A stretch of DNA of 64,000 nucleotides from Deltaproteobacteria bacterium (lineage in GTDB: Bacteria; Desulfobacterota; DSM-4660; Desulfatiglandales; HGW-15). Positions 1 to 64,000 of this stretch are shown one piece after another. The stretch is taken from NCBI GenBank assembly GCA_019310485.1, contig JAFDEF010000007.1:4434-68433 (forward strand). Direction: 5' to 3'. The notes beneath the pieces were generated by a model. That model saw only the letters and a program-made list of their open reading frames with translations. It was not told the DNA's origin and ran no database searches. Within the stretch, counting starts at the first letter, position 1. Each line of letters begins with the position of its first letter. The position numbers were made by a program, and so were the translations under genes.

Positions 1-77
1 TCTGATCCGACGCGGATTTCTTTTTTGCCCGCCCTGTAGGCAAGGTCTATATCTTCTCCGGTTAATACGTTCCTCAC
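1..77 (-). CDS. 5' end of an unidentified CDS that runs off the window (GTG start)
   Basis: Open minus-strand frame from GTG at 77 (VRNVLTGEDIDLAYRAGKKEIRVGS...) with GGAGG about 8 nt upstream. Too short to identify. Confidence 0.3.
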   Translation of the reverse strand, partial: MRNVLTGEDIDLAYRAGKKEIRVGS

Positions 78-216
78 GGGGAAACCTCCATTTGTGCGCA
101 AATGATCCCGGTCAGGGGGCTATAATAGTAAAATAGCTCAAAATGTAAAGCATAAACCTTGGCAGTAAGTGCATAGGAATCCGTGCAAAAATAAATTTTG
201 CTATTTGCACCTAGCC

Positions 217-1494
217 TCAGTAACCCATAAAAATCTTAGGCAGAATCATTGAAAACCAAGGTACGTATGTCACGACAAACAAAAAGCCGATCATGGTTAA
301 AATATAGGGCAAAATTGGCTTGATGATTGATGTCAACGGTATCTTTGCAATTCCCGAGGCAATAAACAAGGACAGGCCAAAAGGGGGCGTGGTGAATCCG
401 ATTCCAAGATTCATGACAACAAAGGTGCCGAAATGCACTGGATGAATTCCCAGTTTCACTGCCACAGGAAAAAGAATGGGAACTAGAATAACGACGGAGA
501 GAGAGGCATCGAAAAACATACCCATAGCCAAAAGAAGGATGTTTACCGCAAAGAGAAACATCCATTTGCCACCTGGAATACTGATCATGAAATTAGCGAG
601 TTTCAGTGGAACCTGTTCTTTTCCCATGACCCAGCCAAAACCGTATGAGATCCCAACTACGAACATCACCACGCCGGAGATCACGGCAGACTTCCAGAGG
701 ATTTCAGGGAGCTGGGAGAGCTTTATCTCTTTATAGAAAACTACGGAAAGAAAGAATCCGTAAATAACAGCAACGGCGGCAGCCTCTGTGGCGGTGAAAA
801 TGCCAAGGATGATCCCCCCCAGGATAATAACCCCCATAAACAAGGAGAGGAATGATCTCTTGAAGGCGACAAGAAGCTCAATGAAAGTGGCCCTTTTTTC
901 TTTGGGTAAGTTCTTTTTCCGGGCAATAATGTAAGTAAGAATCATGAGGATAATACCCATGCTGATTCCAGGGATGAAACCGGCCAGAAAAAGTGCCCCT
1001 ATTGATGTATTTGTGAGGCTCCCAAAGACTACCATCGTAAGACATGGGGGGATCAGAACACCCATGCCACCTGCTGCAGTGACGAGAGCAGCGGCGAAAT
1101 TAGGTGCATAACCTCTTTTTTTCATGGGGGGAATCATTACACTCCCGATGGCAGCGGTATCAGCCGCAGAAGAACCTGAGATATCGGAGAAAAAAATTGT
1201 AGCCACCATGACAACTATTCCCATGCCCCCCCTGATATGACCCACCAATGCATTTGAAAGATCCACTATGCGCTTGGAAATACCACCTGTTTCCATGAGC
1301 ATGCCTGCCAGGACAAACAGTGGAACAGCCAGATACGGAAAATGGGCTAGGCCGGAGAAAATCTTTTCCGGGAGAATTTCAAGTGGAATCCCACCTGCAA
1401 TTAGAGCTGCTGTTGTTCCCACTCCGATGGCAAAAACAATCGGTGCCCCTAAAACCAGGAGGAAGAAAAAAACAACAAAGAGGGTAATCGCCAT
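217..1494 (-). CDS. dctM: TRAP transporter large permease (DctM family)
   Basis: 425-aa polytopic membrane protein with a DctM-like sequence. It sits directly downstream of DctQ- and DctP-like genes on the same strand. Confidence 0.9.
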   Translation of the reverse strand: MAITLFVVFFFLLVLGAPIVFAIGVGTTAALIAGGIPLEILPEKIFSGLAHFPYLAVPLFVLAGMLMETGGISKRIVDLSNALVGHIRGGMGIVVMVATIFFSDISGSSAADTAAIGSVMIPPMKKRGYAPNFAAALVTAAGGMGVLIPPCLTMVVFGSLTNTSIGALFLAGFIPGISMGIILMILTYIIARKKNLPKEKRATFIELLVAFKRSFLSLFMGVIILGGIILGIFTATEAAAVAVIYGFFLSVVFYKEIKLSQLPEILWKSAVISGVVMFVVGISYGFGWVMGKEQVPLKLANFMISIPGGKWMFLFAVNILLLAMGMFFDASLSVVILVPILFPVAVKLGIHPVHFGTFVVMNLGIGFTTPPFGLSLFIASGIAKIPLTSIIKPILPYILTMIGFLFVVTYVPWFSMILPKIFMGY

Positions 1495-1499
1495 ATAGC

Positions 1500-1985
1500 C
1501 TAGTCCTTATCAGGTGTTCTTCTAAACAGTGCAATGGTTTGCACAATTATGTGGACGAGCATGATAAGAGCAGAGATTGGGAGCACTGCGTACACAAAAG
1601 AAACGGAATAGCCAAGTGCTGCAGTTCGCTGCATCTTCATCATGACCGTCAGTTTGTACCCATAAACCAGCAAAACCACCAACATAAAGATAATGGCAAA
1701 ATTAATGATGATCCTCGCGATTTTTTGTGCACTCTCAGGAAAGCGTGAGAAGAAAATATCCAGCCGGGGGTGTTCGTCGTAGCGCAAGCCAACACTGGCT
1801 CCCAGAAGGCACATCCAGGCAAAAGCAAAAGTTGACATTTCCTCCGACCAGTCAAGGGGTTGATCCAGTACATATCTGAACAACACTTCAAGAAAAACCA
1901 GCACTGAGATGCCGGCTGTAAGCATGCCTGAGGTATGCCTTACAAGTGTGTTAAGGCGTTCACTAAAGTGTTCCAGCCTGCTCAT
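1500..1985 (-). CDS. dctQ: TRAP transporter small permease (DctQ family)
   Basis: 161-aa protein with four predicted TM helices, placed between the DctP and DctM genes. This is the classic TRAP gene order. Confidence 0.85.
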   Translation of the reverse strand: MSRLEHFSERLNTLVRHTSGMLTAGISVLVFLEVLFRYVLDQPLDWSEEMSTFAFAWMCLLGASVGLRYDEHPRLDIFFSRFPESAQKIARIIINFAIIFMLVVLLVYGYKLTVMMKMQRTAALGYSVSFVYAVLPISALIMLVHIIVQTIALFRRTPDKD

Positions 1986-2063
1986 GCGATTCTAACCTCA
2001 CTTAGAAACTGGTCACTTGATCAGGGGACTCTCAAAAAAGGGGCCCCTGAAACAAATGTCTTT

Positions 2064-3065
2064 TCACTTTACAGCCTTGATCTGTCGTATAATGTCCGTG
2101 CCGACTTTCCTGGAATACTTGTCGCTCACGGACTGGGATGCCTTCCTGAAAGCATCAATATCTGCCACGTTAAAAAGCACCTTGTTTTCACGGACAAGTT
2201 TGCCGATTATTCGATAGTCTATATCTTTGGTGATTTTGACGCCCACGGGAATAACAGCTTTTGCTGTATCAAGTATGGCTCGCTGTACGTCAGCGGGGAG
2301 TGAGTCAAATTTTTTCTTGGACATGGTAAGAACAAAAGATTGGTATATATGATTGGTAATTGAAAAATAGGGGGCCACCTCATAATGTTTCATGATTTCA
2401 TAAGAGTATGGTTCAAGACCTGCTGCATCCAGGACGCCCTGCTGAAGAGCAGTGTATACTTCCCCGAAGTTCATGGGCACTGCTTTTGCTCCCCAGGAAT
2501 TGATGACATCAACGTAAAGGGGATTTTGAATGACCCTGTATTTCATTCCCGCCACATCCGAGGGTTTATAAATTGGCCTGTGCCTGTTGTAAATTCCCCG
2601 AAAACCAAGGTTCATACAGGCAAGAACCATTACTCCATGCTTTTCCATTTTCTTATTAATAGACTGGCCTATCGGACCATTCATCACTTTTATGGCGTGG
2701 TCAACGCTTCGATATAGAAACGGGATATCAATATACACCATTTGGGGTTCCCACAGTGCCAGAAGGGAGCTCTGCACAATGGCCATGTCAACTGTGCCGA
2801 TGATTTCGCCTTCTATCGTGTCTTTTTCACCGCCAAGCTGGCCAGAATGGTAAATTTTGATGTTCACCTTGTCGCCAATCTTGTCTTCGAGCATTTGCTT
2901 AAACTTCTTGGAAACAACGGTGTACACAAAAAACGGGGGAGCCTCATTTGCAAGCGACAGCTCTATCTTCTTTGCTCTTGCCTGGGGGGGGTGAACGCCA
3001 ACGGCAAAGGCTACTGAAATCAGGGCTACCGCGCACGACAAAAGAATTCTTCTTGCTTTTTTCAT
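2064..3065 (-). CDS. dctP: TRAP transporter periplasmic solute-binding protein (DctP family)
   Basis: 333 aa with an N-terminal signal peptide (MKKARRILLSCAVALISVAFA...ARA). First gene of the TRAP operon. Confidence 0.9.
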   Translation of the reverse strand: MKKARRILLSCAVALISVAFAVGVHPPQARAKKIELSLANEAPPFFVYTVVSKKFKQMLEDKIGDKVNIKIYHSGQLGGEKDTIEGEIIGTVDMAIVQSSLLALWEPQMVYIDIPFLYRSVDHAIKVMNGPIGQSINKKMEKHGVMVLACMNLGFRGIYNRHRPIYKPSDVAGMKYRVIQNPLYVDVINSWGAKAVPMNFGEVYTALQQGVLDAAGLEPYSYEIMKHYEVAPYFSITNHIYQSFVLTMSKKKFDSLPADVQRAILDTAKAVIPVGVKITKDIDYRIIGKLVRENKVLFNVADIDAFRKASQSVSDKYSRKVGTDIIRQIKAVK

Positions 3066-3257
3066 TTCCTATCCTCCATTCGTTAAAATGTTATTGATCA
3101 CACATATGCCAAGAGGTCAATAAACTTGCTTTTTTCACCTCCTTCCTAAGGGTAAGCACGCTTTTCTAGTTCAAATACCTGAAACATTTATAGGTAGGTG
3201 AAGCCAGGCTTAAATAAGCCGGGCCTCACGTTCCAGTTGTATGACAAGTCTTCATTC

Positions 3258-4064
3258 CTATGGTAGGATGGCTATGACCCTCACCGGGAAGCCTGTCGCT
3301 TTTTCTGCCTTCGGGACCCCCACAAAGACCAGGAAGTCCCTGGGAGGCAATTGGTCCAGGTTGTTGAGCATCTCGATTTGCCACAAATTCTTTCCCAGAA
3401 CGTATGACTCCAGGGGCCATCCCTTGTCAACACCACAGGTTATTCCACTGTCAGTGTCGGGGGTTTCATGACCGATTGCCCTTATCTTCCTCTTTTCAAC
3501 GAGGTACTGAAGGGCCTCCTTGCCCCAGCCGGGATAGTGCTTCTGCCCCTTCTTGTCTTTTGCAAAAAAAGCATTCGGGTCAGTCCATCGGTAGCTCCAG
3601 TCGGTTCTCAGCATTACCATGGAGCCTTCGGGAATCGGACCATATTTTTCCTCCCATTTTTTGACGTCTGATAGCTTAAGCTGGTAGTCAAAATTATTGA
3701 TGGCTTGTCTGGAGATGTCTATGACACATCCCGGAAGTACAAATTCATAAGGCGGAATTGCATCCACCAGTCTCATCCCCTTGTGAAAATGACCTGCTGC
3801 ATCCAGATGGGTTCCATATTGACCGGCGTGTGTGAAGATCTGGACAGCTCCACCGTATATTGACTTCCTTTTGGGCTTGGGAAGGCCTTCCGGAATAGGG
3901 ATGGAAGGGGAAAACGCGTGGGTCAAATCCACAAACTTATCTTTCGGGATCGAACTGATAGGCTTCCCCATTACAGTAGGGCCTTTTACCATGCTCATCC
4001 CACAACCGGAAAGGGCCAGGCACACTGCACCGATCAGGACTGAGTACATAATAGTGGTTTTCAT
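3258..4064 (-). CDS. Cyclase-family protein (kynurenine-formamidase-like), predicted lipoprotein
   Basis: Lipobox LALSGC near the N-terminus. Contains the motif HAGQYGTHLDAAGHFH, which resembles the HxGTHxDxPxH metal site of the putative-cyclase family. Confidence 0.75.
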   Translation of the reverse strand: MKTTIMYSVLIGAVCLALSGCGMSMVKGPTVMGKPISSIPKDKFVDLTHAFSPSIPIPEGLPKPKRKSIYGGAVQIFTHAGQYGTHLDAAGHFHKGMRLVDAIPPYEFVLPGCVIDISRQAINNFDYQLKLSDVKKWEEKYGPIPEGSMVMLRTDWSYRWTDPNAFFAKDKKGQKHYPGWGKEALQYLVEKRKIRAIGHETPDTDSGITCGVDKGWPLESYVLGKNLWQIEMLNNLDQLPPRDFLVFVGVPKAEKATGFPVRVIAILP

Positions 4065-4169
4065 TTTTTCATCCTCCTTCCGTTTATTAAAGTTCGGCGT
4101 TTTGTGTTGAACAGGTTACTGGTTAGCAAATGAACCTTTTCCCTCAAGCGTTTTGTTGGTGACGCCTGG

Positions 4170-4679
4170 TTAAGTTTTTCGCGGAGGCCAATCCCCAGGC
4201 TTCAAAAGGAGCCTTGACACAGTATCAAGACTCCCTCGCTTTTCTCTCGTTTTGGGAATCACACGATCCGCATTAATGCCCCATGCCGTACCGTAACTCA
4301 AAAGTTTATAAAATGCTTTGAGATCCCATGCCGGGTTATGCCCCTCTTCCCTTAAACGTTTGTATTCATCCAGAACCTCTGGGAACTTATATAGCACGAA
4401 CCAGTTGAGTCTTGCCTTTTCAGGTATGTCTGGGTTCTTTTCGTACCACAAGAAAACTCCTTGCTCTTTGGCGATTTTCTTTGCCTCCGGGAGAAGCTTT
4501 TCATAGTCTTCAGGGTAAAATGGCGGAGAGAACGCTATTTTTTTGCACTCATTGGCCAGACATTCGCAAAAGGCGGTTATCATCCCTAGGATAAAGGATT
4601 TTCTGTTAAAGCAATGAGAGTGTTGATTTTTTTTGCTCAATAGTTGGTCCTCAACACGTATAGAAGTAGTTTCATACAA
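4170..4679 (-). CDS. Hypothetical protein, last gene of the liv-type operon
   Basis: 169-aa ORF, co-directional with livF and 14 nt downstream of it. No motif recognised. Confidence 0.5.
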   Translation of the reverse strand: MYETTSIRVEDQLLSKKNQHSHCFNRKSFILGMITAFCECLANECKKIAFSPPFYPEDYEKLLPEAKKIAKEQGVFLWYEKNPDIPEKARLNWFVLYKFPEVLDEYKRLREEGHNPAWDLKAFYKLLSYGTAWGINADRVIPKTREKRGSLDTVSRLLLKPGDWPPRKT

Positions 4680-4692
4680 ACCCGTGCCAAGC

Positions 4693-5406
4693 CTAGCCTG
4701 TGGCGAGGTACGCTTTTTTCATCATTTCGTTATTAAGCAAGTTTTCTGCCTTGTCGTGCAAAACGATTTTTCCCAGTTGCAAAACGTAGCCGCGGTCTGC
4801 TATTGATAAAGCCATATTTGCGTTTTGCTCGACCACAAATATCGTGACACCTTCCCTATTTACCCTCTGAATGATTTCAAAGGAATTTTCAACCAGCACG
4901 GGCGCAAGCCCCATGGAGGGCTCATCCATCAGCAAAAGCTTGGGCCGCGACATGAGGGCTCGGCCCATAGCCAACATTTGCTGTTCTCCTCCACTAAGGG
5001 TCGCCCCGTATTGTTTGAGCCTTTCTTTGATTCTAGGAAAGAGGTTAAATACCCGCTCCATATCCTGGGATATACCCCTAGGGTCATTTCTGAGGTAAGC
5101 GCCCAGCTCCAGGTTTTCAAGAACAGTGAGCCTGGGAAAGATTCTTCTATTTTCTGGCACTATCGACACACCCCTTTGCACAATCTTCCCGGTGGGGAGG
5201 CCGCTTATTTTATCTCCCATAAACTCCACTCTTCCCCGGGCCGGCTTCACGACACCTAGGATGGTTTTAAGGGTAGTTGATTTGCCGGAAGCATTCCCGC
5301 CCAACAGGCAAACCAGTTCTTTTTCTTCAATATGAACCTGGATATCTTCAAGAGCCTGGATTTTCCCGTAAAAAACGTCGACATCTATGAGTTCTAGGAT
5401 CCTCAC
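4693..5406 (-). CDS. livF: Branched-chain amino-acid ABC transporter ATP-binding protein (LivF type)
   Basis: Walker A (GGNASGKST), ABC signature (LSGGEQQ) and Walker B (LLLMDEP). Confidence 0.9.
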   Translation of the reverse strand: MRILELIDVDVFYGKIQALEDIQVHIEEKELVCLLGGNASGKSTTLKTILGVVKPARGRVEFMGDKISGLPTGKIVQRGVSIVPENRRIFPRLTVLENLELGAYLRNDPRGISQDMERVFNLFPRIKERLKQYGATLSGGEQQMLAMGRALMSRPKLLLMDEPSMGLAPVLVENSFEIIQRVNREGVTIFVVEQNANMALSIADRGYVLQLGKIVLHDKAENLLNNEMMKKAYLATG

Positions 5407-5409
5407 TTG

Positions 5410-7281
5410 TTATACTCGCCCCTTTTTGCGCCCCAGATAGGCCTGCACAACGTATTCATTGTCGGCAACTTCGTCATATGACCCTTCGGCTATCTTTTTA
5501 CCGTAGTCAAGGGCGATCACTCGGTCTGAGATTGTTCTTACCACGTTAAGCTTGTGTTCGATAATAATAAAAGTGTACCCGTACTTGTCACGAAGATTTC
5601 TTATAAAGCGAGTTATCTCTTCGGTCTCCTTGGGATTCATTCCGGCCGAGGGTTCATCGAGAAGAATCAGGCGAGAGTCAGTGGCAAGGGCTCTGGCTAT
5701 CTCCAGCCGACGCCTGTTGGCGTAAGAAAGGTTGATTGCTTTTTGCTTGTACCTGAAACCTGTAAGCCTGGCACCAAAAAGGCCAAGGTTTTCCTTGGCA
5801 ACCCTTTCGATTCTTTCTTCTTCTTTCAGAAAACCCGGCAACCTGAAAAGTATGCTGAAAAGTCCCGACTTTGTTCTGCAGTGCTGGGCAACCATAGCGT
5901 TTTCGAGCACGGTCATGTTGGTAAAAAGCCTAAGGGTTTGAAAGGTTCTTGCAACCCCTTTTTCTACCACTTTATGGGGTTTTAAACCCGTGATTTCTTT
6001 CCCATCAAAGATTATGTGTCCGCTTGTCGGAGGATATATGCCTGTTATCAGGTTGAAAACAGTGGTTTTGCCAGCCCCATTCGGGCCAATGATGCTCAGG
6101 ATTTCCCCTTCGTACACTTTTAGAGAAAGTCTGTCCACTGCGTGGAGACCGCCAAAGATCATTGTTAGGTCTTTCAGCTCCAGTAACACTCGATCTTTGT
6201 TAAGTTTTCCTTTTTTGAGTGGCTTTACAAAATCGTGGCTTCCGTCTCCGTAAAAAAGTTCTTCTGCTGCCTTAAGGGTCTCCGGTTCCTCGACTTCCTT
6301 TTTCTTGCGCTTGGGCCTGAGGCTTATCTCGCCCAGTATGCCCTGGGGTCTGAGGGCCATCAATACCACCAGCAAAAGCCCGTACCCTATCATCCTGAAA
6401 GCCCCATACTCTCTAAGCGCCTCCGGCAAAATCGAGAGAATAATAGCGGCAAGAATGACGCCCCAGATATTGCCAACCCCCCCCAGAATGAGCATGCAGT
6501 AAACAGTTACCAGTTGAGAGAACCCAAAGTTATTTGGAAAAACACCTCCCTGCCATGATGCAAATACAGCCCCCGCACCTCCGGCGATTGAAGCCCCGAT
6601 TCCAAAGGCAAGAAGTTTCATGTAGGTGGTATTCACGCCCATGGCGTCAGCGGCAAGCTCGTCTTCACGCAAAGCTTCCCAACCCCTGCCCAGCCTGGAA
6701 CGCTTGAGCCTGTAAGAAGCAAGAATTACCAGGAGGGCAAAAAACATGACGAGGTAGTAATATTGAGTGACAGTTCTGAAAGTAAACCCGAATATGTGGG
6801 CAAAGTCCAGGTCAGGGAGGCCATTCGGGCCGCCGGTAATATTAATTGGGCGATCTAAGTTCAAAAGCAGGAGCCGGACGATTTCAGCAAACCCCAGGGT
6901 CACGATGGCCAGATAATCTCCTGATACTCTCAAAGATGTGAACCCCAGACCCCAGCCACACGCTGACGCTGCAAGTGCACAAATCGGAACAACAAGCCAG
7001 AAGGGTAGATGGATATTCCAGTGTCCGGAGCAGAGCAGCGCATAGGTGTATCCGCCTATAGCGTAAAAGGCAACATAGCCAAGGTCAAGAAGCCCCGCGA
7101 AACCCGCAACCACGTTCAAACCAAGAGAAAGCATTATCCAGAGTCCTGCATTCCCGGCAATGCGTATCCAGTAATTATTCGGCATTATCCAGGGAATAAC
7201 TACTACCACAGCGAGTATAAGAACGAGGCTTTGGAGAGGAATATCACCGATTTTTTTTTGGCCTAAGCTTGAAAGTGCCAC
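5410..7281 (-). CDS. Fused LivM-type permease and LivG-type ATPase
   Basis: 623 aa. The N-terminal ~330 aa are polytopic and LivM-like. A Lys/Glu-rich linker follows, then an ATPase with GPNGAGKTT and the signature region LSYANRRRLEIARAL. Confidence 0.85.
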   Translation of the reverse strand: MALSSLGQKKIGDIPLQSLVLILAVVVVIPWIMPNNYWIRIAGNAGLWIMLSLGLNVVAGFAGLLDLGYVAFYAIGGYTYALLCSGHWNIHLPFWLVVPICALAASACGWGLGFTSLRVSGDYLAIVTLGFAEIVRLLLLNLDRPINITGGPNGLPDLDFAHIFGFTFRTVTQYYYLVMFFALLVILASYRLKRSRLGRGWEALREDELAADAMGVNTTYMKLLAFGIGASIAGGAGAVFASWQGGVFPNNFGFSQLVTVYCMLILGGVGNIWGVILAAIILSILPEALREYGAFRMIGYGLLLVVLMALRPQGILGEISLRPKRKKKEVEEPETLKAAEELFYGDGSHDFVKPLKKGKLNKDRVLLELKDLTMIFGGLHAVDRLSLKVYEGEILSIIGPNGAGKTTVFNLITGIYPPTSGHIIFDGKEITGLKPHKVVEKGVARTFQTLRLFTNMTVLENAMVAQHCRTKSGLFSILFRLPGFLKEEERIERVAKENLGLFGARLTGFRYKQKAINLSYANRRRLEIARALATDSRLILLDEPSAGMNPKETEEITRFIRNLRDKYGYTFIIIEHKLNVVRTISDRVIALDYGKKIAEGSYDEVADNEYVVQAYLGRKKGRV

Positions 7282-7283
7282 CT

Positions 7284-8219
7284 TTAAACCTTTTCCGGTG
7301 CTTTTTCACCCAGAATTCCCCAGGGTCTTATGAGGAGAACCAGGATAAGAATGATGAATGAGACAACGTCCTTGTAAGTGGAAGAAATTAGTGTAGTAGC
7401 AAGGCTTTCTACAATTCCCAGGATAAAACCACCGACCATGGCACCGGGTATGCTGCCGATGCCTCCGAGTACTGCAGCTGTAAATCCCTTGAGCCCTGCC
7501 ACATATCCGACATAGTAATCCACCTGCGTGAAGAGAAGGCCAACCAATGCACCTGCCGCTCCTCCAAGCGCCGAGCCAATTAAAAAGGTAAGCAAGATGA
7601 TTCGGTTTACGTCAATGCCCATAAACGTGGCTGCCTCGGTGTCTTGCGCCGTAGCGCGCATTGCCTTCCCCATTTTGGTCTCTTTTACAAACCAGGTTAG
7701 AATCGCCATCAAACCGATAGATACACCGATAACCAGAAGCCTCATGAAGGAAATGACGGTTCCGCCAATGTGAAACACTTGTATTGACTTGGGAATCAGT
7801 GCTGATGTGTGAAAGAAGCGAATCTTCGCTCCCTGAAGGTTAAGTACGAGGTTACGTAGTACGATGGTAACGCCAAGAGCACTTAGCAGCAGGTTCATAC
7901 GCGGGGCATTTCTAAGGGGCCTGTAGGCAAACCGCTCAATACCCATTCCCAGCGCACCTGTCAGGGCCATGGCAAATAGGATCATCAGGATTATGACAAT
8001 AAAACCATTTAGTAGCAGCCCACCTGAAGAGTTGGTCAACAGGTGAAGCACCCACCACCCTGTGAATCCGCCTATCATATAAACTTCGCCATGGGCGAAG
8101 TTCAGCATGAACAGAATGCCATAGACCATGGTGTAGCCAATGGCTATAAGAGCGTAAACCCCACCTACGGTGACACCATTAATCAGTTGCTGGGGAATCT
8201 GCTGAAGTATTTGATCCAT
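7284..8219 (-). CDS. livH: Branched-chain amino-acid ABC transporter permease (LivH type)
   Basis: Polytopic LivH-like protein. The ORF extends to 8285, but the ATG at 8219 (MDQILQQIPQQLINGVTVGGVYALIAIG) matches typical LivH N-termini better. Confidence 0.85.
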   Translation of the reverse strand: MDQILQQIPQQLINGVTVGGVYALIAIGYTMVYGILFMLNFAHGEVYMIGGFTGWWVLHLLTNSSGGLLLNGFIVIILMILFAMALTGALGMGIERFAYRPLRNAPRMNLLLSALGVTIVLRNLVLNLQGAKIRFFHTSALIPKSIQVFHIGGTVISFMRLLVIGVSIGLMAILTWFVKETKMGKAMRATAQDTEAATFMGIDVNRIILLTFLIGSALGGAAGALVGLLFTQVDYYVGYVAGLKGFTAAVLGGIGSIPGAMVGGFILGIVESLATTLISSTYKDVVSFIILILVLLIRPWGILGEKAPEKV

Positions 8220-8352
8220 GCTTTCCAGTTTTTCGGCATATACAAAATGGGAAAGATAAGAGAACCAGTCCCTTATCTTTCCCACTTGTTTCTGTCAAGG
8301 GCCTCATCCATTCAGCTGCTTTTCTCGATTCCCAGGAAAAGCCCTGAAGCGC

Positions 8353-9513
8353 CTACATACCCTTAGCCACCTTGACAAGTTTGAAATCTCCTCCTACGAC
8401 TTTGAAAATATAGGTGGCGCCACCAAGGAGGTCGCCCTTTTTATCAAAAGTTATGGGGAACCCAAGGATGCCCCTGTAGTTCTTGGTTTGAGCCATGTAT
8501 TTCATGACTTCCTTGCGGGTTATGTCGCCGTCTGCAGCAGCTTTTTCCATGGCATTAAGAAGGATGTTCGTGGCATCATAGGCAGGGGGGCCGAATCCGC
8601 TCAGGCTTCCATACTTGCTCTCGTAAACCTTTACGTAGTGAGCAGCCTCGGGGATCTTGTAGATATCGGGGGCAAAGTGATTCAGGTAAGCCCCTTCGGC
8701 AGCGCCTTCGGAAGCCTGTATAAAGTCCTTTTTGTCCTTGGCACCTTCCGAGCCAAAATAGATGGCCTTGATTCCCAGTTCCCTCATCTGCCGAACCATG
8801 ACGGCATGATCAGGTGCTGTCTTGGCTCCCACAACAAGCACATCGGGGTTCTTGGCCTTTACACGGGTCAGGACAGAAGAGTAGTCTTTTGCGCTGGCAA
8901 CGATCGTATCCCTCCAAATCTTTTTGACACCCAGCTTTTTCAAGGTTGCAACCACCTGGTCGGCATAGCCCTGCGAGTAAGTATCCTTGGTATTCAGCAC
9001 GTATACGCTCTTGGCTTTCAGATCCTCGGCAATGAAATGTCCTACAGCAGGCCCGTGGGCATCATCCCTCGCATTGACCCTGAAGAAGTGATGGTATCCC
9101 TTCTCGGTCAGGTCAGGTCTTGATGCAGCCGTTGTGATACAGGTAAGGTTGCATTGAGCATACATCCTGAGCGTTGCCTCAGCGACATTACTCATGGGGG
9201 GGCCAATCACACCGTACATGGTTTTGTCAGCGCAAAATTTCTCAGCCACATTTACACCCTGCGCTGCATCACCTGCATCGTCGCCCATAACCAGTTTCAC
9301 CTTTACTCCCTTTATGCCGCCGGCAGCATTTTTCTCATCAACCGCAATCTTTATAGAATTAAAGATTTCCATGCCGGGCGCTGCAGCAGGGCCGGTAAAG
9401 GGGCCGGCAGCGCCTATGCTTAAACCTTTTGAAACATCAGCTGCGTAACCATTGATTGTTGAAAAAGCAATAATTAAGCAAACACTTAGACCCAACAAAA
9501 GAACCTTTTTCAT
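8353..9513 (-). CDS. livK: Periplasmic amino-acid-binding protein (LivK/LivJ family)
   Basis: 386 aa with a signal peptide and a type-I periplasmic binding-protein sequence. First gene of the liv operon, with AGGAGG upstream. Confidence 0.9.
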   Translation of the reverse strand: MKKVLLLGLSVCLIIAFSTINGYAADVSKGLSIGAAGPFTGPAAAPGMEIFNSIKIAVDEKNAAGGIKGVKVKLVMGDDAGDAAQGVNVAEKFCADKTMYGVIGPPMSNVAEATLRMYAQCNLTCITTAASRPDLTEKGYHHFFRVNARDDAHGPAVGHFIAEDLKAKSVYVLNTKDTYSQGYADQVVATLKKLGVKKIWRDTIVASAKDYSSVLTRVKAKNPDVLVVGAKTAPDHAVMVRQMRELGIKAIYFGSEGAKDKKDFIQASEGAAEGAYLNHFAPDIYKIPEAAHYVKVYESKYGSLSGFGPPAYDATNILLNAMEKAAADGDITRKEVMKYMAQTKNYRGILGFPITFDKKGDLLGGATYIFKVVGGDFKLVKVAKGM

Positions 9514-10055
9514 TTTGACGCCTCCTTTGGTTAAGAAATGAAAGGGTTAAAGCAAACTATATCCCACCTCCTTTCTGGTACGGATCTAGAAGTTCTCCAT
9601 TATTAATGGTCATTTTAAACCCAAAATCAATCTTAACTATGCAATTTTGCAGATCAAAACTCCAGTCCCCACAAATTTCATGGGAGGAAAAAAATGTCAA
9701 GAAATTTTTCCCTCATCCATGTCAATTATTTTATAGTTTGCTAGAATGCCTCGGATTGGTTCCTCCTTTGATAGCACTTATAATGAAAGTGTCAATTGCC
9801 CGGGGAGACTCAAGAGATTTCCATTCCTTGTCAGGGCGGTGGATTTGTGCTCTTTTCACGTGTTCTTGAATTTTCCAGTTTACTATGTTAGGTGTCGACC
9901 GGTTATAGAAGCAGAACATATGCTATGCTGGAAAAGTTATTTCAGTGTTTGGTGCTTCCCATATTTTGAGCAATAAGCGCGAAAGAGGAGTTAGGAGATA
10001 TATTTGTGGCGAACTCATTGAAAGTTGCTGTGAGTAAAAATAGAAAGAGGCGGGT

Positions 10056-11057
10056 GTGAACGGAGCTCAGGAATCTGGATTTAGACTAGCCACTTTCAAA
10101 TCGGCTGGCAAGCCTCAGGTGGGCATGGTTGAAAAAGAGAGGATTATCGAAATAAACCATGCTTTCTCTTTTCTGAGCGACGAGGAAAAGAAAAATCTCG
10201 AGCCAGCCATGCCTATTGTGTCAATGGAAGGGCTTCTTGAAAACTGGGAAAAGGTTTTTCCTTTTCTTTGCAAAGCCGCTAATCTTCTCACCCGCACGCC
10301 TCAGAAAAGAGCGATCTGGCGCAATGTAGGAGAAGTCATTCTGCTGGCTCCTGTCACTACTCCGGGGAAAATGATCAACACGGGCCTCAACTTCCATGAT
10401 CATGCACGTGAAATGGACATTGATGTTCCCTCTAGCGGGTTTCAGCCCAACTTTTTCTTTAAGGGGGATCGGAATTGCATTATAGGCAGCGGGCAAAAAA
10501 TTGAGCTTTCCTCGAATTTCGTGGACTGGGAGGCTGAACTTGCCCTGGTAATAGGCAAGAAAGGGAAGGACATTAAGCCCGAAGATGCTCCGGACTATAT
10601 AGCTGGATATACCTGTCACAATGATATCACGGATCGAAGCTTGATGATCAGGAAAGACGGGAGCCTGGATTTTTTCAGGGGTAAATCCCGTGACACATTT
10701 GGTCCCCTTGGGCCGTTCCTTGTGCCAAAAGAGTTCTTTCCCGGTCCTGACGACCTTAGAATACGATGCTTTGTGAATGGGGAGGTCATGCAGGATTTCA
10801 GCACAGCTCAGATGATCTGGGGTCCGGAGAAGTGCATAGCGTATATTTCTTCCTGTGTCACGCTTATGCCGGGGGATATAATTGCGCTGGGGACCGGGGC
10901 GGGGACAGGGTGGGCCAAAGGCCTGCCGGACGGCGAAAAAAATCTTCATAGGATCCTTGAACTCATGGAACAAGGCGGCGGGAGATTCTTGCGGCCAGGG
11001 GATTGCGTAGTCGTTGAGATAGAGGGTATCGGAAGATTAGAAAACGAGGTGAAATAG
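10056..11057 (+). CDS. Fumarylacetoacetate hydrolase (FAH) family protein
   Basis: 333 aa with FAH-family C-terminal features (WEAELALVIGK, GDIIALGTGAGTG). GTG start. Confidence 0.85.
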   Translation: MNGAQESGFRLATFKSAGKPQVGMVEKERIIEINHAFSFLSDEEKKNLEPAMPIVSMEGLLENWEKVFPFLCKAANLLTRTPQKRAIWRNVGEVILLAPVTTPGKMINTGLNFHDHAREMDIDVPSSGFQPNFFFKGDRNCIIGSGQKIELSSNFVDWEAELALVIGKKGKDIKPEDAPDYIAGYTCHNDITDRSLMIRKDGSLDFFRGKSRDTFGPLGPFLVPKEFFPGPDDLRIRCFVNGEVMQDFSTAQMIWGPEKCIAYISSCVTLMPGDIIALGTGAGTGWAKGLPDGEKNLHRILELMEQGGGRFLRPGDCVVVEIEGIGRLENEVK

Positions 11058-11059
11058 CG

Positions 11060-12232
11060 ATGGAAAAAGATGATAGCAAAGCGGTCAAGAGGTTGAAACC
11101 TGTTGTTAGGGAATCGGATAGCTCACCCATGCGGGAAATGATGAAGATGATGGAGGAGCATAAAGATCTTTTGAGTCTTTCAGCCGGGGAGGCAAATTTC
11201 GATCCCCCTGAACAACTTATAAATCTGGCGATAGATGCGATGAGAAAAGACAAGAACCGGTACACTTCTACTAACGGGATTCCCGAGATCCGTGAAGCGG
11301 TAGCCAGATTCGTCTATGATCAGTGGGGGGTAAAGGTTGATCCCGGGCAAAATATTTTGATGACAGTCGGCGGGATGGAAGCCATTTTCCTGGCTGCCAG
11401 GATAGTGCTGGAAAAAGGCGACAGGGTGCTTCTTCCGGACCCGGGCTGGGGCGTCATGCGAACCGTTGTGGAAAGGCTTGGTGCTGTAATAGATTACTAT
11501 CCCTTGCGCGAGGGGGAGCAATGGATCATTGACCACGATGCTATTCTGAGCCGTATGAATGAAAACACGAAGCTCGTGGTTGTCAATACTCCATCTAATC
11601 CCACAGGAGCCACACTTTCAAGAGAAGGGTTTGGTGCATTGTTGGAGAGGGCCGAAAAACTAGGCACTTTTATCCTCTCAGACGAGGTGTACCATAACTA
11701 TGTTTACGAAGGCCAGCATGTCAGCGGACTAAGCTTTGATAGTCTTGACAACTTGATTTTTGTCAACAGCTTCTCAAAGGCATTTGCAGTCACGGGGTGG
11801 CGACTTGGTTACGCAATCGCCCACCCCTGGATCATACGGCAGATGGGGATATTCAAAGAAAGCATCTCTCTTTGCTCTTTTTCCATCGGCCAGTGGGCAA
11901 TGTCCGAGTTTCTACCCGTATGTAAGGGCTACCTTCAGGAGGCGCGAGAATTTTGTAGGAAAAACATGGAAATGTTGGTGGAGGGACTGCAAGCTATTCC
12001 CGGTGTCAGGTGCACTCCGCCCCTGGGAGGGCTCTATGTTTTTCCAGACTTTTCAGAGATTGAGCCCTCTTCACAAGAGCTTTTCAAGCGACTACTCAAC
12101 GCAGGCGTGGCTGTCGCGCCGGGAGCTTTTTTTGGCTCCCAGGGTGAGGGGCGCGCTAGGCTCATGTTTGCATGTCCTCCTGAGAGAATAGAAAAAGGAC
12201 TTGAAAGGATTCGGGCTGCTCTTGACAGGTAG
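11060..12232 (+). CDS. Pyridoxal-phosphate-dependent aminotransferase, class I/II
   Basis: 390 aa with NTPSNPTG and SFSKAFAVTGWRLGY (PLP lysine region). Starts 3 nt after the FAH gene. Confidence 0.9.
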   Translation: MEKDDSKAVKRLKPVVRESDSSPMREMMKMMEEHKDLLSLSAGEANFDPPEQLINLAIDAMRKDKNRYTSTNGIPEIREAVARFVYDQWGVKVDPGQNILMTVGGMEAIFLAARIVLEKGDRVLLPDPGWGVMRTVVERLGAVIDYYPLREGEQWIIDHDAILSRMNENTKLVVVNTPSNPTGATLSREGFGALLERAEKLGTFILSDEVYHNYVYEGQHVSGLSFDSLDNLIFVNSFSKAFAVTGWRLGYAIAHPWIIRQMGIFKESISLCSFSIGQWAMSEFLPVCKGYLQEAREFCRKNMEMLVEGLQAIPGVRCTPPLGGLYVFPDFSEIEPSSQELFKRLLNAGVAVAPGAFFGSQGEGRARLMFACPPERIEKGLERIRAALDR

Positions 12233-12239
12233 CCGCCTC

Positions 12240-12575
12240 CTAGAGGGCTCTTGAGAGGGGATCACCGGGTTCTTCTTGAAGCAAAATTTTGGCCATTTCA
12301 GCAGCCTGGTCATATGTTCTGAGCCCCTTGTCAAGGAATTCGTCTGATTCATCCCGGTTTGATTCTACAAAAACGGCTTTCAAAATTGCGATTCGTTGAT
12401 CAATGGCTACGAATGCAGCCTCACCCGAAGAGTCTTCATCCGCCGGAACGGGCGGGATGCCCATGAGCATGTACCAGACTAGCTTGTCCAGGTCGGGCAA
12501 AAAGCCCCCTCTGTTAAGATTAATGGTTTTCCTGAAAGCATAATAGGCTTGAATGAATGCATCTTTGGGGTTCAT
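12240..12575 (-). CDS. Hypothetical protein
   Basis: 111-aa ORF convergent with the aminotransferase gene. No recognisable motif. Confidence 0.45.
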   Translation of the reverse strand: MNPKDAFIQAYYAFRKTINLNRGGFLPDLDKLVWYMLMGIPPVPADEDSSGEAAFVAIDQRIAILKAVFVESNRDESDEFLDKGLRTYDQAAEMAKILLQEEPGDPLSRAL

Positions 12576-12875
12576 GTTCTACCTTCTTGTATATGCTAAG
12601 ACCCTTAATCAATAACAAGTACTAGAAATCCGTGCAGAAAATCAAGAGGTTTTGAGTTGTGTCTCAAAAAACTAGGAGTAAAAGTCTCCCGCTCCGGCCT
12701 TTTTAGTTCAAGCAGGGCAGAGGAGGGGCATTTTATTTGTAGTTGGTTTCAAAAAAGATTGAAATCCGGTATAGAAAATGGTAATCGAGTATCAGATAAT
12801 AGACTGCTTCATACCTTCGTTCTCGCATTTCCAACCATTTTGAACGTACTTTGTTGCAAAAAGCAGAGGTGCTAG

Positions 12876-14324
12876 ATGGCAGAGAAAGAATTTTTGGATT
12901 TTTGCTCCTTCCTCTCCGGGGTGAGCCTGGCATCTGTGCCACAAAGTGTCGTAGATCACGCCAAGCTGGTGCTGCTGGACACGCTTGGTGTCGTTATTGC
13001 TGGTTCGCAAAACGCTGAAGTAGACAAAATTGCAAAGCATCTTTGCCTAATTGGCAACCGGGACAGAAGTGCCACATGGCCTGGGAGGCAAGAGCGTTTC
13101 AATCCTTTGGACGCGGCTCTGGTTAGCGGTATTTCGGGTTCAAGCCTTGAATATGAGGAAGGTAACTCCAGGGCCATGGGCCATCCTGCGATTCAGCTCA
13201 TCCCGGGGCTTATGGCTGCTTGCGAATCGGAAAACCTGACAGGGGAAAGGGTGCTGAGGGGTCTTATTGCGGGCTACGAGGCGGGCAGCAGGGTGAGCCG
13301 TGCTTCCTCAATCAGAAAGGGCCTTCATCCGACCGGAACATGGGGTGTAGTGGGATGTGCACTCGCTGTGGCGTGTGCATCTGGAAAAAAGCCCCAAGAT
13401 CTGGTTCAGATTTTAAACATCGCTTCGTCCTTTGCTCTTTCTCCTTATGTGAAAAACTCTTTTGTGGGGAAAAACGTAGCAGCAACGTTTGCAGGAGTTA
13501 CAAACTACCTGGGGTTGCTTGCAAATCTTTTTTTTGACAGTGGCATCCGGGCTGACGAGAGCAGCTTCAAAATGACCTTTTCCAGGTTTGTCTCAGATGA
13601 TTTCGAGCCGGATCTTCTCTATGATAATCTTGGAAAAGAATACGCAATAGCCGAAAATTACTTCAAGCCTTACCCAACATGCCGGTTTACCCATCCTTCA
13701 CTTGACGCCCTGAAAGCTATCTTGGAGAGGGAGCAGGTCAATCCCGAAGATGTTGCCCGCGTTAAGGTCTGGAGCTTCAGGGCAGCAGTTCATACTTCTT
13801 CCAGCCCGCCGTCAAATGCCGAGGCCATGCGTTTCTCAACCCCTTATCTTGTTGCCGTGATGCTGGTTTATGGAAATATCAACCTTGGAATAATGAACTT
13901 CCCCGCCGCAAGCAGCGGGGTATCAATCGGAAACCATCTTAACCGCCCCAAGGGGCGGGGAATCAAACCCTTGTCCGCCTCTGGCGGATTGAAAGACGAA
14001 CTGATCGAGGATCATAAAATAAAGGACCTTGCTGCCAGGGTTGAAATGATTCACTCTCGTGAATACGAAAGAATGCTGCCCAGGCACAATCCTGCCAGGG
14101 TTACCGTTCAGCTCAAGGATGGGCGAGAGTTTACCCATGAAACCCTAAACTGCAGGGGAGATCCTTTAAACCCATTGACAGGAGAAGAAGTATCACAAAA
14201 ATTCCTGTCACTCGCAGGGCCTGTCATAGGAGACAAAAGAGCTGAACAGTTTTTGGAGAAGCTCAAGAATCTTGAGTCAGAGAAGCACATTCAAGAATTA
14301 ACGGCACTGCTGAGGCCTGCTTAG
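12876..14324 (+). CDS. MmgE/PrpD family protein carrying a 32-codon repeat-derived insertion
   Basis: 482 aa with PrpD-like sequence throughout (VLLDTLGVVIAGS, HPTGTWGVVG, KPYPTCRFTHP). Residues NFPAASSGVSIGNHLNRPKGRGIKPLSASGGL are encoded by a family-1 repeat. Confidence 0.85.
   Translation: MAEKEFLDFCSFLSGVSLASVPQSVVDHAKLVLLDTLGVVIAGSQNAEVDKIAKHLCLIGNRDRSATWPGRQERFNPLDAALVSGISGSSLEYEEGNSRAMGHPAIQLIPGLMAACESENLTGERVLRGLIAGYEAGSRVSRASSIRKGLHPTGTWGVVGCALAVACASGKKPQDLVQILNIASSFALSPYVKNSFVGKNVAATFAGVTNYLGLLANLFFDSGIRADESSFKMTFSRFVSDDFEPDLLYDNLGKEYAIAENYFKPYPTCRFTHPSLDALKAILEREQVNPEDVARVKVWSFRAAVHTSSSPPSNAEAMRFSTPYLVAVMLVYGNINLGIMNFPAASSGVSIGNHLNRPKGRGIKPLSASGGLKDELIEDHKIKDLAARVEMIHSREYERMLPRHNPARVTVQLKDGREFTHETLNCRGDPLNPLTGEEVSQKFLSLAGPVIGDKRAEQFLEKLKNLESEKHIQELTALLRPA
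13892..13992 (-). repeat. Family-1 structured repeat, subfamily 1b short form, inside the MmgE/PrpD CDS
   Basis: Near-identical to the copy at 59021-59121 in reverse orientation. Flanked by AATGA and ATTGA. Removing 96 nt leaves an intact frame (..GIM-K-DELIE..). Confidence 0.9.
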
Positions 14325-14343
14325 AGCTCAAAAGGGCTGGGAC

Positions 14344-14937
14344 ATGGCTAATCGGTTAAAGGAAAAACGAGAAGTAAGGTCTTTTCAGGGATCCAGCCAG
14401 GAAGAGGTTCTTAAAAGAATTGGAGCCAGGATTCGAGCTGAAAGAAATCGTCTTGGCCTTTCTCTGGAGGCGCTTGCAAGGAAAGTGGGTATCAGCAAAA
14501 TGACTCTACACCGGATCGAAACCGGTGCCACTTCGCCTTCAATAATTAATCTTACTGAAATATCATTCCACCTGAAAAAACCGATTGAGTCTCTTATCAG
14601 GCAGGGAGAACCCAAAGTTGTCCTGATCAGAGAGGATCAACAAAACACCATCATGGATCCTGAAAGCGGGATCAAGGTTCTGGCTCCAAGGGGCCTCATC
14701 TCTGATAGAATCACGATCACCTCGGCTGAGCTTGATACAGGTGTGGAGATTGACCCTCATGTAAATAAAGGATTTGAGTGGGCTTACCTGACAGAGGGCA
14801 AGGCTGTTGTTAGGGTTGGTGACAGGAAATATAAGATTCAGGCCGGGGACTCGATCTTTTACGATGCGCACTTCCCGCATTCAATAAAAGTTGAAGAGAA
14901 GGTGAAATACATTGGTATTTTTCTGCGCGATGAATGA
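14344..14937 (+). CDS. XRE-family HTH transcriptional regulator with C-terminal cupin domain
   Basis: HTH region (LSLEALARKVGISKMTLHRIETG) followed by a cupin-like C-terminus (GDSIFYDAHFPHS). Confidence 0.85.
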   Translation: MANRLKEKREVRSFQGSSQEEVLKRIGARIRAERNRLGLSLEALARKVGISKMTLHRIETGATSPSIINLTEISFHLKKPIESLIRQGEPKVVLIREDQQNTIMDPESGIKVLAPRGLISDRITITSAELDTGVEIDPHVNKGFEWAYLTEGKAVVRVGDRKYKIQAGDSIFYDAHFPHSIKVEEKVKYIGIFLRDE

Positions 14938-15103
14938 AGCTTAAGGCAGCGAGCCGGGGTGTATCAAGGGAGAAATTCCCGCCAGGCTGTAGATTGCCTT
15001 CATCGATTTCCTCTTTGCCAGGCCCTCACCGCGGCTCCTTAACAAGATGTGAAACATTAGGGCTCTTTGGCCCTTTCTGGTGCTTATATACGGGGTTTTG
15101 TTT

Positions 15104-15222
15104 TTAATCCGCCAGAGGCGGATTAATCCGCCAGAGGCGGACGAGGGTTCAATTCCCCGCCCCTCAGGGTGTTAAGAAAATTTCCGATTGATACCCCGTC
15201 CGCTTGCGGCGGGGTAGTTAAT
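15104..15222 (+). repeat. Family-1 structured repeat, subfamily 1a long form
   Basis: 119 bp, bounded by TTAAT at both ends. About 95% identical by hand count to 62454-62572. Carries a tandem CCGCCAGAGGCGG hairpin module plus two more GC hairpins. Confidence 0.9.
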
Positions 15223-15320
15223 TTACGTATGTGCCATGGATTTCACTGGTATTAACGGGGCTTTTGCAATAAGAAACAGATGATTGCAAGTGCAAACGTA
15301 AAAAATTGAGGAGAGCGACC

Positions 15321-16628
15321 ATGATTAAGCTCTTGCAAAAAAAGGGGGAATTGGAAGTCCATCTTCCATCAAAGTGGAAGGTTGCGCAGACAATTTTCAA
15401 AGAACCGGCGCAGGTGGATGCTTCGCCGTCAGAACTGATGAAGACGGCATTGGACAATCCGGTTGGTGCCCCGCGCCTGGAGGAGCTTTTGAAACCAGGC
15501 TCAAAGGTTGCTGTTGTGGTGGATGACATGACGCGACATACCCCGGTAAAGGATCTTTTGCCTCCACTACTTGAAGTGATAGATGGGGCTGGTATTCCAC
15601 CTGAAGACGTTGATATAGTTATAGGAGTCGGCACTCACCGTCCTATGACCACTGATGAGATCAAAGAGCGAGTCGGAGCAGGGATAGTAAAAAGTTATCG
15701 TATTCAAAACCACGACGCACACTCCTCTGAGCTGGTGGTTATGGGCGAACTTCCCGGCTATGGTCCCGTATCATTCAATGCCGCGGTGGCAAGGGCTGAT
15801 GTGAAGGTTATCGCCGGATCAATTGTTCCTCACGTCCATAACGGCTTTGGTGGTGGTCCCAAAAACATAATGCCGGGAATTTGCAATTTTGATACTATCC
15901 GGCGACATCACATGAAGAATGTGTTACACCACAGGGCCAGGGTCGGAATAGTAGAGGGAAACCCATTTTTGAAAGATACCGTCGAGATTGCAAAACTGGC
16001 CGGAGTAAATTTTGCTGTTCAGTGTCTAGGAGATACCATGGGTCAGATTTACGAGGTGCTTGCAGGAGACGTATTTGGAGTTTACGGCCTTGGCATTGAA
16101 AAGCAGAAAAAATATCTTGGGGTGCAGGTTTCAGGCCGTTCGGATGTAACTCTCGTCTCCTCCCATCCCTATGATGAAGGAGTCCAGATCATGAAGGCAT
16201 TTATGCCCTCAGCGATGGTCACTAAAGACGGAGGAAGCATCCTAGTGATCACTGAACTAAAGGATCCGTTGCCGGATTTTTTCCTGGATAGCGTGAGAAA
16301 AGTCAGAGGTAAAGGGGGCAGCGAGGCAGAAGCAGGTGCCTTAGAGAAACTAAAACACTACGAACCGCTTATTGAAGAAGCAGCCATGGATTTCAACATG
16401 GCGATCATCTTGATTCTTGCAATCACGAGACGGTTTAAGTTGGTGCTGGTTGGTCATGAAGTGCTTAGGGATGCTGCAAAGGCTATAGGATGTCGATATT
16501 CGCCTGACTTGAGCACTGCCCTGAAGGAGGAAAGCAGCAGGGTGAAAGAGGCCTCAGTCAGCATAATTCCGGCAGGCGGTTATATTTTTCCAATAATCTC
16601 AGAGCCGTTTTACCTGCTTGAAAACTGA
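15321..16628 (+). CDS. LarA-like protein (lactate-racemase N-terminal domain / DUF2088 family)
   Basis: The motifs GVGTHRP and HNGFGGGPKNIMPG resemble the catalytic-His and cofactor-Lys regions of LarA as I recall them. The ATG at 15321 has AGGAG 7 nt upstream; the ORF extends to a TTG at 15306. Confidence 0.75.
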   Translation: MIKLLQKKGELEVHLPSKWKVAQTIFKEPAQVDASPSELMKTALDNPVGAPRLEELLKPGSKVAVVVDDMTRHTPVKDLLPPLLEVIDGAGIPPEDVDIVIGVGTHRPMTTDEIKERVGAGIVKSYRIQNHDAHSSELVVMGELPGYGPVSFNAAVARADVKVIAGSIVPHVHNGFGGGPKNIMPGICNFDTIRRHHMKNVLHHRARVGIVEGNPFLKDTVEIAKLAGVNFAVQCLGDTMGQIYEVLAGDVFGVYGLGIEKQKKYLGVQVSGRSDVTLVSSHPYDEGVQIMKAFMPSAMVTKDGGSILVITELKDPLPDFFLDSVRKVRGKGGSEAEAGALEKLKHYEPLIEEAAMDFNMAIILILAITRRFKLVLVGHEVLRDAAKAIGCRYSPDLSTALKEESSRVKEASVSIIPAGGYIFPIISEPFYLLEN

Positions 16629-16707
16629 GGCACGCAACGGAGTAAAGAAGAGGCCTTGAGACTATGCGCCTGAGTAATTACCATAATTTCTTGCACGCGA
16701 GGGTGCC

Positions 16708-17853
16708 ATGAAACAACTGATGACAGGAAATGAGGCTGCGGCTTTAGCTGCAAAAATGGCCAAGCCTCAGGTGGTGGCTGCCTATCCAATTACACCTCAG
16801 ACCAGTATTGCAGAGAAACTGGCCTCTTACGTGGCCAGGGGAGAACTGGCCTCCCGCTATATCAAAGTGGAATCAGAAACATCAGCCCTGGCCGCGTGTA
16901 TGGGGGGATCGCTGGCTGGCGCAAGAGTGTTCACGGCTACCTCTTCACAGGGACTGGCCCTCATGCACGAACTGCTCCACTGGGCATCCGGGGCACGGCT
17001 GCCCGTAATCATAGTTGACGTGAACCGATCCATGGCAGCTCCGTGGTCACTGGGTGTTGATCATAATGACAGCCTTTCCCAGCGCGATACAGGCTGTATA
17101 CAGATCTATTGCGAGACAGCACAGGAGGCACTGGACAACGTTTTGATCGCGTTCAAGCTTGCAGAAAAGGTGCTGTTGCCTACCATGGTATGTTTGGACG
17201 GCTTCTACCTTTCCCACTACTCGGAGCCGGTAGATATCCCGGAGCAAGCTGATGTGGACAGGTTTCTTCCCCGGCGGAAGGCAAAATACAGAATGGACCC
17301 GAATGACCCCTTTACTTTTGGGGGAGGGGTTAGCCCCCAGGTGTTATTCGGGTTAAGAAAGCGAATTCAGAGTGACATGGACAGTGCACTGGACTGTTTC
17401 AGGCAGATTTGCACACAGTTTTTCAGGTATTTTAAAAGAAGATACAGAGCAGTGGAATCTTTTGAGATAAAAGGAAAAGATATTGCCCTCGTAACGAATG
17501 GAACTCTGTCGGGGACCGTAAGAGCGTTTGTAGAGCAGAACGGCAAAGAAAAAGGAGTGGGGCTAGTAAAGATGCGGCTTTTTCGGCCATTCCCGAAAGG
17601 AGAATTCAAGAAAGCTATAAAGGGTCTCAAGAAACTTGTGGTGATTGATCGAAACCTATCACCAGGGAGCGGGGGTATTTTTTCGCAAGAGATAAGATCT
17701 GCGATTTATGGAATTGAGGCCGCGCTTCCTATTGTCAGTGTGATAGGAGGCCTGGGTGGGGTGGACGTCAGCATCGAGGACCTGGATCGCTTGGTTGACA
17801 GAATCCGGGAGGGAGGAGATCTACAGGATGAAACGATCTGGATGGAGGCTTAA
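16708..17853 (+). CDS. 2-oxoacid:ferredoxin oxidoreductase, alpha subunit
   Basis: 381 aa with an N-terminus (MTGNEAAALAAKMAKPQVVAAYPITPQT) typical of Por/Vor/Kor alpha subunits. Confidence 0.9.
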   Translation: MKQLMTGNEAAALAAKMAKPQVVAAYPITPQTSIAEKLASYVARGELASRYIKVESETSALAACMGGSLAGARVFTATSSQGLALMHELLHWASGARLPVIIVDVNRSMAAPWSLGVDHNDSLSQRDTGCIQIYCETAQEALDNVLIAFKLAEKVLLPTMVCLDGFYLSHYSEPVDIPEQADVDRFLPRRKAKYRMDPNDPFTFGGGVSPQVLFGLRKRIQSDMDSALDCFRQICTQFFRYFKRRYRAVESFEIKGKDIALVTNGTLSGTVRAFVEQNGKEKGVGLVKMRLFRPFPKGEFKKAIKGLKKLVVIDRNLSPGSGGIFSQEIRSAIYGIEAALPIVSVIGGLGGVDVSIEDLDRLVDRIREGGDLQDETIWMEA

Positions 17854-17855
17854 GC

Positions 17856-18749
17856 ATGGCAAAAGTTCGCGTGAAAGAAGAGCTCGTATACCCTGGTAGT
17901 TTTGCATGTCCAGGATGCGGTTTAATGATGGCCTTCCGACATGTTCTAAGAGTTCTTGGCAGAAATACTGCGGTAGTAACAACCGCAGGGTGTGGGTCTG
18001 TTGTAGCTGGGTCGTATCCGCAAACCATATCCAAGGTGCCCTTTTTTCACTGTTCCTTTGGCACTGCGGCGTCGACAGCGGCAGGGCTGAAAGCAGGTTA
18101 CGATATGATGGGGAAACGATCCATAAATGTACTTGCCTGGGCAGGGGATGGCGGGACATTCGATATAGGTTTGCAGTCTTTGTCCGGCGCAGCAGAGCGA
18201 AACGAAGACATCATCTACGTTTGCTATGATAATGAAGCTTATATGAATACGGGCGTACAGAGAAGTTCAGGAACCCCCATGGGCGCGTGGACGACTACGA
18301 CTCCCCGGGAATCACTTGAGGACCGTCCCAAGAAAAAGATGGCGGCTATTATGGCAGCCCACGAAATCCCTTATATTGCCACGGCTTCGGTATCTTACCC
18401 GGAGGATCTTGATAGGAAAATAAGAAAGGCCAAGGGGATTAAAGGATTTCGATTTATTCATATTATTGTTCCATGCCCCACAGGTTGGCTATATCCTGCG
18501 AGTGAGACTGTGCGACTAGGGCGAGAAGCTGTCCTTTCCAGAATATTCCCCCTTTTTGAGATCATGGCTGGAAAAAAGTATCGGCTGAGTCCCATGGGGG
18601 CAAAAACTCCCGTAAGGGAATATCTGGTATCTCAGGGACGGTTCAAGGGATTATCCGAGAAAGATATTTCTCTTATCCAGGAAAAGGTTGATGAATACTG
18701 GTCTGAGCTGGAGGAACTGGCGGCCAGGAGCAGGGAGTCGCATTCATGA
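17856..18749 (+). CDS. 2-oxoacid:ferredoxin oxidoreductase, beta (TPP-binding) subunit
   Basis: CPGCG motif and the TPP-binding region GDGGTFDIG...YDNEAYMNTG. Confidence 0.9.
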   Translation: MAKVRVKEELVYPGSFACPGCGLMMAFRHVLRVLGRNTAVVTTAGCGSVVAGSYPQTISKVPFFHCSFGTAASTAAGLKAGYDMMGKRSINVLAWAGDGGTFDIGLQSLSGAAERNEDIIYVCYDNEAYMNTGVQRSSGTPMGAWTTTTPRESLEDRPKKKMAAIMAAHEIPYIATASVSYPEDLDRKIRKAKGIKGFRFIHIIVPCPTGWLYPASETVRLGREAVLSRIFPLFEIMAGKKYRLSPMGAKTPVREYLVSQGRFKGLSEKDISLIQEKVDEYWSELEELAARSRESHS

Positions 18750-19303
18750 TAGAGATAAAACTTTCAGGCCGGGGTGGGCAAGGTGCTGTGCTGGCCTCCC
18801 AAATTCTTGGCTCTGCTTTTTTTAAAATAGGCAACTGGGTCCAGTCTTTTCCTTCCTTCGGTGCTGAGAGGCGGGGTGCACCAGTGTCTGCATTCCTGAG
18901 GGTGGATACTAAAGAGATTACGCTTCGCTATGGGGTAAAGCACCCTGAGTGGTTAGTATTGTTTGACCCGGGCCTTGTTAAAAACAAGATGGTCATGGAT
19001 GGGGTGAGGTCCGACACCTCGATAATCGTGAATAGCACCGAACCTGCGGGAAAGGGGAGATTCGGCCTGGAGCAAAGGCTTTTTATCGTTGACGCCACAA
19101 GCATCGCTGAAGGCCTTAATCTCAGGACAACTTCCTTTTCCATAGTCAATACTGCTATGGTGGGAGCTTTTGCCAAAGCTTCAGGACTGATTGATCTGGA
19201 CAGCGTAAGTGCGGCCATAGGCGAGCTGGTGCCCGTGAAAAAAGAGGAAAACATAGCTGCCGCCAAAGAGGCCTATGGAAAAGTTAAGGAGGTTTCTCTA
19301 TGA
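18746..19303 (+). CDS. 2-oxoacid:ferredoxin oxidoreductase, gamma subunit
   Basis: 185 aa with GRGGQG near the N-terminus. Start and stop overlap the neighbouring genes, suggesting translational coupling. Confidence 0.85.
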   Translation: MIEIKLSGRGGQGAVLASQILGSAFFKIGNWVQSFPSFGAERRGAPVSAFLRVDTKEITLRYGVKHPEWLVLFDPGLVKNKMVMDGVRSDTSIIVNSTEPAGKGRFGLEQRLFIVDATSIAEGLNLRTTSFSIVNTAMVGAFAKASGLIDLDSVSAAIGELVPVKKEENIAAAKEAYGKVKEVSL

Positions 19304-20991
19304 GCGCAAAGGAGAGTATCGCCCCTCCCATGGCGGCGGCCAAGATGCCGGCGAGTCCGAACAAGACCGGAGCGTGGAGATTTGAAAGACCAATTCTTGA
19401 AGACAGGCTTGCCCCTTGCAGCGAGGCATGCCCGTTGGGGGAGAATATTCCTGCTATAATGTCCCTTAACAGTCGAGGTGCTTTCAAGGAAGCATATGGT
19501 GAAATTAGAAAAGAGAACCCGTTCCCTGGAATCTGTGGGAAAATATGCTTTCATCCTTGCGAAAGGGTGTGCAACCGCGGCAGGTTTGATGAACCGGTGT
19601 CCATCCAGGAATTGGAGTTTCTTGTAACGGTGCTGTCAAGGGATGGGGTCTCGGGTATCGAAGAAAGGCACGGACCGAGCCTTCAGCGTGTCGCGGTCAT
19701 CGGGGGGGATATTGCTGGTCTATCATGCGCTTACTTTCTTCGTCTCCTGGGATACACTGTGACAATCCTTGAACCAGGGGCACGCCTGAGGGTCTTTGAT
19801 CTTCCAACAAAAGGATCAGATTTGAACACAAAATACCTCGAAAGTGACGTAAAGAGCGTTCTGGACATAGGTATAGATCTTCGAATACGCACAACACCGG
19901 AGGCTATTTACTACCATCAACTGGTAAAAGAATTTCAGGCTGTTTATGTGTCTCCCGGTGCGGTTGATTCAGAGGCTCGGGAGTTCCTGAAAGGGCCGGA
20001 TGTATACTCTGTTTACAATGCTATTGAGGTGGAGAGGATGATAAGGGACGGAAACCCTCTGCCCCTGCGGGGAAAGGTCGCTGTGACGGGCAGCGCGCGT
20101 GAGGCGCTCAAAACAGCAATGAGCGTCAAGGCAATTGGGGGTGAGCCGGTCGTGCTTGTTCCTTTCTTTCCGGACGATTTAGAGCACATGGCTGAAGATC
20201 TCGAAGATGCCGAAAGGAAAGGAGTGTCCCTGAAATTTGGGTCCGCTCCTTTTGCCCTGAGTGAAAGGGATGGAAGGATAAGTGGTTTAGCCTGTTTCAA
20301 AGCCGGGAAAGGGAGGTTTTTGGAAGCAAAAAGGCGAGGACCAGAATCAGAGCAAACAGGCAGTTTTGAGCAAAGGGCAGAGGCGGTGATTATTGCCTCA
20401 CCAGAAAAGACAGGAGTGAACCTGATGCCTCCAATCCTCCAGGAGACGGGGTTGGTGGTGGTTTTTCCTGACCGATTTCCCAGAGCACGCTCCAGAAAGT
20501 TAGGCAAGGAGAAAGACCTTTCAAGAGCGGTTGTGCGCCACATGTCGGAGGGGAAACAGGCGGCTCTCAGTCTGGATCTGTGCTTGCGCAAAAGGCCGTT
20601 TGAAGAGATCTACTCGGTGGCGGTGGGGAGACTTGGAGCGCTATCTTTTGAAGCTTACAAAATGAATCATCCTCACCGCTATCAGAGGCCACTGGGAAAC
20701 GTTGTTCGAGCGGCAGATCTGAATCCGGCCTATTTCAAAAAAGCGCCCAGAATTAAGCCCTCCTCTCCTGAGAACGGCCTCACCAGACGACAGGGAGTTT
20801 TGTCGGCCAGGCGCTGCTTCCAATGCGGACGTTGTAACTCGTGTCAAACGTGCTACCAGTACTGCCCTGACTTAGCGATAAGTGTGGAACCTGAGACGGG
20901 GCGCCCGGAAATCGACTATGATCACTGCAAAGGTTGCGGTATATGCTTCAAAGAGTGCCCGAGAGGGGCTATTTCACTTCAAAGGGAATAA
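19300..20991 (+). CDS. GltD-like FAD/NAD(P)-binding oxidoreductase fused to a 2x[4Fe-4S] ferredoxin (OFOR delta-like) domain
   Basis: N-terminal Cys cluster region (PCSEACPLGENIP...CGKICFHPCERVCNRG), a Rossmann motif (VAVIGGDIAGLSCA), and C-terminal CFQCGRCNSCQTCYQYCP...CKGCGICFKECP. Confidence 0.75.
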   Translation: MSAKESIAPPMAAAKMPASPNKTGAWRFERPILEDRLAPCSEACPLGENIPAIMSLNSRGAFKEAYGEIRKENPFPGICGKICFHPCERVCNRGRFDEPVSIQELEFLVTVLSRDGVSGIEERHGPSLQRVAVIGGDIAGLSCAYFLRLLGYTVTILEPGARLRVFDLPTKGSDLNTKYLESDVKSVLDIGIDLRIRTTPEAIYYHQLVKEFQAVYVSPGAVDSEAREFLKGPDVYSVYNAIEVERMIRDGNPLPLRGKVAVTGSAREALKTAMSVKAIGGEPVVLVPFFPDDLEHMAEDLEDAERKGVSLKFGSAPFALSERDGRISGLACFKAGKGRFLEAKRRGPESEQTGSFEQRAEAVIIASPEKTGVNLMPPILQETGLVVVFPDRFPRARSRKLGKEKDLSRAVVRHMSEGKQAALSLDLCLRKRPFEEIYSVAVGRLGALSFEAYKMNHPHRYQRPLGNVVRAADLNPAYFKKAPRIKPSSPENGLTRRQGVLSARRCFQCGRCNSCQTCYQYCPDLAISVEPETGRPEIDYDHCKGCGICFKECPRGAISLQRE

Positions 20992-21002
20992 GAATCTTTT
21001 TG

Positions 21003-22223
21003 CTACCCTTTAGCCATGTTCTCACATACCAGTTCTGAGAAATGTGAGCAAGAAACCTCGGTTGCACCATCCATTAATCTGGCAAGGTCATAAGTGACCT
21101 TTCTGGACGCAAATGTTTTTTCAAGACCGGATTCGATCTTTTTTGCAGCTTCTGGCCATCCAAGAAACTCGAGCATCATTGCTCCGCTTAGAATTAAAGA
21201 GGTGGGATTGACCTTGTTCAAGCCCGCATACTTTGGGGCAGTCCCGTGGGTTGCCTCAAAAATGGCATAGCCTTTGTGGTAGTTGATATTCGCTCCAGGG
21301 GCCATGCCTACACCGCCCACCTGGGCGGCAAGGGCATCCGATATATAGTCTCCATTCAGGTTGGTAGTGGCAATGACGTCAAAATCCTCGGGTCTGAGCA
21401 AAGCTTGTTGAAAAAAAATGTCAGCGATGGCATCCTTGATCAACAATTTTCCCTCAGGTGGACTTTCCTGGATTTCTTCCCATGTCACAATTTTGTCCCT
21501 GTAATCCAGCCTGGCAATTTCGTATCCCCAGCTTCTAAATGCCCCCTCTGTAAATTTCTGGATATTGCCTTTATGCACAAAGGTCACGCTGCGCCTGTTT
21601 TTAGAGAGTGCAAAATCAATCGCCGCCTTTACGAGTCGCTGACTGGCGCTCTTGCTAATCGGCTTAATGCCAATGCCCGAGTCCCGTGATATGTCCCAGC
21701 CGTGAGCCTTGCGAAGATAATTTGCAAGATCTCTCGTCTCCTTTCTGCCCGCTTCAAGCTCGAGCCCTGCGTAGACATCTTCGGTGTTTTCTCTGAAAAC
21801 CACCATATCGACTTTTTGTGGTTCTTTTACAGGACTGGGGACTCCGGGGAAATACCGAATGGGCCTGACACACGCATAAAGATCAAGCTTTTGGCGCAGT
21901 GCCACGTTAAGGCTTCTGAACCCTTCCCCAACAGGTGTGGTTAGCGGTCCTTTTATACCGACCCTGTATTCTTGAAACGCGTCGATCGTCTCTCGTGGTA
22001 GCCACCTCCCAGTTCGTTTGTAAGCTTTTTCACCTGCCAGGACTTCCTTCCAGATGATGTGGCGTTTTCCTCTCCAGCATATTTCTACGGCACGGTCAAT
22101 TACCTTGACAGCGGCACTCCAAATGTCAGGACCTATCCCGTCGCCCTCTATAAAGGGGATCACAGGATTTTCTGGAACGAGAAGCGTGCTTTTTTGAAAA
22201 GAAATTTTGCCCTGTTGATTCAA
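21003..22223 (-). CDS. icd: NADP-dependent isocitrate dehydrogenase
   Basis: The sequences [20 protein letters not shown] and [26 protein letters not shown] are Icd-like. I place the start at TTG 22223, with GGAGG 9 nt upstream. The 30 codons up to 22313 (rich in His/Arg/Tyr) look non-coding. Confidence 0.9.
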
Positions 22224-22363
22224 TGTAGTTAGCCTCCTTCTATGATTATGGCGGTGATAGTAACCATAATTGTGCCGGACTTCGATCTGAGTGCAGGACT
22301 TGACTGTGCCCAAAATAGCATTTTTGGTATTGAGGTCAATCCATTTGTTCGGGAAAAGCTCTG

Positions 22364-23119
22364 TTGACAGGAGAGAAAGAGCCTGCTAGGGAAGGATATA
22401 GTTTCTCTGAGAGCGGAGCGCAGGATTGGTTTCGCATAAGACACATTCGAGGTGAGTTTGCGGTGACCTGGCCTGAATTCAAGATAACCTCAGCTTACAA
22501 GGACAGGTATCCTGGCCTGAGTTTCGGTATGGCTTTGATTTGCCAGTGCCGGCCCTCGACAAATCCACCTGGTTTTGACCAACACAAGAGGAAATTGCTT
22601 CGCAAGATGAGAAAAAAAGAGACTCTCGCGGAGATCTCAAACCGAATTGAAATTTATGACAAATTTTTTAAGAGTTTCGGTTTTGAATGCCCTTTGCCAA
22701 AACACCTCAAGCGTACGATCTACAGCGGCTTTCCCCGGTATAACTTGATGGTGGATACCCACTTTATGGCTGAAATGTGTGCGGGAATTCTGGTAGCGGT
22801 CGCCGACTATGACCGCTTTGAAGGCGGGCTCACCCTGGATCTTGCCAGTGAAGGGGAGACCTGCCTTGGAATGGGTAAGCGAACACTGGTTGCCAGGCAG
22901 GGGGAAATAGTATTCCGAGACGAAAAAGACATTGTTTGCATCCTTTGCCAGGGAGCGGATGAGAAGACCAGGGTGAGAGACACAACGCGTAACGTGCTTT
23001 TTTATTCATACGCGGTTCCCGGTATTGAGGCAGGGCATCTTGAAAAAGGGCTAAAGATAGCTGCTGAAACCATGGCTGAATTCGGTGGGGGTACAATCGA
23101 GGGCATCCAGATATACTGA
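22364..23119 (+). CDS. Probable B3/B4 tRNA-binding-domain-like protein
   Basis: 251-aa ORF whose layout resembles B3/4-domain proteins, from memory only. The true start may be the GTG near 22463. Confidence 0.5.
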
Positions 23120-23170
23120 ATAACTTCTTGGGTGCATTTGGACTAATTTAAAGGGTGCGGGAAAAAAAGC

Positions 23171-23199
23171 TTGACACGGCAAAATCAATAAGCTAGTTT
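23171..23199 (+). promoter_or_regulatory. Sigma70-type promoter of the BCAA operon leader
   Basis: TTGACA (23171-23176), a 17-nt spacer, then TAGTTT (23194-23199), about 30 nt upstream of the leader ATG. Confidence 0.45.
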
Positions 23200-23232
23200 T
23201 ACACCATTATATAAACTGGTCACTTAGCAAGC

Positions 23233-23352
23233 ATGCAAAGTCTTACTCAAATCATAATTCTCATTACCAGCGCAATAGGGGTACTCCTGTCCCTATTGCT
23301 CCTCCTTTGGGTCGTAAACCTGAAGCGCCCGGGCCTGGTAATGAGAACATGA
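23233..23352 (+). CDS. Leader peptide of the cimA-leu-ilv operon (39 aa, 20 of 39 residues Ile/Leu/Val)
   Basis: MQSLTQIIILITSAIGVLLSLLLLLWVVNLKRPGLVMRT. It is embedded in mutually exclusive helices and followed by an intrinsic terminator. No clear SD. Confidence 0.6.
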   Translation: MQSLTQIIILITSAIGVLLSLLLLLWVVNLKRPGLVMRT

Positions 23353-23373
23353 CTTGAGTAAAATTCCTTCAAA

Positions 23374-23410
23374 AACCGTTATCAGGCCCTCCTGATAACG
23401 GTTTTTTTTT
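23374..23410 (+). terminator. Intrinsic terminator (attenuator) upstream of cimA
   Basis: Perfect 13-bp stem AACCGTTATCAGG/CCTGATAACGGTT with a 4-nt loop, followed by a run of T residues. It lies 24 nt before the cimA start. Confidence 0.85.
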
Positions 23411-23436
23411 GAAAGAGCTGTGCAGGGGGCAAGGTG

Positions 23437-25011
23437 ATGAAAAGGCAAATCATCCTTTATGACACCACGTTAAGAGATGGTACCCAGGGAGAACAGATTG
23501 CTCTTTCAGCAGAAGACAAACTCCGAATCGCAAAGAAACTTGATGAGTTTGGAATCTCTTATGTTGAAGGGGGCTGGCCGGGGTCCAATCCGAGAGACGT
23601 GCGCTTTTTCAAAATGGCACGCCGCGCTACGTTCCAGACTGCACGTATTACGGCGTTCGGCAGCACGCGGCGCCCAGGCCTGCGTCCTGAAATGGATAAG
23701 AACTTGAAGGCGCTTCTGGAGACAGAGGTGCAGACAGTGGCGATATTTGGGAAGAGCTGGGATTTACACGCATCCAAGATCTTGGGTATTTCCATGGATG
23801 AGAACATTTCAATGATAGAAGACAGCGTTGCATACTTGAGAAAACGAGATCGGGAACTGATCTACGACGCTGAGCACTTTTTCGATGGATACAAGCGAAA
23901 CCCTGAATATGCTCTTAAAACACTTAAAGCAGCAGAAAACGGGGGCGCGCACGTGATCGTTTTGTGCGACACGAACGGGGGAACTTTTCCATATGAAATA
24001 AGCAAAATAATAGAAGAGGTAAAGGAGCAAGTGCCTGTGCCCCTTGGTATACATGCCCACAATGATTCAGGTCTAGCTCTTGCCAATACCCTAGAGGCGG
24101 CGCGCGAAGGGGCGACAATGGTTCAGGGGACGATTAACGGGTACGGAGAGCGTTGCGGCAATACGGACCTGATTAGTGCTATCGGGAATCTTCAGTTAAA
24201 AATGGGCTATGCATGCATCTCTCGTGAAGCTGTTAAGAGGCTAACCGAGCTTTCCCGCTTTGTAAGTGAAGTTGCGAACGTACCCCCTGAGAATCAGCGC
24301 CCGTTTGTGGGCAAAAGTGCTTTCGCACATAAGGGCGGGGTTCATGTAAGTGCGATATTGAAAGATCCGGCAGCTTATGAACATATCGCCCCCGAGCTGG
24401 TGGGTAACAGAAGAAGGGTGCTGGTATCAGACCTTTCCGGCAAGAGCAACATTGCCTACAAAACCCGTGAAATGGGCATAAAGGTGGGGGGAAATGGCTT
24501 CAACAATGAGAAAATTGTTCAAAAGATCAAGGAACTGGAAGACCAGGGCTACCAGTTCGACGCTGCGGAAGGCTCGCTGGAGCTTCTGATCAAGAAAGTG
24601 ACAGGCCAGTTTGAGGAACCATTCAAGCTTGAATCCTTCAGGGTGACGATTGAGAAAGACAGGTCAGGGCCGAGCACTGCTCATGCCACAATAAAGATTT
24701 CCGTGGGGGAAGATCAAGAGATAACCGCTGCAGAAGGTGACGGCCCTGTTAATGCACTGGACAATGCCTTGAGGAAGGCACTTACGAAATTCTTTCCACA
24801 GATTGACGAGATGGGTCTGGTTGACTTTAAAGTCAGGGTGATCGGTGCCGGAAAAGGGACGGCAGCCAAGGTCAGGGTTCAAATAGAATCAAGGGACTCA
24901 AGCGAAATATGGTCTACTATCGGAGTCTCTGAAAACGTTATTGAAGCAAGCTGGCAGGCGCTGGTGGACAGCGTGCAGTACAAACTATCCAGGGTTCTCA
25001 ATGGGAAATAG
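23437..25011 (+). CDS. cimA: Citramalate synthase-type member of the 2-isopropylmalate synthase family
   Basis: About 524 aa. The N-terminus (LYDTTLRDGTQGEQIALSAEDKLRIAKKLDEFGISYVEGGWPGSNPRD) and the length match the CimA-type clade as I recall it. A GTG at 23434 is an alternative start. Confidence 0.75.
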   Translation: MKRQIILYDTTLRDGTQGEQIALSAEDKLRIAKKLDEFGISYVEGGWPGSNPRDVRFFKMARRATFQTARITAFGSTRRPGLRPEMDKNLKALLETEVQTVAIFGKSWDLHASKILGISMDENISMIEDSVAYLRKRDRELIYDAEHFFDGYKRNPEYALKTLKAAENGGAHVIVLCDTNGGTFPYEISKIIEEVKEQVPVPLGIHAHNDSGLALANTLEAAREGATMVQGTINGYGERCGNTDLISAIGNLQLKMGYACISREAVKRLTELSRFVSEVANVPPENQRPFVGKSAFAHKGGVHVSAILKDPAAYEHIAPELVGNRRRVLVSDLSGKSNIAYKTREMGIKVGGNGFNNEKIVQKIKELEDQGYQFDAAEGSLELLIKKVTGQFEEPFKLESFRVTIEKDRSGPSTAHATIKISVGEDQEITAAEGDGPVNALDNALRKALTKFFPQIDEMGLVDFKVRVIGAGKGTAAKVRVQIESRDSSEIWSTIGVSENVIEASWQALVDSVQYKLSRVLNGK

Positions 25012-25169
25012 CAATGCAAGAGGTCAAGCACGAACAAAAGGAGAAGACAGCCGCAGGTTCCTTTGATGACCGGAATCTGCGGAGGGTCCTTAGCGGATAC
25101 CGAAGCTGCAAAGATCGGATCTTTCCTAAAAGCAGATAATAAGAAGGTTTCGCTAAAGGAGGTTTTCCC

Positions 25170-26714
25170 ATGGACAACAAGGTTATTGTCTTTGATACCA
25201 CGCTGCGGGATGGAGAGCAGTCCCCCGGAGCCAGCATGAATGCGGCCGAAAAGCTACGTCTGGCGATGCAACTTGAAAAGCTGGGAGTTGATGTCATAGA
25301 AGCTGGCTTTCCCGCTTCGTCTCCCGGCGATTTTGAATCCGTGAAAATGATAAGCAAAAAAATGAACAGGACTCGAGTAGCGGCCCTGGCCAGGACGTCT
25401 AAAGACGACATTGATCAAGCGTGGGCTGCGGTTTGTGAGGCAGTGCGACCAAGAATACATGTGTTTATCGCAACTTCCGACATCCACCTGCAACACAAAC
25501 TGAAAATGACTCGCGAAGAGCTGATAAAAGAAGCTGTCGCGGGAGTCAGGTATGCGAAGAAATTCACTGATGATGTGGAGTTTTCAACTGAAGACGGTAC
25601 CAGAAGTGATAGGGACTTTGTAAGCAAGGTACTTGAAGCCGTCATTGATGCAGGTGCCAGCACGGTGAATATTCCTGATACTGTTGGATACGCACTTCCT
25701 GAAGAGTTTGGTGAACTGATTTCCTACATAAGGCAGCACACTGGAAATATTGACAAGGCTGTTATGAGCGTGCACTGCCATAACGACCTGGGCCTTGCTA
25801 CTGCCAACACGCTTGCGGGCCTGAGGGCGGGTGCCCGGCAGGCGGAAGTTACCATAAACGGGATTGGTGAGAGGGCTGGAAACACCTCACTCGAAGAAGT
25901 GGTCATGGCTCTTTCCACCAGAAAAGACCTGACGGATCTCAGCACATCAATCAACACGGAGGAGATTTATCCAACCAGCCGATTGGTTTCCATGATAACC
26001 GGCATTGTGGTGCAGCCCAACAAGGCCATTGTGGGGGCAAATGCTTTTGCCCATGAGGCGGGCATTCATCAGGATGGGGTGCTTAAGAACCCCATGACAT
26101 ACGAGATTATGAAACCGGAAATCATAGGTCTTGTCAGCAACAAGCTGGTAATGGGTAAACATTCAGGAAGGCATGCATTCAAAGCGAGGATCCTCGAACT
26201 GGGCTATGACCTGAATCAAGAAGAGCTTGATCGGCTTTTCAAGAAGTTCAAGGAGCTGGCTGACAAAAGGAAAGAGATAGTTGATGAAGATATCGAGGTT
26301 CTTGTAGCAGAAGAACTTTTGCGAGGCCAGGATAAATACGAACTTGATTACCTCAACGTAGTGAGTGGTACCGTGGCGGTCCCTACGGCCACTGTCAAAC
26401 TGCGGATAGACGGAGAAGAGGTTCAGGGTGCCGGCTTTGGAGTGGGCCCTATTGACGCCACTTTTAATACTATTGCAAAAATGGCCGGGACCAAATCGAA
26501 GCTCGTGCGGTTTTCAATCAATGCCATCAGTGGAGGAACCGATGCTCAAGGTGAAGTTACGGTGCGGCTTCAGGAAAACGGCCTGGTTGCGCTGGGCAGG
26601 GGAGCAGACCCTGACATCTTCATCGCCAGCGCAAAAGCCTATGTCAACGGACTTAACAGGCTCGAACACCTTAAGAAAAACCCCTCACTTGTTTCGCAGG
26701 CAAGGGCTCTTTGA
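25170..26714 (+). CDS. leuA: 2-isopropylmalate synthase
   Basis: 514 aa with VFDTTLRDGEQSPGASM, HCHNDLGLATANTLAG and a C-terminal LeuA dimerisation/regulatory region. Confidence 0.9.
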   Translation: MDNKVIVFDTTLRDGEQSPGASMNAAEKLRLAMQLEKLGVDVIEAGFPASSPGDFESVKMISKKMNRTRVAALARTSKDDIDQAWAAVCEAVRPRIHVFIATSDIHLQHKLKMTREELIKEAVAGVRYAKKFTDDVEFSTEDGTRSDRDFVSKVLEAVIDAGASTVNIPDTVGYALPEEFGELISYIRQHTGNIDKAVMSVHCHNDLGLATANTLAGLRAGARQAEVTINGIGERAGNTSLEEVVMALSTRKDLTDLSTSINTEEIYPTSRLVSMITGIVVQPNKAIVGANAFAHEAGIHQDGVLKNPMTYEIMKPEIIGLVSNKLVMGKHSGRHAFKARILELGYDLNQEELDRLFKKFKELADKRKEIVDEDIEVLVAEELLRGQDKYELDYLNVVSGTVAVPTATVKLRIDGEEVQGAGFGVGPIDATFNTIAKMAGTKSKLVRFSINAISGGTDAQGEVTVRLQENGLVALGRGADPDIFIASAKAYVNGLNRLEHLKKNPSLVSQARAL

Positions 26715-26751
26715 TGAGTGAAACGGGTGAATAATAAGAGGAGGGTAATGG

Positions 26752-28017
26752 ATGGACACTCCCATGACAATGACGGAAAAGATACTGGCAGCGCATGCAG
26801 GGATAGATCGGGTTGTTCCCGGAGAGTTAATTAAGGTTAATGTTGACATCGCACTTGCAAACGATATTACAGCACCGCTGGCTATAGGGGTGTTCAATGA
26901 AATTGGAAAAGAAGAAGTCTTTGACCCTGAAAAAGTGGCTTTGGTTGCAGACCATTTTGTGCCAAACAAAGATATTGCCTCGGCCGAGCAGGCGAAAATG
27001 ATGAGGGAATTTGCCATGGGGAAAAGAGTACGCCACTACTATGAGTTAGCTGAGGGCGGGATTGAACATGTCATCATGCCTGAAAAAGGGCTCGTAATGC
27101 CGGGGGAAGTAGTGATAGGAGCTGACAGCCACACCTGTACTTATGGGGCCCTGGGTGCATTTGCTTCAGGTGTCGGCAGCACAGATCTCGGGGTGATTTT
27201 ATCGACCGGGAAAATATGGATCAAGGTTCCCTCAACCATCAAGATACAATACGAGGGGAAACTGAAACCGTGGGTTGGCGGAAAGGATTTGATCCTCTTT
27301 ACGCTGGGTAAGCTCGGCGTGGAAGGAGCTAATTACAAAGCAGTTGAGTTCTCGGGTGAGGTGGTGAGAAACCTACCAATGGATCACAGGTTTACCATGG
27401 CCAATATGGCAGTGGAGTGTGGAGCAAAGAACGGCATCTTTGAAGTCGATGAAATGATCATAAACTATGTTTCGAAAGTGACGGGAAGAAGCCCGAAAGA
27501 GCTCAGGAGCGATTCAGGTGCCGGGTTTGAGCAAGTGCTGACGATCAGTGTGGACAACATTGAACCCCAGGTCGCTTTTCCTCACTCCCCGGATAATGTT
27601 TGCCCTGTATCAAAGGTCGACAATATTTTGCTCGATCAGGTCTTTATCGGATCCTGTACCAATGGCCGGCTTGATGATCTGCGCATCGCAGCAAAAATAC
27701 TGAAAGGCAGGTCTGTGGCAAAGGGGCTTAGGCTCATTATCATTCCTGGCTCATCTAATATTTATAAGAAGGCTATCCAGGAAGGTCTCATCGAGACCCT
27801 GGTGGAGGCGGGCGCAGTAATCGGCCCGCCATGTTGCGGACCCTGTCTGGGGGGCCACATGGGTGTCCTTGCCTCGGGCGAAAGGGCGCTGTCCACGAGC
27901 AACAGGAATTTCCGTGGCAGGATGGGTCATCCGGATAGTGAAGTTTACCTGGCAAACCCTGCACTCGCTGCTGCCTCTGCTGTGTTGGGGAGGATAGGGT
28001 CTCCGGATGAACTTTAG
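26752..28017 (+). CDS. leuC: 3-isopropylmalate dehydratase large subunit
   Basis: 421 aa of the aconitase family, with GADSHTCTYGALGAFA and IGSCTNGR...CGPCLG cluster ligands. Confidence 0.9.
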   Translation: MDTPMTMTEKILAAHAGIDRVVPGELIKVNVDIALANDITAPLAIGVFNEIGKEEVFDPEKVALVADHFVPNKDIASAEQAKMMREFAMGKRVRHYYELAEGGIEHVIMPEKGLVMPGEVVIGADSHTCTYGALGAFASGVGSTDLGVILSTGKIWIKVPSTIKIQYEGKLKPWVGGKDLILFTLGKLGVEGANYKAVEFSGEVVRNLPMDHRFTMANMAVECGAKNGIFEVDEMIINYVSKVTGRSPKELRSDSGAGFEQVLTISVDNIEPQVAFPHSPDNVCPVSKVDNILLDQVFIGSCTNGRLDDLRIAAKILKGRSVAKGLRLIIIPGSSNIYKKAIQEGLIETLVEAGAVIGPPCCGPCLGGHMGVLASGERALSTSNRNFRGRMGHPDSEVYLANPALAAASAVLGRIGSPDEL

Positions 28018-28112
28018 AAACGTTAAACCAAACTTGAACGATTCCCAAGGTGGGAGCAGATGCTGTGAAATTGTGAATCGTGAAGCGCTGGAATCAACTT
28101 AGAGGGGGAATA

Positions 28113-28607
28113 ATGAAACTCAACGGCAGGGTATGGAAATTCAATGATAACATTGACACGGACGTGATCATTCCGGCCAGTTTTCTTAACACTTCAGATA
28201 GGGAAGAACTTGGCAGACACTGCTTTGCTTATCTCAGGCCTGATTTTACCCGGAACGTTAAAACAGGGGACATTATAGTGGCTGGAAGGAATTTTGGTTG
28301 TGGCTCATCCAGAGAGCACGCTCCGCTGGCGCTGAAGGAGGCGGGCGTTCGGCTCATTATTGCAAAAAGTTTTGCGAGAATATTTTACAGAAATGCCTTT
28401 AATATTGGGCTTCCCCTGCTGGAATCAGAAGAGGTTCAGGACAGAGTCTCGGAGGGTGATCGTATTAGCGTTGATCTGCTTTCAGGGGAGATAACCGGAG
28501 GGTCGTTGGAAAAAGCGCTTTTTGCCAGACCGATACCGGATTTCATGATGGAGATCGTGCGCTCCGGCGGCTTAGTGAAATACATAAAGGAGAAGGGAAC
28601 GTTTTAA
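28113..28607 (+). CDS. leuD: 3-isopropylmalate dehydratase small subunit
   Basis: Swivel-domain motif [13 protein letters not shown]. The ATG at 28113 has GAGGGGG upstream; the ORF extends to a GTG at 28080. Confidence 0.9.
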
Positions 28608-28674
28608 CTTTGTCCAAAAATGGAGGAATGACCCGTTTCCACAGAGAACCTAAAAAGGAGGGATAGCCATTAAA

Positions 28675-30357
28675 TTGTTAACAGGTGCACAAATTCTAAT
28701 AAAGACGTTACAGGAGGAAGGGGTGGATACCATTTTCGGGTATCCGGGTGGCGCCACTGTTGATATTTATAACGAGCTGGTCAAAACCGAAATCGGACAC
28801 ATCACGGTCCGCCACGAGCAGGGTGCTGTTCATGCAGCCGATGGCTACGCCAGAGCTTCAGGCAAGGTGGGGGTCTGCTTGGTGACCTCAGGGCCTGGAG
28901 CCACCAATACGGTATCGGGCATTGCCTCGGCATTTATGGATTCGATCCCCGTGGTTGTTCTCACCGGCCAGGTGCCGACTTCGCTAATTGGAAATGATGC
29001 GTTCCAGGAGGTAGACATTGTAGGCATCACCAGGCCCTGCACCAAACATAACTACCTTGTGAAAGACGTAAGGGAGCTTTCTCAGACCGTCAGGGAAGCG
29101 TTCTTCATCGCAAGATCAGGGCGCCCCGGTCCGGTACTGGTGGACCTTCCCAAAGACGTGATTCAATCAAGAGCCACTTATAAGACCATAAAAGAAGTGC
29201 GGCTCAGGTCATATAACCCAACGTATGAACCAAATGCCAAGCAACTGCCAAAGGTTGTGAAACTTATAAGAGAGTCCACACGCCCGGTTATTTTGGCCGG
29301 AGGCGGTGTCATTCTCTCCGGCGCCTCGGATGCACTCAGGAAATTCGCAAAGAAGATTCAGTCTCCTGTTACAGCCACGCTAATGGGCCTCGGAGGGTTT
29401 CCGGCAAGTCATCCCTTGTGGCTCGGAATGATTGGTATGCATGGAACTTACAGGGCTAACATGGCATCAGGAGAATGTGACCTTCTCATCGCTATCGGCG
29501 CCCGTTTCGACGATCGGGTCACCGGCAGGACGGACACCTTTGCTCGGGGGGCCAAAATTGTCCATATTGATATTGATCCAACATCGATTCGAAAGAATGT
29601 ACCCGTTGCGATTCCGATCGTTGGTGACTGTAAAATTACCCTGGAAAAACTCAACAAGATTCTGGAGCAAGAAGACCTTGGGGATTTCAAAAAGATCCGC
29701 AGGCCATGGTTTCGTCAAATAGAGAAATGGAAAGCTACCCAGCCGCTTGCCTATCACCAGGAAGATATGATCAAGCCCCAGTTTGTGATAGAGAAGTTGT
29801 ATGAAGTAACGAAAGGCAAGGCGATCATCACGACGGAAGTGGGTCAAAATCAGATGTGGGCAGCCCAGTTTTACAAATTCGATTACCCGAATTGTTTTAT
29901 TACCTCAGGGGGCCTTGGGTGCATGGGGTTCGGGTTTCCTGCTGCTCTGGGTGCTCAGATAGCGTGTCCGGGGAAATTGGTGGTTGATGTCGCAGGGGAT
30001 GCAAGCATCCAGATGAACATTCAGGAAATGGCTACTGCGGTGCAATACAATCTCCCTGTAAAAATCGTTGTACTTAATAACGGCTACATGGGAATGGTGC
30101 GGCAGTGGCAGCAGTTGTTTTATGAAAAGCGCTATGCATGCACGGAAATGGAGGCAGCCCCTGATTTTGTAAAGCTGGCTGAGGCATACGGTGCTGTGGG
30201 TCTTAGGGCCACAAGGCCTGAAGAAGTGGAGCAGGTGTTGAATAAGGGCATGTCGACAAAAAAGCCGGTCATCATGGATTTTGTCGTTGAACGCGAAGAG
30301 TGTGTCTACCCCATGGTTCCGGCTGGCTCGCCTATAACAGAGATGTTACTTGTATGA
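28675..30357 (+). CDS. ilvB: Acetolactate synthase large subunit
   Basis: 560-aa TPP enzyme with GYPGGA, GPGATN, and GGLGCMGFGFPAALGA...GDASIQMNIQE. Confidence 0.9.
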   Translation: MLTGAQILIKTLQEEGVDTIFGYPGGATVDIYNELVKTEIGHITVRHEQGAVHAADGYARASGKVGVCLVTSGPGATNTVSGIASAFMDSIPVVVLTGQVPTSLIGNDAFQEVDIVGITRPCTKHNYLVKDVRELSQTVREAFFIARSGRPGPVLVDLPKDVIQSRATYKTIKEVRLRSYNPTYEPNAKQLPKVVKLIRESTRPVILAGGGVILSGASDALRKFAKKIQSPVTATLMGLGGFPASHPLWLGMIGMHGTYRANMASGECDLLIAIGARFDDRVTGRTDTFARGAKIVHIDIDPTSIRKNVPVAIPIVGDCKITLEKLNKILEQEDLGDFKKIRRPWFRQIEKWKATQPLAYHQEDMIKPQFVIEKLYEVTKGKAIITTEVGQNQMWAAQFYKFDYPNCFITSGGLGCMGFGFPAALGAQIACPGKLVVDVAGDASIQMNIQEMATAVQYNLPVKIVVLNNGYMGMVRQWQQLFYEKRYACTEMEAAPDFVKLAEAYGAVGLRATRPEEVEQVLNKGMSTKKPVIMDFVVEREECVYPMVPAGSPITEMLLV

Positions 30358-30417
30358 TCGTAGCGGTAGGTAAGATGCCCTTTTCTGGTGTTGCGGTGAG
30401 CTGGCCTGATGCCCGAG

Positions 30418-30530
30418 GTGGAGCCCCACGGGCAAGCCCGTGGCACCACTTAGTCTCGCCGAATTGCTTCGCAATCGGCGGGACTTAGTGGTACGACATC
30501 CCGCCCGCCCTTAACCGCATTCATCCACGG
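30418..30530 (+). repeat. Family-3 structured repeat, in the ilvB-ilvN spacer
   Basis: A core of about 113 bp matches the reverse complement of 54913-55026, with 2-3 differences by hand alignment. It contains the hairpin CCACGGGCAAGCCCGTGG and a roughly 45-nt imperfect hairpin (CCACTTAGTC...GACTTAGTGG). Confidence 0.85.
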
Positions 30531-30551
30531 TAAAAGCAAGGAGAGGAAATC

Positions 30552-31052
30552 ATGGTAGCAAACGAGAGCACAAAGAGAAATATACTGTCTCTACTGGTTG
30601 ACAACAAGCCCGGGGTCCTGTCCCGTGTTGCTGGATTTTTTAGCGGGCGGGGGTTTAACATTGACAGTCTTTGCGTTTCGGAGACCACGGACCCGCTTGT
30701 CTCAAGAATTACCTTGGTGGCCATGGGTGACATGGCTATTCTTGAGCAGATCAAGAAGCAGTTGAATAAACTGATTAACGTGATCAAAGTCATGGATTTT
30801 ACGGACACAGAATTTGTTCAGCGAGAGACGGCACTTATCAAGGTTAGGGCAAAAGTGAACCAGCGTGCTGAGATTCTACGGATGGTGGATATTTTTAGGG
30901 CGAAAGTCGTAGACGTTGCATCAGAATATTACACGATAGAGATCACCGGTGATGAAGGCAAACTGAGCGCTTTTCTCAGGCTCTTGAAGCCTCTTGGCAT
31001 AAAAGAGATCGCAAGGACCGGGGTGGTGGCACTTGCTCGCGAAAAAAAATAG
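30552..31052 (+). CDS. ilvN: Acetolactate synthase small (regulatory) subunit
   Basis: 166 aa with an ACT domain (ILSLLVDNKPGVLSRVAGFFSGRGFNIDSL). Confidence 0.9.
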   Translation: MVANESTKRNILSLLVDNKPGVLSRVAGFFSGRGFNIDSLCVSETTDPLVSRITLVAMGDMAILEQIKKQLNKLINVIKVMDFTDTEFVQRETALIKVRAKVNQRAEILRMVDIFRAKVVDVASEYYTIEITGDEGKLSAFLRLLKPLGIKEIARTGVVALAREKK

Positions 31053-31090
31053 AGCAGCGCTCAATGGCCGCTTGGACTTTGTTCAGAAAA

Positions 31091-31199
31091 GTAAACCCTG
31101 TGGAATTTCGCACGGGGCATTGAACCCCGTGCGAAAAAGCGGAAAAAAACTTTATTTACCATCCCCGTGCTCCCGCACGGGGCGTTCCTACGGGGTAAA
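31091..31199 (+). repeat. Family-2 structured repeat, in the ilvN-ilvC spacer
   Basis: 109 bp, starting GTAAACCC and ending GGGGTAAA. Hairpins TCGCACGGGG/CCCCGTGCGA and CCCCGTGC/GCACGGGG. Nearly identical to 39048-39156, 46784-46892 and 61823-61930. Confidence 0.9.
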
Positions 31200-31219
31200 T
31201 AAACGGGAAAGGAGGATAT

Positions 31220-32281
31220 ATGGCAAAGATTGATTTTGGCGGAGTTGTGGAGGACGTGGTTACTTCAGAGGAATTTCCCTTGCAGAGGGCTCGGGAAGTG
31301 CTTGAGGATGAAGTGGTGGCTGTCCTTGGATATGGTGTTCAGGGCCCTGGCCAGGCTTTGAATATGAGAGATAACGGGGTACGGGTGATCATCGGTCAAA
31401 GGCAAGGCGGGCCGTCCTGGCAAAGAGCCCTGGAAGATGGATTTGTACCCGGGGAAACCCTCTTCCCACTGGCTGAAGCCGCAGAAAGGGGGACAATCAT
31501 TCAATACCTCGTTTCAGATGCGGGCCAGGTGGCAACCTGGGCGGAGGTGAAGCCATGCCTTCAGGAAGGCAATGCCCTTTATTTTTCCCATGGATTTTCA
31601 ATTGTTTACAGTGACCAGACAGGAATCATTCCCCCTGAGAACGTAGATGTTATCATGGTAGCGCCGAAAGGGTCGGGGCGCACCGTTAGGAGCAATTTCC
31701 TCGAAGGGAGCGGGATTAATTCAAGCTACGCAGTCTACCAGGACTCCACAGGCAGAGCGCTTGAGCGAACCTTGGCCCTTGGCATTGCAATAGGATCAGG
31801 GTATCTTTTTCCCACAACCTTCGAGAAAGAAGTGCACAGCGATTTGGTTGGAGAAAGAGGCGTGTTAATGGGATGCTTGGCTGGTGTCATGGAAGCCCAG
31901 TATAAACTACTTCGCGCGCACGGCCACACTCCAAGTGAGGCCTTCAACGAAACCGTGGAAGAGCTGACCCAGAGCCTTATCAGGTTGGTAGCTGAAAACG
32001 GTATGGACTGGATGTATGCTAACTGCAGCACCACAGCCCAGAGAGGGGCGCTTGACTGGCGGCATCGGTTCCGCGAAGCCGTGAAACCTGTTTTCGATGA
32101 GCTTTATAAAAGCGTGGTGAGCGGAGAGGAAACCCGAATCGTGCTGGATGCCAACAGTGCCCCAGATTACAGGGAACGACTGCGGGAAGAGCTCGACGAA
32201 ATTAAGAATTCGGAGATGTGGAGAGCTGGCGCTGCTGTTCGTGCGTTGAGACCGGAGAACAGAGCCAAGAAAAAACTGTAG
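31220..32281 (+). CDS. ilvC: Ketol-acid reductoisomerase
   Basis: 353 aa with the Rossmann motif LGYGVQGPGQALNMRDNG and KARI-like sequence throughout. Confidence 0.9.
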   Translation: MAKIDFGGVVEDVVTSEEFPLQRAREVLEDEVVAVLGYGVQGPGQALNMRDNGVRVIIGQRQGGPSWQRALEDGFVPGETLFPLAEAAERGTIIQYLVSDAGQVATWAEVKPCLQEGNALYFSHGFSIVYSDQTGIIPPENVDVIMVAPKGSGRTVRSNFLEGSGINSSYAVYQDSTGRALERTLALGIAIGSGYLFPTTFEKEVHSDLVGERGVLMGCLAGVMEAQYKLLRAHGHTPSEAFNETVEELTQSLIRLVAENGMDWMYANCSTTAQRGALDWRHRFREAVKPVFDELYKSVVSGEETRIVLDANSAPDYRERLREELDEIKNSEMWRAGAAVRALRPENRAKKKL

Positions 32282-32419
32282 GGAGATACACAGGTTTTTA
32301 GGTTTAAGGCTGAAGGTAGAAGGATTTTCACCTTGGCCTTTTACCAACCACGATACTTGCGGATAAACCTTCACTCTATCCACCTGGGAGGCTACAGTAG
32401 GAAGTAGCATGTTAAGGGG

Positions 32420-33064
32420 GTGTTTGAAACTGAGATGAGGGAAACGCCCGATAGCAAACTCCAGGCAGATGCAGTGGAAACACCTGATATAAGATGGCTC
32501 AAGATCTTGACGGAGTATTTGCAAAAGTGCGATGTCAGGTTGGATTCTTGTCCAAGAATATTGGATATCGGTTGCGGTAATAATGTTAAGTGGAACTATC
32601 TGGCCATCACCTACTACCTTGCAGGCCATGGGCTGGGCATGCCACACTACGTGGGGATTGACCAAAGCGAAGAAGCATTTGAAGAAGCGAAAAAAATCCT
32701 TGGCGAACTTGTGGAATTCAAGGCTGAGGATGCGCAAAATCTTACCGATTTCTTGAGGCAGCAATTCCAAATTGTACTGATTAGGCACCCTGATATTGCT
32801 ACTGCGCCTGATCGGCCAAGAATATGGCATAAGATTTTCCTTGAGACCGCAAAAGTCCTGGATCCGAATGGCTGTGTCATTCTCACAAGCTTCTGGCTGA
32901 AGGATCATATTCCGGCACAAGCCCTGCTTGAAAAAACCGGTCTTAGCATTGTTTTCAGCGGAAGTAACAAGTACCCGGGTAAGCAATTTGATATTTCAAG
33001 CGAGGGAGAGCCCTTAAGGTTTGACAAATATATTCTTATAGCGAAAAAGAGCACCTTGCACTAA
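32420..33064 (+). CDS. Probable SAM-dependent methyltransferase
   Basis: 214 aa with the motif ILDIGCGNN (SAM-binding motif I). GTG start. Confidence 0.6.
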   Translation: MFETEMRETPDSKLQADAVETPDIRWLKILTEYLQKCDVRLDSCPRILDIGCGNNVKWNYLAITYYLAGHGLGMPHYVGIDQSEEAFEEAKKILGELVEFKAEDAQNLTDFLRQQFQIVLIRHPDIATAPDRPRIWHKIFLETAKVLDPNGCVILTSFWLKDHIPAQALLEKTGLSIVFSGSNKYPGKQFDISSEGEPLRFDKYILIAKKSTLH

Positions 33065-33086
33065 TAGAGTAACAGCTTAATAAGGG

Positions 33087-33980
33087 GTGGAAGGGCAAGG
33101 ATCAATTGGCGTAGAGGATTCGGAGCTTTCACGCGTGAGAGACATAAAAGTTGCCATGGTGTGTATGCATAGTGAGATAGGCGAAGTTGCCGGAAATCTC
33201 GCCAAGGTTGAATCATATACCTCCCAGGCTTCAGACAAGGGGGTTGAGATCATTTGTTTTCCCGAGCTCTCCCTGAGTGGTTACACTCTTAGCAATCCGC
33301 AAAAGGCTTATGTCGGCTTAAGGACCGAGGAAGTTGTTGAAACAATCGTCCAGACGGCAAAACAAAAAGGCATAATTGTTATCGCCGGTCTTATCGAACC
33401 TTCAACAAAAAGAAAACCTTACATTAGTCAGATTGTGGCAGGGCCTCAAGGACTGCTAGGTCTTTACAGGAAAACCCATCTTTCTCCTCTGGAAAAAGGG
33501 GTGTACCTTGAGGGTGAGAAGATTCAAATTTTTTCAAGCAATGCAGTATCTTTCGGAATTCAGCTTTGTTATGAATCGCATTTTCCAGAGATAAGTACTG
33601 TGATGGCTCTTAAGGGCGCTGAAATCATCTTTCTTCCCCACGCCTCACCTCGCGGTAGCCCCGAGGAAAAGCTGGAAAGCTGGAGGCGGCACTTGCCAAG
33701 CCGCGCTTTTGATAATTCCGTTTTTGTTCTAGCTTGTAATCAGGTTGGGGAAACCAGTGAAGGATTCTCATTTCCCGGTGTTGCGCTCGCCCTCGCGCCT
33801 ACGGGCGAAATGGTAGAAAGCTACTGTGGAAAAGATGAGCAAATGATCACGGTAAGCCTTCAGAGGGAAAAGCTTGAGGAAGTTAGAAAACACAAGATGA
33901 AATATTTCCTCCGACACAGGCGCCCTCGCCTTTACGCGGAGATAGCCTCACCCGTCTCAAGACTAAATCGTGAACTCTAG
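33087..33980 (+). CDS. Carbon-nitrogen hydrolase (nitrilase superfamily) protein
   Basis: CFPELSLSGY (catalytic Glu region), YRKTHL (Lys) and LCYESHFPE (Cys). The start may be the GTG at 33135. Confidence 0.8.
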   Translation: MEGQGSIGVEDSELSRVRDIKVAMVCMHSEIGEVAGNLAKVESYTSQASDKGVEIICFPELSLSGYTLSNPQKAYVGLRTEEVVETIVQTAKQKGIIVIAGLIEPSTKRKPYISQIVAGPQGLLGLYRKTHLSPLEKGVYLEGEKIQIFSSNAVSFGIQLCYESHFPEISTVMALKGAEIIFLPHASPRGSPEEKLESWRRHLPSRAFDNSVFVLACNQVGETSEGFSFPGVALALAPTGEMVESYCGKDEQMITVSLQREKLEEVRKHKMKYFLRHRRPRLYAEIASPVSRLNREL

Positions 33981-33997
33981 CCGTCGGATACTTGGCA

Positions 33998-34036
33998 CAA
34001 AAAAAGGCACCCAAGGGAGTTTCTCCCTCGTGTGCC
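33998..34036 (-). terminator. Intrinsic terminator downstream of dsrC
   Basis: On the minus strand, GGCACACGAGGGAG-AAA-CTCCCTTGGGTGCC is followed by T8. Confidence 0.7.
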
Positions 34037-34064
34037 CAATGCTGCGTTTAGAATGGTTTAGCTA

Positions 34065-34382
34065 CTACACGCATCCGGTGGGCTTGGGTAGGCCAGCCAT
34101 TTTGCAAGCTCCTTTACCGGGTCCGGATGGAAACAGCTCGTAAATATACTTGAGCTTGTAGCCTGTCACCTTTGAAAGAATCCTTACCATGGGAGCAATC
34201 CCGTTTTTCTTATAATAATCCTGAAGGACTTTGATTACCTTCCAGTGTTCATCAGTGAGCTCCTCGATTCCCTCGGTTTGCTTCACATGTCGTACCCAGG
34301 CCTCGTTCCAGTTATTGAAATCATCAATAAAACCGTCTTCATCGACGTTAAAAGTATGTCCTTCAAATTCTACCGTGGGCAT
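34065..34382 (-). CDS. dsrC: DsrC (TusE/DsrC family sulfur carrier)
   Basis: 105 aa ending in ...GACKMAGLPKPTGCV, which carries the two conserved C-terminal Cys. AGGAGG SD. Confidence 0.9.
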   Translation of the reverse strand: MPTVEFEGHTFNVDEDGFIDDFNNWNEAWVRHVKQTEGIEELTDEHWKVIKVLQDYYKKNGIAPMVRILSKVTGYKLKYIYELFPSGPGKGACKMAGLPKPTGCV

Positions 34383-34438
34383 ATGCTACGACCTCCTTTT
34401 TATAATAATCTTAAGGACTTACCAAAATACAATATACT

Positions 34439-34467
34439 TGTATATCCTAAATCTATCACAATGTCAA
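34439..34467 (-). promoter_or_regulatory. Sigma70-type promoter for dsrC
   Basis: On the minus strand, TTGACA, a 17-nt spacer, then TATACA, about 55 nt upstream of the dsrC ATG. Confidence 0.5.
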
Positions 34468-34482
34468 TCCTTCTTTTTGCAA

Positions 34483-35898
34483 TTATTCTGAAAATTTTTT
34501 CTCTCCGAGTTTTCTAAAATCAATCGCGGCACTGAAAAGCCCCTTTCCCCACAGCTTATTTCCCCGAGCATGGACATGGGAATAGGTGGCAAGCAGATTT
34601 TTCCTAACAACGCCATCGCTGGAGCCGTCCAGGCCTTGACCTCGAATCACCTTAAAAACTGAAGGTATTTTAGCATGAGCCTTTGGTAAAGGTTTTGAAT
34701 AATGAAATTCGTGGCCTTTGAGCACAGTCCCTGGCGAATAGAAAGGATTTTCCCCGCAAACTTCCAAAACGGTGTAACCATGTCCCTGAGGTTTTTTCTC
34801 CATCAAGAATTTCATGGGAATAGCTCCCACCATAGGATACGTCTTGTGGTCTGCTATCAGATCTTCCCCCAAGTATATAAGCCCTCCGCACTCGGCATAT
34901 ACTGGCAGCCCCCTTTCAATAGCGAGCCTAAGGGATGTCCGGAACTCACTGTTCGAGGCCAGGGCGTGGGCTTGCATCTCCGGGAATCCTCCACCGATGT
35001 AGAGTGCGTCAAGCTCGGGGAGTTTAGAGTCAATCATGGAGTTGATTTCAACAAGCTCTGCCCCCATGTGTCGGAGATGATCAAGGTTTTCCGGATAGTA
35101 AAACCAGAATGCTTTATCCCTAATGATTCCAATACGTAGGGATTTGCCCCCAAAGGTAACAGGTGATTCGTGATACTCTACCTGAGGCGATTGGTGGAGG
35201 GCTTTGGCCTTGCAAGCAATTTCGCGGATTCGGTCAAGGTCAACATTTTCCTCCACAACTTTTCTTGCCCATTCAACTGCCTTGGCAGCGTAAGTTCTTT
35301 CAATATGAGGTACCAGGCCCATATGTCTTTCAGGAAACATGTTCCCTTTGAGCTTGGGGATCGCCCCAACCACAGGTACATCGCAGTACTTTTCAATGGA
35401 GTTGCGTATAAGGGATTGGTGACGGAAACCTCCCACTCGATTTAAAATGATTCCCGTGATCTCAAGGTCAGGGTCGAATTTCTGGCAACCCATAATGAGG
35501 GCGGCTGCGGTCCTGGTAACCATCGTGACATCTACGATGATAAATACAGGCGTCTTGAGGGTTTTTGCCAGCTCCGCAGTGCTGCATTGCCCTTCAAGAT
35601 CCAGCCCGTCAAACAGGCCTCGGTTTCCCTCGATCAAAGAAATATCTGCCGTAGACGAATTAACAAGGAAGGAGTTCAGGATTTGCTCTTTTGTCATTAA
35701 GAACGGGTCCAGATTATAACAGGGACGAGCAGAGACAAAACTAAGCCAACCCGCGTCGATGAAGTCCGGGCCCTTCTTGAAGGTGGCGACTTTATAGCTT
35801 TTTTCCCTGAGCGCTGAGACCACGCCAATTGAGAGCATCGTTTTCCCGGAGTCCCCTTTGAGGGCCGAAATAATCATCCTGGGCAAGTTAGCTGGCAT
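34483..35898 (-). CDS. dsrN: Cobyrinic acid a,c-diamide synthase family protein (DsrN-like siroheme amidase)
   Basis: CbiA-family P-loop (GDSGKT) and a C-terminal glutamine amidotransferase (YAECGGLIYLG). Adjacent to dsrC and dsrAB. The ORF extends to 35955, but the ATG at 35898 has GGAG upstream. Confidence 0.8.
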   Translation of the reverse strand: MPANLPRMIISALKGDSGKTMLSIGVVSALREKSYKVATFKKGPDFIDAGWLSFVSARPCYNLDPFLMTKEQILNSFLVNSSTADISLIEGNRGLFDGLDLEGQCSTAELAKTLKTPVFIIVDVTMVTRTAAALIMGCQKFDPDLEITGIILNRVGGFRHQSLIRNSIEKYCDVPVVGAIPKLKGNMFPERHMGLVPHIERTYAAKAVEWARKVVEENVDLDRIREIACKAKALHQSPQVEYHESPVTFGGKSLRIGIIRDKAFWFYYPENLDHLRHMGAELVEINSMIDSKLPELDALYIGGGFPEMQAHALASNSEFRTSLRLAIERGLPVYAECGGLIYLGEDLIADHKTYPMVGAIPMKFLMEKKPQGHGYTVLEVCGENPFYSPGTVLKGHEFHYSKPLPKAHAKIPSVFKVIRGQGLDGSSDGVVRKNLLATYSHVHARGNKLWGKGLFSAAIDFRKLGEKKFSE

Positions 35899-36397
35899 AG
35901 CGCTCCAATAATTAATGTTCCCTTGATATCTGGGCAGTGAAAAACCTAACAGCATTTCCTCGTTGCACGGGCCGAATTTTCTGGCGCAGTCCCGTTTTGA
36001 TCTCTGGCAATGCTGTGTGTAGTCTGCATCCCTATTATGAAGGACTATAGGGGGCTATAAATTGCATTGCTGATATTGTCAACAAAATAGGGAAAAAGGG
36101 CTTGATGCGAAAAGAGGCCAGTTGGCTGCACTAGGTTTCGCATTTGGGCGCTCGTTTGATTTTTTCTTGACATTCAGTCTTGATTCAGATTAAAAGCATT
36201 TTGTTTGGTTTTGAAATAGGAAAAGAAGCCCGGCGGAGTTGGGCGATAGTGATAAACACACTGATTTTTTTAGGAAAAGCTGCAAGTTGAAGGGAGGAGG
36301 TGAATCTTAGAACCTTATTTTGGAAACCGTTTTCTTAGGGGAAAGCCCCTTTTCAGAGCGGAGGTAAACTTTCATTTTCTAGAAGGAGGCGTGAATA

Positions 36398-37816
36398 ATG
36401 GCTTTTGAACCGAGAGAACCACAAAAGGAGCTGAAATATGATGAGCTCAGGATCTACTCAGATGACGAGCTTAATAACTACACCGAAGAAGAGCTCAAAA
36501 ACTTTAAAGTTAAACACAATATTCCTGATGTAGAAGAACTGGAAAAAGGCCCGTGGCCAAGCTTTGTAGCAGATGCAAAGCGCGAAGCATTGCACAGAAG
36601 AAAACTTAGTGAAGATCGAATGATGATTGAAAGAGATGTGGTCGAAGACCTGCTCGGCCAGCTCCAGGTTTCGTTTGATGATGGCGAAACGCACTGGAAG
36701 CACGGCGGGATAGTGGGAGTTTTCGGCTACGGCGGCGGGGTCATAGGGCGGTATTCAGACCTTCCCAAAAAATTCCCCTCTATTGCTCACTTTCACACCC
36801 TGCGCGTAAACCAGCCGGCAAGTAAGTTTTACAGCACTGACTATCTCAGAAGCATTTGTGACCTGTGGGAATTCCGCGGCAGCGGACTGCTGAACATGCA
36901 CGGTTCAACTGGTGACATTATCTTTCTGGGGACCTTTACCGAGCAGCTGGAACCTGTCTTCTATGAGCTGACCCATGTTTTACAACAAGACCTCGGGGGC
37001 TCGGGCTCTAACCTTCGCACCCCTTCATGCTGCGTTGGTAGAGCGCGATGTGAGTGGGCCTGTTATGACACCCAGGATATGTGCTATGAACTGACTCACT
37101 ATTACCAGGATGAATTGCACAGGCCCGCGTTTCCCTACAAGTTCAAATTCAAATTTGACGGATGTCCTAATTGCTGCGTGGCATCTATTGCGCGTGCTGA
37201 TATGTCTTTCATAGGCACATGGAGGGATAACATCCGCATCGACCAGAAAGCTGTCAAGGCCTACATCGGGGGTGAAATCAAGCCTAACGGAGGCGCTCAC
37301 ACTGGAAAGGACTGGGGTAAGTTTGATATCCAGAAGGAAGTTATTGACCTTTGCCCCACGCAGTGCATGTGGATGGAAGACGGAAAGCTCATGATCGATG
37401 ACAAGGAGTGCACGCGGTGCATGCACTGCATCAACGTGATGCCTCAAGCCTTGAGGCCTGGAAAAGATACGGGGGTCACCATCCTTTTTGGAGCAAAGGC
37501 ACCGATTCTGGAAGGTGCGCAAATGGCCCTTCTGACCGTACCTTTCATGAAGGTTGAACACCCCTATGATAACGTAAAGGAGCTGATAGACAAAGTGTGG
37601 GATTGGTGGATGGAAGAGGGCAAGAACCGCGAACGACTCGGGGAATTGATCCAGCGCTATGGCGTGCCGAAATTCCTGGACGTTATCGGCCTCCCGCCCA
37701 TGCCTCAGATGGTGAAAGAGCCTCGCTCCAATCCTTATATTTTCTGGAAAGAGGAAGATGTACCCGGCGGATGGAAGCGTACGATTGAAGATTACAGAAA
37801 AAGACACGCGAGATAG
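36398..37816 (+). CDS. dsrA: Dissimilatory sulfite reductase alpha subunit
   Basis: GPWPSFV, ETHWKHGGIVGVFGYGGGVIGRY, and the siroheme/FeS Cys motifs match DsrA closely. Strong SD. Has an acidic N-terminal extension of about 36 aa. Confidence 0.95.
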   Translation: MAFEPREPQKELKYDELRIYSDDELNNYTEEELKNFKVKHNIPDVEELEKGPWPSFVADAKREALHRRKLSEDRMMIERDVVEDLLGQLQVSFDDGETHWKHGGIVGVFGYGGGVIGRYSDLPKKFPSIAHFHTLRVNQPASKFYSTDYLRSICDLWEFRGSGLLNMHGSTGDIIFLGTFTEQLEPVFYELTHVLQQDLGGSGSNLRTPSCCVGRARCEWACYDTQDMCYELTHYYQDELHRPAFPYKFKFKFDGCPNCCVASIARADMSFIGTWRDNIRIDQKAVKAYIGGEIKPNGGAHTGKDWGKFDIQKEVIDLCPTQCMWMEDGKLMIDDKECTRCMHCINVMPQALRPGKDTGVTILFGAKAPILEGAQMALLTVPFMKVEHPYDNVKELIDKVWDWWMEEGKNRERLGELIQRYGVPKFLDVIGLPPMPQMVKEPRSNPYIFWKEEDVPGGWKRTIEDYRKRHAR

Positions 37817-37842
37817 CTACAGAGAAGAGGAGGTAAATAACC

Positions 37843-39030
37843 ATGGCATTATCCCAAGAAAGATTAGGACGATATAATCCCGAAAAACCAATGGAAAACA
37901 GGATCACAGACCTGGGGCCAAGGCATTTCTGGCAGTATTTTCCGCCTGTTATACAAAAGAACTACGGAAAATGGCTTTATCACGAAATTCTGGAGCCCGG
38001 CGTTTTGGTCCATGTTTCAGAAACAGGCGATAAAGTTTTCACAGTCAGGTGTGGCGGGTGCAGGTTCATGAGCGTAGAGCATGTGAGGGAGATTTGCGAG
38101 ATAGCGGACAAATATTGTGACGGATATGTGCGCTTTACCACCCGTAACAATATTGAGTTCATGGTAACAAGCACGGATAAGCTCGAAGCCTTGAAAAAAG
38201 ACCTTATTAGCCGAAAGCATGTATCCGGGAGCTATAAGTTTCCCATCGGCGGCACTGGGGCCGGCCTCACCAATATAGTTCACACCCAGGGCTATTTGCA
38301 CTGTCACACGCCTGCAACCGATGCTTCCTCAATGGTGAAGGCCGTAATGGATGAGCTCTTTGACTATTTTCAGGGCATGACTCTTCCTGCTCAGGTAAGG
38401 ATATCCATGGCATGCTGTCTGAATATGTGTGGTGCCGTGCATTGTTCTGACATAGCCCTTCTGGGTTATCATCGAAAGCCACCTGTCATTGACCATGAGG
38501 TTATAGATAAGGTATGCGAGATTCCACTTGTTATAGCGGCGTGTCCCACAGGAGCAATCTCACCGGCCAAGACCGAGGACGGCCAGAAGACAGTAAAAAT
38601 CAAAGAGGAACGCTGCATGTTCTGCGGTAATTGCTATACCATGTGTATGGCTGTTCCGCTTTCCGATAAAGAAGGAGACGGTGTCACAATCATGGCTGGG
38701 GGCAAGGTGTCAAACCGAATGTCGCAACCCAAGTTTTCCAAAGTAGTTGTTCCATGGGTGCCGAACAACTTTCCCCGCTATCCGGAGGTTTGCGAGTCAG
38801 TCAAGAAGATTCTCGAGGCCTATGCCAAAGATGCCAATAAGTATGAGCGAATTGGAGACTGGGCAGAAAGAATAGGATGGGAAAAGTTCTTTGAAAAGTG
38901 TGACCTTCCGTTTACCGAGCACCTTATTGATGATTATCGCTTGGCATATGACACATACAGGACTTCCAGCCAGTTCAAGTATACCGACGCAGCCTGGGAA
39001 GTTTCAAAGGCGGCCGGCGGTATTGATTAG
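37843..39030 (+). CDS. dsrB: Dissimilatory sulfite reductase beta subunit
   Basis: [41 protein letters not shown] and [11 protein letters not shown] match DsrB. Confidence 0.95.
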
Positions 39031-39047
39031 GGTACGATTTAGCTAAA

Positions 39048-39156
39048 GTAAACCCTGTGGAATTTCGCACGGGGCATTGAACCCCGTGCGAAAAAGCGGG
39101 AAAAAACTTTATTTACCATCCCCGTGCTCCCGCATGGGGCATTCCTACGGGGTAAA
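39048..39156 (+). repeat. Family-2 structured repeat, in the dsrB-dsrD spacer
   Basis: 109 bp in the same orientation as the other three copies. Its 3' end (GGGGTAAA) runs directly into the dsrD SD (AAGGAG). Confidence 0.9.
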
Positions 39157-39167
39157 GGAGCATGACC

Positions 39168-39398
39168 ATGGAAGACATACGAAAGGCAATTCTTGACTTT
39201 GCCGAGGGAAGTAAGAAAACAAAATTTTATTTCAAGGACATGGAGAGGGCTGTGCAAAAGGTTATTCCTGGAGCAAAAGCCAGGGACATCAAAAAGGCGG
39301 CTACTGCCCTTGTCAACGAAGAGAAACTGGTCTTTTTTTCCACCGGCAGTACCACCATGTATGGCCTGAAGGGACGCGGTCAAACGGAAGACCACTAG
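39168..39398 (+). CDS. dsrD: DsrD
   Basis: Contains ...KFYFKDM...VNEEKLVFFSTGSTTMYGLKG, which is DsrD-like. The ATG at 39168 lies 7 nt after AAGGAG; the upstream ATG at 39162 is only 1 nt after it. Confidence 0.9.
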   Translation: MEDIRKAILDFAEGSKKTKFYFKDMERAVQKVIPGAKARDIKKAATALVNEEKLVFFSTGSTTMYGLKGRGQTEDH

Positions 39399-39433
39399 GC
39401 CTGATTTTGATCTTTGGTTTATGAAATGGTGTT

Positions 39434-39471
39434 GAGGTCGCTTTCCCAGGGGGAGAGCGACCTCTTTTATT
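39434..39471 (+). terminator. Probable intrinsic terminator after dsrD
   Basis: GAGGTCGC...GCGACCTC stem followed by TTTTATT. Confidence 0.55.
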
Positions 39472-39484
39472 AAAGGGATTTCCA

Positions 39485-40111
39485 GTGAAAGAACCACAGG
39501 ACTCTGAGGAATTCATTGCTGAGCAGAAAAAAATCCTTGCGGAAAACCCTGAATGCGCTAGTTCTCAGTACAATCTGGGTGTTGCGCTGATGGAGCAGGG
39601 TAAATTCGATGAAGCGATTCCCTTTTTCGAGGAAGCAATTGCCAATAGCGGTCGGATGTTTGAGGGATGGGTAAATCTGGGATATATTTATTTCAAGAAA
39701 GGCAAACTTGATAAGGTAGCAGAGGCTAATAGAAACGCTGTTGCAATTGAGCCCAGGTACGCTCGCGGATATGCAAACCTCGGATTTGCCTATCTCCAGA
39801 TGGCAAGGACAGATGAGGCGATAGCAGCGCTTGAAAAAGCCATCGAGCTGAATCCGGATATTGTCCAGGCCTGGAACAACCTAACCAATGCCTATCTTCA
39901 AAAAGGCGACGTAGGAAAAGCCATAGAAACCGGCAAGAAACTTCTGGAACTGGCTCCAACCTTTGCCCTGGGACATAATAACCTTGGATATGCATATTAT
40001 GTAAAAGGTGCCTATGAAAAGGCAATCAAGCATGTGGACAGGGCCAGGGAGCTGGGGTTCCAGGTTCCCCGTGAATTCCTGGAAAAACTGGAACCTTACC
40101 GTAAGAAATGA
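39485..40111 (+). CDS. Tetratricopeptide-repeat protein
   Basis: 208 aa with repeated TPR-like units (A..Y.NLG.AY...G..DEAI..FEKAIELNP). Confidence 0.8.
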   Translation: MKEPQDSEEFIAEQKKILAENPECASSQYNLGVALMEQGKFDEAIPFFEEAIANSGRMFEGWVNLGYIYFKKGKLDKVAEANRNAVAIEPRYARGYANLGFAYLQMARTDEAIAALEKAIELNPDIVQAWNNLTNAYLQKGDVGKAIETGKKLLELAPTFALGHNNLGYAYYVKGAYEKAIKHVDRARELGFQVPREFLEKLEPYRKK

Positions 40112-40746
40112 ATCCCACTCAGTTTTTCCGAAGCTATGAATTTCTGGTGGACAGGGCTGATGCTTTCTTCGCGAAAATGGAGAAAGGCTACGGCTCGTGT
40201 ATCAATTGCAAGAGGCACTGCTCTGATTGTTGTCAGGCCGTATTCGGGTTGTTCCTGATCGAGTCGGCCTACATAAAATCTCGTTTCGACCAGCTTGACC
40301 CTGATACAAGGAAACAGGCCATTTTGAGGTGCAATGAGGCTGACAGGGGTCTGAAAAGACTCGAGACAAAGCTGGAGATCAATAATGGCGACCCGGAAGC
40401 CCAGTCCTCAATTATGGCAAAAGAAAGAATCCGTTGTCCCCTCTTGGACGATAACGAGGACTGTATCCTTTACACGAACCGTCCCATAACGTGCCGCGTA
40501 TATGGTGCCCCTACAAGAATCCATGGCAAAGTCAGGGCTTGCAGCAGGTCAGGGTTCAAGGCAGGCGAACGGTATCCGGTATTTGACCTTGACGGCACTT
40601 ACAGGGAACTTTACTTGCTCTCAAGAGAGTTCCTGAGTACTGCGGGAGACGCTGATCCTGAAAAAGCCTCTTTGCTTATCTCTGTTTCAAAAGCAATAAG
40701 AACGCCACTAGAGGAGCTCGTATACGAGATCTTCCGACGAGGTTAA
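40108..40746 (+). CDS. YkgJ-family Cys-cluster protein (CxxCxxCC putative Fe/Zn-binding domain)
   Basis: CINCKRHCSDCC near the N-terminus and a later CPLL...C...C. Its start overlaps the TPR gene stop (ATGA). Confidence 0.7.
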   Translation: MNPTQFFRSYEFLVDRADAFFAKMEKGYGSCINCKRHCSDCCQAVFGLFLIESAYIKSRFDQLDPDTRKQAILRCNEADRGLKRLETKLEINNGDPEAQSSIMAKERIRCPLLDDNEDCILYTNRPITCRVYGAPTRIHGKVRACSRSGFKAGERYPVFDLDGTYRELYLLSREFLSTAGDADPEKASLLISVSKAIRTPLEELVYEIFRRG

Positions 40747-40865
40747 ATGAACTTCCCCGCCGCAAGCAGCGGGGTATCAATCGGAAACCATCTTAACCGC
40801 CCCAAGGGGCGGGGAATCAAAGCCTTGTCCGCCAGAGGCGGATTAATCCGCCTCTGGCGGATTGC
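40746..40865 (-). repeat. Family-1 structured repeat, subfamily 1b long form
   Basis: About 120 bp, inverted relative to 59021-59121, with one extra 19-nt CCGCC...GGCGG module. It begins at the last base of the ykgJ-like stop codon. Confidence 0.9.
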
Positions 40866-40882
40866 AGGACACAGAGGTGCGG

Positions 40883-42001
40883 TCAAATCGCAGACCTAGA
40901 CTGTATCTTTTCTAAACAATATGATGCCAGGTCCGATACTGAGGTGTTTTCCAGTTGCCCGTTTTGATAGATCACGATGGCTGAGTGGTCTTTTACAAGA
41001 CTCTCCACCTCCTCTCTCACTTCGCGCGCCTCCAGGTTTGCCAGAAGTATTAATGTGTAAGCTCTTACCTCCGGGTCGGAATGATAGAGGAGAGGGAAGA
41101 ATTGAAATGTTTCCTTCCTGATGAGTTGTGGTTTTTTTTCACTTATTCTTCCCAGGGCGCGCAAAATATTTACAAGGAAAGTCCTATCCCTGGTCAAAGC
41201 ATACAATTGAGGAATATACTCCGAGAGTGAAAATTCCTCAGGGCAGTGACCTATGATCTCTCCAATAGCATCAAGGGCACCCCAGCTTGAGGCAGCCGTG
41301 TCCGTAATGGAGATAAACAGCCCTTGAAGGAGCCTCGAGATTGCACCTGGATTTTTCGCCGCTATCAAAGCTGAAACTCTTCCAAGTGCCTCTGCGGCCC
41401 TATAGCGTAAAAGATCGTCGGCAGAGTAAAGAAGCCTTTTAAGGTCCGGTATGATCCTGGTTCCCTGCTCAGCGAGGGCCAAAATCGAGCCGAGATCATA
41501 GCTTTTGACAAATTTCTCCACATCTCTTTTTGAGAACTTTTTTCTTTTAGTGGTTCTTGCGGTTGACTCTGGAACAGGTGTCCTGGGTTGCCGGGTATGT
41601 TTTGAAACGCTTTTCCTGGCCGTTTCGCGAACGTGGTCATAAAGTCTGATAAAATATAGGGTGCCTGCTATGCGTCTCCCCCTAAAAGCTCCAGCATGAA
41701 CGATGAAGTGCGTTTCGTAGTCATAGTGCTCGAGCCGGCTTTCAATATAGTCATCTTCAGGTAAAAGGTTCCACGCCAGATCGTAGTCCCCGCCGCAAGC
41801 ATAAACAAGGGCCTCTATCATGGCTGTGCCGAGGTTATGACCCGTCACATCGCAGGAGTAAACTGCCCCGCATTCGCATGCTCCTAGTGGCATCTCGTTG
41901 GGCAAACTGGTGATGATCTCTTCGGGCTTTTCAATTAACCTGCCGCAAAAGGGACAAAGAGGCTTTTGGATTATTTCCCTGCCTATGAATTTCCCTTCCA
42001 T
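40883..42001 (-). CDS. Conserved hypothetical protein with a Cys-rich N-terminal domain and HEAT-like C-terminal repeats
   Basis: 372 aa with CPFCG...CECG at the N-terminus. The C-terminal half has HEAT-like helices (DPEVRAYTLILLANL). Confidence 0.6.
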   Translation of the reverse strand: MEGKFIGREIIQKPLCPFCGRLIEKPEEIITSLPNEMPLGACECGAVYSCDVTGHNLGTAMIEALVYACGGDYDLAWNLLPEDDYIESRLEHYDYETHFIVHAGAFRGRRIAGTLYFIRLYDHVRETARKSVSKHTRQPRTPVPESTARTTKRKKFSKRDVEKFVKSYDLGSILALAEQGTRIIPDLKRLLYSADDLLRYRAAEALGRVSALIAAKNPGAISRLLQGLFISITDTAASSWGALDAIGEIIGHCPEEFSLSEYIPQLYALTRDRTFLVNILRALGRISEKKPQLIRKETFQFFPLLYHSDPEVRAYTLILLANLEAREVREEVESLVKDHSAIVIYQNGQLENTSVSDLASYCLEKIQSRSAI

Positions 42002-42018
42002 CTCCTGTTCCAGTAAGT

Positions 42019-42312
42019 TCAGAGGTCCAGCTCTAAGCTCCGGGCATCCTCGTCGTATTCGAAGTCAACAATTTCAAATCCTCTGCCCCTTGAAGTGAAG
42101 CGCGCCTGCCAATTCTTGTATTTCGTGCCAGCAAAGTCGCAGCATATCACACCGTTCCGAGCCTGCAGTTTTTGAAGCTTGGGCACTACATCGTTAAGGA
42201 AAACTTCTCTTATTTGGTTTTTTTCCTCGTCATCCAGTTCGGGCTGGAATGCGGGAAGAGGTTCTTTGCTATGCGTTGTTTCTGTCTGCTTCATAAATGC
42301 CTGGATTTTCAC
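42019..42312 (-). CDS. Hypothetical protein
   Basis: 97-aa ORF, co-directional with the preceding gene and 18 nt upstream of it. Confidence 0.5.
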   Translation of the reverse strand: MKIQAFMKQTETTHSKEPLPAFQPELDDEEKNQIREVFLNDVVPKLQKLQARNGVICCDFAGTKYKNWQARFTSRGRGFEIVDFEYDEDARSLELDL

Positions 42313-42371
42313 CCTATTGTTGTTGATGCACTAATCTTCCACGATTACCTTCAAAGAGGGGAGCTGGTTTG

Positions 42372-42617
42372 CTATTTCGTATACCCCGGAAGATCGAGAG
42401 TCATGCACGAGTTAGCTGGGCCGCAAGATTTTGTGCTAATTTTTGCCTTTTTGCCCCCTTTTCCGGTTCCCATCACATAGTTGGTCGCGCTCACAACGCG
42501 TTCGAGATTTGTGCCATGGCATTCTGGACACGACAGATCTGCCTCATGATTGGGACTCGTAAAGAGCATTTCAAAGACATTTCCACATTTCATGCATCTA
42601 AACTCAAAAATAGGCAT
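42372..42617 (-). CDS. FmdB-family zinc-ribbon protein
   Basis: MPIFEFRCMKCGNVFE...CPECHG is the typical CxxC...CxxC FmdB/zinc-ribbon N-terminus. Confidence 0.8.
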   Translation of the reverse strand: MPIFEFRCMKCGNVFEMLFTSPNHEADLSCPECHGTNLERVVSATNYVMGTGKGGKKAKISTKSCGPANSCMTLDLPGYTK

Positions 42618-42760
42618 TGTGTTTCTCCTACTTTGGTGCCGATTGAAGATTTGCTTCTACTGTTTTGTTAAACTATAGTTACTTGAGTTCACTAAGTCAA
42701 ATGAAAGGCAAAGAGAAACCTTTGTGATTAGCGGATATTTTTGAAAAGATGGACTAAGAA

Positions 42761-43621
42761 ATGATTCTTTCGTTTCACCCATGCTTTGAGACGCACTGCC
42801 AGATTATTTTAGGGGATAAAGGATTACACCCGAGCCACCTGCCTCTTATCCGCCGGGCTGAAGCCATCATTCTTCCCCAGACGTGCTCGCCTGAGCTCTA
42901 CAAAGCGTGCAAGGAGTCAGCTGCCCTCTTGTTTCCTAACTACGATGTAAGGTTTCTGTATCCGGGAAAACTGGGTCAGAGTCTCCTCTTTGAAATAATC
43001 GGGCTCCCTCACCCCAAGACTATGAGATGGAACTCAGTGAGAGATTACGAGCTGTCGTTTTCGGGCAAGAAGGGGGGGTATCCGCACAAATTGCCTTTTT
43101 TCGTCAAGGCGGATAGAAGCCACGAGGCTGAAGGGGTTTTTCTGGTCAGTGATGAAAGAAGCCTTGAATCGGCTCTTGCATACCTCAGGGACCTGGAGAA
43201 TTCAGGATTTTCAGGTTTTGCCACTCAAGAGTGCATAAGAACAGAAGGAAACGTGCTTCGGGCAGTTATCGTGGGGAAAAGGATTATTACTTACTGGAAA
43301 AGGCCGAGCAGGCCTGGCCAGATGATAACCACCATCGGCAGAGGGTGCATAGTCGACAAGGGCTGGAGAGAGGACCTTCAAGATATTGCCCGAGCAGCTG
43401 CACTACAATTTTCAAAAAGGACAGGGGCAAATCTGGCTGCAGTGGATTTTGTCTTTTCCTCTGCCCAACCCAGTCCTCTGGCTCTGTTTCTGGAAATAAA
43501 TTACTATTTCGGAAGGAGGGGGCTGGGAGGCTCAAAGAGTTACTACCAGCTCTTATACGAGGCTATTGTGGAGTGGCTGATTGAGAATAAAATGGATCCA
43601 CAGTCAGTCAAGCTCGTGTAG
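42761..43621 (+). CDS. Probable ATP-grasp domain protein
   Basis: 286 aa with an ATP-grasp-like layout (PFFVKADRSHEAEGVFLV, QECI...RAVIVG, AAVDFVF...LEINYYFG). Assigned from pattern memory only. Confidence 0.55.
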   Translation: MILSFHPCFETHCQIILGDKGLHPSHLPLIRRAEAIILPQTCSPELYKACKESAALLFPNYDVRFLYPGKLGQSLLFEIIGLPHPKTMRWNSVRDYELSFSGKKGGYPHKLPFFVKADRSHEAEGVFLVSDERSLESALAYLRDLENSGFSGFATQECIRTEGNVLRAVIVGKRIITYWKRPSRPGQMITTIGRGCIVDKGWREDLQDIARAAALQFSKRTGANLAAVDFVFSSAQPSPLALFLEINYYFGRRGLGGSKSYYQLLYEAIVEWLIENKMDPQSVKLV

Positions 43622-43662
43622 TTCTCCTTCGAGCTTTACCTCGCCTGCAGAAGCCCCCGGCT

Positions 43663-43781
43663 TTAATCCGCCAGGGGCGGACGAGCCCGCCAGAGGCGGA
43701 CAAGGGTTCAATTCCCCGCCCCTTGGGGCGTTAAGAAAATTTCCGATTGATACCCCGTCCGCTTGCAGCGGGGTAGTTAAT
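43663..43781 (+). repeat. Family-1 structured repeat, subfamily 1a
   Basis: 119 bp bounded by TTAAT at both ends. Lies in the convergent gap between the ATP-grasp gene and yjbQ. Confidence 0.9.
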
Positions 43782-43806
43782 CCTGGCGGCTCGAGCGGTG
43801 CTGGAC

Positions 43807-44202
43807 CTATTTGACCAAGTTAACGTAAACTCTGCGGGAGCGGGGGCCGTCAAATTCACAGAAGAATATCTTCTGCCACGTTCCAAGAACGAGCCTTCCT
43901 TTTTCCACAATAACGGAAACGGAATTTCCAATTAAGGAAGCCTTGATATGGCTGTCTGCATTCCCTTCCATGTGCCGATACCCGGCATTTGGGGGAACCA
44001 GTTCTTTCAATTTTGCAATGATATCTTCACAAACAGCCGGATCTGCCCCCTCGTTTATGGTCACCCCCGCAGTGGTGTGCGGCACATAGACAAAGCACAT
44101 GCCCTCCTCAGCCCCCGCTTTTGACACTTCTTTTTGAACCAGGGAGGTGATATCAACCATGTCGACCCTGGAACCGGTTTTTAGGCTAATGCTAATAGGC
44201 AT
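43807..44202 (-). CDS. yjbQ: YjbQ/UPF0047 family protein (secondary thiamine-phosphate synthase-like)
   Basis: 131 aa with the YjbQ-like sequences VPHTTAGVTINEGADP and NADSHIKASLIG. Confidence 0.85.
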   Translation of the reverse strand: MPISISLKTGSRVDMVDITSLVQKEVSKAGAEEGMCFVYVPHTTAGVTINEGADPAVCEDIIAKLKELVPPNAGYRHMEGNADSHIKASLIGNSVSVIVEKGRLVLGTWQKIFFCEFDGPRSRRVYVNLVK

Positions 44203-44273
44203 ATTGTGACCCTCTTCTCAGAGCTAGTTCAAGTGTAAGGTGAAAGTCTCGTCTGGATTTTGGTCCACGGTTT

Positions 44274-44384
44274 TCAATCCGCCAGAGGCGGATTAATCCG
44301 CCTCTGGCGGACAAGGGTTTGATTCCCCGCCCCTTGGGGCGGTTAAGATGGTTTCCGATTGATACCCCGCTGCTTGCGGCGGGG
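44274..44384 (+). repeat. Family-1 structured repeat, subfamily 1b long form with divergent 3' end
   Basis: Starts with TCAAT and carries the double first module. The usual AAGTTCAAT end is missing. It sits between yjbQ and the upstream hypothetical gene. Confidence 0.85.
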
Positions 44385-44402
44385 CCTCCTCAGGATAACG
44401 AA

Positions 44403-44726
44403 TCAATAAACTTTGCTTCGAGGTGCTTTTCCGGCGAGCGGATTGTAAAGCTTAACTATTGCAACCTTCATGCAATCAAGGGTCTTTGAAGTTGTTATAA
44501 CTTCAAGCAACTTCTGCTGTGCATCGTCGGGTAGAACACAAGCATTCGAAGAGTCGAATTCAAGATCAGGGAACGCCTTGAGGAGCTTTTTTTGTTCCTT
44601 GGGACCAACCGCAACTTTAACAGCTTTTTTGCCGCCTATTTCTTCTACATGCTCTCCAAGTCCTGCATCCTCAACCTTTTTCAACTGTTCGTCATCCAGA
44701 AACACGTTAATACAATAATCTGCCAT
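44403..44726 (-). CDS. Hypothetical protein
   Basis: The ATG at 44726 has AGGAGG 7 nt upstream; the ORF extends to 44765. No motif recognised. Confidence 0.5.
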   Translation of the reverse strand: MADYCINVFLDDEQLKKVEDAGLGEHVEEIGGKKAVKVAVGPKEQKKLLKAFPDLEFDSSNACVLPDDAQQKLLEVITTSKTLDCMKVAIVKLYNPLAGKAPRSKVY

Positions 44727-45120
44727 TGATTTACCTCCTGTTAAGTATTCAAAATCCACGGCCACCTGAAAGATGACCTATAGCTTTTTGCCTCGCCGCC
44801 TGATAAAAGGATCTTTGCGAGACCATTAATTCAACCTCAATATTGCCGACAGAGTAGTCCTACTGTCAAGGGGTCGCTGCTTTTTTCTTTATCATGTTTG
44901 CTCTTAATTTATTCTGTAAGTTGAAGATGTTACAACCCCGGAGCCACCCGTTTTTCGCGAACATCTATATTATGAAGAATGCACAATTGTCAATACCATA
45001 AATCAGCGCTCAAGTGTTAAGTGTCTTGTTGGTATATCTTTTTTTGGTGATGCCTCGGCTCTTTGACCCATGGTGATGGGGCTCGAAGGGAAGATAAACG
45101 GCCCGATGATTGGATCAGGT

Positions 45121-46326
45121 CTATGGGGGAAGGATAATCCCTGTGGAAGGGGTTGAGAGGAGGTTCTCGTCCTCATCCTTTTTATCCTGCGCCCCCTCGA
45201 GGTAATATTCCAGGCTATGGTTCACCATTTCCATAAGAAAAACATTTTCTCTAAAAACAGATTGTTTTTCCGCCAGGCTGCTTGCAGCCGCTAGCGAAAG
45301 ACGGGCGTTAGTTTCATCTTCGAGCTTGAAAAACATGTAGGCCATTTCTTCAAGGCGGTTTTTCATAACCTTACGCCTCTTGGGCGGGTACAGGTTTGCT
45401 ATAGCCTCCTTCTTCAATTCCTCGATACGATCTAGTTTTTGAGATTCGGAGACAAGGATTGGGCTTTGTTCGGCTTTTATTATCTCCTCCACCAGAGGTT
45501 TTAGTTCTTCAGGATCAAGGATCCAAGTTGCCATCAAATCGTTCTCGAGCAGCTTTCTAGCCTGCGAAACCGTGATCTCCCCACTTGGTGCATTCCCTTC
45601 ACCAATTAATTCATATACAGGAGGGGCATCAAGGAGCTCAGTGCGCTCGAGGAGCCAGGCCCTAAGTTCGAGATATGCCCGCGAGGATTGATCCGATGGA
45701 CTTTCTTTTTTTCTGTATGCATTTTCAAGAACCGTGGCCGCATGGGCAAGGGTTGTCTCGACCATTGGCTCTACTCTCTCAAAGAAGAATTTTTTTACCT
45801 CTTGGGCTTGTTTCCTGCTGAACTTATTTGCTGCGAATTCCATGATTCCATTTTCATCGCTGGCCACTGCGGTGACAACGGTCATCCCTTTTGGAATTTG
45901 AGGTGCCATAATGAACACGCCGCGTGCCCCCGTGCCGTCAATGGGCCCAACGTAAGCCAAGGGTTGAGAGACTTGAACTTTCTTGAGGATAATTCCCTCG
46001 CTTTTTTCAGGCTCAAGGTCAGGAACTGAGATGCCGCTTTGTTTCAGCTTAAAAGCTGCTTTCCTGATTGCCTTTCGAACCTCTTTCTGGTCAAAAAGCT
46101 CCTTTATTGCCAGAAGAATATTACTGGCGCGCGGGTCATTGGCAGGGAGATTATCTATGAGTGCGCAGGCAAGCTTGGGGCTTGAGAGATTCTGCTTCAA
46201 ATCAGAAAGGATGACGTCTGGTGATTTTTCGAGCAAGCCGCCTAGAGTTGCTTCCTCTTCCGGAGACAGTACAACCGAGCTAGGTGCCTTTTTTCTGTCA
46301 GCTTTTTTCTTCTTCCTGGCTTTCAA
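45121..46326 (-). CDS. Hypothetical protein with Lys-rich N-terminus
   Basis: 401-aa ORF (MKARKKKKADRKKAP...). Its composition is consistent with coding sequence, but no motif was recognised. Confidence 0.6.
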   Translation of the reverse strand: MKARKKKKADRKKAPSSVVLSPEEEATLGGLLEKSPDVILSDLKQNLSSPKLACALIDNLPANDPRASNILLAIKELFDQKEVRKAIRKAAFKLKQSGISVPDLEPEKSEGIILKKVQVSQPLAYVGPIDGTGARGVFIMAPQIPKGMTVVTAVASDENGIMEFAANKFSRKQAQEVKKFFFERVEPMVETTLAHAATVLENAYRKKESPSDQSSRAYLELRAWLLERTELLDAPPVYELIGEGNAPSGEITVSQARKLLENDLMATWILDPEELKPLVEEIIKAEQSPILVSESQKLDRIEELKKEAIANLYPPKRRKVMKNRLEEMAYMFFKLEDETNARLSLAAASSLAEKQSVFRENVFLMEMVNHSLEYYLEGAQDKKDEDENLLSTPSTGIILPP

Positions 46327-46783
46327 GGAAAGCTATGCTCCACTCTATCAAGGAATTGGCTCCAGCTCCTTGCATACGCAACCGCATGCTGAAGGAGCCT
46401 TTATTCAAACACTAAAGCAAAATTATTTTACCTGCACAAAAAAATCAACATAAAACGCATGCCCCCATCCACCATTAAGCCATCATGTGCAGCACCTGCA
46501 AGCCCGTTTGGTCGAGCTCAAGAAGATCCCCCAATGCCCCCTGTTGTGCTTCAAACCACGTGGTCTGAAAAGGTCATCTCGCTCCAAAGTCCCAGCTTCT
46601 ATCTCGGTTAGAGAGGCATCGACGACATGGTGTCTCACCCGCCCCACCCTTGAGTGACATTTAGCGCAGCCTCGGTTACAGTCGCCCTCCGTTTAAGGAA
46701 ACAGGAGCTATATGAGCCATTTTAACAGCGAACCCATGCTGGAGCTCCTTGACTTCAGGCACGAGGCCTTTTTATAGTAAAAA

Positions 46784-46892
46784 GTAAACCCTGTGGAATT
46801 TCGCACGGGGCATTGAACCCCGTGCGAAAAAGCGGAAAAAAACTTTATTTACCATCCCCGTGCTCCCGCACGGGGCGTTCCTACGGGGTAAA
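46784..46892 (+). repeat. Family-2 structured repeat, 91 nt upstream of rnc
   Basis: 109 bp. By hand alignment, identical to the 31091-31199 copy. Confidence 0.9.
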
Positions 46893-46982
46893 CACTTGCA
46901 GGGTACCCCTGGCGCGTATATTAGAGGGCCGCCTTCTGAGCTAAATAAGGGGCTCCATTCCTGCGCATGAAGGGAGGAGAAG

Positions 46983-47696
46983 GTGAACAGGGAAAGCAAT
47001 ATGGTGGAGCTCTGCAGGAAGCTTGGCTACGAATTCCAAGACCCCGACTTGTTGGCAGAAGCCCTCAGGCACGCCTCATATGTGAATGAAGTTGGAGATG
47101 CAAGGCTAAGAGACAACGAGCGACTTGAATTTCTTGGGGATGCCGTGCTGGATTTGGCGATAAGCCACATTCTCATGGAGCTTTTTCCTGATGCGAAAGA
47201 GGGGGATTTATCCAAGCTTAGGGCCTCCGTTGTGAACGAAAAAGGACTATCAATGGTTGCTGCTGAACTGGACCTAGGGAGTCATCTTTTGTTGGGAAAA
47301 GGAGAGGAACACACGGGTGGCAGGCAAAAAACCTCAATCCTTGCTGATACTCTGGAGGCTTTGCTCGGGGCCATATACATGGATGGTGGGTTTGCGAAGG
47401 CCATGCAGATTATCCGCAAACTTTTTCTTACATATATAGAGGGACTTAGTTCACGGAGCCTCGATGGTGATTTCAAGAGCCTGCTCCAGGAATTTACCCA
47501 AGAGGCATACAAAACCAGGCCGGAATATGAGCTGGTGGGGGAAAGCGGCCCCCCACATCAAAAGATATTCACCGTGGCACTTCGCATTGGGGGAAAGTTT
47601 GTAGCAAAAGGCGAGGGCAAAAGCAAGAAGGAGGCTGAACAGCGAGCGGCAAAGGAGGCTTTCTTTTGTTTGAACAAAGAAAGAAGAAACCGCTGA
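46983..47696 (+). CDS. rnc: Ribonuclease III
   Basis: Signature ERLEFLGDAVL and a C-terminal dsRBD (KSLLQEFTQ...GEGKSKKEAEQRAAKEA). GTG at 46983 with GGAGG upstream; the ATG at 47001 is an alternative start. Confidence 0.9.
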   Translation: MNRESNMVELCRKLGYEFQDPDLLAEALRHASYVNEVGDARLRDNERLEFLGDAVLDLAISHILMELFPDAKEGDLSKLRASVVNEKGLSMVAAELDLGSHLLLGKGEEHTGGRQKTSILADTLEALLGAIYMDGGFAKAMQIIRKLFLTYIEGLSSRSLDGDFKSLLQEFTQEAYKTRPEYELVGESGPPHQKIFTVALRIGGKFVAKGEGKSKKEAEQRAAKEAFFCLNKERRNR

Positions 47697-48700
47697 TTGT
47701 GCCGATTTTCATCCCAAGCGAGGGTTGCCCCTATAGGTGCGTATACTGTGATCAAGAAAAAATAACGGGGCAAGCACCGCAGATTGGCCCTGATGGTATT
47801 AGAAAGCGTTTGGAACTTGCAATACGCTCCCCTGGTTATGACAGGCAAAGGGAACCGGAAGTTGCCTTCTATGGCGGTACTTTTACAAATCTCTCTTTAG
47901 GGCGGATGTACGCTCTGCTGGGCGCTGTAAGGCCTTACCTGAGAAGTGGACTTTTCAAGTCCGTAAGAGTATCAACCAGGCCTGATGCAATAGACAAGGA
48001 GGGGCTTGACCTGTTAATGCGACTGGGGGTAGACACGGTGGAACTGGGCGCTCAGTCCCTGGATAACGAGGTTTTGCAACTTTCCAGGCGGGGATACACT
48101 TCCAGGGAGGTGATAGAGTCAATCCAACTTTTGAAGCAGCGAGGATTCAAAGTGGGTGTACAGTTGATGCCGGGGCTACCCGGGGATACGGCTTCAAAGT
48201 TCTTGAGGGGCATAGAAAAGGTAATTGCCGTCAGGGCTGACATGGTTAGGTTATATCCCACCCTGGTTATCCGCGGCACGGCCTTGGCCACCTGGTACCA
48301 AAGTAAAAAGTATAAACCTTGGAGTCTGCAAGATGCGGTAAGAATATGTAGCGAAAGTTGCCTTAGGCTGGAGCAGGCGGGGATACCCGTTATAAGAATC
48401 GGACTGATGTCTTCTCCCGGCCTGCTTAATAGGGGGGAGATAATAGCCGGTCCGTGGCATGAATGCTTCGGTTTTTTGGTTCGCTCGGAGATCTACCACA
48501 GAAAAATTGAAAAGTACCTTCCTGCACCAGGAGCGGCACAGGGAATCACGCTGAGGGTCTGTCCGAGGGAGATCCCTCTGGCCAGGGGATATAAAAACCT
48601 TGGGCTGAAACGCATTGAGCGAAAAACCGGCGCAAAGGTAGTGCGCGTGCGCGCAGAAAAATCTTTTCGACCTGGAATGATCGAGGTTGAAATGAAATGA
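47666..48700 (+). CDS. Radical SAM protein (ELP3-like core without GNAT domain)
   Basis: CPYRCVYCDQ (CxxxCxxC) near the N-terminus. Sits in the rnc - radical SAM - era arrangement. Start uncertain: the ORF-track start is a TTG that overlaps rnc. Confidence 0.75.
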   Translation: MFEQRKKKPLIVPIFIPSEGCPYRCVYCDQEKITGQAPQIGPDGIRKRLELAIRSPGYDRQREPEVAFYGGTFTNLSLGRMYALLGAVRPYLRSGLFKSVRVSTRPDAIDKEGLDLLMRLGVDTVELGAQSLDNEVLQLSRRGYTSREVIESIQLLKQRGFKVGVQLMPGLPGDTASKFLRGIEKVIAVRADMVRLYPTLVIRGTALATWYQSKKYKPWSLQDAVRICSESCLRLEQAGIPVIRIGLMSSPGLLNRGEIIAGPWHECFGFLVRSEIYHRKIEKYLPAPGAAQGITLRVCPREIPLARGYKNLGLKRIERKTGAKVVRVRAEKSFRPGMIEVEMK

Positions 48701-49581
48701 CATTTCTCTCCGGCTTTGTTGCTATCGTAGGGCCTCCGAATGTTGGAAAATCCACCTTGTTGAACAGGGTGCTTGGCACAAAAGTGGCAATAATCTCGCC
48801 TAAACCCCAAACCACCAGGAATCGCATAATAGGGATTTATCATGGGGAGCAATATCAGATTGTTTTTATGGACACGCCCGGCATTCATAAAACTCGTAGT
48901 CTCCTCCACAAAAGCATGGTCACGTCAGCGAAGGCTGCTTTCAAAGAGGTGGACATAGTGGTGGTAATGATTGAATTGCCTTCTCCGGACCCTCCTGAAA
49001 TCTCAATGATTTTGGCAAACCTGAAGACAGTAAGAAAACCTGCTGTCCTGGTCGTAAATAAGATTGATCTGAAACAAAGAAAGAGTATTTTACCCGTTAT
49101 AGAAACCTACAAAGACCGCTATCCATTCAAGACCATTATCCCGATATCAGCCCTGAGAGGAGAAGGGGTGGAAGTGCTTCTGGAAGAATTGAAAGCACTT
49201 CTCAAGCCTGGCCCCGCATTTTTTCCGCCTGAGATGAAAACAGATCAACCCGAGTCTTTTCTGGTATCAGAGATAATAAGGGAGAAAATATACCTGCTGA
49301 CCAAGAAGGAACTGCCTTATGCTTGTGCAGTAAACGTTGAACTTATGGAAGAGGTGCCTGAAAAAAATTTTTTGCGTATTTCAGCGAAAATTCACGTGGA
49401 ATCTGAATCACAGAAAAAGATCTTGATAGGGCGGGGAGGCAGGATGATAAGGGACATTGGCCAGGCGGCGAGGCTTGAAATGGAGAAGATATTTGGAGCA
49501 CGTGTTTATTTGGATCTTCTGGTCAGGGTCGAGAAAAACTGGACCAGAGATGCAAAAGCACTCAGAAGACTTGGATATTAA
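48697..49581 (+). CDS. era: GTPase Era
   Basis: G1 (GPPNVGKST), G3 (DTPG), G4 (NKID) and a C-terminal KH domain. Confidence 0.95.
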   Translation: MTFLSGFVAIVGPPNVGKSTLLNRVLGTKVAIISPKPQTTRNRIIGIYHGEQYQIVFMDTPGIHKTRSLLHKSMVTSAKAAFKEVDIVVVMIELPSPDPPEISMILANLKTVRKPAVLVVNKIDLKQRKSILPVIETYKDRYPFKTIIPISALRGEGVEVLLEELKALLKPGPAFFPPEMKTDQPESFLVSEIIREKIYLLTKKELPYACAVNVELMEEVPEKNFLRISAKIHVESESQKKILIGRGGRMIRDIGQAARLEMEKIFGARVYLDLLVRVEKNWTRDAKALRRLGY

Positions 49582-49583
49582 TA

Positions 49584-49619
49584 AAAAAACCAACCTAGGG
49601 AGCATGGGTTGGTTTTTTC
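49584..49619. terminator. Intrinsic terminator after era, possibly bidirectional
   Basis: AAAAAACCAACC...GGTTGGTTTTTT: a GC-poor but long stem flanked by an A-run and a T-run. Confidence 0.7.
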
Positions 49620-49899
49620 TTTAGGAGGAAAGAGTTGATTTAGCTTTTGCCTTTTCTACTAAGCAAAATCCTTGCCAAAAGTGAACATCTCTTGTAGAAA
49701 GCGCGTAAGGTACTGTTCTTAATGCTATATTCTCTTGGTATTCTCCCTCTCTGATTGTCATGGTTTTTGGGGCCGAGTACAAAATTTTGTACCTCAAATT
49801 GCCTGCTGCGAAATTGCCTCATCTAAGCATCTGAATTTACAGAGAGATCCGGAGTCCAAAAAATTTGACCACCAAGCAAAGTTGCTGGACCTCAAATGC

Positions 49900-51264
49900 T
49901 CAGCACAGCTTATATTTTTTCATCTTGTGCTGCATCAAGCTCTTAGTTATTCCAAGCATCTCTGCTGCATGAGCCTGGACATTATTGCACTGTTTAAGAG
50001 CGCGCCGGATTAGCTTTTCTTCAATTATTTCAAGTGTTGGGTGAAGTGGGGCATCAGGTGGAATAAAACCCTCAACGTTTAGCTCCTCCGGAGTGTTGGA
50101 GAATTCAGGGGGCAGGTCTTTGAGTTGTATTGGGCCGCCGGAGCTCAGAACAACCGCCCTTTCAATTACGTTTTCAAGCTCTCTAACATTTCCCGGCCAG
50201 CTATAAGAGTAGAGAGCCTGCCAAGTTTCAGGGGCGAGCTCAATCTTTTCTTTGCCTTCATCCTCCCCGTATTTCTCAATGAAGTGTTTCGCGAGAAGGC
50301 GAATATCCTCTTTTCGCTCCCTGAGCGGAGGGACCTCAACATGAATCACGTTGAGCCTGTAATATAGATCTTCCCTGAAACGCCCTGCAGCAACATCTTC
50401 TTTCAGGTTCCGGTTTGAGGCTGACAAAACCCTCACATCCACTCTGATCGTTTTTGTTCCTCCTACCCTTTCAAAAGCCATTTCCTGAAGAACTCTGAGC
50501 AGTTTTACCTGAAGAGAAGGGGGCATCTCACCTACCTCATCCAAGAAGAGGGTTCCCTTGTCTGCGAGCTCAAAGCGCCCCTTTTTCATGGCAACTGCTC
50601 CTGTAAATGCCCCTTTCTCGTGGCCGAAAAGCTCGCTTTCAAGAAGGGTCTCAGTAAGCGCACCACAGTTGACAGAGATAAAAGGCCGCTCCATCCTTGC
50701 TCTGTCTTCATAATGAATCGCCCTTGCTATGAGCTCTTTGCCAGTGCCTGAAGGCCCCGTGATGAGAACTGAGGCCTTGGACGGCCCCACTTTCTTTATC
50801 AGTTCGTATATTTCCAGCATAGGCTTGCTCTTACCTATGATATTTCCATACCTGTAGCGTTCAGAAAGAGCCTCGGTCAGCAGCCGGTTCTCTTTTATGA
50901 GGCGGTAGTTTTCAAGGGCCTTCTTCACCGTAAGCTTGAGTTCCTCGTTTCGAAACGGCTTGGTAACATAATCGTATGCCTGTTTTTTCATGGCCTCAAC
51001 CGCCATCTCGATTGTGCCGTATGCCGTCATCATGATAACAGGCAGATCGGGTTTTATCCTTTTGGAGGCTTCCAGCAGCTCCATGCCGCTCATCCCCGGC
51101 ATCTTCATATCCGTAATGACTAGGTCCAAATCTGAGTCCTCAATCAAGCGAAGCGCACTCCGCGCATTGTCCGCTGTAAGGATTTCATACCCTTCAGGGC
51201 CCAAGAGCGCTTCCAGCACCACGAGGTAGTTTTTTTCATCATCAACTATCAGGATCGTTTCCAT
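49900..51264 (-). CDS. Sigma54-dependent response regulator (NtrC family)
   Basis: Receiver domain (DLVITDMKMPGMSG), AAA+ domain (GPSGTGKE, GAFTGA) and a C-terminal Fis-type HTH. Confidence 0.9.
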   Translation of the reverse strand: METILIVDDEKNYLVVLEALLGPEGYEILTADNARSALRLIEDSDLDLVITDMKMPGMSGMELLEASKRIKPDLPVIMMTAYGTIEMAVEAMKKQAYDYVTKPFRNEELKLTVKKALENYRLIKENRLLTEALSERYRYGNIIGKSKPMLEIYELIKKVGPSKASVLITGPSGTGKELIARAIHYEDRARMERPFISVNCGALTETLLESELFGHEKGAFTGAVAMKKGRFELADKGTLFLDEVGEMPPSLQVKLLRVLQEMAFERVGGTKTIRVDVRVLSASNRNLKEDVAAGRFREDLYYRLNVIHVEVPPLRERKEDIRLLAKHFIEKYGEDEGKEKIELAPETWQALYSYSWPGNVRELENVIERAVVLSSGGPIQLKDLPPEFSNTPEELNVEGFIPPDAPLHPTLEIIEEKLIRRALKQCNNVQAHAAEMLGITKSLMQHKMKKYKLC

Positions 51265-51285
51265 GAGACACAGACCTCACTAGGC

Positions 51286-52713
51286 TCACATTGTGCTAGG
51301 TAGCCAAATCTTGACATTAGTTCCTTGCCCTTCCCTGCTCTCCACTGAAATGTTACCGTTGTGGTTTTCAATGATCTTTCGAACAATGGCCAGGCCAAGG
51401 CCTGTTCCTTTTTCTTTAGTAGTAAAAAATGGATCAAAAACCCTTTTCAAGTTCTCCGGACTTATGCCCGAGCCGGTGTCCTGGATCTGCAGCAAATAGC
51501 GATCTTTTTGCTGTTCTACCCGAATGTCGATGGTTCCGCTGCCGTCAATGGACTGAATCGCGTTTATAAGCAGGTTTAAGAGAGCCCTGTAAAGAAGTTC
51601 CTCATCAGCCATAAGCCCAAGCACCTTTTCATCCAGGTTATGCTGAATTTTCACATCCCTTTTTTTCAGCTCGGGCTCCAGGAATAATAGATTCTTCTTA
51701 ATGATTTCTCCAAGATCACAAGGAGCAGGTCTGGGGACCTGAGGCCTTGCAAAATCAAGAAACTCTGTCACGATTCTGTTGAGACGATTTGATTCCTCAT
51801 TAATTACCTCTGAAAGTTTCTTTTGTGTATCAGTCGCCCCTGGCATGGTACTAAGAAGTTCTGCTGTGCTACGAATAATGCCGAGAGGATTCTTTATCTC
51901 ATGGGAAACGCCGGCCACCATCTCCCCCAGCGCTGCCAGGCGTTCTGCCTGGTGGAGCTGTGCTTCAAGTTCCTGCTGCTCCTTCATCCGCTGCTCAATG
52001 ATTCTCTCCGCCTTATGCACTATCAAGAGCAAGGCCAGGAAAATGAGCCCCATTATTAGAATTGAGAGTCCAAATATAAGGTATTGGAACCTGACGATGG
52101 AATGATACTCCTGGCTCACGTCCTGTATCAATTCGAAGATTCCCGCCACATAGCGCTCCCCGGTGAAGGGGTGTATTGCCATAAAAGGGATATAGCTTCT
52201 TATCTTTTTTTGGCTGCCCAGAATCTCTATCCCGAGCCCCAGAAGGTCGTACCTGCTCGAGGTGATTGATGAAAAGCTCTCCCCCATGACAGCCTTCTTG
52301 TACCCAATCGTTTGCCTTGTCTTGTGTCCTATAAGGGAGAGATCAGTGCTGTATGCGATCACGCCCTGGTTAATAGAGTGTATGTTTACAAGATCCACTT
52401 TAAACCCGTGGATGGCGTTCCGGACAACCCGGTCCATCAAATCCTGCTGTTCCTTGTCCCTCAGCCTGATCACCCCGTACTGCCTGGTAACGGGCAGGAC
52501 AAAATCTCTAAAAACCTGCTGGTTCAAGTTTTCACCAACCAGGAGGGCGGAATTTTCATAGCTTTCCAGCAAAGCCTCTTTTGCTTTTTGAGAGATAACC
52601 ACGGAAAAAGGAAAGCTGAAAATTACCAGAACAATAAAGCTGGCAACAGCAAAATATTTCACAAGGCGGAACTGTTTTGGTTTTTGTTTTACACTCTGGG
52701 ATGGGGCTATCAT
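51286..52713 (-). CDS. Sensor histidine kinase
   Basis: Two TM segments flank a periplasmic region. H-box (SHEIKNPL) and ATPase boxes (DTGSGI, GTGLGLAIV). Confidence 0.85.
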   Translation of the reverse strand: MIAPSQSVKQKPKQFRLVKYFAVASFIVLVIFSFPFSVVISQKAKEALLESYENSALLVGENLNQQVFRDFVLPVTRQYGVIRLRDKEQQDLMDRVVRNAIHGFKVDLVNIHSINQGVIAYSTDLSLIGHKTRQTIGYKKAVMGESFSSITSSRYDLLGLGIEILGSQKKIRSYIPFMAIHPFTGERYVAGIFELIQDVSQEYHSIVRFQYLIFGLSILIMGLIFLALLLIVHKAERIIEQRMKEQQELEAQLHQAERLAALGEMVAGVSHEIKNPLGIIRSTAELLSTMPGATDTQKKLSEVINEESNRLNRIVTEFLDFARPQVPRPAPCDLGEIIKKNLLFLEPELKKRDVKIQHNLDEKVLGLMADEELLYRALLNLLINAIQSIDGSGTIDIRVEQQKDRYLLQIQDTGSGISPENLKRVFDPFFTTKEKGTGLGLAIVRKIIENHNGNISVESREGQGTNVKIWLPSTM

Positions 52714-52874
52714 GATAAAAGCTCAGAAATTGTTTTTATTTTATTTTGCCCTTGAAAACCATGGTGAATATGAACACTTAAGTTTTTATAATATACCAGT
52801 TATCTATTGTACGGCAATTGCTAAGTTAGACTTTGACTTCAAAGTTGATAAATTGTTAAAAAGGGTGTCTTTGC

Positions 52875-54185
52875 TTGAAAGGGAGAACAACTCAAATGGT
52901 GGGCAGAAATCTAAAGGATCTTCCCTTTATGCTTTATGCAGACAGCAAGGGCCGGGTATACGAGCACCCCTTTTACAGGATGATCGGATTTTTGGGAGAA
53001 TCTCCTGAAATCGTTAAAGAAGATGATTTGATCCCCATGCCGGAGTACAGCAAGCTTTTTTATCTCCCGAATTGTGCTCCAATGGGGCTTGATCCGGTAA
53101 CTGGGGAAATAAAATCGATTCGTAAAATTGAGGTAGGAGGCGAGGTAACGAAGTGTTATGGTGTTGCAGCCTTTCTCGAGCCAGGCTTTGTCCGTACTCA
53201 TCTTCCTGCTGTTGATTACAGCGAAAAAGGTTACTGCCTACCCATGTGGGCTTACACTGCGGTTGGATTCAAGGATGATAAGTACTGGGTGGCAGGCTTT
53301 AGGATTGAATATAACAAAGCATGGGATCCCCGCTACTTTGATGACAAAGAATTGATTCCTGCCATCCAGAAGTACCAGAGCCGACATGGGGAAGGCCCCC
53401 TTCTAAAACACCTAGTTGGTTGTGCCACGAAGAATCACTGCTTTGCGGCAAAGAATCTGTTTCTTGAAAGATGGGAAGCGCCCATGCCGGTCAGCCAGGC
53501 GTGTAATGCCGAGTGCCTGGGATGCCTCTCGTTTCAAAATGAAGGGTTTTGTGAGCCATCTCATGAGAGAATATCATTCAGACCATCAAAAAAGGAAATT
53601 GTCTCGATTGCCGTAAATCATCTGGAAAAGGCTCCGGCTGCTATCATTAGCTTTGGGCAGGGGTGCGAGGGCGACCCGCTTACAGAGGCCGGGCTCATTG
53701 AAGAGAGCATTGAGGAGATCAGGAAACACACTCCCAGGGGAACTATAAACCTCAACACCAACGGAAGCCAGCCTGAAAAAGTGCGTGCTATAGCTGAAAG
53801 CGGCCTGGATTCCATAAGGATCAGTCTCAATAGCGCCAGAGCGGGTTTTTATCGAGCCTATTACAGGCCAAGGGGATATGACCTGGAAGATGTGATAGAG
53901 TCTATATCTCTTTCAAGGAAGCTCGGGCTTTACACAATGCTGAACTATCTCGTATTTCCGGGAATCACCGACCAGAAAGCGGAAATCAAGGCACTGACCG
54001 ATCTGGTAAAAAAAACAGGGGTTAACTTCATCCACCTAAAAAACCTGAATATCGATCCAGAGCTTTACCTGGAGAAAATGCCGAGGGTGGATTCCCCGGC
54101 AGTCGGCTTGAAAAATATGCTGGCATTGCTGAAGGAGGAATTGCCGTCAGTTGAGTTTGGTTATTTCAATAAAACGGTCCGCTGA
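52875..54185 (+). CDS. Radical SAM protein
   Basis: 436 aa with CNAECLGC (CxxxCxxC) after an N-terminal domain of about 200 aa. The start may be the ATG at 52896. Confidence 0.7.
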   Translation: MKGRTTQMVGRNLKDLPFMLYADSKGRVYEHPFYRMIGFLGESPEIVKEDDLIPMPEYSKLFYLPNCAPMGLDPVTGEIKSIRKIEVGGEVTKCYGVAAFLEPGFVRTHLPAVDYSEKGYCLPMWAYTAVGFKDDKYWVAGFRIEYNKAWDPRYFDDKELIPAIQKYQSRHGEGPLLKHLVGCATKNHCFAAKNLFLERWEAPMPVSQACNAECLGCLSFQNEGFCEPSHERISFRPSKKEIVSIAVNHLEKAPAAIISFGQGCEGDPLTEAGLIEESIEEIRKHTPRGTINLNTNGSQPEKVRAIAESGLDSIRISLNSARAGFYRAYYRPRGYDLEDVIESISLSRKLGLYTMLNYLVFPGITDQKAEIKALTDLVKKTGVNFIHLKNLNIDPELYLEKMPRVDSPAVGLKNMLALLKEELPSVEFGYFNKTVR

Positions 54186-54257
54186 ATGCCCAGGACCATT
54201 GCTCTCACATAGAGATTAACTATGCTCTGGACTAGCGGAGGCAGGCGGGGGCTCTTT

Positions 54258-54790
54258 CTACTGGGCGTCCCTTGGCTTTCCAATACCGTTTACGACATTT
54301 TCGGGATTTTCGCCTGAGCTTACGCGAAGAATATTTTCAAGCGCGGCAGTCAGCATGCGGTTAAAAGCAGGTTTAGTTATGCCTGCAATGTGTGGGGTGA
54401 TCAAAAGCTTGTCCTTTGCTTCAGGAGAAAGATTTAGAAGAGGATGATCTGGGGGTGGTGGCTCTGGAAAGACCGTATCTATCGCAGCCCCGCCCAGCGG
54501 TCCCTTTTCAAGAGCTTGAGCAAGGGCATGGGCATCAATTACCTCTCCGCGGGAGGTGTTAATCAGGAGGGCACAGGACGCATTAGATTGATCTCCTTTC
54601 GCCCTATGAGGAACTTGGTTTCTTCTGTCAAAGGAACATGGAGGCTTAGTGCATCACTGGAGGCAATAAGCTCTTTGAATGGCTTGAAGGTCAACCCTAG
54701 AGCTTTTCCTTCAACCGCGTGAGAATTTAGCAGGATCAGTTCACCGCAGTAATCATTTCCGATGCACTTTAGTTGAGCACTGTTCCCGCA
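54258..54790 (-). pseudogene. Decayed D-isomer-specific 2-hydroxyacid dehydrogenase gene
   Basis: The minus strand encodes an intact C-terminal part (...LLINTSRGEVIDAHALAQALEKGPLGGAAIDTVFPEPPPPDHPLL...ITPHIAGIT...). Near 54570-54580 the frame shifts relative to the upstream piece (SDALSLHVPLTEETKFLIGRKEINLMRP). The GxGxxG region and the N-terminus are missing. Confidence 0.65.
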
Positions 54791-54912
54791 ATCGTGGCTG
54801 ATAACAGGAAAAAATTCGTAGGGCTCGGTTCAAACAAGCTGCTTCTTAGGAGGCGCATCGTAAAAATCCTCGCAGGCCCATTTACCCCGCCCGCAGAAAG
54901 CCACGGCTTTAG

Positions 54913-55026
54913 CCGTGGATGAATGCGCTTAAGGGCGGGCGGGATGTCGTACCACTAAGTCCCCGCCGATTGCGAAGCAATTCGGCGAGACTAAGTGGTG
55001 CCACGGGCTTGCCCGTGGGGCTCCAC
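54913..55026 (-). repeat. Family-3 structured repeat, inverted copy
   Basis: Reverse complement of 30418-30530. Lies between the dehydrogenase remnant and purD. Confidence 0.85.
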
Positions 55027-55253
55027 ATGCCCGGCAGCGCGTTGCAAGGAGGTCCATTCACAAAAGAGATTGCCGCAGTTCTCATTCTTATCTGACAAGT
55101 AGAATGTGGTATTGGGCTGCAGGAGAAGGCCCCTTGTGTTTTTCCAAGCACAGGGTATCGTGAGCATGATGCAATAAACGTACACAGTCCAATAAGCAGG
55201 CGCATGGAATCTAGGAATGAAAAGCTGCTTGGATATAGATAGGATGCAGGGTT

Positions 55254-56612
55254 CTACAAACCAATGGTTTCCCTGAAGCGCATGCAATTTGCATTGTTGT
55301 TATTGTGGTCAAGAAAGATAATCTTTTTTATGTTCCTGTAAGCTTTTTCCCTGGCGCCTTCCAGAGTCTGGTCTCCGGCAATCACGTGTAGAACCCTTCC
55401 GCCGTATGTGACAAGGCCTTTTTGTTCGTCCTCATCCACGCCGGCGAAATAAATGGCGATGCCCTTTCCAATATCGTCGAGGCCCACAATCTTATGCCCT
55501 TTTCCATACCGGCCCGGATATCCCTTGTTCCAGCCCCGCGATGCCTTTGAGCGACCCTCCATAGCAATAACATCCACGTAGTACTGGTTGTTCCACACCT
55601 GTTTGACCTGATCTAGGGTCCCTTCCCACACTGCCATCCCGATTTCAAACAGATCCGTGCTCAGTTTTCTTGCAAGCACTTCCCACTCCGGATCTCCATG
55701 CCGGACGTTAATCTCAAAAACCTCCAGGTTATCGTATGGATCCAGGTTCAGCCCAAAGTAAAGCACTCCCTTGTAAGCCCAGCCCAGCTCGTTGTATATG
55801 GCGTTAACGGTCGGGTTTACTATTTCTTTGATAATTCGGTTCACAAGCCACGGGCTTAAAAGCTTGTGGGGACAATAGCAACCCGTACCCCCTGTATTGA
55901 GGTTTCCGCCGAAGCGTTGAATGGATTCCGTATCGTCAGGGTCAAAGGCGGGTTTGTAGTCCTGCGCAAACATCCTCAGTGGCATAATGTGCTCACCGTC
56001 GAGGTAGGCGAAAAAAGAAATTTCAGTGCCATACTTCCGCTCTTCTATGACGACTTTGTTGCCTGATTGGCCGAATATTTTTTCAACCATTATCTTCTCA
56101 ATAGCTGCTTCAGCCTCAGCGGCATCTTCACACACTATGGCGCCCTTCCCGGCAGCCAGGCCGTTCGCCTTAACAACGACCTGGTAGCCAATATTTCTGA
56201 CATAGGACTTTGCCTTTAAAGGATCTGTAAAAACAGCGTACTCCGGCTTTGGGACCCCTATCTTTTGCAGAAGTTTATCCGTGAACTCTCTATCGCTTTC
56301 CAGCTTCACGAAATCTTTTTTGGGGCCCACAGTGCGTATACCTTTCTCATTGAGGATATCAATCAGGCCCTCCTCCAGAGGGTTTTCTGATCCAACGTCA
56401 ACAAGGTCCACCCCCTTTTCAAGGCAAAATTCTGCAACTCGGTAAAAATCGGCAAGCTTCACCACCTCTATCAGGCCTCTCTTACCCTTTGGCGTGTAAG
56501 CAATGCCCGGGTTCCCCGGACAAATATAGACTTTGTCCACGTGCTGGCTGTCTGCGTAGCTATCAGCCAGGCAGTGGTCTCTACCCCCAGAGCCATAAAC
56601 GAGTACTTTCAT
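55254..56612 (-). CDS. purD: Phosphoribosylamine-glycine ligase
   Basis: 452 aa with the N-terminus MKVLVYGSGGRDHCLA and a PurD ATP-grasp core. AAGGAG SD. Confidence 0.9.
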   Translation of the reverse strand: MKVLVYGSGGRDHCLADSYADSQHVDKVYICPGNPGIAYTPKGKRGLIEVVKLADFYRVAEFCLEKGVDLVDVGSENPLEEGLIDILNEKGIRTVGPKKDFVKLESDREFTDKLLQKIGVPKPEYAVFTDPLKAKSYVRNIGYQVVVKANGLAAGKGAIVCEDAAEAEAAIEKIMVEKIFGQSGNKVVIEERKYGTEISFFAYLDGEHIMPLRMFAQDYKPAFDPDDTESIQRFGGNLNTGGTGCYCPHKLLSPWLVNRIIKEIVNPTVNAIYNELGWAYKGVLYFGLNLDPYDNLEVFEINVRHGDPEWEVLARKLSTDLFEIGMAVWEGTLDQVKQVWNNQYYVDVIAMEGRSKASRGWNKGYPGRYGKGHKIVGLDDIGKGIAIYFAGVDEDEQKGLVTYGGRVLHVIAGDQTLEGAREKAYRNIKKIIFLDHNNNNANCMRFRETIGL

Positions 56613-56691
56613 GGCAAAAAGCTCCTTGCAAAAGAGGTACTATTCACAGCAGATAAGAAGAATCTCCAGGACAAATTCAAAGGATCGTTGA

Positions 56692-56720
56692 AGTATATGG
56701 GAGCCCTCAGCCAGTGTCAA
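56692..56720 (-). promoter_or_regulatory. Sigma70-type promoter for purD
   Basis: On the minus strand, TTGACA, a 17-nt spacer, then TATACT, about 75 nt upstream of the ATG. Confidence 0.5.
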
Positions 56721-56870
56721 GTTTACCGGATCGCAGGTTTTCTAAGTCTTGGAAGAAGTTGTAGTTTTTTATTGTCAATCACAAACTTTTAGGCTTTAAT
56801 AAAGAAAAAAGCGAGCTTATTGGGTTTTTAGTGGCTCCGGCTGTTGCGGGAAAGGCTTTTCACCCATTCT

Positions 56871-57692
56871 ATGAAAATGAGAAAAGCGATGAAGATTCTT
56901 TCAGCCATAGTTATTGTGAGCTTTACTTTTGTATCAGTGCTTCTGGGGTGCTCTAAGGAAGAAGATCATCAGGTCGTTTCAAAACCGCCCAAGGTTGTAA
57001 AGCACATTATAAAACCTCAGCCAAAAAGAGTGGTACAGGAAGCGAAACAGAAAAAAGAACAAGCGGCACAAGCCCCAAAGCCAGGTCTTGAACTAAGTGT
57101 CGCTTCGGTGGAGCAGAAAACGCTTCCTTCCAAAAAGGTGCAAGAGAAGAAGCAGGCACGAGCTGAGACGCACGAACCCGGTCAGTATATTGTCAAGAAA
57201 GATGAGACTCTTTCAAGTATTGCGCGCCGAAAGGATGTTTATGGAGATCCGCTGAAATGGCCCATAATTTGTCTTTCTAACTTGGAAAAGCTGGCTGACT
57301 TGGCATCAGGGGAGGATTTCCCTCACAGAGAATTGCCTGAGGGGATAAAGCTGAAAATTATAAGTCGAGTCAGCGCAAAAGAAAGCATTGCGAAAAGTAC
57401 TCCCAAATACTGGGTTGTTAATGTGCTCTCCGCCAAAACCGAGAGGGACATTATTGCACACGCGCTAAAGCTCCTCAAGAAAGGGTATCCGGTTTATATC
57501 ACCTCTACCCAGGTGAAAGGTAAGCAATGGATAAGGCTCAGGGTCGGTTTCTTCAAAACCAAGAAAGAGGCTGACGCTGTGGGCAAAGATATACAGAGAG
57601 TTCTGAATTTCGGCCAAACCTGGTCAACAAAGGCAAAGAGAGAAGAGTTTGAAGAATTTGCTGGATTATTGAGCCAAGGGAAGGGTCCATGA
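56871..57692 (+). CDS. Lipoprotein with LysM and SPOR domains
   Basis: Lipobox VLLGC; a LysM-like segment (YIVKKDETLSSIARR...); a C-terminal SPOR-like segment (WIRLRVGFFKTKKEADAV). The ORF extends to a TTG at 56844. Confidence 0.75.
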   Translation: MKMRKAMKILSAIVIVSFTFVSVLLGCSKEEDHQVVSKPPKVVKHIIKPQPKRVVQEAKQKKEQAAQAPKPGLELSVASVEQKTLPSKKVQEKKQARAETHEPGQYIVKKDETLSSIARRKDVYGDPLKWPIICLSNLEKLADLASGEDFPHRELPEGIKLKIISRVSAKESIAKSTPKYWVVNVLSAKTERDIIAHALKLLKKGYPVYITSTQVKGKQWIRLRVGFFKTKKEADAVGKDIQRVLNFGQTWSTKAKREEFEEFAGLLSQGKGP

Positions 57693-58888
57693 AGGGCAAG
57701 AATGTCGTTGTAGGTGTGACAGGGGGAATTGCCGCTTACAAGGCGGCGGAGCTTGTGCGCCTGCTTGTCAAAGCAGGCGCACAAACAAGGGTTGCCATGA
57801 CTGCTCATGCCACAAAGTTTGTAACCCCTCTCACCTTTGAAGTTCTCTCAGAAAACAGAGTAGTATGGGATATGTGGGACGGGCAAGAAAGTCCCATGTC
57901 TCATATCACCATGAGTCAGGAGGCCGACCTTATCATAATTGCCCCCGCAACAGCGAACTTCATCGGAAAAATTGCACACGGTATTGCGGATGATTTTCTT
58001 TCTACCTCAATTGTTGCCGCTACAGGAAAGATGCTTGTGTGTCCCTCTATGAATAGCCGCATGCTCTCGAACCCTGCAGTGCAGGAGAACATCACTCTGC
58101 TGAGAAAAAGGGGATACACTGTTATGGCTCCACAAGAGGGTGAGCTTGCATGCGGGGAAAGAGGTGTGGGCAGGCTTCCTGAACCGGAACAGATCCTGGA
58201 GCAGGCCAGGATTTTGCTCTCAGAACATGATCTTTCAGGAATGAAAGTACTCGTTACCGCTGGTGCTACGGTAGAACCGATTGACCCTGTGAGGTACATT
58301 ACAAACAGGTCAAGTGGCAAAATGGGTTACGCTTTGGCTAGAGCCGCTGCTCTCAGGGGTGCGGAAGTAATGCTTGTGAGCGGTCCCACCTCCCTTAACC
58401 CACCCCGCAATGTTAAAGTTTTCAGAGTGAAGACAGCCGCAGAGATGAGAGATGCGGTTCTTGGCCACCACGCGGAATGTGATGTTGTTATCAAGGCAGC
58501 CGCTGTCCTTGATTACAAGCCACGGAGACAATCGAAGACCAAGATAAAAAAGCTGGAGGAAATCCAGTCTCTTGAATTGGTACGAAATCCTGATATCCTT
58601 GCAGAGCTCGGGAGACGCAGAAGCGGAAAGAGGTCTCTGTTGGTCGGATTTGCGGCGGAGACCCACGATCTTATGAGCAATGCGAGGGAAAAGCTTCGAA
58701 AGAAAAACCTGGACATGATCATAGCTAATGACGTTTCCAGAGAAGATGCAGGGTTTGAATCGGACACTAATGCAGTTAAAATTATTCACAGGGATGGCCG
58801 CGTGGAAGAGCTTCCACTCATGACAAAGGAAGACCTTGCAGATCGTATTCTGGACAGAGTCAAGAAACTATGGAAAGAAACAGCCTAG
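57689..58888 (+). CDS. coaBC: Bifunctional phosphopantothenoylcysteine decarboxylase / phosphopantothenate-cysteine ligase
   Basis: 399 aa with a flavoprotein N-terminus (VVGVTGGIAAYK, PAMN-like CPSMN) and a CoaB C-terminal domain. Confidence 0.95.
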   Translation: MKGKNVVVGVTGGIAAYKAAELVRLLVKAGAQTRVAMTAHATKFVTPLTFEVLSENRVVWDMWDGQESPMSHITMSQEADLIIIAPATANFIGKIAHGIADDFLSTSIVAATGKMLVCPSMNSRMLSNPAVQENITLLRKRGYTVMAPQEGELACGERGVGRLPEPEQILEQARILLSEHDLSGMKVLVTAGATVEPIDPVRYITNRSSGKMGYALARAAALRGAEVMLVSGPTSLNPPRNVKVFRVKTAAEMRDAVLGHHAECDVVIKAAAVLDYKPRRQSKTKIKKLEEIQSLELVRNPDILAELGRRRSGKRSLLVGFAAETHDLMSNAREKLRKKNLDMIIANDVSREDAGFESDTNAVKIIHRDGRVEELPLMTKEDLADRILDRVKKLWKETA

Positions 58889-59691
58889 AGCCGGTTGAGG
58901 AATTGAGGCAAGTGGTCAGTCACTTGAAAAAACTAATGACCTATGACCGGGACATGGGGCTTGAGCCCCCCATACTGTCTTCTTCAACCCTGGAGTATCT
59001 CCGGAAAGAAGCCTCAAGTTTCAATCCGCCAGAGGCGGACGAGGGTTTGATTCCCCGCCCCTTGGGGCGGTTAAGATGGTTTCCGACTGATACCCCGCTG
59101 CTCGCGGCGGGGAAGTTCAATTCCCTGGAGGATCTTAGAGATTTCATTGGTGAATGCAAGAGATGCAAGCTCTGGCGCGGGAGGACAAATCTGGTGTTTG
59201 GTGAGGGCTCACATAAGGCTCGATTGGTCTTTGTGGGTGAAGGACCCGGAAGGGAAGAAGACATAGCAGGTAGGCCCTTTGTTGGCGAAGCGGGCAAACT
59301 CTTGACCAGAATAATAGAAAACGGAATGGGGCTGAAACGAAATGAAGTTTACATTTGTAATGTTGTAAAATGCCGCCCTCCACGCAACCGGGACCCCGAA
59401 AAAGATGAAATTGAGGCCTGCTTACCCTTTCTGGAGCAGCAGCTTAGAATAATCAGCCCCGAGGTCATCTGCACTCTAGGCAGGGTGTCGGCTCAGGCCT
59501 TGCTCGGGGGGGAGTTCAAGATCACGCGCGAGAGAGGGAAGTGGTTTTCTTTTATGGATATCCCTCTGATGCCCACATACCATCCGGCATATCTTTTGCG
59601 AAACCCATCGGCAAAACGCGATGTATGGGAGGATGCCAAAAAAATTATGAGACACCTGGGGCTGGAGGTCAGGGAGAATGCTCAGGCGTAG
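58870..59691 (+). CDS. Family-4 uracil-DNA glycosylase carrying a 32-codon repeat-derived insertion
   Basis: CKRCKL..R.NLVFGEG, GEGPGREEDIAGRPFVG and HPAYLLR are family-4 UDG motifs. The N-terminal linker contains NPPEADEGLIPRPLGRLRWFPTDTPLLAAGKF, encoded by a family-1 repeat. Confidence 0.85.
   Translation: MERNSLEPVEELRQVVSHLKKLMTYDRDMGLEPPILSSSTLEYLRKEASSFNPPEADEGLIPRPLGRLRWFPTDTPLLAAGKFNSLEDLRDFIGECKRCKLWRGRTNLVFGEGSHKARLVFVGEGPGREEDIAGRPFVGEAGKLLTRIIENGMGLKRNEVYICNVVKCRPPRNRDPEKDEIEACLPFLEQQLRIISPEVICTLGRVSAQALLGGEFKITRERGKWFSFMDIPLMPTYHPAYLLRNPSAKRDVWEDAKKIMRHLGLEVRENAQA
59021..59121 (+). repeat. Family-1 structured repeat, subfamily 1b short form, inside the UDG CDS
   Basis: TCAAT at both ends. 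Deleting 96 nt restores gcc tca agt ttc aat tcc ctg gag (ASSFNSLE) in frame. Confidence 0.9.
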
Positions 59692-60991
59692 AAAAACCAT
59701 ACTTTGTCTGCTTTTCTTGCTTGTAGGGTTTTTGCTCATTGAGCCTGCTGTCTTCAAGCACTCTCAAGGCATCTGCAAAGCCGGGGAAGCGCTTGTAATA
59801 GTGCTTGAAGGCCCGATTAACCCTGGAACAGCCACGTACCTCACAAGAGGCCTGGAGCTGGCCAGGAAGGAAGGCTCCAAGCTGGTTATTGTTCAGCTGG
59901 ATACACCTGGCGGACTGGCTTCCTCAATGCGAACCATGGTAAAAGCAATCATGAATTCCACTGTTCCCGTCGTCGTTTATGTCGCCCCGAGGGGAGCGGG
60001 CGCTGCCTCGGCCGGGGTGCTGGTTACAATTTCAGCTCATGTAGCGGCCATGGCTCCCGGCACTAACATCGGTGCTGCTCACCCCGTAATGGCTGGAGGT
60101 AAAGATATCGGCAAAACCATGTCTGAAAAAGTAGTCAATGATATGGCATCTTATGGCCGAAGCATTGCACAGGAGAAAGGGAGAAATGCCGAATGGGTGG
60201 AGAAGGCTATCCGCGAAAGTGTTTCGATAACTGCTGAAGAAGCCGTTAAGAAAAAAGTTGTGGACCTCGTGGCAGCCAACGTTGACGAGCTGCTTAAGTC
60301 CCTGGACGGAAGGGAAATTACCCTCCGCCAGGGCAAAGTAACCCTTAAAACAAAAGCTCTTGCTCTGAAATACTATCGCCCCGGCTTCCGGGACAAAGTT
60401 CTTAAGATAATAAGCGATCCCAATATCGCCTATATACTCATGATGATCGGCATGGCAGGCCTCTACTTTGAGCTTGCGCACCCTGGCGCTATTTTTCCCG
60501 GTGTTATCGGTGGAATTTCTCTGATTCTTGCTTTTTACTCCTTTCAGACCTTACCGGTAAATTACGCAGGGCTTTTGCTCATAGCTCTTGCTATCATTTT
60601 TTTCATAGCGGAGATCAAGATCACCAGCCACGGCATGCTATCTCTTGGTGGGGTTGTCTCCCTGATCCTGGGTTCCATCATGCTTTTTGAGGATGTCAGG
60701 GTTTCTCTGCGCCTGATGATGCCCACAGTTGTTTTAATAGCAGGGTTCTTTGTTACGGTTTCAACGCTTGCGTTTCGTGCCTATCGGTCAAGGCCGAAAA
60801 GCGGAATGGAAGGCCTGGTGGGATCAGTAGGGGTGGTGAAGGAAACACTGGACCCTGAAGGATTGATTTTTGTTCATGGCGAATACTGGCGTGCCGTATC
60901 TGACGAGAAGATTGAGCCAGGAGAAAGGGTTAAGGTGGAGGGAGCAGATGGCCTGGTTTTGAAAGTGAAGAAGGCAACAAACAGCCAGTAG
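59678..60991 (+). CDS. NfeD-family membrane-bound serine protease
   Basis: ClpP-class N-terminal domain (DTPGG), central TM helices and a C-terminal NfeD OB domain. Immediately upstream of an SPFH gene. Confidence 0.85.
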   Translation: MLRRRKTILCLLFLLVGFLLIEPAVFKHSQGICKAGEALVIVLEGPINPGTATYLTRGLELARKEGSKLVIVQLDTPGGLASSMRTMVKAIMNSTVPVVVYVAPRGAGAASAGVLVTISAHVAAMAPGTNIGAAHPVMAGGKDIGKTMSEKVVNDMASYGRSIAQEKGRNAEWVEKAIRESVSITAEEAVKKKVVDLVAANVDELLKSLDGREITLRQGKVTLKTKALALKYYRPGFRDKVLKIISDPNIAYILMMIGMAGLYFELAHPGAIFPGVIGGISLILAFYSFQTLPVNYAGLLLIALAIIFFIAEIKITSHGMLSLGGVVSLILGSIMLFEDVRVSLRLMMPTVVLIAGFFVTVSTLAFRAYRSRPKSGMEGLVGSVGVVKETLDPEGLIFVHGEYWRAVSDEKIEPGERVKVEGADGLVLKVKKATNSQ

Positions 60992-61088
60992 GTGGAGAGT
61001 GGAAAGCGAAAGGGTATTGCACAGGGAAAACTAAATGCTTCCAATTTACGTTTCACAGTTTTTTGCATAGTCAAGAAAGGGGGATGCA

Positions 61089-61826
61089 ATGTTTTGGATA
61101 TTGGCCGTGGTTTTGATTATCTTTTTTCTGGCTTCCGCTATAAGGATCCTGAGAGAGTATGAGCGGGGGGTCATCTTCAGGCTGGGCAGGGTGATCAAGA
61201 CCAAGGGGCCTGGCCTGATAATTCTAATACCTATTGTGGATAAAATGGTGAAAGTAAGCCTTCGCCTTGTGGCCATGGACGTTCCGCCCCAGGATGTAAT
61301 CACCAGGGATAATGTTTCCGTGAAAGTCAATGCTGTAATCTATTTCAGAGTCATGAACCCGACAAAGGCCACGATTGAAGTGGAAAACTACCTTTTTGCC
61401 ACCTCGCAGCTGGCCCAAACCACCCTGAGGAGTGTTTGTGGGCAGGTGGAGCTGGACGAGCTTCTCGGAGAACGAGAAAAGATCAATACCAGGCTCCAAA
61501 CCATTCTAGACGCCCATACCGATCCCTGGGGGATAAAGGTGTCCACCGTCGAGGTTAAACATATTGATCTGCCCCAAGAGATGCAAAGAGCAATGGCAAA
61601 ACAGGCGGAAGCCGAAAGAGAAAGAAGGGCAAAGGTCATAAATGCGGAAGGGGAGTTTCAGGCGGCAGATCGTCTGACCGAGGCGGCAGGCATAATCGCC
61701 AAGCATCCGGAGGCGCTCCAGTTAAGATATCTTCAGACACTGCGGGAAATATCCTCGGAAAGTAATTCCACGACTTTTTTCCCCATACCGATTGAACTTT
61801 TCAAGCCCTTCATAAAGAAGGAGTAA
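61089..61826 (+). CDS. SPFH/band-7 (stomatin-like) protein
   Basis: 245 aa with an N-terminal TM helix, [13 protein letters not shown], and a coiled [12 protein letters not shown] region. Confidence 0.9.
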
Positions 61827-61930
61827 ACCCTGTCGAATTTCGCACGGGGCATTGAACCCCGTGCGAAAAAGCGGAAAAAGCTTTATTGACCATCCCCGTG
61901 CTCCCGCACGGGGCATTCCTACGGGGTAAA
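61823..61930 (+). repeat. Family-2 structured repeat that overlaps the SPFH stop codon
   Basis: 108 bp, the most divergent of the four copies. Its 5' GTAAA includes the TAA stop (61824-61826). Confidence 0.9.
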
Positions 61931-62002
61931 AATTATCTTGACAAAAGTTGGACTGGACAGGCAAAGATTCTATGCCAATTTTGTGAACAGGAGCGTAGAT
62001 TC

Positions 62003-62395
62003 ATGGAAGATGAGATAAAAAACGACCAGGAGCAAAAAGAAGAGAAACAAGAAAAAGCTCAGTCTGAAAAACCTCTTGACAAGATGACGGCAAAGGAGCT
62101 GAGGGAGATTGCGCTCGAAATTCCTGGGATTAGCGGTGTGCATGCGATGAAGAAGGAGCACCTCCTACAGGCTATAAAAGAAGCAAGGGGAATCAGAGAA
62201 GAAGAGCCGCCCAAGAAGAGAAAGAAAAAAGCAGCAAAGGCAGAGGTGAGCGTTAAGGATCTGAAGAAAAAAATTGCTGAGCTTAAGAAGGAGAAAGAGG
62301 AGGCGCGTCTGAAAAGGGATAAAAGGAAGGTGGATGTTTTGCGCCGCCGAATAAACAGAATGAAAAAAAGAACCAAAAAAGCTGCTCAAGCCTGA
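62003..62395 (+). CDS. Lys/Glu-rich protein with Rho-N/SAP-like helix-extended-helix motif
   Basis: MTAKELREIALEIPGISGVHAMKKEHLLQAI resembles a Rho N-terminal-type motif. The ATG at 62003 has AGGAG upstream. The longer ORF from 61886 would begin inside the repeat. Confidence 0.6.
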   Translation: MEDEIKNDQEQKEEKQEKAQSEKPLDKMTAKELREIALEIPGISGVHAMKKEHLLQAIKEARGIREEEPPKKRKKKAAKAEVSVKDLKKKIAELKKEKEEARLKRDKRKVDVLRRRINRMKKRTKKAAQA

Positions 62396-62414
62396 TGGCG
62401 GAGGAAGATCGCAG

Positions 62415-62450
62415 CAGGCTCATGGGGTCGGTTGCCCTGAGCCTGTTTTT
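62415..62450 (+). terminator. Intrinsic terminator
   Basis: CAGGCTCA...TGAGCCTG stem followed by TTTTTATTTT. Confidence 0.7.
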
Positions 62451-62453
62451 ATT

Positions 62454-62572
62454 TTAATCCGCCAGAGGCGGATTAATCCGCCAGGGGCGGACGAGGGTTC
62501 AATTCCCCGCTCCTTGGGGCGTTAAGAAAATTTCCGATTGACACCCCGTCCGCTTGCGGCGGGGTAGTTAAT
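62454..62572 (+). repeat. Family-1 structured repeat, subfamily 1a long form
   Basis: 119 bp bounded by TTAAT at both ends. Lies between the terminator and ispD. Confidence 0.9.
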
Positions 62573-62620
62573 CATGGACCATGGGTCATATTTGTTTGAG
62601 GGGTTACAGGAAAGAGATTC

Positions 62621-63346
62621 ATGGCCGAGAAAGAATCAAAAGATGCTCTTCTTAGTACAGTGGCTGTTATAGCCGCAGGAGGTTCTGGTCTGCGCATGGA
62701 AAGCGAGAGGCCTAAGCAATTCATGGACCTGGATGGCAGACCCCTGCTTGCGGTAACACTTGAAAAATTCCAGGTCTGCCATGCTGTTGACGCTATCGTA
62801 CTTGTCGCACACCCGGACTATATTGATTATTGCAAAAAGGAGATCGTCGGGCGTTACGCGCTCAGAAAAGTCATAAAAGTCATAGCAGGGGGAAAGCGAA
62901 GGCAAGACTCTGTAAGGCTTGGGATAGAGGCCACTAAAGGAGATTACGGCCTAGTTATCATTCACGACGCTGTAAGGCCGCTGGTTCATCCCGATCTGAT
63001 TGAACGAGTGGTGGCTTCTGCAAAAAAATTCAGAGCGGTCATTGCCGGCCTACCTGCTAAAGAGACAATAAAAGAAGTGGATAAGGACAATACGGTTGTC
63101 AGAACATATGATAGAGCTTCATTATGGCACGCCCAGACTCCGCAGGCCTTTTACTACGAAGACATAAAGAGCGCCCACAAGAAAGCAGTGGAAGAAGGCT
63201 GGGCGGAAGTGACGGACGATGCCCTCCTACTTGAGAAAATGGGCCTTCCTGTAAAAGTTGTTAAAGGGTCTGAAGACAATATCAAAATTACAACCTTACA
63301 TGATCTGGAACTGGCACGCTTCCTCTGGCAGTTAGGCAAGGGATAG
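62621..63346 (+). CDS. ispD: 2-C-methyl-D-erythritol 4-phosphate cytidylyltransferase
   Basis: 241 aa with AAGGSGLRM and IspD-like sequence throughout. Confidence 0.9.
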   Translation: MAEKESKDALLSTVAVIAAGGSGLRMESERPKQFMDLDGRPLLAVTLEKFQVCHAVDAIVLVAHPDYIDYCKKEIVGRYALRKVIKVIAGGKRRQDSVRLGIEATKGDYGLVIIHDAVRPLVHPDLIERVVASAKKFRAVIAGLPAKETIKEVDKDNTVVRTYDRASLWHAQTPQAFYYEDIKSAHKKAVEEGWAEVTDDALLLEKMGLPVKVVKGSEDNIKITTLHDLELARFLWQLGKG

Positions 63347-63362
63347 GAATCATCTGGAAAAG

Positions 63363-64000
63363 ATGCTCTTGAGAATCGGCACAAGGTCAAGCTCATTGGC
63401 AGTCGCGCAGAGCGAGTGGGTCAAGAAAAGGTTACAATTGAGGTACCCTGAACTCAGGGTAGAGCTCGTTAAAATAAGAACAATCGGTGACAGGATCCTG
63501 AATTCTCCCTTGAGCAGGATCGGGGGCAAGGGTCTTTTTGTAAAAGAGATTGAGAATGCCTTGCTTGAAGAAAAAGTGGATGTGGCGGTTCACAGCGCAA
63601 AAGATATTCCGGCCGAATTGCCGGATGGCCTTGAAATTGCTACATTCCCGAAAAGGGAAGACCCACGGGATGCGTGGGTTTCCAACCGCTACCGGAGCAT
63701 TGAGAGATTGCCTGCGGGTGCACGTGTAGGTACGGGAAGTCTCAGGCGTTCAGCGCAATTGAAAAACAAAAGACCCGATCTTCAGGTCATCCCGGTAAGG
63801 GGAAACGTGGACACAAGGCTCCGGAAACTGGACTCAGGCGACTTTGACGGAATCCTTCTCGCTGCAGCAGGCCTCAAGCGTCTTGGGCTTTCAGAAAGAA
63901 TAAGCTCAGTGCTTTTGCCTGAAGAATTCATTCCGGCGATCGGGCAAGGTGCGCTGGGGCTTGAAACCAGGGTGGGTGACAGCTTGTGCCGCAATCTTCT
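63363..64000 (+). CDS. hemC: Hydroxymethylbilane synthase (porphobilinogen deaminase), 5' part, runs off the window
   Basis: MLLRIGTRSSSLAVAQSEWV...TIGDRIL...GGKGLFVKEIE...VHSAKD...RGNVDTRLRKL matches HemC. No stop codon before the window end. Confidence 0.9.
   Translation, partial: MLLRIGTRSSSLAVAQSEWVKKRLQLRYPELRVELVKIRTIGDRILNSPLSRIGGKGLFVKEIENALLEEKVDVAVHSAKDIPAELPDGLEIATFPKREDPRDAWVSNRYRSIERLPAGARVGTGSLRRSAQLKNKRPDLQVIPVRGNVDTRLRKLDSGDFDGILLAAAGLKRLGLSERISSVLLPEEFIPAIGQGALGLETRVGDSLCRNL

Follow-up and report, generated by a model that had tools for sequence, protein, structure and literature searches.

How does a DNA-repair gene come to contain a mobile repeat, and what becomes of the enzyme? 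The question arises from the window (the whole 64,000-nucleotide stretch of DNA analyzed here), in which a gene for a family-4 uracil-DNA glycosylase (UDG) is interrupted, within its reading frame, by a copy of a hairpin-rich repeat. Three features define the problem:

58870..59691, plus strand: family-4 UDG gene, 273 amino acids, carrying the insert (identified from the list of open reading frames, Pfam, orthologs and PDB)
59020..59025, plus strand: the hexamer TTCAAT, codons F51 and N52, apparent host target sequence directly 5' of the element
59026..59121, plus strand: short-form copy of the repeat, 96 nt, in sense orientation, encoding P53-N84 (32 amino acids)

A sequence-only reading had claimed both the frame and the sense-oriented copy, encoding NPPEADEGLIPRPLGRLRWFPTDTPLLAAGKF, and both are borne out. 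The short form of the repeat measures 3 x 32 nt, and the UDG copy sits in the only sense phase free of stop codons, so the gene stays open and gains 32 residues, rich in proline, glycine, alanine and arginine. Because TTCAAT stands on either side, the exact placement of the insert is ambiguous by up to 6 nt. Deletion of the 96 nt restores ASSFNSLE, as had been noted, and the product is exactly co-linear with orthologs of 233-239 amino acids.

That the host is a family-4 UDG is clear. The Pfam UDG domain (PF03167) matches amino acids 110-256 at 5e-39, and solved family-4 enzymes in PDB match at 1e-52 to 1e-56, their alignments beginning at residue 84-87 (4ZBX at 7e-56 and 1UI0 at 2e-52, over residues 84-263); the protein thus belongs to the UDG-superfamily fold. 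It has the 4Fe-4S cysteine ligands and the GE(G/A)PG and HPA/HPS motifs of family 4. Aligned with orthologs 63-78% identical to it, it keeps all invariant Cys and His columns, the retained invariant positions being C96, C99, C168, C184, G123-E124-x-P126-G127 and H238-P239-A240. The start of the gene overlaps the stop of coaBC and its own stop overlaps the start of nfeD.

Comparison with orthologs, which the sequence-only reading had recommended, isolates the insertion. Alignment with 13 orthologs shows exactly 32 residues that are present in this UDG alone, between stretches conserved on either flank, and one of those 13 is a positional ortholog in identical synteny (purD-SPOR-coaBC-UDG-nfeD-band7-ispD). 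Among the best 120 homologs listed, only an exact match (P0001) has 273 amino acids; most of the others have 233-239 and none exceeds 249. An indel of 10 aa, unrelated to the insert, marks the insertion point in two UDG orthologs. The insert does lie N-terminal of the CKRCKL...GEGPG core, as had been said, 12 residues ahead of CKRCKL, where a lineage-specific N-terminal extension meets the canonical family-4 domain.

Metagenome assemblers are apt to mis-join at repeats, and one locus of the census (L039) has a suspicious junction, two truncated genes joined at a copy. Might the UDG insert be a chimera of this sort, or a collapsed repeat? This view is effectively refuted. Both flanks of the insert belong to one gene in one frame, co-linear with the orthologs, and the identical 273-aa protein occurs in five contigs from at least four samples, the protein and its neighborhood being present in independent assemblies (JGI 3300033148, 3300021503 and 3300021467; ENA ERZ27248172). 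As far as sequence can tell, a genuine in-frame, stop-free insertion of the repeat into an otherwise intact family-4 UDG gene is confirmed.

A more serious objection is that the gene may no longer make the protein that its frame suggests. The N-terminal 51 codons might be lost to the enzyme, with translation starting inside the element or beyond it; alternatively, the gene might be a young pseudogene. Two in-frame TTG codons (L60 and L65) lie inside the element, solved family-4 UDGs work without the N-terminal extension, and disruptive copies of the same repeat occur elsewhere (e.g. in the cyclase gene of L029, below). Against this, all 273 codons are open, every catalytic and Fe-S column is conserved, and the N-terminal 48 amino acids are as ortholog-like as the core, keeping the invariant E11, G30, P34, Y43 and L44. 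The start codon must then lie upstream of the element; a start downstream of it would have undone the earlier claim. No ATG, GTG or TTG occurs between the end of the insert and CKRCKL, and the ATG at 58870 overlaps the coaBC stop just as in the insert-free ortholog. I consider a broken or misannotated UDG improbable. From the intact frame and the conserved residues I infer that the insert is translated through and that the glycosylase activity is retained.

What sort of element is it? Its parts, as they lie in UDG, are these:

59026..59038, plus strand: hairpin 1, CCGCC-AGA-GGCGG, 95.8% of cells paired among 57 distinct copies
59055..59070, plus strand: hairpin 2, CCCCGCCCC-TT-GGGGCGG, 95.9% of cells paired
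59071..59092, plus strand: the most conserved unpaired core, TTAAGATGGTTTCCGACTGATA, invariant or near-invariant alignment columns
59093..59112, plus strand: hairpin 3, CCCCGCTGC-TC-GCGGCGGGG, 94.5% of cells paired
59113..59121, plus strand: right terminus, AAGTTCAAT (family consensus WAGTTMATT), where conservation stops in the boundary profile

This three-hairpin model pairs 95.3% of cells, as against 37-60% when the partners are slid, and its covariation exceeds that of 499 of 500 shuffles. Copies 83% identical leave room for only modest covariation; one pair in hairpin 3 is UG in 29 copies, CG in 18, AU in 3 and UA in 2. The explicit model was used in place of an RNAalifold consensus of the 57 copies, which was poor (-7 kcal/mol). 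A long-range pairing of TTCCCCGCC with GGCGGGGAA, suggested by single-sequence minimum free energy (MFE) folds, was discarded: it is internal rather than terminal, shows no covariation and does not rise above shuffles. Long forms of the repeat add 19-nt hairpin modules, so that the length of about 115 nt given for one of them in the sequence-only reading proves right (96+19=115).

The ends of the element need some care. Conservation begins at TTYAAT and stops at GTTMAT(T), a span of 102 nt, yet the length added is 96 nt. The empty syntenic site of another copy already has the left hexamer, as TTTTAGT, and TTYAAT, which lies 5' of 44-47 of 49 copies, is host coding sequence in both UDG and the second in-frame host described below, PrpD. 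The variant of the right terminus follows subfamily (p=6e-6). The variant of the left hexamer correlates with subfamily as well (p=0.0015), and the hexamer could be partly intrinsic to the element rather than purely a target. There are no terminal inverted repeats in the repeat, the termini CCGCCAGAGG... and ...GGGGWAGTTMAT not being reverse complements. The TCAAT that had been noticed at both ends in UDG is there (it is in fact six nucleotides, TTCAAT), but it does not generalize to a target-site duplication: of 38 copies, only 9 have the same 5-mer on the left as on the right, and the PrpD copy allows at most 1 nt.

Folded singly, the repeat has an MFE of -49 kcal/mol (z = -2.6, falling to -5.7 in the long forms). 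Strong RNA structure within a gene brings to mind an intervening sequence (an intron, an intein or a bypass element), removed after transcription or translation to leave a mature enzyme without the 32 residues. It is hard to credit this. At gathering threshold Rfam gives no match to the repeat anywhere in the window, neither intron nor other family, and in permissive mode two copies gave only chance-level matches, including tRNA-like families to the motif GGTTCAATTCC at E 0.2-0.4; ARAGORN finds no tRNA. An intein of 32 residues would be far too short, and the residues at the junctions are not intein-like. The element is mostly intergenic, in both orientations, and one copy (L029) simply shifts the frame of a gene. 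Post-transcriptional or post-translational removal is thus a very remote prospect.

The repeat is by no means confined to UDG. BLASTN finds seven copies in the window, 83-95% identical over about 100 nt, and a 45-nt core pattern gives two matches at no more than 3 mismatches where shuffles lead one to expect none. The copies outside UDG are:

13893..13988, minus strand: second in-frame copy, 96 nt, antisense to the MmgE/PrpD gene (12876-14324) that contains it, encoding M340-G371 (MNFPAASSGVSIGNHLNRPKGRGIKPLSASGG)
15104..15223, plus strand: intergenic copy, subfamily B, with one extra 19-nt hairpin module
40746..40864, minus strand: intergenic copy, subfamily A, with an extra inverted module
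43663..43782, plus strand: intergenic copy, subfamily B, with an extra module
44274..44384, plus strand: intergenic copy, subfamily A, with an extra inverted module, truncated at its 3' end
62457..62575, plus strand: intergenic copy, subfamily B, upstream of ispD, at a site that is empty in a syntenic relative (L096)

Both copies embedded in coding sequences are the 96-nt form, in opposite orientations, as the sequence-only reading held: sense in UDG, antisense in PrpD, each contributing 32 amino acids. The PrpD insert is absent from 12 homologs and splits the Pfam C-terminal domain. AlphaFold2 assigns a pLDDT below 50 to residues 340-372 of PrpD and to residues 47-80 of UDG, the latter flanked by helices at 38-49 and 86-94. 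In both predictions low confidence is confined to the insert and the flanks are confident; the UDG insert is thus, by prediction, an unstructured low-confidence loop.

Beyond the window, the core TTAAGATGGTTTCCGACTGATA supplied the pattern for scans of the collections. Across 80 metagenome loci and one metagenome-assembled genome from GTDB, a census with an exact 28-nt pattern, which biases it toward young copies, yields at least about 75 distinct sites, with no bias in orientation or type of intergenic region. Genic copies make up about 4-6 of the roughly 75 sites (5-8%), and the rest are overwhelmingly intergenic.

A separate search of a 5.8-billion-protein set with concatenated element peptides returned 14 proteins, most of them gene-caller ORFs starting inside the element; it missed UDG and PrpD themselves and so is not a census. 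Annotators should be aware that the antisense end of the element supplies an ATG, where gene callers start or extend ORFs.

If genic insertions survive only when they preserve the frame, then in-frame copies should be in excess. The genic copies, tabulated from some 75 sites rather than from the whole genome that the earlier reading had envisaged, comprise three that are verified as in frame (UDG, PrpD and a TPR/SLH protein in L057), one verified as frame-shifting (the 115-nt form in the L029 cyclase) and two that are ambiguous. The ambiguous cases are the L039 gene junction and a Big_7 protein in L023, where removal of the 32 amino acids moves the domain match only from 1-45 to 1-46 of 70. 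By my binomial estimates, about 19% of random genic insertions should be open and in frame, so that three of four gives p of about 0.02 but three of six only about 0.09. Selective survival, as the sequence-only reading would have it, is only weakly supported. Its companion observation, that each strand of the element has at least one open frame, is correct, but the same holds for 85% of dinucleotide-preserving shuffles, and openness is therefore no signal; shuffles are typically open in three frames, the real element in two.

I propose that a non-autonomous, hairpin-rich mobile repeat inserted into a variable linker of UDG and was tolerated, the enzyme remaining functional. This is the explanation I hold to be probable. 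The repeat, a 96-nt core of three GC-rich stem-loops around a conserved unpaired center, follows a host TTCAAT directly on its 3' side and separates the N-terminal extension from the catalytic domain. Selection would remove most genic insertions, which would explain why copies are overwhelmingly intergenic. Read on either strand, the GC-rich stems would give loop-forming residues, PrpD having the antisense reading, and this may account for tolerance in both orientations. The insert would then be a passenger.

An alternative is that the loop has been exapted: that the 32 residues serve the function or regulation of UDG, perhaps binding a partner or acting as a flexible tether, with positive or purifying selection maintaining them. 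The insertion is fixed, being in every one of five contigs drawn from at least four samples, and none of the best homologs listed represents an empty allele. It also sits where two domains meet, and there a longer tether could be of consequence. Moreover, the UDG copy differs from its subfamily consensus by K->E and I->T, making the peptide more hydrophilic. But the same E/T variant occurs in the L039 copy, which marks it as a variant of a sub-lineage rather than as tuning to this host, and the UDG copy has diverged from consensus by only about 4%, as befits a young insertion. Unrelated proteins tolerate the same element in either orientation, AlphaFold2 predicts no structure in the insert, and none of the 13 aligned orthologs has it. 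Exaptation is then decidedly improbable, and tolerance of a passenger is the reading carried forward.

How might the passenger have traveled? Hairpins 1 and 3 stand at opposite ends of the repeat, about 95% paired. Insertion sequences of the IS200/IS605 type lack terminal inverted repeats and target-site duplications, have hairpin ends, insert 3' of a 4-5-nt target and have ends-only derivatives, the PATEs (PMC7290912). Perhaps, then, an IS200/IS605-type transposase (Y1/HUH, possibly RAYT-like), recognizing the hairpins and TTYAAT, moves the repeat in trans in single-stranded form, a suggestion I make tentatively. No transposase (Y1, RAYT or other) lies beside any copy or partial copy in the 64-kb window and about 690 kb of fragments, nor do the roughly 750 kb of DNA examined contain a cognate tnpA/tnpB or a full-length parent insertion sequence. 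Matches to the right half alone were considered as ends of full-length insertion sequences and turned out to be just 5'-truncated copies amid ordinary genes. The genes adjoining copies in the window, among them an ORF of 131 aa with a copy on either side and another of 372 aa next to a copy, were considered as transposases and are instead UPF0047, DUF6955, HEAT-repeat, LarA-like and HTH-cupin proteins.

One could go further and see here a family of modular hairpin repeats, hitherto undescribed and still active, in free-living Desulfobacteraceae of hydrothermal sediment, moved as single strands in the manner of IS200/IS605 or RAYTs, with an unusually long, subfamily-specific 6-nt target (TTYAAT). 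The GC-rich stems, encoding loop-forming peptides on both strands, would on this account make the family an ongoing source of new loops in core enzymes of DNA repair and central metabolism, a free-living counterpart of the Rickettsia palindromic elements (RPEs), with the UDG insert possibly heading toward exaptation. Taken whole, this larger picture is unlikely.

The UDG insertion reveals no new biological principle. It offers what looks, from sequence, like a clean and well-bounded natural case of a selfish repeat adding 32 residues to an essential-type DNA-repair enzyme, apparently without breaking it, and the ancestral state can be reconstructed exactly from the syntenic ortholog. UDG, the antisense PrpD copy and the frame-shifted cyclase form a matched set of tolerated and non-tolerated insertions of one element. 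The set is of use in asking where a protein can accommodate an insertion, and in carrying the RPE paradigm outside the obligate intracellular bacteria.

Palindromic repeats that insert in frame have precedents (Rickettsia RPEs, intragenic REPs, QMITE1, ERIC); the family seen here is an undescribed one from an uncultured lineage of sulfate reducers. Classical MITEs that fuse in frame, such as ERIC, QMITE1 of Coxiella and the MITEs of Anabaena, are small, non-autonomous and contain internal ORFs (PMC10969869, PMC5896051). The present repeat is likewise small, non-autonomous and able to fuse in frame with host genes, but terminal inverted repeats and target-site duplications are theirs and neither is found here. 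It resembles PATEs (PMC7290912), which also lack both, are non-autonomous, have hairpins near both ends, and show a conserved short sequence directly 5' of the left end with a related motif at the right. It departs from them in the apparent length of its target (6 nt, TTYAAT, rather than 4-5), in the tandem amplification of its hairpin modules, and in the lack of a parent insertion sequence in the DNA examined (about 750 kb).

REPs tagged with GTAG or CGTC (Di Nocera et al. 2013) are abundant GC-rich stem-loops, mostly extragenic, some of which lie inside known protein genes, many of them for replication or repair, where they add 20-30 amino acids; they have neither terminal inverted repeats nor target-site duplications and are thought to be moved by tyrosine transposases related to those of IS200/IS605 (PMC3733652). 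The present repeat resembles them in its GC-rich stem-loops, its mostly extragenic position and the lack of both kinds of repeat. A REP, however, is defined as a single 20-40-bp palindrome with GTAG or CGTC at one end (PMC3733652), and this is a 96-nt composite of three hairpins, with GTAG only in subfamily B, 3' of hairpin 3 (subfamily A has GAAG). A RAYT gene, with which a REP would form a REPtron, was sought next to the copies in the window and next to partial copies, across 64 kb and some 690 kb of fragments, and none turned up.

A close parallel is with RPE-1 and related elements (Ogata et al. 2000). By the accounts in PMC10969869 and PMC3733652, RPEs are short (about 100-150 bp), palindromic and non-autonomous, and occur both between genes and within unrelated protein genes, some of them for DNA repair, in frame and encoding a conserved peptide predicted to be compatible with the host fold. 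So too the present repeat is multi-copy and palindromic, both intergenic and within genes (UDG, PrpD, the L057 TPR/SLH protein and the L029 cyclase). The copies in UDG and PrpD keep the frame, the cyclase being the counter-example, are absent from homologs (13 for UDG, 12 for PrpD) and occupy predicted loops or linkers. The likeness drawn here is one of functional class, not of homology: searches of Rfam and other library entries, which gave no match, detected no sequence relationship. As for the CGTC tag of RPE-4 and RPE-6, only about half of the copies have a CGTC, next to the first hairpin on the minus strand. Genic copies are some 5-8% of those sampled, as against nearly half in some RPE families, and the host is not a reduced intracellular genome but an uncultured, free-living member of the Desulfobacteraceae known from sediment metagenomes. 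Further, this repeat is built of three separate hairpins with a variable number of 19-nt hairpin modules, and both of its strands have been put to coding use.

The uracil-DNA glycosylase (UDG) gene of family 4 at 58870-59691 (plus strand) encodes 273 amino acids, of which residues 52-83 are NPPEADEGLIPRPLGRLRWFPTDTPLLAAGKF, the translation of one copy of a hairpin-rich repeat of about 100 nt (the element). The sequence-only reading took this for an insertion in frame, and the orthologs agree: aligned with 13 of them (63-78% identity), the protein has exactly 32 extra residues and both flanks are co-linear. Among the 120 best homologs listed, 273 amino acids is the length of the exact match only, the rest being mostly 233-239 and at most 249 amino acids long. 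The N-terminal 48 residues are conserved in the alignment (E11, G30, P34, Y43 and L44 are invariant), and the start codon therefore lies upstream of the element, as the in-frame reading had supposed; the stretch from the element to CKRCKL contains no ATG, GTG or TTG. The invariant columns of the core are all retained, including C96, C99, C168, C184 and H238-P239-A240. The closest ortholog free of the insert, P0002, is syntenic (purD, SPOR, coaBC, UDG, nfeD, band-7, a 130-aa ORF, ispD), and in its 8.7-kb locus, L096, the element is missing altogether. One might suspect the assembly, but assemblies of one ENA and three JGI samples all yield the identical 273-aa protein with the same neighbours, which excludes an artefact as the source of the insert.

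Where does the insert lie in the protein? Pfam places the UDG domain at residues 110-256, and the solved family-4 enzymes (4ZBX, 1UI0, 1L9G/1VK2) match from residues 84-87 to about 262, beginning at their own chain residue 2-4. AlphaFold2, given the ortholog alignment, predicts residues 47-80 with pLDDT below 50, flanked by helices 38-49 and 86-94. Two orthologs, P0111 and P0120, have about 10 unrelated amino acids inserted at the same position (alignment columns ~73-82), which indicates a site tolerant of indels. On the strength of the ortholog alignment, the range matched by the solved enzymes, the AlphaFold2 model and the 10-aa indels, the insert is in an indel-tolerant linker, exactly where a lineage-specific N-terminal extension meets the canonical catalytic domain.

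In the window, BLASTN with the insert region as query detects seven copies, about 100 nt long and 83-95% identical:

59021-59121, plus strand, in the UDG gene
13887-13994, minus strand, in the PrpD gene (the copy proper 13893-13988, 96 nt, read antisense within the conserved C-terminal domain)
40745-40844, minus strand
44295-44384, plus strand
15125-15223, plus strand
43687-43792, plus strand
62475-62569, plus strand

This is a high density, roughly one copy per 9 kb over 64 kb. A 45-nt core pattern has two matches at three or fewer mismatches, versus none in 100 shuffles. The PrpD gene (12876-14324, MmgE/PrpD family) repeats what was seen in UDG. Its Pfam match to the C-terminal domain is split, and alignment with 12 homologs shows an excess of exactly 32 residues, MNFPAASSGVSIGNHLNRPKGRGIKPLSASGG, between the conserved I335 and L385; residues 340-372, alone in that region, are modelled by AlphaFold2 as a low-confidence loop (pLDDT below 50). 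Both copies within coding sequences are thus the 96-nt form, as had been claimed.

Two subfamilies can be told apart among the copies, A (...TTGATT...GTTAAGATGG...) and B (...TTCAATT...GTTAAGAAAA...). Among GTDB genomes, an exact degenerate core pattern, a scan that favours young copies, matches at three loci, every one of them in a single MAG (Desulfobacteraceae bacterium HyVt-17); in metagenome contigs, drawn from a few projects, it matches 88 stretches, of which 80 are listed as loci. An nhmmer profile gives 136 hits, reduced by repeat masking and clustering by flanks to about 75 distinct sites. The dense window set against the empty L096, together with the confinement to one GTDB MAG, suggests an expansion that is recent and lineage-restricted.

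The short form has 96 nt, and long forms add hairpin modules of 19 nt (CCGCCAGAGGCGG + 6 nt). The short form accounts for 35 of the 61 full-length copies; 19 others carry a single additional module and seven carry more than one. The long copies of the window, with one to three extra modules at the 5' end, span 40746-40864, 44274-44384, 15104-15223, 43663-43782 and ~62457-62575. Modules differ in number and orientation from copy to copy; two of the window's copies carry the added module in inverted orientation (loop TCT vs AGA), so that the pair makes one perfect hairpin of ~15 bp. In a three-hairpin model, 95.3% of cells pair across 57 distinct copies (37-60% in slid controls), and the model's covariation score is matched by just one of 500 shuffles; one pair is UG in 29 copies, CG in 18, AU in three and UA in two. 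Long-range pairing proposed by MFE folds is unsupported. The element has no Rfam match, nor does ARAGORN find a tRNA in it. The motif GGTTCAATTCC (15140-15160, and subfamily B copies generally) looks like a tRNA T-loop; permissive Rfam matches to mascRNA, Tymo_tRNA-like and the tmRNA T-arm are at chance level (E 0.2-0.4), and a tRNA-like identity was rejected. Intergenic copies show no preference for an orientation or a kind of intergenic region (tandem-same 9, tandem-opposite 10, divergent 9, convergent 8), a pattern more in keeping with a selfish mobile repeat than with a cis-regulatory RNA.

How might such a repeat move? Boundary profiles show conservation starting at TTYAAT ahead of the first CCGCC and stopping at GGWAGTTMAT(T), and no terminal inverted repeats (TIR). 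The conserved span is 6+85+11 = 102 nt, compared with the 96 nt actually added in UDG and PrpD, so six conserved bases are host sequence: TTC AAT (F51 N52) in UDG, the reverse complement of (A)TTGAA (L-K) in PrpD. Where the window has TTTTAAT followed by copy 62475 of the element, the syntenic relative, whose site is empty, already carries TTTTAGT. Left and right 5-mers are identical in just 9 of 38 copies, so a TSD is not a general feature; of the two TCAAT in UDG, one is the host target and the other belongs to a right end one base off the usual GTTCATT. The candidate target is 6 nt long, and its variant tracks subfamily (p=0.0015). No transposase was found near partial copies or adjoining those of the window. 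IS200/IS605-type elements and their ends-only PATE derivatives have neither TIR nor TSD, insert 3' of a specific short target and end in hairpins (PMC7290912), and RAYTs are believed to mobilise REPs by a similar route (PMC3733652). I tentatively propose, by analogy, that the element would be mobilised as an IS200/IS605-type or PATE element, 3' of a short target and with hairpin ends, a mechanism I hold to be possible rather than probable.

Six of the ~75 sites, some of them in loci outside the window (L numbers), are intragenic or ambiguous:

UDG, sense, 96 nt: verified in frame
PrpD, antisense, 96 nt: verified in frame
L057 1091-1185, decayed antisense copy (EMNYPAASSGVSIGNHLNRPKGG...) in a 396-aa protein, TPR repeats upstream and SLH domain downstream in the same frame: verified in frame
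L029 5922-6040, 115-nt form (96+19), splitting a cyclase-family gene (PF04199): verified disruptive
L023 1770-1871 (ORF 1651-2997, minus strand), antisense copy in the C-terminal Big_7 domain of a 448-aa lipoprotein-like protein: ambiguous
L039 6788-6889, short form between a truncated branched-chain amino-acid permease and a truncated ABC ATPase: ambiguous

The L057 copy is probably an older tolerated insertion. In L029, a single PF04199 match (1-142 of 142) spans the junction once the element is removed; with it, the frames are offset by 1 and the upstream one meets a stop, and the downstream half is called as a 183-aa protein (P0245) starting in or upstream of the element. In L023 no stop interrupts the frame within the element, yet the Big_7 match ends there even after removal of the 32 amino acids. 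In L039 the permease covers profile positions 2-149 of 269 and the ATPase 36-136 of 137, lacking the N-terminal Walker A part; the junction reflects either recombination between two copies, with loss of the intervening DNA, or a chimera that the assembly made at the repeat.

Typical bacterial coding density is well above 80%, and the genic share of sampled sites is ~5-8%, which indicates that genic insertions are strongly removed or avoided. Do the survivors owe their survival to keeping the frame and avoiding stops, as the sequence-only reading proposed? Subfamily A has just one open frame per strand and only short forms preserve the frame, so ~0.57 x 1/3 = ~0.19 of random genic insertions should be intact. 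The observed three of four (or three of six) give a binomial p of ~0.02 (or 0.09), a weak trend in favour, by hand arithmetic on small numbers from a scan skewed to young copies. Being open on both strands, offered as part of the same argument, carries no weight: when the 96-nt element (64% GC) is shuffled 5000 times with dinucleotides preserved, 85% of the shuffles are likewise open, with a mode of three open frames against two in the real one. A simpler reason for tolerance may be composition: whichever strand is read, the GC-rich stems translate into Pro, Gly, Ala, Arg and Ser, residues that would yield flexible loops; P+G+A+S make up 38% of the sense peptide and 53% of the antisense. The antisense terminus (e.g. 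13988 downward) reads ATGAAC..., its ATG in the sole open antisense frame, so gene callers start or extend ORFs in intergenic copies, producing a spurious N-terminal MNFPAASSG... (P0243, P0247, P0254). Occasionally this ATG could be a genuine start codon.

Fusions in frame by intragenic MITEs have been called "not unusual", the Rickettsia RPEs being the extreme case (PMC10969869), and Coxiella QMITE1 and ERIC provide further examples (PMC5896051, PMC10969869). The element in UDG behaves like an RPE or an intragenic REP. It differs from classical MITEs, which are defined by the TIR and TSD that it lacks, and from GTAG/CGTC REPs, each a single short tagged palindrome, which it is not. No curated family matches it, and it is most aptly placed as a new family within an already known class, the in-frame palindromic repeats.
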